A stretch of 32,000 bases of DNA. Source: Intrasporangium sp. Its GTDB lineage: Bacteria; Actinomycetota; Actinomycetes; Actinomycetales; Dermatophilaceae. Location: positions 44,387 to 76,386 of the forward strand of contig NZ_JBDIAQ010000003.1 in assembly GCF_039812505.1 (NCBI RefSeq), given 5' to 3'. Of this stretch, positions 1 through 32,000 are shown piece after piece. Both the position numbers and the translations under genes were made by a program. The notes under the pieces were generated by a model, which saw only the letters and a list, made by a program, of their open reading frames with translations, did not search any database and was not told the origin of the DNA. Numbering within the stretch: position 1 is the stretch's first letter; the number at the start of each line of letters is the position of its first letter.

Positions 1-344
1 ACAACCTCGCCGCACTGGGCTTCGCGGCGCTGCCGCCGAGCCCGGACCCGAACGTCGCAGCGGCACGCGCCGTCATCACCGTGGCGAACACCAGGTGGAG
101 CGCCTTCCGGGGCAACGGCGGGCTCAACCGGGGCGCCTGGGCCGGCTCGGCCACCCACGGGGAGCAACCACCCAACTACGTGCAGACCGCAGCGGGGGTC
201 ATCGCCGAGCTGCGGAACATGCAGCTGGCCCAGGCGGGCCGGATCGGCTCGTGGTGGCTGATGGCCAGCGACACGGCACCATCCGGGAACGCGCTGCACC
301 GTGGCGGCGTCGACGCGCGGGGCGACTTCATCTACCACCTGTGA
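1..344 (+). CDS. C-terminal fragment of a hypothetical protein (5' end lies outside the window)
   Basis: Frame 3 is open from the window edge (NLAALGFAALPPSPDPNV...DFIYHL) to TGA at 342-344. Third-position GC is high. No family recognised from the 113 visible residues. It overlaps the convergent HAD gene end by 17 nt. Confidence 0.4.
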   Translation, partial: NLAALGFAALPPSPDPNVAAARAVITVANTRWSAFRGNGGLNRGAWAGSATHGEQPPNYVQTAAGVIAELRNMQLAQAGRIGSWWLMASDTAPSGNALHRGGVDARGDFIYHL

Positions 345-1029
345 GGTCCGCGGGCGCGCCGGGCCGCGCGCCGTCGAGCAGGCGCAGCAGGTCCGCCGGG
401 CCCACCCCCGCCAGGGTGCGGATCTGGACCGCGCCGGCCATCTCGGGGACCGGGACCACGTGGGGGATGGCGAGGGTGGGCACCCCCGCGGCCGTCGCCG
501 AGCGGACGCCGGCCGGGGAGTCCTCGAGCGCGACGCACGCCGCCGGCGGCAGATCCAGCAGCCGGGCCGCGGCCAGGTACGGTTCGGGGTCCGGCTTGCC
601 GCGGCGAACCTGGTCACCGGTCACCATCCCGCGGAAGGACCCGGTAGGCAGCCGGCCCACCACGGTGTCCGCCAGCGAGCGCCACGACATCGTCACGAGC
701 ACCGAGGGGACCCCGGTGTCGACCAGGCCCTGCAGCAGCTCGCGGGCTCCCGGCCGCCAGGGCACCTGCGCCCTGACGCGCTCGACGACCCGGCCCAGCA
801 GCGCCTGGACCACCTCGGAGACGGTCAGCGGCAGCCCGGTCCGCTCCAGGATGATCGTGGCCGACACCTCGAGCGCGTTGCCGACCAGCGCGGCGGCGTC
901 CTCGTCGGTCCACACCCCGCCGTGCTCGCCCACGAGCTCGTGCTCGGCCGCCATCCAGTACGGCTCGGTGTCCACGAGGGTGCCGTCCATGTCCCACAGC
1001 ACTGCGGCGGGCAGGCCCGGGCGGTGCAT
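328..1029 (-). CDS. HAD-superfamily hydrolase (beta-phosphoglucomutase-like subfamily IA), 233 aa
   Basis: This is the C-terminal part of track ORF 328..4689. ATG at 1029. Motif I 'LWDMDGTLVDTE', motif III/IV region 'RGKPDPEPYL' and 'ALEDSPAGVRSATAAG'. The start lies 2 nt after the metH stop, so an operon is likely. Confidence 0.85.
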   Translation of the reverse strand: MHRPGLPAAVLWDMDGTLVDTEPYWMAAEHELVGEHGGVWTDEDAAALVGNALEVSATIILERTGLPLTVSEVVQALLGRVVERVRAQVPWRPGARELLQGLVDTGVPSVLVTMSWRSLADTVVGRLPTGSFRGMVTGDQVRRGKPDPEPYLAAARLLDLPPAACVALEDSPAGVRSATAAGVPTLAIPHVVPVPEMAGAVQIRTLAGVGPADLLRLLDGARPGAPADLTGGR

Positions 1030-1031
1030 CG

Positions 1032-4817
<3,786 letters not shown>

Positions 4818-5025
4818 GGGGCTCCTCTCCGGGCTGCTCGCGCAGCGGCTGGGAACAGGGGACCGACTGATTCTACGTACGCGCCCCGGCCCGCTCCCGC
4901 GCGCCCGGGCCCGGGCCGGCGGACGGGGGGCGGCACGGGGCCGTCGGGCGGGCCCGACACCCGGCACCGGCATAGGCTGGAGGTGTGGCCGAAACGGTGG
5001 CCACGCCCATCGTCAAGGAGACCAG

Positions 5026-5877
5026 GTGCTCGACTTCGAGGAGCTTCCGGAGCTGCACGATCCGATCCTCATCGCGGCCTTCGAGGGCTGGAACGACGCC
5101 GGTGAGGCGGCCTCCGCGACGGTCCGCCACCTGGCCGAGTCCTGGGACGCCGAGGTCGTCGCGGCCTTCGACCCGGAGGACTACTACGACTTCCAGGTCA
5201 ACCGGCCCCGGGTGCAGACCGAGGACGGCGCACGGGTCCTGGTCTGGCCGACCACGCGGATCCTGGTTGCCAGCGAGACCGGTTTCGACCACGACGTCGT
5301 GCTCGTGCAGGGCATCGAGCCGTCGATGCGGTGGCGGGCGTTCTGCGTCGAGCTGCTCGATCTGGCCGACCGGCTCGGGGTGCAGGCGATCGTCACGATC
5401 GGCGCGCTGCTCGCCGAGGTGCCGCACACCCGGCCGATCCCCGTGACGGCGACCGGTGAGGACGACACCGTCCGGCAGCGCTTCGACGTCGAGGGCAGCC
5501 GCTACGAGGGCCCGACCGGCATCGTCGGCGTCCTCACGCACATGGCCGGCGACCTGGGGATCCCCTCGCTGTCCGCGTGGGCGGCGGTGCCGCACTACGC
5601 CGGTGCCGCGCCCTCGCCGAAGGCGACGCTGAGCCTGCTCAAGCGGGTCGAGGCGCTGCTCGGGACCAGGGTGCCGCACGGCGAGCTCGAGGAGGACGCC
5701 CAGGCCTGGGAGCGCGGCGTCGACGAGCTGGCCCGCACCGACGACGAGGTCGCCGAGTACGTCCAGTCCCTCGAGCAGGCCCAGGACACCGCCGACCTGC
5801 CCGAGGCCAGCGGCGACGCGATCGCCCGCGAGTTCGAGCGGTACCTGCGCGGCCGCGACGACGAGGCCGGCCGCTGA
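5026..5877 (+). CDS. PAC2 (proteasome assembly chaperone 2-like) family protein, 283 aa
   Basis: GTG at 5026 preceded by AAGGAG (5015-5020). N-terminus 'LDFEELPELHDPILIAAFEGWNDAGEAAS' is typical of the actinobacterial PAC2 family. The upstream part of track ORF 4510..5877 is off-frame junk over the metH leader. Confidence 0.85.
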   Translation: MLDFEELPELHDPILIAAFEGWNDAGEAASATVRHLAESWDAEVVAAFDPEDYYDFQVNRPRVQTEDGARVLVWPTTRILVASETGFDHDVVLVQGIEPSMRWRAFCVELLDLADRLGVQAIVTIGALLAEVPHTRPIPVTATGEDDTVRQRFDVEGSRYEGPTGIVGVLTHMAGDLGIPSLSAWAAVPHYAGAAPSPKATLSLLKRVEALLGTRVPHGELEEDAQAWERGVDELARTDDEVAEYVQSLEQAQDTADLPEASGDAIAREFERYLRGRDDEAGR

Positions 5878-5887
5878 GAGGAGCGAC

Positions 5888-7459
5888 ATGTCGAAGGACA
5901 ACGTCCCGGTCCCGGGCAGCTCCCGCGACCTTCCGGAGTCGGCGCACGTGCTGGGCCCGGTGGCCCGCGACGAGATCGTCGAGGTCACCCTGGTGCTGCG
6001 CCGGCGCGCAGCACTGCCCGACCCCGCGACAGGGGCACGGCTGACCCGTGAGCGGCTCGAGGCGGCATACGGCGCCGCCCCGGCCGACGTGGCGCTGGTG
6101 ACCGACACGCTCACCCGGGCCGGTCTGACCGTGCTGGACGTCCACCCGGGCACCCGCCGGGTGCGGGTCTCCGGACCGGCCACCGCCGTCGAGGCGGTGT
6201 TCGCCACCCGGTTGTCACAGGCCCGGGTCGAGCACGCCGGCGCGGTGCGCGAGGTCCGTCTGCGCACCGGCGAGGTCACCGTCCCGCCGCAGCTCGACGG
6301 TGTCGTCACGGCGGTGCTGGGCCTCGACACGAGGCCGCAGGCGCGGCCCCGGTTCCGCACCGGCGTGGTCGGCTCGCCGGCCGGGGCCCGGGCAGCCGGC
6401 ACGAGCTACACGCCGGTCGACCTCGCCCGGATCTACCGGATGCCGCCCACGGACGGCTCGGGGCAGACGATCGCCCTGATCGAGCTGGGTGGGGGCTACC
6501 GCCCGGCCGACCTGACCCACTACTTCGCCGGGCTGGGCATTGCCCTGCCCCGGGTGACCGCCGTCGGGGTGGACGGGGCGACGAACGCACCGACCGGCGA
6601 CCCCACCAGCGCCGACGGTGAGGTCGTGCTCGACATCGAGGTCGCCGGGGCCGTCGCACCGGCGGCCGCGCTGCTCGTCTACTTCGCCCCGAACACCGAC
6701 GCCGGGTTCCTGGACGCCATCAGCACCGCGGCCCACGCGACACCCACGCCGACGGCGCTGAGCATCAGCTGGGGCCAGAGCGAGGACCAGTGGACCGCCC
6801 AGGCCCGGGCCGCGATGGACGACGCCTTCGCCGACGCCGCCGCACTGGGCATCACCGTCACGGCTGCCGCCGGTGACAACGGCAGCGCCGACGACCCGGC
6901 CGGGACCGGGGTGCACGTCGACTTCCCGGCCTCGAGCCCGCACGTGCTGGGCTGCGGCGGGACCAGCCTGCTGGCCGACCCCGCGACCGGGGTGGTGACC
7001 AGCGAGAAGGTGTGGGACGACGGGCCGGGCCGGGGCGCCACGGGTGGCGGGATCAGCGACGCCTTCGCGCAGCCGGGCTGGCAGGCCGGCGCATCGGCCG
7101 CACCGTCGGTCCACGGCCGGGGCGTGCCCGACGTGGCCGGCGACGCCGACCCCGCCACCGGCTACCGGATCTACCTCGACGGGACCAGCGCCGTCTACGG
7201 GGGCACCAGTGCGGTGGCCCCGCTGTGGGCCGCCCTCGTCTGTCGTCTCGCCCAGTCCGTCGGGCAGCCGCTGGGCCTGCTCGCCCCCCGGCTGTACGCC
7301 GGGGTCCGGCCCGGGACGGTCCAGCCGGGCTTTCGCGACATCACGAGCGGCAGCAACGGCGCGTACCGGGCCGGGCCCGGCTGGGACCCGTGCACCGGGC
7401 TCGGGGTCCCCGAGGGCACGGCGCTGCTCGGCGTGCTGGGCAGCGCCGGCGCCGCCTGA
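5888..7459 (+). CDS. S53 (sedolisin) serine-carboxyl peptidase, kumamolisin-like, with pro-domain, 523 aa
   Basis: Catalytic motifs 'GEVVLDIEVAG' (Glu/Asp), 'AAAGDNGS' (oxyanion Asp) and 'GGTSAVAPLWAAL' (Ser nucleophile). The N-terminal ~170 aa resembles the pro-kumamolisin activation domain. RBS GAGAGGAG overlaps the PAC2 stop, with a 10-nt gap. No obvious signal peptide. Confidence 0.9.
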   Translation: MSKDNVPVPGSSRDLPESAHVLGPVARDEIVEVTLVLRRRAALPDPATGARLTRERLEAAYGAAPADVALVTDTLTRAGLTVLDVHPGTRRVRVSGPATAVEAVFATRLSQARVEHAGAVREVRLRTGEVTVPPQLDGVVTAVLGLDTRPQARPRFRTGVVGSPAGARAAGTSYTPVDLARIYRMPPTDGSGQTIALIELGGGYRPADLTHYFAGLGIALPRVTAVGVDGATNAPTGDPTSADGEVVLDIEVAGAVAPAAALLVYFAPNTDAGFLDAISTAAHATPTPTALSISWGQSEDQWTAQARAAMDDAFADAAALGITVTAAAGDNGSADDPAGTGVHVDFPASSPHVLGCGGTSLLADPATGVVTSEKVWDDGPGRGATGGGISDAFAQPGWQAGASAAPSVHGRGVPDVAGDADPATGYRIYLDGTSAVYGGTSAVAPLWAALVCRLAQSVGQPLGLLAPRLYAGVRPGTVQPGFRDITSGSNGAYRAGPGWDPCTGLGVPEGTALLGVLGSAGAA

Positions 7460-7463
7460 GGGG

Positions 7464-8723
7464 TCAGAGCCGGACGCCGAGCAGGGCGTCGACGGCGGCG
7501 TGCAGCCGGGCGGGCGCCTGCGGGTCGCCGGGTGCGTCACCGGTCCGGGCCTGACAGACCCACCGGTCCACGGCGGCCAGCGCGCGTGGGCTGTCGAGGT
7601 CGTCGGCCAGGGCCGCGCGCAGCTGCCGGATCGTCGGCTCGGGGTCGGGGCCGCGGCCGGCCGCCAGCGCCTCGCGCCACCGGTCGAGGCGCTGCACCGC
7701 GAGCTCGAGCGCCTCGTCGGTCCACATCCAGTCGGTCGCGTGGTGGTGCTCCAGCAGCGCGAGCCGGATCGCCATGGGGTCGGTCCCACCACGGCGCAGG
7801 GTCGAGACGAGCACCAGGTTGCCCTTGGACTTGCTCATCTTCTCGCCGTGCAGCCCGACCATGCCCTGGTGCACGTAGGCCCGGGCGAACGCCGGCTCCT
7901 GCGCGAGCACCTTGGCGTGCGAGGCGCTCATCTCGTGATGCGGGAAGATCAGGTCGCTGCCACCGCCCTGCACGTCGATCGGGATGCCGAGCCGGTCCAT
8001 CGCGATGCAGGCACACTCGATGTGCCAGCCGGGCCGGCCCGGCCCCAGCGACCCGCCGTCCCACTCCGGCTCCCCGGACCGCGCGGCGCGCCACAGCAGC
8101 GGGTCGAGCGGGCCGCGCTTGCCCGGCCGGTCGGGGTCACCGCCCCGCTCGGCGGACAGGGCGAGCATCGTCGCGGCGTCGTAGTGGCCGACCGAGCCGA
8201 ACGTCGGGTCGCTGGTGACGTCGAAGTAGTAGTCGGCGGCCCCGGTCAGACGCGCGTCGTCGGCCGGGACCGGGTAGGCCGCGCCGCGTGCGACCAGGGC
8301 CGCGATCGGGCGCACGAAGGTCGGGATGCTCTCGACCGCGCCGAGGTAGGCGTCGGGGGCGATGACGGCCAGGGCCTGCATGTCCTCGCGGAAGAGGTCG
8401 ATCTCGCGCAGCGCGAGGTCGCGCCAGTCGATCCCGTCGCGGGCGGCCCGCTCGAGCAGCGGGTCGTCGATGTCGGTGATGTTCTGCACGTAGGCCACCG
8501 CGACCCCGGAGTCGCGCAGCACCCGGCCGAGCAGGTCGAAGGTCACGTAGGTGGCCGCGTGGCCCAGGTGCGTCGCGTCGTACGGCGTGATCCCGCAGAC
8601 GTACAGCGTGGCCGTGTCACCCTGCGCGGCCGGGACCTTCGACCCGGTGGCCGTGTCCCTCACGACGACGCGGGGGGCGCGGCCGGGGAGGTCGGGAATG
8701 CTCGGCGACTGCCACGATTTCAC
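7464..8723 (-). CDS. mshC: L-cysteine:1D-myo-inositol 2-amino-2-deoxy-alpha-D-glucopyranoside ligase (mycothiol ligase), 419 aa
   Basis: CysRS paralogue of about 420 aa. N-terminus '[13 protein letters not shown]', then '[19 protein letters not shown]', '[10 protein letters not shown]' and 'KMSKSKGN'. It lacks the CysRS anticodon-binding C-terminal extension. GTG start at 8723. Confidence 0.92.
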
Positions 8724-8784
8724 TCCGGCAGCCTATCCGGCGGCGACCGAGGGCCCCGCCGGGTGGGGTGCCGACAGGGTGGGC

Positions 8785-9606
8785 TCAGAGCGGCGGCCAG
8801 GGCACCGACGGCCACCCGCTCGAGGGCAGCGGGTGGCGCCGGGTGCGCAGCAGCGCGCGCGTGCGTCGGCCCAGGGCCGTGACGTCGTCCTCGGGCAGCA
8901 GCACGCCGAGGGCGGTCGCGACCGCGTCCTGGTGCAGGGCCGCCTCGAGCCGGGCCAGCCGAGCCACGTCGGCGGCCACCAACGGCTCGCCGGCCCAGCC
9001 CCACAGGACGGTGCGCAGCTTGGGCGCGGGATGGAAGCACACGCCGTGGTCGATCGCCCAGAGCCGGCCGGTGCCGTCGCGCAGGCAGTGCGACCCCTTC
9101 CGGTCGGAGTTGTTCAGCACCGCGTCGAGCACGGCGAGCGAGCGCACGTCGGGCGCGTCGACGTGCACCAGGGTGACCACCTGCCCGTCGGTGGTCTCGC
9201 CGTCGAACACCTCTAGCCACCCCGGGGGCACCTGGCCCGCGGGGACGACCGTGACCACCGCGTCATCCGCGACGGGGTGGTGGGGGTCGCCGATCCACAG
9301 CTGGACCGAGCCGGACCCACGCGGTCCGTCGCGCATGATGGTCGGCGGCACCAGCTCCCAGCCCCCGAGCCGCGAGACCAGGTGGGCCGCGACCTCCCGG
9401 CCGGCGAGCGTGCCGTCGGGAAAGTCCCAGAGCGGCCGTTCGCCGCGGACCGGCTTGTAGATGACGTGGTACCCGGTACCGGCCAGCCGGCAGAGCAGCG
9501 CCCGGTTGGACGACTGCGCGACCCTGCCGACGACCTCGAGGCTCCCGGTCAGGTCTGGCTCGCCCGTCGGTCGGGAGGCGCCGCCCGGATCAGCGCCGGT
9601 AGCCAT
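8785..9606 (-). CDS. SCO1664-family protein (kinase-like fold, function unknown), about 273 aa
   Basis: Conserved core 'LEVVGRVAQSSNRALLC...YKPVRGERPLWDFPDGTLAGREVAAHLVS...LDAVLNNSDRKGSHCL...WAIDHGVCFH'. ATG 9606 preferred over 9648; it overlaps the DUF3090 stop by 17 nt. The start is uncertain. Confidence 0.78.
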   Translation of the reverse strand: MATGADPGGASRPTGEPDLTGSLEVVGRVAQSSNRALLCRLAGTGYHVIYKPVRGERPLWDFPDGTLAGREVAAHLVSRLGGWELVPPTIMRDGPRGSGSVQLWIGDPHHPVADDAVVTVVPAGQVPPGWLEVFDGETTDGQVVTLVHVDAPDVRSLAVLDAVLNNSDRKGSHCLRDGTGRLWAIDHGVCFHPAPKLRTVLWGWAGEPLVAADVARLARLEAALHQDAVATALGVLLPEDDVTALGRRTRALLRTRRHPLPSSGWPSVPWPPL

Positions 9607-10135
9607 TGGCCCGCGGGCAGATGTGGCCCTCGGGGTCCAGCGGCCCACCGCAGAAGGGGCACGGCGGTCGGCCGGCTGCGACCAGCGCGGCGCCGCGGCG
9701 GGCGAACGCGCGGGCGGCTGACGGCGCCAAGGTCACGCGCAGCGAGTTGCGGTCCAGGGCGGTCGCGGCCCCCGCGTCGTCGTCGGGAAAGTCGTCCGGG
9801 TCGTGGTCGTGGCACTCGATGACCATCAGGTGACGCTCGTCGTCCCACGAGAGCGCCAGCGTCTGGACGCGCCAGTCCTCGTCGAAGGGGGTGACCAGCG
9901 GCTCGGCGTCCTCGCTCGCACCGCCGGGCCGGCCCGGCTCGACCGCCTCGGCCGGGGCGAGCTGGTCGAGCACGTCGTTGATGCGGTCGGCGAGGATCTC
10001 GACCTGCTGCTTCTCCAGGCCCACCGTGAGCAGCTGCGTGCCGTCGGTGGCCTGCAGGTAGAACGCCCGCTGACCGACCGGCCCGACGGTCCCCGCGACG
10101 AAGCGCAGGGCCGGGTCGAACTCGTGCAGCGTCAT
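9590..10135 (-). CDS. DUF3090-family protein with C-terminal Cys/His knuckle, 181 aa
   Basis: ATG at 10135 ('MTLHEFDPALRFVAGTVGPVGQRAFYLQA'). C-terminus 'CPFCGGPLDPEGHICPRANGYRR' (CxxC...HxC). The track ORF starts 11 codons earlier, which is less likely. Confidence 0.8.
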   Translation of the reverse strand: MTLHEFDPALRFVAGTVGPVGQRAFYLQATDGTQLLTVGLEKQQVEILADRINDVLDQLAPAEAVEPGRPGGASEDAEPLVTPFDEDWRVQTLALSWDDERHLMVIECHDHDPDDFPDDDAGAATALDRNSLRVTLAPSAARAFARRGAALVAAGRPPCPFCGGPLDPEGHICPRANGYRR

Positions 10136-10145
10136 GGATTCGACC

Positions 10146-10865
10146 TTATCCGACCGTCCCCGAGCCACCGCCGACGACGCCGTCGCCCGCCGCTCCCGAC
10201 TCGGCCTCCGGCGGGCGCAGCCCGGCCAGGTCGCCTCCCGTGTCGTTGACGCGCAGCACGAGCGGGCGGTGGCTCGTGTAGTGCACGACGCTCACCGACC
10301 CGGGGTCGACCTGGATGCGCTGGAACTCGTCGAGGTGGGCCCCGACGGCGTGCGCGAGCAGGGACTTGATGACGTCGCCGTGCGAGACCGCGACCCAGAC
10401 GGCGTGCGGGCCGTGCTCGTGCGCGACGCGCTCGTCCTCCTCGCGGACCGCGCGCAGCGCTCGCGTCTGCATCGCCACCAGCGACTCCCCCGGGTATGCC
10501 GCCGAGCTCGGGAACGCCGCCTCGCTCGGCCGGTCCTGCACCACCCGCCACAGCCGGTCCCGGGCGAGCTCGGTGAGCGGCCGACCGGTCCACGCGCCGT
10601 AGCGGCACTCCCCGAGCCCGGCGTGCACGCTTCGAGGCACCGAACCGAGGGCGGCGGCGATCCGCTCGCCGGTCTGGACGCACCGGTCGAGCGGGGAGCT
10701 GACGATCCGGCGCACCGTCAGGCCCGCGTCGGCGATCCGCTTGCCGACCGCGTCGGCCTGGCGCGCGCCGGCGTCGTCGAGGAACACCCCGGGCATCCAC
10801 CCGGCCAGCGTCCCGGCCGTGTTGGCGCTGGACCGGCCGTGCCGGACGTAGAGGACTGTGGGCAC
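10146..10865 (-). CDS. Histidine-phosphatase superfamily protein (phosphoglycerate-mutase-like), 239 aa
   Basis: GTG at 10865. 'LYVRHGRSSANTAG' (RHG catalytic motif), 'SSPLDRCVQT' and 'VSHGDVIKSLL'. The rest of track ORF 10146..11840 is antisense to corA and is rejected. Confidence 0.85.
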   Translation of the reverse strand: MPTVLYVRHGRSSANTAGTLAGWMPGVFLDDAGARQADAVGKRIADAGLTVRRIVSSPLDRCVQTGERIAAALGSVPRSVHAGLGECRYGAWTGRPLTELARDRLWRVVQDRPSEAAFPSSAAYPGESLVAMQTRALRAVREEDERVAHEHGPHAVWVAVSHGDVIKSLLAHAVGAHLDEFQRIQVDPGSVSVVHYTSHRPLVLRVNDTGGDLAGLRPPEAESGAAGDGVVGGGSGTVG

Positions 10866-10931
10866 CTGGCCAGCGTAGACACCCCGGCCCGACGACGCGC
10901 CACCCGGCCCGGGACGTGGTGAGGTAGGGGG

Positions 10932-11933
10932 GTGATCGTCGACCAAGCCATCTACCGGGACGGCCAACGGCACCCGTGCACCGACCTCGGTGACGAGCTG
11001 GACCGGCTGCGTGAGGGGCAGGACGGGTTCCTCTGGATCGGCCTGAAGGACCCGACCGCCGAGGAGTTCGCCCTCGTCAACCGCAAGCTGCACCTGCACC
11101 CGCTCGCCGTCGAGGACGCCGTCAAGGGCCGCCAGCGCGCCAAGATCGAGCAGTACGAGTCGTCGCTGTTCGTGGTGCTGAAGACGCTGCGCTACCTCGA
11201 CGAGACCAGCGACATCGAGACGGGGGAGCTGATGCTCTTCACCGGCGACCGGTTCGTGGTCACGGTGCGGCGCGGCGAGGGCAACCCGCTGGCCGGGGTG
11301 CGCCAGGCGCTGGAGGCGACCCCGGAGCGGCTGCAGTTCGCGGCGAAGGGGGTGCTGCACGCGGTCGTCGACTCGGTCGTGGACAACTACCGCCGGGTGG
11401 ACCAGGAGCTGCAGCACGACCTCGAGCAGATCGAGCAGACCGTCTTCGGCGACGGCGCGGGCGGCGACGCCAACGTCATCTACCGGCTCAAGCGGGAGGT
11501 GCTCGAGTTCCGCAGGGCGGCCGTGCCGCTGGCCGAGGCGCTGGAGGAGTTCCTGACCCGGGGCGCCGGACGGGCCTTCGAGGCCGACCTGCACCACCTC
11601 TTCCGGGACGTCATGGACCACCTGCGCCAGGTGGTCGACCACACCGAGTCGTACGACCGGCTGCTGACCGACATGCTGAGCGCCCACCTGGCGGGCGTGT
11701 CGGTCAAGCAGAACGAGGACATGCGCCGCATCTCGGCCTGGGTGGCGATGGCCGCGGTGCCGACCATGATCGCCGGGATCTACGGGATGAACTTCGAGTT
11801 CATGCCCGAGCTGAGCTGGCACGTCCGGGTGGCCGGGCACGAGCTCTACCCGGGATACTTCCTGGTGCTGCTGCTGATGGCCGTCATCTGCACGGTCCTC
11901 TACCGGGCGTTCAAGCGGTCCGGCTGGCTCTGA
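10932..11933 (+). CDS. corA: CorA-family Mg2+/Co2+ transporter, 333 aa
   Basis: 'YGMNF' GMN signature followed by the second C-terminal TM segment, with a long soluble N-domain. GTG start with GAGG 7 nt upstream. Confidence 0.9.
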   Translation: MIVDQAIYRDGQRHPCTDLGDELDRLREGQDGFLWIGLKDPTAEEFALVNRKLHLHPLAVEDAVKGRQRAKIEQYESSLFVVLKTLRYLDETSDIETGELMLFTGDRFVVTVRRGEGNPLAGVRQALEATPERLQFAAKGVLHAVVDSVVDNYRRVDQELQHDLEQIEQTVFGDGAGGDANVIYRLKREVLEFRRAAVPLAEALEEFLTRGAGRAFEADLHHLFRDVMDHLRQVVDHTESYDRLLTDMLSAHLAGVSVKQNEDMRRISAWVAMAAVPTMIAGIYGMNFEFMPELSWHVRVAGHELYPGYFLVLLLMAVICTVLYRAFKRSGWL

Positions 11934-11979
11934 GCCTGAGGCGCGACTGCGCGGCGCGGCCGGCCCGCGGCCCTCAGGT
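11934..11979. terminator. Candidate bidirectional hairpin between convergent corA and uppP
   Basis: GCCTGAGG (11934-11941) pairs with CCTCAGGT (11972-11979) around a GC-rich 30-nt interior. It overlaps the uppP stop. No clear U-tract. Confidence 0.3.
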
Positions 11980-12834
11980 CGCGCTCATCCACCCGGCTGC
12001 GAGGGTCAGCACGAGCGCGGCGCCGAGAACCACCCGGTACCAGACGAAGGCGAGCAGGCTGTTGCCGGCGACGAAGCGCAGCAGCCAGGCGATCGAGGCG
12101 TAGGCGACCCCGAAGGCCACCACCACGCCCACCAGCATCTGGCCCACGCCGAAGCCGGCCAGCTGGGTGCGCTCCTGCACCGCCTCGAACAGGCCCGCGG
12201 CGGTCAGCGCCGGGATGGCCAGGAAGAAGCTGAGCCGGGTGGCGGTGACCCGGTCGATCCCGCGGGCCAGACCGGCGGAGATCGTCGCGCCGGACCGGGA
12301 CACGCCCGGTACGAGCGAGAAGCACTGGACCAGCCCGATGACCAGACCGTCGAGCGGGGTCACCGAGTGCTCCCCCCGCACGACGCCGCGCCGGTCGAAC
12401 CTCGTGTGCATCCGCTCGGCGACCACCATCACCACCGACCAGAGGACGAGGGCCGCAGCGACGACCCACAGGCTGCGCAGCACCCCCGAGATGACGTCCC
12501 GGGCGAGGAACCCGACGATGCCCAGCGGGATCGACCCGACGATGACGGCCCAGGCCAGGCCGTAGTCGGGGTCGCGGCGGGCCTCCTGCCGCGCCAGCCC
12601 GCGGAACCAGGCCAGCGCGAAGCGCACGATGTCGCGCCAGAAGTACAGGAACGTGGCGAGTATGGCGCCGAGCTGGATGATCGCGGTGTAGGCCGTGACC
12701 GCCGGGTCGTCGACCTGCAGACCCAGCAGCTTCTCGGTGATGGTCAGGTGTCCCGTCGAGGAGACCGGCAGGTACTCCGTCACTCCCTCGATCACGCCGA
12801 GGATGATCGCATCGAGGTAGCTGAGGTCAGGCAC
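11974..12834 (-). CDS. uppP: Undecaprenyl-diphosphate phosphatase, 286 aa
   Basis: 'GVIEGVTEYLPVSSTGHL' signature and 'PGVSRSGATI', in a polytopic membrane protein. GTG start. Confidence 0.93.
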   Translation of the reverse strand: MPDLSYLDAIILGVIEGVTEYLPVSSTGHLTITEKLLGLQVDDPAVTAYTAIIQLGAILATFLYFWRDIVRFALAWFRGLARQEARRDPDYGLAWAVIVGSIPLGIVGFLARDVISGVLRSLWVVAAALVLWSVVMVVAERMHTRFDRRGVVRGEHSVTPLDGLVIGLVQCFSLVPGVSRSGATISAGLARGIDRVTATRLSFFLAIPALTAAGLFEAVQERTQLAGFGVGQMLVGVVVAFGVAYASIAWLLRFVAGNSLLAFVWYRVVLGAALVLTLAAGWMSAT

Positions 12835-12910
12835 GGCGTCATCCGCCCAATCGGTCGTCGGTCGCGTGGAGGTGGACCCGGCGCGGGTCGGCAGGGGCCA
12901 GTCGGGAAGC

Positions 12911-13969
12911 CTAGTCGGTGCCGGGCACCAGCTCGGCCAGGGCGCGCAGGATGGTGCGCTGCCCCTCCCCGGTCGGTGCGTGCGGTGCCACGGCCAGCGT
13001 GGTGACCCCGGCCGTGGCGTAGCGGCCGATGCGGCGGGCGATCCGGTCGGCGGGGCCGATCAGGGCCGTCTCGTCGATGAACTCCAGCGGGACCGCGGCC
13101 GCGGCCTCGCGGGGTCGGCCGGCCAGGAAGAGGTCCTGGACGCGGGCGGCCTGCTCCTCGTAGCCCATCCGGCAGGCGAGCTGGTTGTAGAAGTTCTTCT
13201 CCCGCGAGCCCATGCCGCCGAGGTAGAGCGCGCAGTAGGGCCGCACCGCGTCCGCGGCGCGTTCGACGTCGTCGTGCAGCACGACCGGGACCGTCGCGAC
13301 GACGTCGAAACCGGCCATCGGAGCGGCGGCGTCGGCCCGGCCGGAGGCCCGGCGCCCCTTCTCGATCGCGTCCAGCAGGTCGCCGGAGTGCTCGGGGCTG
13401 TAGAAGATCGCCAGCCACCCGTCGGCGATCTCGCCGGTCAGCTCGAGGTTCTTCGGGCCGACCGCGGCGAGGTAGACGGGCAGGTCGGGGCGGTGCCCGC
13501 GGATGGTCAGGCGCAGCGCCTTGCCGGGACCGTCCGGCAGCGGCAGGGTCCAGAACCGGCCGGCGTGCTCGAGCGTCCGGCGGGCGAGCGCCATCCGGAC
13601 GATCTCGACGTACTCTCTCGTCCGGGCCAGCGGGGCGGCGAACCGCACCCCGTGCCAGCCCTCGCTCACCTGCGGGCCGGAGACGCCCAGGCCGAGCTGG
13701 AACCGCCCGCCGGAGAGCATGTCGAGGGTGGCTGCCGTCATCGCCGTCATGGCGGGAGTCCGCGCGGGGATCTGCAGCACCGCGCTGCCGAGCCTGACCC
13801 GCTGCGTGCAGGCGCCCACCCACGACAGCACCGTGACGGCGTCGGACCCGTAGGCCTCGGCCGCCCAGACGCTGTCGTAGCCGAGGGTGTCCGCCAGGAC
13901 GGCGTTCGCGACCAGGTCGGTCGGTGCGCCACCGGGTCCCCAGTACCCGAGGTTGAGGCCGAGTCTCAT
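12911..13969 (-). CDS. LLM-class (luciferase-like) F420-dependent oxidoreductase, 352 aa
   Basis: 'MRLGLNLGYWG', 'GYDSVWAAEAYGSDA' and 'GRFQLGLGVSGPQVSEGWHG' are typical of actinobacterial LLM F420-dependent enzymes. Confidence 0.85.
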   Translation of the reverse strand: MRLGLNLGYWGPGGAPTDLVANAVLADTLGYDSVWAAEAYGSDAVTVLSWVGACTQRVRLGSAVLQIPARTPAMTAMTAATLDMLSGGRFQLGLGVSGPQVSEGWHGVRFAAPLARTREYVEIVRMALARRTLEHAGRFWTLPLPDGPGKALRLTIRGHRPDLPVYLAAVGPKNLELTGEIADGWLAIFYSPEHSGDLLDAIEKGRRASGRADAAAPMAGFDVVATVPVVLHDDVERAADAVRPYCALYLGGMGSREKNFYNQLACRMGYEEQAARVQDLFLAGRPREAAAAVPLEFIDETALIGPADRIARRIGRYATAGVTTLAVAPHAPTGEGQRTILRALAELVPGTD

Positions 13970-14053
13970 GACGGTGAGGCTATCGGTCCACCGTCGCGGT
14001 CCCGGGTCAGCGGCCCGGTGGAGCCGATCCCCGCCGTCCGGGGCCGGCGCCGG

Positions 14054-14398
14054 TCACTCGTCGTCGTCCTCCTCGTCCTCGTCGTCGAAGTCGTACTCGT
14101 CATCGTCGTCATCGTCGTCATCGGAGTCGTCGTAGTCGTCCGAGTCGAGTCCGGCATAGACACCGTCGTCGTCGGAGTCGTCCTCCTCCATGTCGAGGTC
14201 CTCGCCGTAGACGGACAGCGGCGTGGCCACCTCGGTGGCGTCGAACAGCGCCTCGTCGTAGTCGTCGAACGCCTCCGCGAGGTCGTGCGCCGCGGCGATC
14301 ACCGTCGGATGGTCCGGGTCACGGCTCGAGGTGGCCGCCTCGTAGTGGCGCTCGAGGGCTGCGATGAGCTGCTCCAGGGCAGCGCGCGCGTCGCTCAT
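14054..14398 (-). CDS. Small conserved hypothetical protein with a helical N-domain and poly-Asp/Glu C-terminal tail, 114 aa
   Basis: ATG at 14398 ('MSDARAALEQLIAALERHYEAA...'). About 37 of the last 50 residues are D/E. High GC3. The upstream part of track ORF 14054..14623 has no coding character. Confidence 0.65.
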   Translation of the reverse strand: MSDARAALEQLIAALERHYEAATSSRDPDHPTVIAAAHDLAEAFDDYDEALFDATEVATPLSVYGEDLDMEEDDSDDDGVYAGLDSDDYDDSDDDDDDDDEYDFDDEDEEDDDE

Positions 14399-14422
14399 GG
14401 AAAGACCGTAGTGGACGCGGCG

Positions 14423-14470
14423 GGTCGTGCACACACCTTCGCCCACGCTCCTGGCGGTGTGTGCCCGACC
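14423..14470. promoter_or_regulatory. 15-bp inverted repeat (14/15 matches) in a divergent intergenic region
   Basis: GGTCGTGCACACACC (14423-14437) and GGTGTGTGCCCGACC (14456-14470), with an 18-bp spacer. It lies between the acidic-protein start (14398, -) and the DUF5703 start (14525, +). Confidence 0.5.
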
Positions 14471-14524
14471 GCGGTCCCGGGGCACGGGCACGGCAGGCCC
14501 GGCGGGGCCGGCAGCGGTGTCACA

Positions 14525-14725
14525 ATGGCCGTGATGAGCGAACTGAGCGAGTACGAGTACCGGGTCCTGACCTTCGACCGGCACACCTCGAAGGCGGACG
14601 CGCGTCAGGCGGTCCGCGAGCACGCCGAGTACGGCCGCTGGGAGCTGGCTCGCTCGGTGATCTACGTCGGCGGGATCCGCCGGATGTGGCTGCGCCGCCG
14701 GATCATGCGCGTCCGGCGCACGTGA
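14525..14725 (+). CDS. DUF5703-family small protein, 66 aa
   Basis: 'EYEYRVLTFDRHTSKADARQAVREHAEYGRWELARSVIYVGGIRRMWLRRRIMRVRR' matches my recollection of the actinobacterial DUF5703 pattern (HAEYGxWEL...RRRI). The start could instead be ATG 14534. Confidence 0.7.
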   Translation: MAVMSELSEYEYRVLTFDRHTSKADARQAVREHAEYGRWELARSVIYVGGIRRMWLRRRIMRVRRT

Positions 14726-14744
14726 CCGCGAGTCGGCGGCGTGC

Positions 14745-16079
14745 TCAGCAGCGTTGCAGGAAGTCGGTCAGCACGCGGGCCCCGAACTGCAGCCCGTCGA
14801 CGGGCACCCGCTCGTCGACGCCGTGGAACATCCCGACGAAGTCGAGCTCGCCCGGCAGCCGCAGCGGCGCGAAGCCGTAGCCGGTGATCCCCAGCCGGCC
14901 CAGGGCCTTGTTGTCGGTGCCGCCGGACAGGCAGTAGGGCAGTACCGCCGCGCCGGGGTCGGCGCGCATCAGGGCCTGCTTCATCGACTCGACGAGGTCG
15001 CCGTCCCACGGCGCCTGCAGCGCGACGTCCTCGTGCACCGTCTCGACCTCGACGAACTCCCCGGCGAGCTCTCGCAGCGTGTCGAACAGCTCGTCGCGGT
15101 GACCGGGCAGGTAGCGACAGTCGAGCGCGGCCGTCGCCGTCTGCGGGATGACGTTGTGCTTGTAGCCGGCCTCGAGCATCGTCGGGTTGACGGTGTTGCG
15201 CAGCGTGCCCTCGACGAAACCGCGCGCCGCGCCCAGGGCGGCCAGCAACGGGTCCGGCGCGTCGGCGGCATACGGTTTCCCGGTCAGCCGGCTCACCCCG
15301 TCGAGCAGGCCCCGGACGGAGGCGATGTACTGCCGCGGCCACTCGTGCGCGGCGATGCGCCCGAGGGCCTCGGCCAGGCGGACGACGGCGTTGGCGTCGT
15401 TGGGGACCGAGCCGTGCCCGGCGCGCCCGTGGGCGCGCAGTCGCAGCCAGGCCAGGCCCTTCTCGGCCGTCTGGAGCAGGTAGGCGCGCCGCGGCCCGGC
15501 GGGGGTGGGCAGGGTGACGCTGAACCCGCCGACCTCGCTGACCGCCTCGGTGACGCCGTGCAGGACCTCGGGGTGGTGTTCGACCAGCCAGTGGCTGCCG
15601 TAGCTGCCCCCGGCCTCCTCGTCGGCGAAGAAGACGACCGTCAGGTCGCGGGCCGGCTTGGTCCCGGTGCGGGCCAGGGTGCGGACGGCGGCGAGCATCA
15701 TGGCGTCCATGTCCTTCATGTCGACCGCTCCGCGACCCCAGACGCAACCGTCGCGCTGCTCGGCCGCGAAGGGGTCGACCTGCCAGTCCGCCGCGTCGAC
15801 CGGCACGACGTCGAGGTGTCCGTGCACGGCCAGCCCGGGCCGGGCCGGGTCGGCGCCCTCGATCCGCAGCGCGACGTTGGCACGACCGGGGCCGCTCTCG
15901 AAGAGCTGCGCCGTCAGGCCGACCTCGGCGAGCTCGCCCAGCACGTACTCGGCCGCAGCCCGCTCCCCCGGCCCGCTGCCGTCGCCGTAGTTCGAGGTGT
16001 CGATCCGGATCAGGTCGGAGCAGATCCGCACGACCTCGTCCTCGGGAGCGGACCCGGGCTGGGCTTCGCCGGTCGTCAT
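14745..16079 (-). CDS. M20/M25/M40-family metallopeptidase, about 444 aa
   Basis: 'HGHLDVVP', 'GRGAVDMKD' and 'FFADEEAGG' metal and catalytic motifs. ATG 16079 preferred. The 29-codon extension to 16166 runs through a 20-bp tandem repeat whose period is not a multiple of 3. Confidence 0.85.
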   Translation of the reverse strand: MTTGEAQPGSAPEDEVVRICSDLIRIDTSNYGDGSGPGERAAAEYVLGELAEVGLTAQLFESGPGRANVALRIEGADPARPGLAVHGHLDVVPVDAADWQVDPFAAEQRDGCVWGRGAVDMKDMDAMMLAAVRTLARTGTKPARDLTVVFFADEEAGGSYGSHWLVEHHPEVLHGVTEAVSEVGGFSVTLPTPAGPRRAYLLQTAEKGLAWLRLRAHGRAGHGSVPNDANAVVRLAEALGRIAAHEWPRQYIASVRGLLDGVSRLTGKPYAADAPDPLLAALGAARGFVEGTLRNTVNPTMLEAGYKHNVIPQTATAALDCRYLPGHRDELFDTLRELAGEFVEVETVHEDVALQAPWDGDLVESMKQALMRADPGAAVLPYCLSGGTDNKALGRLGITGYGFAPLRLPGELDFVGMFHGVDERVPVDGLQFGARVLTDFLQRC

Positions 16080-16121
16080 CTGCCCAGCGTAGGCGGACCC
16101 GGGCCGGCCCGCCCGGCCCCC

Positions 16122-16163
16122 GGTCGACCGGTTCGTGCTCGGGTCGATCGGTTCGTGCTCGGG
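16122..16163. repeat. 20-bp tandem duplication (2 copies + 2 nt, 1 mismatch)
   Basis: GGTCGACCGGTTCGTGCTCG (16122-16141) and GGTCGATCGGTTCGTGCTCG (16142-16161), followed by GG. It sits between the M20 peptidase start and tRNA-Leu. Confidence 0.85.
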
Positions 16164-16228
16164 CACGGCGTCGTGCTAACGTTTCTGCTCGCCGCAGGGC
16201 GCTCCACGAGGGTCCTGCACATCACCTT

Positions 16229-16315
16229 GTCGGGGTGGCGGAATGGCAGACGCGCTAGCTTGAGGTGCTAGTGCCCTTAACGGGCGTGGGGGTTCAAGTC
16301 CCCCCCTCGACACCA
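16229..16315 (+). tRNA. tRNA-Leu, anticodon GAG, type II with long variable arm, CCA encoded
   Basis: Hand-folded. Acceptor GTCGGGG/CCTCGAC. Anticodon arm CTAGC-TTGAGGT-GCTAG (GAG at 16262-16264). Variable arm GCCC-TTAAC-GGGC. T-arm GGGGG-TTCAAGT-CCCCC. Discriminator A + CCA. Confidence 0.93.
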
Positions 16316-16351
16316 CGTGCTCCGAGTGGCGCGGCTGGGCTACTGACCGGT

Positions 16352-16425
16352 AGAACACAACAAGTCAGGGCGGGCGACCCGCGTCACGCTCGGCCGGCCG
16401 CCACCGGGCGGACTTGTCGTGTTCT
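16352..16425. repeat. Long AT-rich-armed inverted repeat (15-bp arms, 14/15 matches, 44-nt GC-rich interior)
   Basis: AGAACACAACAAGTC (16352-16366) and GACTTGTCGTGTTCT (16411-16425). The interior can pair further (GGCGG 16369-73 with CCGCC 16398-402). It lies 37 nt after the tRNA and about 90 nt before the MFS start. Confidence 0.7.
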
Positions 16426-16515
16426 TCGGAGCGCCACCAGGGGCGCCGCGAGCCCGGGCAGCACGACTCCGTGCTGCGGCCGGCCCCACAACCCGGTACG
16501 CCTACGCTGACGCGC

Positions 16516-17802
16516 GTGACCTTCCTGCGCGCGCTCGTGTCACTGATGCACGGGCGCGGCTTCCGAAGGCTCTTCGCCGCCCGGGTGGTCTCGCAGGGCA
16601 GCGACGGCATCTTCGAGGTGGCCCTGGCCAGCTACGTGCTGTTCAACCCCGAGCAGGCGGCCGACCCAGAGGCGATCGCGGCGGCCTTCGCGGTCGTGCT
16701 GCTGCCCTACAGCGCGCTGGGGCCGTTCGCGGGCGTGCTGCTGGACCGGTGGCCGCGGCGCCGGGTCCTCGTCGTGAGCCAGCTGCTGCGGGCCGGGTCG
16801 ATGGCGCTCGTCGCGCTCCTGGTCGCCGGCACGGACCTCGGTCCGGCCTTCTTCCTGGTCGTGCTGCTCGTCTTCTCGCTGAACCGCTTCGTCCTGGCGG
16901 GCTTCTCGGCGGCCCTGCCCCATGTCGTGGGCCGGGACGAGCTCGTCGGGGCGAACTCGGTCGCCCCCACCCTCGGCTCGCTCGCGTACGTCGTCGGCGG
17001 CGCGGTCGGGGCGGCCGTGCGCGCCCTCGGGTCGGATGCCGTCGTCGTGCTGGTCGCCGTGGGCGGCACGCTCACCGCGGCCTGGGTCGCCGCGCGGCTG
17101 CCCTTCGTCGGCCCCACCGGAGACCAGCCGGGACCGCGTCCCGGGCAGGTCGCGGCGGTGGTCGCACGCGGCTTCGTCGAGCTGGTCCACACCCTGCCGG
17201 TCCGCGGCTGGTTCGTGCTGGGCCTGGTGTTCCTCACGCGGGTGCCCTTCGGGCTGGTGCTGCTACAGGCGCTGCTGCTCTCGCGCGGGCCGTTCGCGGA
17301 GGCCGGCGGCACCGGCATCCTGCGCTTCGGGCTGGCGGCCGGGGCCTCGGCGGTCGGCTTCGCCCTGGGCGCGTTCGTGACCCCCTGGCTGGCCGGCCGG
17401 TGGTCGCCCGTCCCGTATGCCGCCGTCGCCCTCGCGCTCGCCGGTGCCGCGGCGCTCGGGCTGGGCTGGTGGCTGGCGCTCTGGAGCACCGCGCTGCTGG
17501 CCGCCCTGGTGTCCTTCGGTGCCCAGTCGGTCAAGATCTGCTGCGACTCCCTGATGCAGCGGCACGTCTCGGACGCGCTGCTGGGCCGGGCCTTCTCGGC
17601 CTACGACCTGGTCTACAACGGCGGCCTGGTCGTGGCCGTGGCCCTCGGTGCGGCGCTGCTGCCGCCCAGCGGCCTGCTCGCCTGGCCGGTGCTGGTGATC
17701 GGCGCGGTCTGCGCGGTCGCGGCCGTCCGGGTAGTGCCGACGTGGCTGGCCGCCACCCGGGCGGACGGCCGCCGCGGGGCCGACGGCCAGGCTGCGGTGT
17801 GA
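16516..17802 (+). CDS. MFS transporter, about 428 aa
   Basis: About 12 hydrophobic segments. N-terminus '...GRGFRRLFAARVVSQGSDG' and loop motif 'GVLLDRWPRRRVLV' (MFS motif A-like). Start uncertain: GTG 16516 or ATG 16546. The track start at 16414 lies inside the inverted repeat. Confidence 0.8.
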   Translation: MTFLRALVSLMHGRGFRRLFAARVVSQGSDGIFEVALASYVLFNPEQAADPEAIAAAFAVVLLPYSALGPFAGVLLDRWPRRRVLVVSQLLRAGSMALVALLVAGTDLGPAFFLVVLLVFSLNRFVLAGFSAALPHVVGRDELVGANSVAPTLGSLAYVVGGAVGAAVRALGSDAVVVLVAVGGTLTAAWVAARLPFVGPTGDQPGPRPGQVAAVVARGFVELVHTLPVRGWFVLGLVFLTRVPFGLVLLQALLLSRGPFAEAGGTGILRFGLAAGASAVGFALGAFVTPWLAGRWSPVPYAAVALALAGAAALGLGWWLALWSTALLAALVSFGAQSVKICCDSLMQRHVSDALLGRAFSAYDLVYNGGLVVAVALGAALLPPSGLLAWPVLVIGAVCAVAAVRVVPTWLAATRADGRRGADGQAAV

Positions 17803-17858
17803 GGGAGCCGCGGCCCGGCGCGGCGCGGGTCGGGCCCGGCGCACTACGCTTGCATGTC

Positions 17859-19082
17859 ATGGCATCACAGGCGCTGCCCGTCTCCGTCGACGACGTCCTG
17901 GCCGCCCGGCGGCTGCTCGAGGGTGTGGTCCGGCCGACCCCCCTGGAGCACAGCCGTGGCCTGAGCGAGCGTGTCGGCGCCGAGACCTACCTCAAGTGCG
18001 AGAACCTCCAGCGCGCCGGGTCGTTCAAGATCCGCGGCGCCTACAACCGCATGGCCCGGCTCAGCGACGCGGAGAAGGCCCGCGGCGTGGTCTGCGCCAG
18101 CGCGGGCAACCACGCCCAGGGCGTCGCGCTCGCCGCCCAGCTGCTGGGCCTGAAGGCGACCGTGTTCATGCCCGTCGGCGCCCCCCTGCCCAAGCTGCAG
18201 GCCACCCGGGGCTACGGCGCGCAGGTCGAGCTGTACGGCACGACCATCGACGACTGCCTCGTGAAGGCCAAGGAGTTCGAGCAGACCACCGGCGCCGTGC
18301 TGATCCACCCGTTCGACCACGCCCACATCGTCGCCGGGGCGGGCACCTGCGGCCTCGAGATCCTCGAGCAGTGCCCCGACGTGCGGACCGTCATCGTCGG
18401 GACCGGCGGCGGCGGGCTGATCTCCGGCATCGCGACCGTGGTCAAGGCCCACCGGCCCGAGGTCACGGTCCTCGGGGTGCAGGCCGAACGCGCGGCGGCC
18501 TACCCGCCGTCGCTGGCCGCCGGCCACCCGGTGCCGCTGGCCAGGATGTCGACGATGGCCGACGGCATCGCCGTCGGGTGCCCCGGCGAGGTGCCCTACG
18601 CGATCGTCAGCCACCTGGTCGACGGCATCCGCACGGTCACCGAGGAGCAGTTCTCGCGGGCCGTGCTCTACCTGCTCGAGCGGGCCAAGCTCGTCGCCGA
18701 GCCGGCTGGGGCCGCCAGTGTGGCCGCGCTGCTCGACGCCGGCAAGGGCGCCTTCGAGGGCCCCGTGGTGGCCGTGTTGTCCGGCGGCAACATCGACCCG
18801 CTGCTGCTGCTGCGCATCATCCGGCACGGCCTGACCGCGGCCGGTCGCTACCTGCAGTTCCGGGTCCGGGTGCCGGACCGGCCCGGCTCCCTGGCGGCCC
18901 TGCTCGACCACCTCGCCAAGGCCGAGGCCAACGTGCTGGAGATCGAGCACGTGCGCACCGTCGTCCCGCTCGGCATCGACGAGGTCGAGATCGGGGTGCG
19001 CGTGGAGACCAAGGGTGCCGAGCACGCCGCCGCGGTGATCGCGGACCTGCAGGCCCAGGGGTTCGACCCCCATCTCGACTGA
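17859..19082 (+). CDS. ilvA: Threonine ammonia-lyase (short form with a single ACT-like regulatory domain), 407 aa
   Basis: PLP-lysine motif 'GSFKIRGAYN', 'ASAGNHAQGVA' and glycine loop 'GTGGGGLISG'. C-terminal ACT-like region 'YLQFRVRVPDRPGSLAALL'. ATG at 17859; the track ORF's upstream 480 codons are off-frame over the MFS gene. Confidence 0.92.
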   Translation: MASQALPVSVDDVLAARRLLEGVVRPTPLEHSRGLSERVGAETYLKCENLQRAGSFKIRGAYNRMARLSDAEKARGVVCASAGNHAQGVALAAQLLGLKATVFMPVGAPLPKLQATRGYGAQVELYGTTIDDCLVKAKEFEQTTGAVLIHPFDHAHIVAGAGTCGLEILEQCPDVRTVIVGTGGGGLISGIATVVKAHRPEVTVLGVQAERAAAYPPSLAAGHPVPLARMSTMADGIAVGCPGEVPYAIVSHLVDGIRTVTEEQFSRAVLYLLERAKLVAEPAGAASVAALLDAGKGAFEGPVVAVLSGGNIDPLLLLRIIRHGLTAAGRYLQFRVRVPDRPGSLAALLDHLAKAEANVLEIEHVRTVVPLGIDEVEIGVRVETKGAEHAAAVIADLQAQGFDPHLD

Positions 19083-19104
19083 GGCGAGCCGCCAGGCCGA
19101 CGCG

Positions 19105-19872
19105 GTGCTCCCCCGGATCAGCGCCACCCGCTACGTGACCCCGCTGCGGGAGGGCGGCTCGCTGCCGGGCATCGTGGAGGCGAGCGACTGCGGCACCTAC
19201 GTGCTGAAGTTCCGGGGGGCCGGGCAGGGCCTGAAGGTGCTCGTCGCCGAGGTCGTCGTCGCCCGCCTCGCCCGGCTCGTGCAGGTCGCCGTCCCCGACC
19301 TCGCCGTCGTCGAGCTGGACGAGCGGATCGCCCGGTACGAGGCGGACGAGGAGGTGCAGGACCTGCTGACCGCCTCGGTCGGCACCAACCTCGGGGTCGA
19401 CTTCCTGCCCGGCGCGTTCGGCTACGACGGGTCCCGGCCACCCTCGGCCGACCTGGCCGAACGGATCGTCTGGCTCGACGCGCTGACCGCGAACGTCGAC
19501 CGGACCTGGTCCAACCCGAACCTGCTGGTGTGGCACGGCCGGACCTATGCGATCGACCACGGCGCCGCGCTCTACTTCCACCACTCGTGGCCGAGCCGGC
19601 CCCCGGACCCGGACCGGTTCGCCGCCCAGCCGTTCGACGCGAGCCGGCACGTGCTGCGCGACGTCGCCGGCGACGTGGCGGCCCGGCACGCCGACCTGTC
19701 CGCGCAGCTGACCCCGGCCGCGGTTCGCGCGGCCGTCGGGGCGGTCCCGGACGGCTGGCTCGAGCCGACGCCCTGGCTCACGGACCCCGCGGCGGTGCGA
19801 GCGGCATACGTGACGATGCTGCTGACCCGCCTGCAGGACCCGCACGCCTGGCTGCCGGGAGGCCCGCGGTGA
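19105..19872 (+). CDS. HipA-like / PI3-4-kinase-fold core kinase family protein (no HipA N-terminal subdomains), 255 aa
   Basis: 'RYVTPLREGGSLPGIVEA', 'YVLKFRGAGQG...LVAEVV' (Lys/Glu pair), catalytic-loop-like 'NVDRTWSNPNLL' and 'AIDHGAAL' (metal-binding DxG equivalent). GTG start 22 nt after the ilvA stop. Confidence 0.8.
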   Translation: MLPRISATRYVTPLREGGSLPGIVEASDCGTYVLKFRGAGQGLKVLVAEVVVARLARLVQVAVPDLAVVELDERIARYEADEEVQDLLTASVGTNLGVDFLPGAFGYDGSRPPSADLAERIVWLDALTANVDRTWSNPNLLVWHGRTYAIDHGAALYFHHSWPSRPPDPDRFAAQPFDASRHVLRDVAGDVAARHADLSAQLTPAAVRAAVGAVPDGWLEPTPWLTDPAAVRAAYVTMLLTRLQDPHAWLPGGPR

Positions 19873-20282
19873 AGGCCTACGAGTACGTCGTGCTGCGGTT
19901 CGTCCCGCGCGTGGACCGCGAGGAGTTCGTCAACGTCGGCATCGTGCTGCACAGCCAGGACGCCGGCTTCCTCGACGCCCGCTGGGAGGTCGACGAGCAG
20001 CGCCTGGGCGCCTTCGCGCCGGGCTGCGACCTGGCGGCGGTGCGGGCCGCGCTCGAGCGCATCCGGGCGGTGTGCCGAGGACAGATCGGCCGGGGCCTGC
20101 CGACCTTGGAACGGCCGGGACAGCGCTTCGGCTGGATCGCCGCGCCACGGTCGACGGTGGTCCAGCCCGGGCCCGTGCACGGCGGGGTGACCGAGGACCC
20201 GGCGCGCGAGATCGAGCGGCTGCTGGAGCGCTACGTCGGACCGGAGCGGCCGTCGGGCGGTCCCGGGCTTACCATCGGGTGA
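19869..20282 (+). CDS. DUF3037 domain protein, 137 aa
   Basis: 'YEYVVLRFVPRVDREEFVNVGIVLH' matches the DUF3037 N-terminal signature as I recall it. The GTG start overlaps the kinase stop (GTGA, 19869-19872), indicating translational coupling. Confidence 0.8.
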   Translation: MKAYEYVVLRFVPRVDREEFVNVGIVLHSQDAGFLDARWEVDEQRLGAFAPGCDLAAVRAALERIRAVCRGQIGRGLPTLERPGQRFGWIAAPRSTVVQPGPVHGGVTEDPAREIERLLERYVGPERPSGGPGLTIG

Positions 20283-20299
20283 CATGCGGAGGTGCGGTG

Positions 20300-20782
20300 A
20301 TGAGCAGACGCGGCGAGCACCACACCCGGCCGGACCGGTTGTCGGGTGACCAGTTCGCCCTGCTCTTCACCTTCCGGCGGGCGATGCTGCAGTTCACGAA
20401 GTGGAGCGAGCAGCGGGTGCGCAAGGCCGGCCTCACCCCGCAGCAGTACCTGCTGCTGCTCGCCGTGCGGGCCCGCACCGCCGACTCGCCGCCGAGCGTC
20501 GGCGACCTGGCCGGCGAGCTGCTGATCCGGCCCAACAGCGCGATCGAGCTGGTCAACCGGGCCGAGTCGCTCGGCCTCGTCAGCCGGCAGCGGGACACTC
20601 GTGACCAGCGGGTCGTGCGGGTGACCCTCACCGGCAAGGCCCACCAGATGCTCGACGGGCTCGCCGCCGCGCACCTGGCCGAGCTCGAGCGCGCGGCCGA
20701 GTCCCTCAGCATCTCCGAGGACTTTCTCACCACTCTCTCAGCGAAGTACCTCGGCGCCGGCGATACGCAAACCGGGCAGTGA
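20300..20782 (+). CDS. MarR-family transcriptional regulator, 160 aa
   Basis: Winged-HTH core 'LTPQQYLLLLAVRA...SVGDLAGELLIRPNSAIELVNRAESLGLVSRQRDTRDQRVVRVTLTGKA'. RBS GGAGGTG at 20288-20294. Starts 17 nt after DUF3037. Confidence 0.88.
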   Translation: MSRRGEHHTRPDRLSGDQFALLFTFRRAMLQFTKWSEQRVRKAGLTPQQYLLLLAVRARTADSPPSVGDLAGELLIRPNSAIELVNRAESLGLVSRQRDTRDQRVVRVTLTGKAHQMLDGLAAAHLAELERAAESLSISEDFLTTLSAKYLGAGDTQTGQ

Positions 20783-20819
20783 TCGACCGCGATTTGCGGG
20801 TATAACCTCGAGATAGATC

Positions 20820-20866
20820 GCATCCCGATGTAATCACGTCTGGATGTGGTGGCATCCCGATGTAAT
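20820..20866 (+). promoter_or_regulatory. Perfect 15-bp direct repeat GCATCCCGATGTAAT x2 (32-bp period) in the AT-rich spacer upstream of dxs
   Basis: Copies at 20820-20834 and 20852-20866. Each contains a -10-like TGTAAT, and TATAAC lies at 20801-20806. It sits in the 125-bp marR-dxs spacer, the most AT-rich stretch I noticed in the window. Confidence 0.6.
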
Positions 20867-20907
20867 GGTCGCGGCCCCGACACGGCCGTGGTCGGAGCGG
20901 AGGCGCA

Positions 20908-22806
20908 GTGTCGGTTCTGGAGACCATCAGCGGCCCGGAGGACCTCGGCAGGCTCGACCCGGAGGAGCTGGCTCGGCTGGCGGCGGAGATCCGCCAGGTC
21001 CTGGTCGAGACCGTCTGTTCCACCGGGGGCCATCTCGGCCCCAACCTCGGCGTGGTCGAGCTGACGATCGCGCTGCACCGCGTGTTCGACTCGCCGCGCA
21101 CCCCGATCGTCTTCGACACCGGGCACCAGTCGTACGTGCACAAGCTGCTGACCGGGCGGCTGCCCGGCTTCGCCTCGCTGCGCCAGGCCGGTGGGCTGTC
21201 CGGCTACCCCAAGCGGTCCGAGTCGGCGCACGACCTGGTGGAGAACTCGCACGCCTCGACCGCGCTGGCCTACGCCGACGGGCTGAGCCGGGCGATCGCC
21301 GGCCGCGGCGGCACCGAGCCGGTGGTGGCGGTGATCGGCGACGGGGCGCTGACCGGCGGGCTGGCCTGGGAGGGTCTGAACAACATCGGCTCGTCCGGGC
21401 GGCGCGTCGTGGTGGTGCTCAACGACAACGACCGCTCCTACGCCCCGACCGTCGGCGGGCTGCCCGAGCACCTGGGCCGACTCCGGGACCGGACCGGCTA
21501 CGCGGGCATCGTGGCCCGGCTCGGTGGCGCCGGCGCGCCGGGCCCGGACGGTGCGTCCGGTCCTGCCCACCGGTCGCGCGCCGCGTCCGGGGTGAGCCTG
21601 TTCCAGTCGATGGGCCTGGACTACCTCGGCCCGGTCGACGGGCACGACCTGACCGCCCTCGAGAGCGCCCTGGGCCGGGCGCGGGCGCACGAGCGCCCGG
21701 TCGTGGTGCACGTGCGCACCGAGAAGGGGCACGGCTACCTGCCCGCCGTGCTGGACGAGGCCGACCACCTGCACGCGGTCGGCGTGATCGACCCGGCCAC
21801 GGGCGCGCCGCGCAAGCCCGCCGCCCGGACCTGGACCGACGTGTTCGGGGCCGCTCTGGCCGACCTGGCCGAGCGGCGGCCGGACATCGTCGCGATCAGC
21901 GCGGCCATGGTCGGGCCCACCGGGCTGCGCACGCTGGCCGCGCGCCACCCGGAGCGCTGCGTCGACGTCGGCATCGCCGAGCAGCAGGCGCTGGTCAGCG
22001 CCAGCGGGATGGCGATGGGCGGGCTGCACCCGGTCGTGGCGCTCTACTCGACGTTCATGCACCGCGCGTTCGACCAGACCCTGATGGACGCGGGCCTGCA
22101 CGGGCTGCCGGTCACGCTCGTGCTGGACCGGGCCGGCATCACCGGACCCGACGGCCCGAGCCACCACGGGCTGTGGGACCTGACCCTGCTGGGGGCCGTG
22201 CCCGGGATGCGCGTCGCGGCCCCACGCGACGCCGCCTCGCTGGTCGAGGAGCTCGGCGAGGCCGTGGCGCACGTCGGGCCGAGCGCGCTGCGCTTCCCCA
22301 AGGCCGCTGCCGCCGACGCGCTGCCGGCGCTCGACCGGATCGCCGGGATGGACCTGCTGCGCCGCGCCCCCGACCCGCACGTGCTGCTGCTGGCGGTCGG
22401 TGCGCTGGCCGGCGCCGCGGTGGCGGCCGCCGACCGGCTGCTGGCCGACGGGGTGCGCTGCACGGTGCTGGACCCGCGCTGGGTGCTGCCGGTCAACGCG
22501 GCCCTGCCCGACCTGGCCGCCGAGCACGACCTGGTCGTGACCGTCGAGGACGGCCTGCGCGGCGCCGGGGTCGGGGCCCGGGTCGCCCGCGCGGTCGCGG
22601 ACGCGGACGTCGAGACGCCCGTGCGCGTGCTCGGGGTGCCGGACCAGTATGTCGCCCACGGCACCCGCGCGAGCATCCTGCACGACTTCGGCCTGGACGC
22701 CGACGGGGTCGCCACCACGGTCGCGACGGCACTGGCCGGCACGACCGGGGTGGGCGGCATACGCCACCGGGTCGCGGCCGGCCGGCGCGTCCGGAAGCCG
22801 GCGTGA
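20908..22806 (+). CDS. dxs: 1-deoxy-D-xylulose-5-phosphate synthase, 632 aa
   Basis: 'GGHLGPNLGVVELTIALHRVFDSP', 'DTGHQSYVHKLLTGR', 'GDGALTGG' and 'NDND' ThDP motifs. GTG start with GGAGCGGAGG 4 nt upstream. Confidence 0.95.
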   Translation: MSVLETISGPEDLGRLDPEELARLAAEIRQVLVETVCSTGGHLGPNLGVVELTIALHRVFDSPRTPIVFDTGHQSYVHKLLTGRLPGFASLRQAGGLSGYPKRSESAHDLVENSHASTALAYADGLSRAIAGRGGTEPVVAVIGDGALTGGLAWEGLNNIGSSGRRVVVVLNDNDRSYAPTVGGLPEHLGRLRDRTGYAGIVARLGGAGAPGPDGASGPAHRSRAASGVSLFQSMGLDYLGPVDGHDLTALESALGRARAHERPVVVHVRTEKGHGYLPAVLDEADHLHAVGVIDPATGAPRKPAARTWTDVFGAALADLAERRPDIVAISAAMVGPTGLRTLAARHPERCVDVGIAEQQALVSASGMAMGGLHPVVALYSTFMHRAFDQTLMDAGLHGLPVTLVLDRAGITGPDGPSHHGLWDLTLLGAVPGMRVAAPRDAASLVEELGEAVAHVGPSALRFPKAAAADALPALDRIAGMDLLRRAPDPHVLLLAVGALAGAAVAAADRLLADGVRCTVLDPRWVLPVNAALPDLAAEHDLVVTVEDGLRGAGVGARVARAVADADVETPVRVLGVPDQYVAHGTRASILHDFGLDADGVATTVATALAGTTGVGGIRHRVAAGRRVRKPA

Positions 22807-22813
22807 GGTCGCG

Positions 22814-23638
22814 ATGAGCACCGCCATGCACGCTGCCGAGGCCGGCGAGAACTTCCCCGTCGCGCTGCGGGTGCTGCCCGCCCGGGTGCGCCGCGAGCTG
22901 CACGCCACCTACCGGTACGCCCGGTACGTCGACGACCTCGGCGACGAGTTCGCCGGCGACCGCACCGCCGCGCTCAGGCAGGTCGCGGAGCAGGTCCGCA
23001 GCCTCTACGCGGGTGGCCGCGTCACCGACCCGGTCGTGGCCGGTATGGCGCCGCTGGTGACCCGGGCCGGGGTGCCGGCCCACTGCCTGCTGCGGCTCGT
23101 CGAGGCGAACCTGCGCGACCAGGGCGTGGCCCGGTGCCACGACTTCGCCGAGCTGCTCGACTACTGCCGCCTCTCGGCCAACCCGGTCGGCGAGATCGTG
23201 CTGGCCGTCTTCGGGGTGGCCACCCCCGACCGGGTCGAGCTGTCCGACCGGGTCTGCACGGCGCTGCAGCTGCTCGAGCACTGGCAGGACATCGGCGAGG
23301 ACCATGCCCGCGGGCGGGTCTACCTGCCGAAGGAGGACCTCGACCGGTTCGGCGTCACCGAACCGGAGCTCGGCGCCGACCGCGCGAGCCCGGCGCTGCG
23401 GCGGCTGGTCGCCTTCGAGACCGAGCGGGCCGCCGCCTGGCTCGGCGCGGGGGCCCCGCTGGTGTCGACGCTGCGCGGGTGGGCCCGGCTGGCGGTCTCG
23501 GGCTACGTGGCCGGGGGTCGTGCGGCGGCCGCCCGGATCCGGCGGGCCGGCTACGACACGCTGGCCGGCGAGGTCAAGCCGACCCGGTCGGACATCGCGA
23601 CCGCCTGGGCCGATGGGTGGCTGAGGAGGGCCGGATGA
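22814..23638 (+). CDS. hpnC: Hydroxysqualene synthase (squalene-synthase-like, HpnC type), 274 aa
   Basis: 'GENFPVALRVLPARVRRELHATYRYARYVDDLGDE' (the ENFPVA motif is typical of HpnC). Second Asp-rich region 'WQDIGEDHARGRVYLP'. Confidence 0.85.
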   Translation: MSTAMHAAEAGENFPVALRVLPARVRRELHATYRYARYVDDLGDEFAGDRTAALRQVAEQVRSLYAGGRVTDPVVAGMAPLVTRAGVPAHCLLRLVEANLRDQGVARCHDFAELLDYCRLSANPVGEIVLAVFGVATPDRVELSDRVCTALQLLEHWQDIGEDHARGRVYLPKEDLDRFGVTEPELGADRASPALRRLVAFETERAAAWLGAGAPLVSTLRGWARLAVSGYVAGGRAAAARIRRAGYDTLAGEVKPTRSDIATAWADGWLRRAG

Positions 23639-24540
23639 ACGTCACGACCGCCTACGAGCGCTGCGAGCAGATCACCCGCACCGAGGCGCGCAACTTCTCC
23701 TACGGGATCCGGCTGCTGCCGCGCCGGCAGCGTCAGGCGCTGTCCGCCGTATACGCCACGGCCCGGCGGATCGACGACATCGGCGACGGCGACGGCCCCT
23801 GCGCGCAGCGGCAGGCGGAGCTCGAGTCGCTCCGGACGCGGCTGGACGCGGTCGCGGGACGACGCGCCCGCCCCGACCGAGCCAGCCGCCCGCGCCCCCC
23901 TGCGCCGACGCAGGACGACCCCGTCCTGACCGCGCTCGCCGACGCCGCCGCCCACCTGCCGATCCCGCTCGACGCCTTCGACGACCTCATCGACGGCTGC
24001 CTGGCCGACGTCGAGGGCCGCCACTACGAGACGTTCGAGCAGGTCGTCGGCTACTGCCGCCACGTCGCGGGCTCCGTCGGCCGGCTCTCGGTCGGCGTCT
24101 ACGACCCCGCCCGGCTCGCTGCCGCCGAGCCGCTGGCCGACGACCTCGGTGTCGCGCTGCAGCTGACGAACATCCTGCGCGACCTGCGCGAGGACCGGCT
24201 CATGGGCCGGGTCTACCTGCCGCAGGAGGACCTCGACCGGCACGGGTGCACCCTCACGATCGGCGCCGACGGGACGATCACCGACCCGCCGGAGCGGTTC
24301 GACGCGCTGGTGCGCTTCCAGGCGCAGCGGGCCGAGGCGTGGTACGCGCGCGGGCTGACCCTGCTGCCCCTGCTCGACCGGCGCAGCGCCGCCTGCACGG
24401 CAGCGATGGCCGGCATCTACCACCGCCTGCTCGGACACATCGCGGCCGACCCGGGCGCGGTGCGCGGCCGGCGGCTGTCGCTCTCGACCCCGGCCAAGGT
24501 GTCCGTCGCGGTGCACGCGATCGTGCGGAGGGCCGCATGA
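23635..24540 (+). CDS. hpnD: Presqualene diphosphate synthase (HpnD type), 301 aa
   Basis: 'RNFSYGIRLLPRRQRQALSAVYATARRIDDIGD' and 'NILRDLREDRLMGRVYLP'. ATGA overlap with the hpnC stop, with GAGGAGG RBS at 23623-23629. Contains an Arg/Pro-rich insertion (RRARPDRASRPRPPAP). Confidence 0.85.
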   Translation: MNVTTAYERCEQITRTEARNFSYGIRLLPRRQRQALSAVYATARRIDDIGDGDGPCAQRQAELESLRTRLDAVAGRRARPDRASRPRPPAPTQDDPVLTALADAAAHLPIPLDAFDDLIDGCLADVEGRHYETFEQVVGYCRHVAGSVGRLSVGVYDPARLAAAEPLADDLGVALQLTNILRDLREDRLMGRVYLPQEDLDRHGCTLTIGADGTITDPPERFDALVRFQAQRAEAWYARGLTLLPLLDRRSAACTAAMAGIYHRLLGHIAADPGAVRGRRLSLSTPAKVSVAVHAIVRRAA

Positions 24541-25973
24541 GCGACCGACCGGTGATCGTCATCGGCGGCGGGCTGGCCGGGATCACCGCCGCGCTGGACC
24601 TTGCCGGGGCGGGTCGCCAGGTCCTGCTGCTCGAGGCGCGACCGCGCCTCGGCGGCAGGGCCGCCTCCGCCCGGCGTGACGGGCGTCCGCTCGACACCGG
24701 CGTGCACGTCATCCTGCGCTGCTACCAGCAGTACCGGTCGCTGCTGCGTCGGCTCGGCGTCGAGCACCTCGTCCCGATCCAGGACCGCCTCGACATCACC
24801 GTCCTGCGACCCGACGGGGACCGCGCGCGACTGACCCGGGCGCGGCGCGGCCCGGCGCCGCTGCACCTGCTCCCCGCCCTGCTGCGGTATGCCGCCCTCC
24901 CGCCGGCCGCGCGCCTGTCGGCCGCCACCGCGGCGGCGGCGCTGCGCCGGGTCGACCCGGACGACCCCCGCGCCGACCTCGAGTCCTTCGGGTCGTGGCT
25001 CGCGCGCCACGGCCAGACCCGGCTGTCCGCCGAGCGGCTGTGGGGGCTGGTGTCCACGGCCGCGCTGAACCTCCCACCGGCAGAGGCATCCCTCGGCCTC
25101 GCCGCCCGCGTCTTCCGCACCGGCCTGCTCGACGGGGTCGACTCCGGCGACATCGGCATCCCCGTGGCCCCACTTGCCGCGCTGCACGAGGAGCCCACCC
25201 GTCAGGCGCTCCTCGCGGCCGGGGCCCGGGTCACCCTCGGGTGCAAGGCGCTCGGGATCTCCCGGGACACCTCGGGCCTGACCGTCACGGTGCGCGAACG
25301 GGCCGGTGCACCGCACCCCGTCGAGGCCGAGTCGGTCGTCCTGGCCGTGCCGCACGACCACGCCGCGGAGCTCGTGCCGGCCGACGCGGCGCCCGACGCC
25401 GCCGACTGGCTCGGCCTCGGGCACTCGGCGATCGTGAACGTGCACCTGGTCCTGGACCGCCCGGTCCTGCCGGTCCCCTTCGCGGCGGTGCCCCAGAGCC
25501 CGCTCCAGTGGGTCTTCGACCGGACCGCGCCGAGTGGACGCGAGGGCACCGGCACGCAGTACCTCGTCTGCTCGGTATCGGCCGCCGACACCGCCGTCCG
25601 CACCCGTGCCGAGGACCTGGTCCGGCTGCACCTGTCCGAGCTGCGCCGCCACCTGCCGGAGGCCCGGCGCGCGGCGCTGCTGGACGGGTTCGTGACCCGG
25701 GAGCCGCAGGCCACCTTCCGGCAGGGCCCCGGCAGCCGGCAGTGGCGCCCCGGACCGGCGACCCGCTGGGACGAGCTGGCCCTCGCGGGCGCATGGACCG
25801 TGCCCGGCTGGCCCGACACCCTCGAGGCCGCCGTCCGCAGCGGGCACGCGGCGGCCGACCTGCTCGCCGGCGCGGACCGAGGCGGCGCGAGCCGCGCCGG
25901 CCAGGCGAGACGGCCGGCGCGCACTCCCCTGCACCAGCACGATGACCGACACGAGATGGAGGTGACGTCATGA
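24537..25973 (+). CDS. hpnE: Hydroxysqualene dehydroxylase (FAD-dependent amine-oxidase fold, HpnE type), 478 aa
   Basis: N-terminal dinucleotide fold 'VIVIGGGLAGITAALDLA...LLEARPRLGGRA'. Positioned after hpnCD. ATGA overlap with the hpnD stop. Low-complexity C-terminal tail. Confidence 0.85.
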   Translation: MSDRPVIVIGGGLAGITAALDLAGAGRQVLLLEARPRLGGRAASARRDGRPLDTGVHVILRCYQQYRSLLRRLGVEHLVPIQDRLDITVLRPDGDRARLTRARRGPAPLHLLPALLRYAALPPAARLSAATAAAALRRVDPDDPRADLESFGSWLARHGQTRLSAERLWGLVSTAALNLPPAEASLGLAARVFRTGLLDGVDSGDIGIPVAPLAALHEEPTRQALLAAGARVTLGCKALGISRDTSGLTVTVRERAGAPHPVEAESVVLAVPHDHAAELVPADAAPDAADWLGLGHSAIVNVHLVLDRPVLPVPFAAVPQSPLQWVFDRTAPSGREGTGTQYLVCSVSAADTAVRTRAEDLVRLHLSELRRHLPEARRAALLDGFVTREPQATFRQGPGSRQWRPGPATRWDELALAGAWTVPGWPDTLEAAVRSGHAAADLLAGADRGGASRAGQARRPARTPLHQHDDRHEMEVTS

Positions 25974-26983
25974 CCAGCGTCATGACCGACAGCGTGGGCA
26001 CCGCCCGGACCGCGACCGTCGAGCTGCTGCGCTCCGCGCTCGACCGGCTCGACCCGCACATGCGCCACGTGTGCGGCTACCACCTCGGCTTCTGGGACAC
26101 CGACGGCACCCCGAGCACCCCGGGCGGCAAGGGCGTGCGCCCCGAGCTGGTCCTGCTCGGCACCGCCGCGGCGGGCCGCGACCCGCTGGAGGCCGTACCG
26201 GCCGCGGTGGCCGTCGAGCTGGTGCACAACTTCTCGCTCGTGCACGACGACGTCATGGACGGCGACGAGCTGCGCCGGCACCGCACCACGGTGTGGGCCG
26301 CCTTCGGGCTGTCCACCGCCATCCTCGCCGGTGACGCGATGCTCGCCCTGGCCGGGGAGATCCTCGGCGCGGCCCCCTCGCCCACGGTCGGGTACGCCGT
26401 GCAGGCGCTGACCGCGACGACCCGGCGGCTGATCGCCGGGCAGACCGCCGACCTGGCCCTGGAGACCCGCCCCGACGTGACGGTGGCCGAGTGCCTGCGG
26501 ATGGAGGCCGACAAGACCGGCGCCCTGCTGGCCTGCTCGTGCTCGATCGGCCCCATGCTGACCGACGCCCCGGCGAGCAGCGCCGCGGCCCTGGCCGAGT
26601 TCGGGGAACGGGTCGGCCTGGCCTTCCAGCTGGACGACGACCTGCTGGGCATCTGGGGCGCCCCGGAGCACACCGGCAAGCCGGTCCTGTCCGACCTGCG
26701 CTCGCGCAAGAAGTCGGCACCTGTCGTGGCCGCCCTGACCTCCGGCACGACCGCCGGCGATGCGCTGCAGGCGCTCTACCGGCAGGAGGCGCCCCTCGAC
26801 GAGGACGAGCTGTACAAGGCGGCCGCCCTCGTCGAGGAGGCGGGCGGGCGCACCTGGGCCGAGCACCGCGCCGCCGCCGAGCTCGACGCGGCGCTGGGCA
26901 TCCTGGCGGACGCGTTCGCCGGGGACGAACGCGCGATCCCGTTGTCGGACATGGCGGTCCGCCTCGCCGGCCGGGACCGCTGA
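25970..26983 (+). CDS. Short-chain polyprenyl diphosphate synthase (probable FPP synthase supplying HpnD), 337 aa
   Basis: First and second Asp-rich motifs 'LVHDDVMDGDELRRHR' and 'FQLDDDLLG', with 'KTGAL'. Phe at -5 of the first motif suggests a short product. ATGA overlap with the hpnE stop. Confidence 0.88.
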   Translation: MTSVMTDSVGTARTATVELLRSALDRLDPHMRHVCGYHLGFWDTDGTPSTPGGKGVRPELVLLGTAAAGRDPLEAVPAAVAVELVHNFSLVHDDVMDGDELRRHRTTVWAAFGLSTAILAGDAMLALAGEILGAAPSPTVGYAVQALTATTRRLIAGQTADLALETRPDVTVAECLRMEADKTGALLACSCSIGPMLTDAPASSAAALAEFGERVGLAFQLDDDLLGIWGAPEHTGKPVLSDLRSRKKSAPVVAALTSGTTAGDALQALYRQEAPLDEDELYKAAALVEEAGGRTWAEHRAAAELDAALGILADAFAGDERAIPLSDMAVRLAGRDR

Positions 26984-26995
26984 GAGGAGCCCGGG

Positions 26996-28942
26996 ATGAC
27001 CATGCAAGCCGACCGGGACACGACGGCCGGGCCGTCCGGCAGGTCGGCCGACCGCGCCGCACTCGAGCGGGCGGTGGGCCGCCTGCGCGCCCTCCAGCAC
27101 CCCGACGGGTGGTGGAAGGGAGAGCTCGAGACCAACGTCACGATGGAGGCCGAGGACCTGCTCATGCGCGAGTTCCTCGGCATCCGGGGGGCGCGCGAGA
27201 CCGAGTGGACCGCCCGCTGGATCCGGGGCCGGCAACGCCCGGACGGCTCGTGGGCCACCTTCCACGGCGGACCGGCCGACCTGTCCACGACGGTCGAGGC
27301 CTACCTCGCGCTGCGCCTGGCCGGGGACGCCCCGGAGGCGCCGCACCTGGTCCGCGCCCGCGAGGTGGTCCACTCGCTCGGCGGGGTGGAGCGCTCGCGC
27401 GTCTTCACCCGGATCTGGCTCGCGCTGGTCGGGCTCTGGCCGTGGGACCGGCTGCCCGCGGTGCCGGTGGAGCAGATCCTGCTGCCGGACCGGTTCCCGC
27501 TGTCCGTCTACGACTTCGCCTGCTGGGCCCGCCAGACGATCGTGCCCATCGCGGTGCTGTTCGCCCTGCGGCCCGCCGTCCCGCTCGGCCTCACCATCGA
27601 CGAGCTGTATGCCGCCCACCCGGGCACCTCGGGGACGTCGGCTCCCGACGGGGCGGGCTCGGCGGCATCCGAACCCGCGCCGCGGCGGCCGGCCCGCACC
27701 CTGTTCGAGCGGGGGCTGGGCGGCGCGCTACGCGCCTTCGACACCCACCACCCGGGCAGGCTGCGCCGGCTGGCGCTGCGCCGCGCCGAGACGTGGATCG
27801 TCGAGCGCCAGGAGGCCGACGGCTCGTGGGGCGGGATCCAGCCGCCGTGGGTCTACTCGCTGATGGCGCTGCACGCGCTGGGCCGCCCGGTCGACGACCC
27901 GGTGATGCGGCTCGGGCTCGAGGGCTGGGAGCGGTTCACCGTCGAGGAGCCGGGCCCGGACGGTCCGGTGCGGCGCCTCGAGGCGTGCCAGTCCCCGGTG
28001 TGGGACACCGCCCTGGCGCTGGTCGCGCTCGGCGACGCCGGGCTGGCCAAGGACGACCCGATGGTCGCGCGGGCGGTGGACTGGCTGGCCGGCGAGGAGA
28101 TCGCGGTCCGCGGCGACTGGGCGGTGCGCCGGCCCGACCTGGCCCCGGGCGGCTGGGCCTTCGAGTTCGACAACGACCTGTACCCCGACGTCGACGACAC
28201 CGCCGAGGTCGTGCTCGGCCTGCACCGGGTCGGTGCGGCGGACCGCCCCGGTGTGGGACGTGGCATCGACTGGGTGCTGGGCATGCAGTGCCGGGACGGC
28301 GGGTGGGCCGCGTTCGACGCCGAGAACACCAGCACACTGCCGGCCGCCCTGCCGTTCTGCGACTTCGGGGCGGTCACCGACCCGCCCAGCGCCGACGTCA
28401 CCGCGCACGTCGTCGAGATGCTGGCCCTGACCGGCCGCGGCCACACCGCGGCGGCCTGCGCCGGCCGGGACTGGCTGCTGCGGGCCCAGGAGCCGGACGG
28501 CTCGTGGTTCGGGCGATGGGGCGCCAACCACGTCTACGGCACCGGCGCGGCGCTGCCCGCCCTCATCGCCGTCGGCGTACGGCGCTACGAGCAGCCGATC
28601 CGGCGCGGTGTCGCCTGGCTCGAGGAGGCCCAGAACGCCGACGGCGGCTGGGGCGAGGACCTGCGCTCCTACCGCGACGAGTCGCAACGCGGGCGCGGCG
28701 CCTCCACCGCGTCGCAGACCGCCTGGGCCCTGCTCGGGCTGCTGGCCGCCGGGGACTCCGGCTCCAGCGCCGTCCGCCGCGGCATCCGCTGGCTGGTCGA
28801 GCACCAGCTCGCCGACGGCGGGTGGGACGAGCCGCAGTACACCGGCACCGGCTTCCCCGGCGACTTCTACATCAACTACCACCTCTACCGGCTGGTGTTC
28901 CCGGTCAGCGCGTTGGCACGGTACCTGCGGAGCGGGTCATGA
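26996..28942 (+). CDS. shc: Squalene-hopene cyclase, 648 aa
   Basis: Catalytic 'DVDDTAEV' (DxDDTA). Multiple QW repeats ('RQEADGSWGG', 'AQEPDGSWFGRWG', 'AQNADGGWGE', 'HQLADGGWDE'). RBS GAGAGGAG overlaps the preceding stop. Confidence 0.95.
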   Translation: MTMQADRDTTAGPSGRSADRAALERAVGRLRALQHPDGWWKGELETNVTMEAEDLLMREFLGIRGARETEWTARWIRGRQRPDGSWATFHGGPADLSTTVEAYLALRLAGDAPEAPHLVRAREVVHSLGGVERSRVFTRIWLALVGLWPWDRLPAVPVEQILLPDRFPLSVYDFACWARQTIVPIAVLFALRPAVPLGLTIDELYAAHPGTSGTSAPDGAGSAASEPAPRRPARTLFERGLGGALRAFDTHHPGRLRRLALRRAETWIVERQEADGSWGGIQPPWVYSLMALHALGRPVDDPVMRLGLEGWERFTVEEPGPDGPVRRLEACQSPVWDTALALVALGDAGLAKDDPMVARAVDWLAGEEIAVRGDWAVRRPDLAPGGWAFEFDNDLYPDVDDTAEVVLGLHRVGAADRPGVGRGIDWVLGMQCRDGGWAAFDAENTSTLPAALPFCDFGAVTDPPSADVTAHVVEMLALTGRGHTAAACAGRDWLLRAQEPDGSWFGRWGANHVYGTGAALPALIAVGVRRYEQPIRRGVAWLEEAQNADGGWGEDLRSYRDESQRGRGASTASQTAWALLGLLAAGDSGSSAVRRGIRWLVEHQLADGGWDEPQYTGTGFPGDFYINYHLYRLVFPVSALARYLRSGS

Positions 28943-30444
28943 CCGGCACCCTGCTGGTGTGCGCCCCGTCCGGGCGCGAGGCCACGCACCTGCGGCAGGC
29001 ACCGGCCGCGCCCGCGGTGGCGCGCACCGGGGTCGGGCCGCTGGCCTCGGCGCGAGCGGCGGCCAGCCCCCGGGTCCGGCACGCGGACGCGCTGGCGGTG
29101 GTCGGCATCGGCGCCGGTGTGGCCGCGGGGCTGGCCCCGGGTGACGTCGTGGTGGCCTCGGAGGTCCGGCCGCCGCACGGCGCGGCGCTGCCCTGCTCCA
29201 GCGCCCCGCTGCTCGCGCATGCGCTGCGCCGGCAGGGGCTGCCGGTGCACGTCGGGCCGGTGGCCAGCGTCACGCACGTGGTGACCAACCGGGACCGCCG
29301 GGCCCTGGCCGCGACGGGGGTGCTCGCCGCCGACATGGAGTCGGTGTGGCTGCTGCGCCCGGCGCAGGCGGGGGCCCGGGCGGTCGTGCGGGTGGTCGCG
29401 GACCCGGCCGGTGAGCCGCTGCTGCGTCCCGGCACCCTGGCGCACGTCCGGCGGGCGCTGGCAACCCTGCCCGAGCTCGCGCCGGCGCTGACCGCCTGGG
29501 GCGCCGCGGCCGGCCCGCACCGGGTGCTGCTGGCCGGGCCGCGGTCCTTCTGCGCCGGCGTGGTGCGTGCCATCGAGGTCGTCGACCGGGCCCTGGACCA
29601 GCGCGGCGCCCCGGTCTACGTGCGCAAGCAGATCGTGCACAACAGCCACGTGGTGCGCCGGCTGCAGGAGCGCGGGGCGGTCTTCGTCGACGAGCTCGAC
29701 GAGGTGCCGGCCGGCGCCACGGTGATCTTCTCCGCCCACGGAGTGGCGCCGCAGGTGCGGGCGCAGGCGAACCGGCGCGGGCTGCAGGTAATCGATGCGA
29801 CCTGCCCGCTGGTGGCCAAGGTGCACGCCGAGGTGCGCCGGTTCGCCGACGGCGGCGACACGGTCATCCTCATCGGTCACCACGGGCACGAGGAGGCCGT
29901 CGGCACGATGGGCGAGCGGCCCGGCGCCACCGTGCTCGTTCAGGATCGCGACGAGGCCGAGCGGGTGCAGGTGCCCGACCCGACGCGGGTCAGCTACCTG
30001 GTGCAGACCACGCTCGCGGCCGACGAGGTGAGCGGCATAGTGCAGGTGCTGGCCCGACGCTTCCCGCACCTGCAGGCGCCCCCCTCCGAGGACATCTGCT
30101 ACGCCACCACCAACCGGCAGCTCGCCCTGCGCGCGGTGACCGGGCAGGCGCAGCTGGTGCTGGTGGTGGGCTCGGCCAACTCCTCGAACTCACAGCGTCT
30201 GGTGGAGACGGCGCGCCGCTGCGGCGTGCCCGCCCACCTCATCGACGACGTCGGCGGCCTCGACCTGGGGTGGCTCGCCGGCGTTGCGACGGTCGGACTC
30301 ACGGCCGGCGCCTCGGCCCCCCAGGAACTCGTCGACGAGGTCGTCACCGCGATCGGGGGCCTCGGCCCCCTGCAGGTGCACGAGGCACGACTCGTCGAGG
30401 AGAACGTCCATTTCAACGTGCCCAAGGAGGTACGAACGTCATGA
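28939..30444 (+). CDS. Fusion protein: hopanoid-associated phosphorylase/nucleosidase (HpnG-like, aa 1 to ~190) + 4-hydroxy-3-methylbut-2-enyl diphosphate reductase (IspH/LytB, aa ~194-501)
   Basis: A single uninterrupted frame. The N-part has PNP/UDP-phosphorylase-like 'ALAVVGIGAGVAAGL' and 'GVLAADMESVW'. The C-part has IspH 'LLAGPRSFCAGVVRAIE', 'IDATCPLVAKVH', 'GHHGHEEAVGT', 'DICYATTNRQ' and 'GSANSSNSQRL'. ATGA overlaps at both ends (shc stop, hpnH start). Confidence 0.85.
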   Translation: MTGTLLVCAPSGREATHLRQAPAAPAVARTGVGPLASARAAASPRVRHADALAVVGIGAGVAAGLAPGDVVVASEVRPPHGAALPCSSAPLLAHALRRQGLPVHVGPVASVTHVVTNRDRRALAATGVLAADMESVWLLRPAQAGARAVVRVVADPAGEPLLRPGTLAHVRRALATLPELAPALTAWGAAAGPHRVLLAGPRSFCAGVVRAIEVVDRALDQRGAPVYVRKQIVHNSHVVRRLQERGAVFVDELDEVPAGATVIFSAHGVAPQVRAQANRRGLQVIDATCPLVAKVHAEVRRFADGGDTVILIGHHGHEEAVGTMGERPGATVLVQDRDEAERVQVPDPTRVSYLVQTTLAADEVSGIVQVLARRFPHLQAPPSEDICYATTNRQLALRAVTGQAQLVLVVGSANSSNSQRLVETARRCGVPAHLIDDVGGLDLGWLAGVATVGLTAGASAPQELVDEVVTAIGGLGPLQVHEARLVEENVHFNVPKEVRTS

Positions 30445-31448
30445 CGATGCCACTTCGGCAGAGCGTCAGGATCGCCGCCTATCTGGCGGCCCAGAAGCTG
30501 CGCCACCGGGACAAGTTCCCCCTCCTCCTGGAACTGGAGCCCCTGTTCGCCTGCAACCTGGCCTGTGCGGGCTGTGGCAAGATCCAGCAGCCGGCCGACC
30601 AGCTGCGGCGCCGGATGCCGGTCGAGCAGGCCCTCGCGGCCGTCGAGGAGTGCGGCGCCCCGATGGTCTCGATCGCCGGCGGCGAGCCGCTCATGCACCC
30701 CCAGATCGACAAGATCGCCAACGAGCTGGTGGCGCGCAAGAAGTTCGTCTTCCTGTGCACCAACGCGACGCTGCTGCGCAAGTGGTGGGACCGGTTCGAG
30801 TTCAAGCCCTCGCCCTACTTCGCCTTCACGATCCACATCGACGGGCTGCGCGAGCGGCACGACGAGTCGGTGCAGCGCGAGGGTGTCTTCGACGAGGCCG
30901 TCGAGGCGGTGCGCTGGCTGAAGGAACGCGGGTTCCGGGTCACCTCGAACAGCACGTTCTTCACGACCGACAGCCCCCAGTCGGTCATCGACGTGCTGAA
31001 CTACCTCAACGACGACCTCCAGGTCGACGAGATGATGATCTCGCCCGCCTACGCCTACGAGAAGGCCCCCGACCAGGAGCACTTCCTCGGCGTGCAGGAG
31101 ACCCGCGAGCTGTTCCACAAGGTCTTCGCCGACGGCCGGCGCAAGAAGTGGCGCCTGAACCACTCACCGCTCTTCCTCGACTTCCTCGAGGGCAAGGTGG
31201 ACTTCCCGTGCACGGCGTGGGGGATCCCGAGCTACTCGCTCTACGGCTGGCAGCGGCCCTGCTATCTGCTGAACGACGGCTACACGAAGACCTACAAGGA
31301 GCTGGTCGAGACGACCGACTGGGACAGCTACGGCCGCGGCCGCGACCCGCGCTGCGCGAACTGTATGGCGCACTGCGGCTACGAACCGACGGCGGTCCTG
31401 GCCACGATGGGCTCGCTCAAGCAGTCGCTGCGCGCGATGCACCCGTAA
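30441..31448 (+). CDS. hpnH: Adenosylhopane synthase (radical SAM, HpnH), 335 aa
   Basis: 'EPLFACNLACAGCGK' (CxxxCxxC) and 'SIAGGEPLMH'. The C-terminal 'CANCMAHCGYEP' is typical of HpnH. AAGGAGG lies 10 nt upstream. TAA stop. Confidence 0.93.
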   Translation: MTMPLRQSVRIAAYLAAQKLRHRDKFPLLLELEPLFACNLACAGCGKIQQPADQLRRRMPVEQALAAVEECGAPMVSIAGGEPLMHPQIDKIANELVARKKFVFLCTNATLLRKWWDRFEFKPSPYFAFTIHIDGLRERHDESVQREGVFDEAVEAVRWLKERGFRVTSNSTFFTTDSPQSVIDVLNYLNDDLQVDEMMISPAYAYEKAPDQEHFLGVQETRELFHKVFADGRRKKWRLNHSPLFLDFLEGKVDFPCTAWGIPSYSLYGWQRPCYLLNDGYTKTYKELVETTDWDSYGRGRDPRCANCMAHCGYEPTAVLATMGSLKQSLRAMHP

Positions 31449-31456
31449 CCCGTCGG

Positions 31457-31474
31457 CCGGGCGCTTCGGCCCGG
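31457..31474 (+). terminator. Candidate hairpin after hpnH
   Basis: CCGGGC-GCTTCG-GCCCGG (6-bp GC stem, 6-nt loop) 8 nt after the TAA. Only a weak T-run follows (GGTTGT). Confidence 0.3.
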
Positions 31475-31526
31475 AGGGGGGTTGTCGGATGATGCCTGAC
31501 ACTCCTCTCGTGGGCGAGAATGCGGG

Positions 31527-32000
31527 ATGGCGTCATCTCCCGACCGGCTGGCCGCTGCGGAGCCGGGCTCACGGCGGGGTCCGGTTCGTCGCTGGGTCCG
31601 TGACCATCCGGCCGACATCGTCGACCTGTTCGTCTACGTCGTCGTGCTCAACCTCGCCATCGAGTACCTCCCTGCGGTCATCAGCGAGGGCTTCACCCTC
31701 TCGCTGCTGACGGCGGTCCTGCTGAAGGTCACGCTGGAGATCGTCCGGTTCCTCAAGGGTCGTATCGTGGCCCGGTTCCGGGTGGCTGCCACGCCGGGAC
31801 CCAAGGTGGCGGCGGCGCTGGCGTTGTGGGTGGTGGCCGCCGGGAGCAAGTTCGTGGTGCTCGAGCTCGTGGCGCTGTTCTTCGGCGACTCGGTGAGCCT
31901 GGGCGGGTTCATCCCGGTCACGCTTCTCGTCGTCGTCCTGCTCCTGTCACGGAGTGCGGTGCGGCTCCTGCTGATCGACCCGGCAGCGGGCGCCTCCTGA
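31527..32000 (+). CDS. Small hydrophobic membrane protein of unknown function, 157 aa
   Basis: The ORF ends with TGA exactly at the window edge. 3-4 predicted TM segments ('LFVYVVVLNLAIEYL', 'LSLLTAVLLKVTL', 'AAALALWVVAAGSKFVVLELVALFF', 'IPVTLLVVVLLLS'). High GC3. Start uncertain, with no clear RBS. Confidence 0.55.
   Translation: MASSPDRLAAAEPGSRRGPVRRWVRDHPADIVDLFVYVVVLNLAIEYLPAVISEGFTLSLLTAVLLKVTLEIVRFLKGRIVARFRVAATPGPKVAAALALWVVAAGSKFVVLELVALFFGDSVSLGGFIPVTLLVVVLLLSRSAVRLLLIDPAAGAS

Follow-up and report, generated by a model that had tools for sequence, protein, structure and literature searches.

Profile comparisons place a kinase–DUF3037 gene pair of Intrasporangium in the PDC-M66/DS-6 (HipAD) family as a chromosomal short form

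Results and Discussion

By profile comparison, two overlapping genes in a 32,000-nucleotide stretch of an Intrasporangium sp. genome (the whole of which is referred to here as the window) are a chromosomal short-form member of the PDC-M66/DS-6 (HipAD) family. The pair is homologous to an experimentally validated phage defence system, its kinase retains the catalytic residues of the family, and the two genes are strictly adjacent and diverge together across related genomes. The short-partner chromosomal form of PDC-M66/HipAD is what is new here, and the remaining interest lies in the target of the kinase and in this short actinobacterial branch, which is vertically inherited.

Organization of the gene pair

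The window has a GC content of 74%, and the genes in this part of it are arranged in the order MFS gene, ilvA, kinase, DUF3037, MarR, dxs and a hopanoid cluster. The features of the pair and of the gene that follows it are:

19105..19872, + strand: ORF of a HipA_2-type atypical Ser/Thr kinase (GTG start, 255 aa, core kinase only)
19857..19862, + strand: GGGAGG, a well-placed Shine-Dalgarno-like site by its putative role, inside the 3′ end of the kinase gene and 6 nt 5′ of the DUF3037 GTG
19869..19872, + strand: GTGA stop/start overlap, with the kinase TGA and the DUF3037 GTG in one tetranucleotide, predicted to couple both ORFs
19869..20282, + strand: short-form DUF3037 ORF (GTG start, 137 aa), encoding a putative kinase-neutralising partner
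20288-20292: GGAGG Shine-Dalgarno site, read from the sequence and well placed for MarR
20300..20782, + strand: MarR-family regulator (160 aa, ATG at 20300, 17 nt past the DUF3037 stop; Pfam MarR_2, E 1.7e-07)

The two ORFs, the GTGA overlap at 19869-19872 and the MarR gene 17 nt further on had all been described in an earlier sequence-only reading of this DNA, and the sequence and ORF coordinates bear them out exactly. The kinase has a third-position GC of 0.97 and DUF3037 one of 0.94, compared with 0.74 for the window, and both frames are therefore coding. The kinase is identical to an NCBI Intrasporangium sp. protein named ‘HipA family kinase’. A scan of positions 18800-21000 finds no promoter-like or terminator-like sites, and Rfam has no match in 18000-22000.

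Relationship to PDC-M66, DS-6 (HipAD) and Retron-Sda1

Both window proteins match the PADLOC models of the phage defence candidate PDC-M66: the kinase matches PDC-M66A (E 4e-18) and the DUF3037 protein matches PDC-M66B (E 1.4e-13), the latter over only profile positions 1-128 of 281. The DUF3037 protein similarly matches phrog_5137 (E 3.2e-10) at only positions 2-133 of 279. Profile alignment with hhalign, using DS-6 sequences from the supplement of PMC13092281, pairs the kinase with DS-6A (probability 98.4%, E 6.6e-15; identity about 27%), such that NVD132RT is aligned on DS-6A NAD139RT and IDHG on IDHN, and pairs the DUF3037 protein with DS-6B residues 3-129 (probability 92.3%, E 5.6e-7).

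The E. coli DS-6 system was validated as phage defence by DefensePredictor, and consists of DS-6A, a HipA-related kinase, and DS-6B, a DUF3037 plus DUF1829 protein (PMC13092281). Defence is lost in the DS-6A D139A catalytic mutant; AlphaFold3 predicts an interaction of DS-6A with DS-6B (ipTM 0.76-0.79; PMC13092281), and the C-terminal half of DS-6B is predicted, with weaker confidence, to contact DNA. As cited by that paper, DS-6 was renamed HipAD in Brenes and Laub 2025. The HipA-like kinase and DUF3037 of the Retron-Sda1 operon constitute a stand-alone defence against phage Bas51, in which deletion of the kinase abolishes defence and deletion of DUF3037 is toxic (PMC12548924). In its C-terminal region the Sda1 DUF3037 protein resembles a retron DNA-binding protein (PMC12548924).

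The window pair is organized as in DS-6, with the kinase followed by DUF3037 and a 4-nt overlap between them (DS-6 genes 2415-3164 and 1591-2418). Both components are homologous, and catalytic D132, aligned to D139 of DS-6A, is invariant in 47 sequences, which speaks to its presence only. However, DS-6B is a 275-aa protein with DUF3037 at 7-125 and a DUF1829-like half at 163-260, whereas the window protein is 137 aa long and lacks that half; in PDC-M66 and DS-6 the B protein has about 275-280 aa and a further domain C-terminal to DUF3037, unlike here. The two also differ in location, DS-6 being prophage-borne and the window type chromosomal, among housekeeping genes. Unlike Retron-Sda1, the pair is accompanied by no retron reverse transcriptase or ncRNA.

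The earlier description of the pair as uncharacterised, with no function assigned to either family, is out of date because the pair is matched by the PDC-M66 models and homologous pairs (DS-6/HipAD and Retron-Sda1) have been validated as phage defence. As a member of an already described phage defence family of toxin/antitoxin type the pair is only moderately new. Published work on homologous pairs is in agreement with one of the roles then suggested for DUF3037, that of antitoxin or regulator (PMC12548924; PMC13092281).

Kinase family, conserved residues and fold

The kinase is a member of Pfam HipA_2 (PF20613; E 2.9e-12, 46.8 bits against a gathering cut-off of 27), with residues 14-249 aligned to model positions 8-237 of 240. 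It also matches phrog_3162 (E 1.9e-16), and its relatives form 2370 clusters (50% identity) at E 1e-3 or better. A weak NCBIfam match to TIGR03843 (SCO1664 family; E 0.077, 12 bits against a cut-off of 172) and a match to PADLOC Cas3d (E 0.003) were dismissed.

Conservation was scored on 47 aligned kinase sequences with identities down to 40%. Seven residues are invariant in all 47 (K35, D132, R133, N139, D151, H152 and G153), and conservation is 90% or more at E49, N137 and in the E16-G17-G18-S19 loop. The principal elements in the window kinase are:

E16-G17-G18-S19, near the N-terminus: putative Gly-rich loop
19207-19209: K35
19498-19500: catalytic D132, in NVDRT
19555-19557: Mg-binding D151, in IDHG

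The catalytic core of the window kinase is intact, and the motifs singled out in the sequence-only reading are the conserved positions of this alignment. The AlphaFold2 model of the kinase (pLDDT 94.6, pTM 0.93) has a protein-kinase-like fold, with Foldseek matches in the PDB (E 2e-4 to 1e-3) to CtkA, PI4KII-alpha, Fam20C and HipA. The top match is H. pylori CtkA (E 2e-4, TM 0.51-0.58), and Shewanella oneidensis HipA (4pu5) is matched at E 9.5e-4 with a TM of 0.45. The PF20613 match, the conserved motifs and the fold of the model are all in keeping with the assignment of this ORF as a kinase core, as had been proposed from the letters of the sequence.

Known autophosphorylation sites are S150 in HipA and S57/S59 in HipT. 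By analogy, S19 of the Gly-rich loop, which aligns to T25 of DS-6A in the profile alignment, may be an autophosphorylation site in the window kinase.

Relationship to HipBA, HipBST and other Hip kinases

The window kinase shares with the HipBA and HipBST kinases a protein-kinase-like fold, a Gly-rich loop, a catalytic loop of the D-x-x-x-x-N type and a Mg-binding Asp. Pfam clan CL0016 includes both HipA_C (PF07804) and PF20613, which KINtaro merges into one family. However, a Pfam search of the kinase finds no match to PF07804 or to a HipA N-domain at E 0.1 or better, and the sequences of solved Hip kinases (HipA and HipT) have no profile match to it. The term ‘HipA-like’ is therefore right at the level of clan and fold, but the protein is not a classical HipA. 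CtkA, PI4KII-alpha and Fam20C match it structurally as well as or better than classical HipA does, and the combination of HipA_C with N-terminal subdomains that defines the classical HipBA kinases is absent.

The N-terminal subdomains of HipA are missing from this 255-aa protein, and no HipB gene is adjacent; both points had been made before and stand. HipT, HipG, HipI, HipJ and HipM, like the window kinase, are without N-subdomain 1 (PMC8262856). Where HipBA has an Xre-type HTH protein (HipB), the window has ilvA upstream and DUF3037 and then MarR downstream. The window partner is neither HipB nor HipS. In none of the ten Hip families described by Gerdes et al. 2021 (PMC8262856) does the gene organization include DUF3037 as a partner.

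The DUF3037 partner

The DUF3037 ORF belongs to Pfam PF11236 (E 3.7e-41, 140.5 bits against a cut-off of 22.6) and covers the complete model (positions 1-118 of 118). The domain occupies residues 6-123, and the tail at 128-137 is neither conserved nor confidently modelled. From an alignment of 72 sequences, AlphaFold2 gives a compact alpha/beta domain (pLDDT 87.7, pTM 0.82) with the last ten residues disordered, and the same fold is found in a few uncharacterised phage proteins in BFVD (E 3e-6 to 1e-3, TM 0.49-0.59).

The most highly conserved surface element of the protein is RF-x-W-x-x-APRST-x-x-Q-x-GPVH-x-G. Within its exposed APRST loop S95 is invariant and T96 is invariant or nearly so. 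The surface stretch may be an interface or a phospho-acceptor site.

The partner is short throughout the relatives of the window pair (83 junctions examined), with a median length of 127 aa; the DUF3037 ORFs of loci L006, L009, L012, L016 and L028, for example, are all about 125 aa long.

Adjacency and co-divergence

Relatives were found in at least 598 species genomes (one genome per species), of which the best 80, almost all from Actinomycetota, were analysed. DUF3037 is directly downstream of the kinase and on the same strand in 79 of these 80 loci, and the 80th is at a contig edge, such that the genes are adjacent in every locus having downstream sequence (79/79). This adjacency is far beyond chance. 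Addition of three further Intrasporangium calvum copies and the window to the 79 related loci gives 83 junctions, 53 of which have a 4-nt ATGA/GTGA overlap; the others have small overlaps or short gaps. The two proteins have also diverged together: the mirror-tree correlation is r = 0.81, and 500 permutations reach no more than 0.11. This shows co-inheritance, although physical contact is not necessarily implied. The dN/dS values are below 1 for both the kinase (0.2-0.4) and DUF3037 (0.23-0.6), and are rough because the third-position GC is about 97%.

The proposal that the kinase and DUF3037 form an obligate two-gene unit is supported by this adjacency, the shared overlap and the co-divergence. 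No third gene is conserved alongside the pair in the related loci (best 80 of at least 598); the flanking genes differ between lineages and the pair stays intact. Cluster representatives of about 380-420 aa that appear to be kinase–DUF3037 fusions were rejected as Rosetta-stone evidence because they have truncated domain matches, which are expected of frameshifted high-GC metagenome ORFs over a 4-nt overlap. At locus L071 there may be either a genuine fusion or a long-read indel.

Genomic setting and distribution

The pair is located in different but recurring settings. An MFS gene precedes it in the Intrasporangiaceae; in the window an inserted ilvA separates the MFS gene from the kinase, and the pair remains intact through such rearrangements. 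In Nocardioides it is situated between recA-recX-PPK2 and cbiX-cysH-sulfite reductase, and in the Streptosporangiales GNAT and hydrolase genes lie after it. Defence and toxin-antitoxin modules do not usually occupy a housekeeping setting of this kind, conserved within lineages. The sequence identity of the kinase declines roughly in step with taxonomy.

Window-type (actinobacterial) kinases were not found in IMG/VR viral contigs, nor was the window-type pair found in phage records. Seven plasmid records carry the window type; most are megaplasmid-sized or larger, and some are probably chromids or chromosomes. DS-6A-type kinases are present at 45 IMG/VR loci, with the long partner directly adjacent in 44. 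Annotation also places a short-form pair on a replicon of Bacteroides finegoldii.

Proposed mechanism

By analogy with the tested homologues, it is reasonably likely that the kinase acts as a toxin that arrests growth and that the DUF3037 protein holds it in check by binding to it directly. Translational coupling would ensure that both proteins are made together. The kinase would be an active atypical Ser/Thr kinase, and its free activity would phosphorylate an essential cellular target and so arrest growth. The DUF3037 protein would bind the kinase directly and keep it inactive, until a trigger (e.g. phage infection) or loss of the partner released it. The short partner is without the C-terminal half of DS-6B, and neutralisation would therefore work without that domain. 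Toxicity, neutralisation and a role in defence are thus properties that we infer for the window pair from its homologues.

Several observations count against a toxin or defence reading. The tested systems are carried by prophages and have a partner of roughly 275 aa with an extra C-terminal domain, identity to DS-6A is only about 27%, and the window type is not found in IMG/VR or phage records, is rare on plasmids and occupies housekeeping contexts.

Alternative readings

The pair could instead be a domesticated housekeeping signalling system, in which a physiological kinase acts, for example, in stress or growth control, the DUF3037 protein is its regulatory subunit, activator or substrate, and there is no role in phage defence. 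The lineage-conserved contexts of the Intrasporangiaceae, Nocardioides and Streptosporangiales fit such a system, as do the rough agreement of kinase identity with taxonomy, the occurrence of a relative in at least 598 species genomes and the scarcity of the pair on mobile elements (no IMG/VR viral contigs or phage records and very few plasmids). The neighbours in the window include ilvA, dxs and hopanoid genes and none with a defence function, and the conserved S95 and T96 of the exposed APRST loop could be where a substrate is phosphorylated. However, both proteins have homologues in a validated defence pair where losing DUF3037 is toxic, and vertical inheritance is also possible for toxin-antitoxin modules on chromosomes. 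We consider a purely housekeeping role rather unlikely.

Two further readings assign the function of a known Hip component to one of the neighbouring genes, and both appear improbable. A three-gene module, in which MarR provides DNA binding and autoregulation in trans, like HipB in HipBST, and so replaces the C-terminal domain of long-form DUF3037, is the first. The MarR gene is probably co-transcribed with the pair in the window, lying 17 nt from DUF3037 with a Shine-Dalgarno site of its own and nothing terminator-like in between, and Nostocoides japonicum (L009) likewise has a MarR ORF after the pair. However, this is the only one of the 80 related loci (best 80 of at least 598) with a MarR gene after the pair, and it is not orthologous to that of the window, having generic MarR similarity only (22/46 residues); by tblastn no homologue of the window MarR is present in any of the 80. 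In 54 of 79 loci from the same set the next called ORF after the pair lies on the other strand, and in Intrasporangium calvum a convergent SpoU methylase gene takes the place of MarR. MarR is not a conserved part of the module. Slighter still is the chance of a split HipA resembling HipBST, with DUF3037 as a HipS-like stand-in that both complements the missing HipA N-subdomain and inhibits the kinase, an option that the sequence-only reading had also raised. The kinase is indeed without the HipA N-terminal region (255 aa compared with about 440) and has its Gly-rich loop near the N-terminus, and its partner, like HipS, is small and has no DNA-binding domain. However, the DUF3037 model, of good quality by its pLDDT, has no PDB match better than E 0.4, HipS and HipA chains are absent from its 50 best PDB structure matches, and a DUF3037 profile search of PDB sequences finds no match; the HipA N-subdomain 1 fold that marks the HipBST partner is not seen in the window protein. 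The toxin reading, with DUF3037 as a directly binding inhibitor, is the best supported.

Implications

For annotation, the label PDC-M66/HipAD-type kinase module can take the place of ‘HipA family kinase’ plus ‘DUF3037’. The comparison also resolves the family into two forms: one is borne by prophages, has a long partner and is the form tested experimentally; the other is chromosomal, has a short partner and occurs in at least about 600 species genomes, mostly in Actinomycetota among the best 80 examined. Somewhat tentatively, the short-form pair may constitute a chromosomal branch of its own that is inherited vertically, has become fixed beside housekeeping genes across Actinomycetota and is also present in Bacteroidota. 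Its DUF3037 protein of ~125 aa would then be the minimal kinase-controlling unit, its role would be endogenous (growth or stress control, or persistence) instead of or besides mobile phage defence, and it could represent either an ancestral or a domesticated form of the prophage HipAD.

If the short form is a toxin-antitoxin pair, the DUF3037 domain alone suffices for control of the kinase. Actinobacteria would then hold a widespread, vertically inherited growth-arrest kinase, with a bearing on both phage defence and antibiotic tolerance in the phylum.

Genomic context of the kinase–DUF3037 pair

The HipA_2-type kinase and DUF3037 genes of Intrasporangium sp. are kept as an intact pair while both flanks have been rearranged, as seen by comparing the window with close relatives, among them I. 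calvum. The flanking features of the window are:

17850–19082, PALP-family gene, separating the MFS gene from the kinase gene
20908–28942, hopanoid-type cluster, immediately downstream of the kinase, DUF3037 and MarR genes

The PALP-family gene ends 22 nt before the kinase start and is probably a threonine dehydratase gene (ilvA); the MFS gene abuts the kinase gene directly in I. calvum (6669–8768 of locus L001), as it does in other close relatives. The downstream cluster contains dxs, two squalene/phytoene synthase genes, and genes for an amine-oxidase-type oxidoreductase, a polyprenyl synthetase and a squalene-hopene cyclase, and is missing from the equivalent position in I. calvum (L001). 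The 125-nt gap separating the marR stop from the dxs start is AT-richer and contains two perfect copies of a 15-nt direct repeat, GCATCCCGATGTAAT (20820–20834 and 20852–20866, spaced 32 nt start to start). The repeat may serve MarR as an operator, or it may help to regulate dxs and the hopanoid genes.

A MarR gene also lies beside the pair in Nostocoides japonicum:

L009 7173–7652, MarR-family ORF, 31 nt after the DUF3037 stop of that locus

It is unrelated to the MarR gene of the window, with only 22 of 46 positions identical, in the wHTH region, and may represent an independent recruitment.

Farther upstream in the window is a long ORF:

12866–14722, 619-aa ORF with a Pfam match to DUF5703 in its last 51 residues only

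The corresponding DUF5703 product of I. calvum is just 64 aa, in contrast to the 619 aa of the window ORF. The real gene is probably a short ORF near 14550–14722, and the 619-aa ORF a high-GC artefact.

Single polypeptides and distribution of the kinase

Kinase and DUF3037 read as one polypeptide of ~346–424 aa at one related locus (L071, 6001–7254) and in eight database proteins (P0126, P0132, P0147, P0160, P0174, P0187, P0199 and P0220). Most of these appear to be artefacts of metagenome assemblies with high GC, in which a frameshift bridges the 4-nt overlap. The 417-aa frame of L071 is intact, and this could be a genuine fusion.

Actinobacterial-type kinases are also present on two contigs labelled as Proteobacteria. 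One, 76% identical to the window kinase, is on a 1.9 kb contig labelled as a Deltaproteobacteria MAG (L023), which is probably mis-binned; the other, 54% identical, is in Stenotrophomonas sp. (L078) and may reflect either horizontal transfer or contamination.

Features of the DUF3037 protein

Two segments of the 137-aa DUF3037 protein stand out:

20238–20279, residues 124–137, C-terminal tail GPERPSGGPGLTIG
20151–20156, residues S95-T96 of the APRST loop

The tail is missing from most relatives, and the structural model has pLDDT values below 50 from residue 128 onwards. S95 does not vary, and T96 varies little or not at all, in DUF3037 alignments extending down to ~40% identity. DS-6B, the 275-aa DUF3037-bearing partner in the E. 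coli DS-6/HipAD phage-defence pair, has E and S at these positions. S95-T96 could be a phospho-acceptor or pseudosubstrate site.

Follow-up and report, generated by a model that had tools for sequence, protein, structure and literature searches.

In actinobacterial hopanoid operons of the Streptomyces type (shc-hpnG-hpnH-ispG-dxs), HpnG occupies the slot between shc and hpnH as a stand-alone protein, which we take to be the SCO6765 type. This protein is 213 aa long and ends about 8 residues past a conserved Trp, without an IspH domain and with a possible relic of the first IspH strand only. The proteobacterial-type HpnG (TIGR03468, hopanoid-associated phosphorylase) likewise belongs to the PNP_UDP_1 superfamily and to hopanoid operons, and the reaction predicted for HpnG is the removal of adenine from adenosylhopane (PMC12583986). 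Extra copies of IspH (LytB) are known from the isotuberculosinol operon of Mycobacterium tuberculosis, which holds dxs2, lytB1 (Rv3382c) and idsB (Rv3383c); its LytB1 shares about 50% identity with LytB2, which is essential, and can complement E. coli cells depleted of lytB (PMC3470408). Fusions of biosynthetic enzymes have also been described, such as IspDF, which joins non-consecutive steps of one pathway (PMC13001223), HpnCD (PMC5462960) and IspH-RpsA (IspH-S1, NCBIfam NF000907), but all of these have other partners than the HpnG-IspH pair reported here, and a literature search found no paper describing the latter.

The window analyzed (32,000 nucleotides from one contig of Intrasporangium sp.) carries a hopanoid operon in which a single gene lies between shc and hpnH (Table 1). 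Its frame runs from the ATG at 28939 to the TGA at 30442-30444 with zero internal stops and encodes 501 aa, as the initial annotation had stated, and all motifs quoted there are present: GVLAADMESVW at residues 127-137, SFCAGV with C205, DATCPLV with C289, DICYATT with C387 and HHGHEE at 314-319. The ATG overlaps the shc stop codon (ATGA), and the stop codon overlaps the hpnH ATG at 30441. The hpnCDE-pps-shc synteny is common to this operon and those of the Streptomyces type, whereas the MEP genes differ, being dxs and ispH here and ispG and dxs there; another dxs of the genome lies on contig C23. By gene content the operon also resembles that of isotuberculosinol, a terpenoid operon with an extra Dxs, an extra IspH and an IdsB-type prenyl synthase, although LytB1, at 329 aa, has no nucleosidase part and the pathway leads to a diterpenoid instead of a hopanoid. 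Pairs of pps and IspH genes in Nocardiopsis, Prauserella and others look like an isotuberculosinol-type module.

Table 1. Positions in the window of the fused gene, its parts and the neighbouring operon genes
Feature	Position	Strand	Basis or remark
Second dxs	20908..22806	+	First gene of operon; TIGR00204 535 bits
hpnC, hpnD, hpnE (squalene synthesis)	22649..25973	+	TIGR03464 269, TIGR03465 261, TIGR03467 384 bits; boundaries are longest ORFs, real hpnC start probably just past dxs stop
IdsB-like polyprenyl diphosphate synthase	25970..26983	+	PF00348 185 bits; NF045549 GGPPsyn_IdsB 294 bits, under cut-off
shc (squalene-hopene cyclase)	26996..28942	+	Upstream neighbour; TIGR01507 711 bits
Shine-Dalgarno-like GGAG	28929..28932	+	Inside shc end, 5' of fusion ATG; upstream string tggcacggtacctgcGGAGcgggtc ATG
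Fused hpnG-ispH gene (P0001)	28939..30444	+	501 codons plus TGA, uninterrupted frame
HpnG-like MTAN/PNP-fold nucleosidase domain, residues 1-190	28939..29508	+	PF01048, TIGR03468, Foldseek, AF2
Glu14 codon	28978..28980	+	At least 90% conserved in 36 fused proteins
DMES motif, Asp132-Ser135	29332..29343	+	E134, S135 invariant (36 fused proteins)
RVVAD motif, Arg151...Asp155	29389..29403	+	R151, D155 invariant (36 fused proteins)
Linker, residues 191-194	29509..29520	+	Very short; HpnG C-terminal helix to first IspH strand
Complete IspH (LytB) domain, residues 195-501	29521..30441	+	PF02401, TIGR00216, E. coli alignment, Foldseek
In-frame GTG, Val196 (codon 196)	29524..29526	+	At canonical IspH N-terminus; start codon not conserved
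Cys205, [4Fe-4S] ligand (E. coli Cys12)	29551..29553	+	Invariant in 36 fused proteins
Cys289, [4Fe-4S] ligand (E. coli Cys96)	29803..29805	+	Invariant in 36 fused proteins
Cys387, [4Fe-4S] ligand (E. coli Cys197)	30097..30099	+	Invariant in 36 fused proteins
hpnH (adenosyl-hopene transferase, radical SAM)	30441..31448	+	Downstream neighbour; TIGR03470 518 bits

The N-terminal half matched Pfam PNP_UDP_1 (PF01048) at residues 26-159 with a score barely above the cut-off (29.9 vs 25.1 bits), and the TIGR03468 HpnG model at profile positions 24-162 of 212 with a score well below it (52.6 vs 187.1 bits). The domain is therefore named HpnG-like (actinobacterial type) and not a TIGR03468 member; in a profile search of the genome it was the sole TIGR03468-like match. 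Over residues 22-188 the domain was 43-46% identical to Streptomyces-type HpnG (E 1e-18 to 1e-23), with which it shares the DMES and RVV(V)D motifs. Foldseek matched this half to MTAN, PNP and futalosine hydrolase (TM about 0.6-0.68, E about 1e-8). The DMES motif aligns with EMEG of the MTAN 4g41, with Glu134 as the counterpart of the ribose-binding Glu174, and RVVAD aligns with RAMSD, with Arg151 and Asp155 as the counterparts of Arg193 and the catalytic Asp197; Glu14 is, by its position, presumably the equivalent of MTAN Glu12. This set of catalytic acid and ribose-binding residues of the PNP_UDP_1/MTAN fold (E14, E134, R151 and D155) is kept at a mean identity of 48% in the HpnG half, and the position between shc and hpnH recurs at about 57 loci.

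The C-terminal half was recognized by Pfam LYTB (PF02401) at residues 196-472 (298.9 bits, E 4e-89, cut-off 24.5), by TIGR00216 (ispH; 303.2 bits, cut-off 187.85) and by the NF002190 subfamily model (392.2 vs 389), while two narrower equivalogs were narrowly missed (NF002189, 424.6 vs 444; NF002188, 405 vs 420). E. coli IspH (3ke8, 3f7t) aligned end to end with it (311 bits, about 51% identity). In the pairwise alignment the cluster ligands C12, C96 and C197, one for each lobe, as well as H41, H74, H124, E126, T167, S225, S226, N227 and S269, are identical, and the equivalents of all of them are invariant across 36 fused proteins; the nine residues other than the cysteines are presumably the HMBPP-binding and catalytic residues of E. 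coli. The predicted structure of this half has the three-lobed clover fold and superposed on the IspH:HMBPP complex 3ke8 with a TM of 0.95 and an rmsd of 1.6 A. The fusion differs from E. coli IspH in its extra 194-residue N-terminal nucleosidase domain and in being a second, non-housekeeping paralogue in a lipid operon: it is 55% identical to the housekeeping IspH, which is encoded on another contig. In the IspH tree, fused and derived forms share one clade (84% SH-aLRT), and the housekeeping copies lie outside it, across the root, six of the seven forming a clade of their own (99% SH-aLRT). The initial annotation, which had read the gene as an HpnG-type nucleosidase joined to a complete IspH in a hopanoid operon, is confirmed.

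Fusion in a single frame was found in at least 120 protein clusters, and when orthologous loci were compared for fused versus separate genes, as the initial annotation had suggested, about 57 of 80 genome loci carried the fused form. Carriers include Frankia, Actinomadura, Micromonospora, Streptosporangiaceae, Solirubrobacterales and Acidimicrobiales, and the in-frame junction was seen in dozens of independent assemblies, among them the finished chromosomes of Frankia sp. QA3 and Actinomadura madurae ATCC 19425. Such conservation indicates that the fusion is not the recent, trivial loss of an hpnG stop codon that had been considered at first; judged from these sequences, it is old and common in Actinomycetota, where it carries the label "IspH" only.

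Derived forms showed that each half can be lost without the other. In Nocardiopsis and Actinosynnema the IspH half is intact and adjoins a prenyl synthase, the HpnG half has decayed to a dead remnant, and shc and hpnH were sought in these draft genomes and not found. Conversely, Micromonospora zhanjiangensis has an intact hopanoid operon and HpnG, with an IspH that lacks two of its three lobes and the cluster ligands. An intact HpnG with an IspH devoid of cluster ligands was found in about 35 of 150 representative clusters, in which the two middle lobes are gone and the first IspH strand and the C-terminal lobe are retained, which together make up, as we take it, a full leaf out of the three in the IspH fold. 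The HpnG at locus L109 (genome G207) has kept of IspH only the tail 'IPKEVT', and Streptomyces-like stand-alone HpnGs all end in ...EWHR[SN][LV]LLP[RW]R, an ending similar to the first IspH strand. In a Streptomyces-like genus, each of the 10 genomes has a stand-alone gene at the X position of shc-X-hpnH, and operons of the Streptomyces type encode HpnG alone, with ispG and dxs instead and no ispH. This reciprocal decay, together with the Streptomyces-type HpnG alone, indicates that the fused halves are separable in evolution, and the Rosetta-stone-type physical coupling for which the initial annotation had argued is, as an obligate one, not supported. The series can be read as a natural domain-deletion experiment, leading from the full fusion to HpnG with one IspH leaf and to HpnG alone, and in the opposite direction to a dead HpnG stub with IspH.

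Taken together, the gene product is most probably a single bifunctional protein of about 54 kDa, consisting of two catalytically independent modules, an HpnG and a precursor-supply IspH paralogue. The N-terminal module would be an actinobacterial, MTAN-like HpnG that cleaves adenine off the hpnH product adenosylhopane to give ribosylhopane, and the C-terminal module would be a canonical [4Fe-4S] IspH converting HMBPP to IPP and DMAPP, both activities being predicted from sequence. The operon-dedicated second IspH, the extra Dxs and the IdsB-like prenyl synthase may raise precursor flux while the operon is expressed, and a supply role is supported by the second dxs and the prenyl synthase in this operon, by the ispG and dxs of the Streptomyces type and by the comparable dxs2, lytB1 and idsB set of the isotuberculosinol operon. 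An hpnG and an ispH gene lying side by side may have fused once, early in the history of Actinomycetota, the fusion being inherited ever since. Its benefit is probably co-expression and a stable fold rather than channelling, since the two reactions are many pathway steps apart. The two halves appear to work independently, with no sign of new chemistry.

Some observations do not fit this bifunctional reading easily. The HpnG half scores under the NCBIfam HpnG cut-off, and simple co-expression leaves a long-kept fusion unexplained in an operon that is already translationally coupled. In the AF2 model (pLDDT 90.5, pTM 0.85), the long helix 164-190 that closes the HpnG-like domain is followed by strand 194-199 in a confidently fixed domain orientation, and the linker of 3-4 residues is nearly invariant in length in the alignment of the 36 fused proteins; the long retention, the short linker and the fixed orientation suggest some advantage of physical linkage. 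Moreover, M. tuberculosis LytB1, a comparable second paralogue, is unable to replace LytB2 in its own host (PMC4550268), so extra IspH copies are not always simply redundant.

It is unlikely that a structural or regulatory partnership with HpnG accounts, at least in part, for the retention of the IspH-derived region, with IspH catalysis secondary or dispensable. On this reading the region might serve as a folding or oligomerization scaffold, as a surface to which HpnH or the membrane docks, or as an Fe-S or redox sensor tying side-chain processing to cluster status. The short linker of invariant length would agree with this, as would the non-random deletion that spares the first strand and the C-terminal lobe, the predicted compact two-domain fold of a lobe-deleted protein of 319 aa (pLDDT 90.6, pTM 0.89) and the strand-like ends of the Streptomyces-like HpnGs. 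A mere scaffold, however, would not be expected to keep the full catalytic equipment of IspH invariant in 36 of 36 aligned full-length fusions, and the L109 protein and the Streptomyces-like HpnGs, which are nearly without an IspH part, indicate that HpnG does not need the leaf. It is similarly doubtful that the last leaf is an integral structural or regulatory element of actinobacterial HpnG and that the intact Fe-S domain of the full fusion links the cell's cluster or redox state to side-chain processing or to another side-chain step; if true, this would explain why a rigid linker of 3-4 residues was kept across three classes of Actinomycetota and why a single leaf was spared in many lineages with a dead IspH.

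The initial annotation had also raised the idea that the cluster-encoded IspH acts in side-chain chemistry. In this reading it would reduce or dehydroxylate the ribosyl group, turning ribosylhopane into BHT or a deoxy product, and the fusion would channel the HpnG product to it. The annotation had correctly regarded the enzyme from ribosylhopane to BHT as unassigned, which is still called not established (PMC12583986; see also PMC5462960), and the fusion partners are encoded beside HpnH, ispH clusters with shc and hpnH in Acidobacteria as well (PMC5462960), and IspH has some substrate promiscuity, such as acetylene hydration (PMC8837944). However, all residues binding the diphosphate and hydroxymethyl groups of HMBPP are conserved in a predicted fold that superposes on IspH:HMBPP, and the active site of the three-leaf fold is buried between three domains (PMC8837944), where a C35 hopanoid free of diphosphate would probably not fit. 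The same IspH lineage is, furthermore, maintained in the draft genomes in which no shc or hpnH was found, is destroyed within intact hopanoid operons and is entirely absent from Streptomyces-type operons, which makes a side-chain role highly improbable. Streptomyces coelicolor makes C35 hopanoids, which counts against it as well, as do the additional dxs and prenyl-synthase genes of the operon studied. The decay series speaks against IspH being the missing enzyme between ribosylhopane and BHT, and directs experimenters elsewhere.

That errors of assembly or sequencing in this 266-contig draft produced the single frame, or that it yields two proteins through internal initiation at GTG 29524, located exactly at the IspH N-terminus, has a negligible chance of being right, because the junction recurs in frame at independent loci and in finished chromosomes, 44 of 63 fused loci have GTG as the homologous codon but 18 have a non-start codon (GTC, GTA, CTC or ATC), an SD-like motif precedes it in just 6 of 63, the linker measures 3-4 residues, and the modelled helix runs straight into the strand. 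As first noted, the GTG lacks a Shine-Dalgarno sequence, no GGAG, GAGG or AGGA occurring in the preceding 25 nt, while the starts of the fusion, shc and hpnH are preceded by GGAG, GAGAGGAG and AAGGAGG, respectively.

The fusion is no new kind of chemistry. The locus illustrates clearly how a lipid operon can carry its own MEP entry (Dxs) and exit (IspH) enzymes. Surveys made via TIGR03468 or IPR017831 will miss the fused HpnG, and since it scores below the TIGR03468 cut-off, the capacity for extended (C35) hopanoids is under-called in such surveys, including in Frankia, whose hopanoids form the nitrogenase-protecting vesicle envelope.

The window encodes an HpnG-like nucleosidase (residues 1-190) and IspH (residues 195-501) in a single frame of 501 codons, as the initial annotation had stated, and all the motifs quoted there were found in the protein. 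The frame belongs to an operon on one strand with the order dxs, hpnC, hpnD, hpnE, an IdsB-like prenyl synthase gene, the squalene-hopene cyclase gene shc, the fusion and hpnH. The start codon of the fusion shares ATGA with the stop codon of shc, and its own stop codon, TGA, is overlapped by the hpnH ATG at 30441; the motifs upstream of the start codons are GGAG for the fusion, GAGAGGAG for shc and AAGGAGG for hpnH. Elsewhere in the genome, a stand-alone IspH that is 55% identical to the fusion IspH was located on contig C44 and a second dxs on contig C23, and a genome search found no further HpnG-like gene. An ORF at 20844-22817 (657 aa, ATG), which overlaps dxs in another frame, had no family match and is a typical high-GC shadow ORF. 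Directly past hpnH, a hydrophobic 157-codon ORF (31527-32000) continues beyond the window end and had no NCBIfam match.

Coordinates of the fusion, the dxs of its operon and related loci in other genomes (L, locus handle; P, protein handle)
Feature	Location	Strand	Remarks
Fusion gene	28939-30444	+	One open frame, 501 codons
In-frame GTG	29524	+	Codon 196 of the fusion; no Shine-Dalgarno-like sequence before it
dxs	20908-22806	+	535 bits; sole dxs frame of two overlapping long ORFs
Prenyl synthase then stub-IspH	L056-L063, L068, e.g. L063:5653-6930		Fused-clade IspH
IspH without nucleosidase domain	L081:1263-2477		Order shc-IspH-hpnH; MAG Actinobacteria bacterium AC_9
HpnG plus one IspH leaf	L096:7001-7960		Micromonospora zhanjiangensis, P0318; other representatives P0126, P0130, P0306, P0319
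Stand-alone HpnG	L097:9327-9968, L100-L108		Ten genomes, Streptomyces-like genus

By every testable criterion of family membership, the C-terminal half is an IspH. Pfam LYTB covers residues 196-472 (298.9 bits), NCBIfam TIGR00216 (ispH) is matched at 303 bits, well over its cut-off of 188, and the alignment with E. coli IspH runs end to end (311 bits), with C12, C96, C197, H41, H74, H124, E126, T167, S225, S226, N227 and S269 (E. coli numbering) all retained. These cluster and substrate residues are invariant among 36 diverse fused proteins, and the C-terminal part of the AlphaFold model of the fusion (pLDDT 90.5, pTM 0.85) superposes on the IspH:HMBPP complex with a TM of 0.95 at 1.6 Å. For the N-terminal half, Pfam PNP_UDP_1 was matched at residues 26-159 (29.9 bits). 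Since a sequence search against the PDB returned only marginal MTAN matches (E 0.01-1), a fold search was required to settle the fold, and the modeled domain resembles MTA/SAH nucleosidases, purine nucleoside phosphorylases and futalosine hydrolase (TM 0.6-0.68, E about 1e-8). In sequence alignment, DMES corresponds to the EME(G) motif of MTAN and RVVAD to RAxSD, and Glu14, Glu134, Ser135, Arg151 and Asp155 are invariant or almost so, at a mean pairwise identity of 48% in this domain versus 66% in IspH. Fold, catalytic residues and genomic context all agree with HpnG, although the HpnG profile TIGR03468 scores 52.6 bits, below its cut-off of 187; the half is best called a predicted actinobacterial HpnG-type nucleosidase. 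In the model, helix 164-190 leads into the first IspH strand (194-199) via a linker of 3-4 residues, the length of which is almost constant among the fused proteins.

Among 5.8 billion proteins searched, the matches of about 500 residues make up at least 120 clusters with 57-88% identity, all but two of them having both Pfam domains, and the database name, where one was given, was IspH. The closest fused relatives are from Intrasporangium, and the same frame occurs in named genomes of Intrasporangium, Actinopolymorpha, many Frankia, Phytohabitans, Pseudonocardia, Actinomadura, Streptosporangiaceae, Solirubrobacterales and an Acidimicrobiales MAG; further searches added Micromonospora, Plantactinospora, Dactylosporangium and Amycolatopsis. 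Of the 80 loci re-analyzed, about 57 have both domains in a single frame that no stop codon interrupts. Across these loci, the fusion precedes hpnH and directly follows shc, or in Solirubrobacterales follows hpnE, with shc a few kb upstream. In Frankia, hpnH lies 0.1-5 kb beyond the fusion, and in the Frankia loci L009, L012, L016, L017, L020, L044, L048 and L049 the two are non-adjacent, with 0.5 to about 5 kb of other sequence in between. The shc match of these loci is split in two, as if the cyclase had an insertion that the Shc of the window lacks. Two frames share the fusion, shc or hpnH in loci L064, L066, L072 and L074, which come from 'MFD' long-read MAGs, and these splits are probably homopolymer frameshift errors of assembly and not real pseudogenes.

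A trivial fusion through recent loss of the hpnG stop codon, which the initial annotation had considered, and an assembly error are ruled out by the number of fused clusters and by the fused frame in independent genomes, finished chromosomes among them. The initial annotation had also pointed out that the internal GTG coincides with the canonical IspH N-terminus but lacks a Shine-Dalgarno sequence, and none was indeed detected before it. Among 63 loci, the homologous codon is unable to start translation in 18 and is preceded by a Shine-Dalgarno-like motif in only 6; internal initiation was rejected on these grounds, and the product is taken to be the fused polypeptide.

Each half of the protein also occurs where the other has decayed. 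In an IspH tree from a quick search, the deep nodes of which are moderately supported, all fused copies and their derivatives formed one clade (84% SH-aLRT), and six of the seven stand-alone copies, that is, the second IspH of the window's genome and those of five other actinobacteria, formed a separate clade (99% SH-aLRT); the seventh, from Amycolatopsis samaneae (locus L069), grouped within the fused/derived clade. Prauserella, Pseudonocardia acidicola, Actinosynnema, Nocardiopsis and Streptomonospora have a fused-clade IspH adjoining a prenyl synthase gene. This stub-IspH carries an N-terminal extension of 120-170 residues, of which about 40-55 are still recognizable as HpnG (profile positions ~62-110), without the first 65 HpnG residues and without the DMES and RVVAD region. 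Whole-genome searches detected neither shc nor hpnH in the draft genomes of two Nocardiopsis and one Actinosynnema, indicating that where hopanoids are lost the IspH module persists and the HpnG module decays. In the Prauserella and Pseudonocardia genomes, a further IspH copy was located in a hopanoid operon, with shc on one side and hpnH on the other; the Prauserella copy is the full fusion.

About 35 of the best 150 N-domain representatives at 50% identity are proteins of ~300-350 aa with an intact HpnG, in which an internal deletion of ~180 residues has reduced the IspH part to the first strand and the last of its three lobes, or leaves; C96, C197 and the His and Glu residues are gone, and usually C12 also. 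In M. zhanjiangensis, such a protein is encoded at the usual position X of the hpnCDE-pps-shc-X-hpnH operon, the rest of which is intact. The predicted fold is compact (pLDDT 90.6, pTM 0.89), and MTAN/PNP structures alone were among the top 50 Foldseek matches of the 319-aa model, so that the identity of the leaf comes from sequence alignment. Ten genomes were sampled from one Streptomyces-like genus with large genomes, and each has a stand-alone HpnG of 213 aa that is 43-46% identical to the N-domain. Many N-only representatives are on contigs of ~1 kb and may be contig-end fragments; these were neither counted as stand-alone genes nor used as evidence. The gene lies in the order shc-hpnG-hpnH, followed by ispG and dxs, which we take to be the Streptomyces arrangement, the genus being named here from its operon structure and genome size. 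All ten proteins terminate in EWHR[SN][LV]LLP[RW]R, which resembles the fusion junction plus the first IspH strand (W-x6-R-x-VLLAxPRS), and the stand-alone HpnG of locus L109 (genome G207) terminates in IPKEVT, similar to the IspH C-terminus. Short as these motifs are, they may tentatively be read as relics of a fused ancestor, and together with the moderately supported IspH tree they form the basis on which the fused state could, as tentatively, be ancestral.

The HpnG module tracks with shc and hpnH, and the IspH module with the prenyl synthase and isoprenoid supply, and either can be lost with retention of the other. The initial annotation had raised a role of the cluster-encoded IspH in hopanoid side-chain chemistry. 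Its statement that the enzyme from ribosylhopane to bacteriohopanetetrol is still without assignment agrees with the literature (PMC12583986, PMC5462960); the comparative data argue against IspH filling this gap. A less likely but more interesting reading is that the IspH leaf has a structural role for HpnG, which would explain why the linkage of both halves is retained very rigidly and exactly one leaf is kept in many IspH-dead lineages. A PDB entry of 2026, 9ql0, bears the title 'E. coli IspH crystallized in the presence of adenosine hemisulfate' and may be of interest, as the fusion partner of IspH here is one predicted to handle an adenosyl lipid. In M. tuberculosis, dxs2, lytB1 and idsB lie in a terpenoid operon, and LytB1 complements E. 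coli (PMC3470408); the operon of the window is alike in having extra dxs, IspH and prenyl synthase genes. This precedent, the module-wise loss, the conserved HMBPP site and the extra dxs and prenyl synthase are best explained by a bifunctional protein whose activities do not depend on each other, in which the HpnG module would act as an adenosylhopane nucleosidase and the IspH module as a dedicated HMBPP reductase that would raise precursor flux.

No description of an HpnG-IspH fusion was found in the openly accessible literature searched, and the fusion is not mentioned in PMC12324291, PMC12583986, PMC13001223, PMC5462960 or PMC10663253. With the databases saying only IspH, it is an undescribed but widespread architecture of two known enzyme families. 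Nothing in the data points to new chemistry, and the importance of the finding is practical, for annotation and for surveys of hopanoid capacity.
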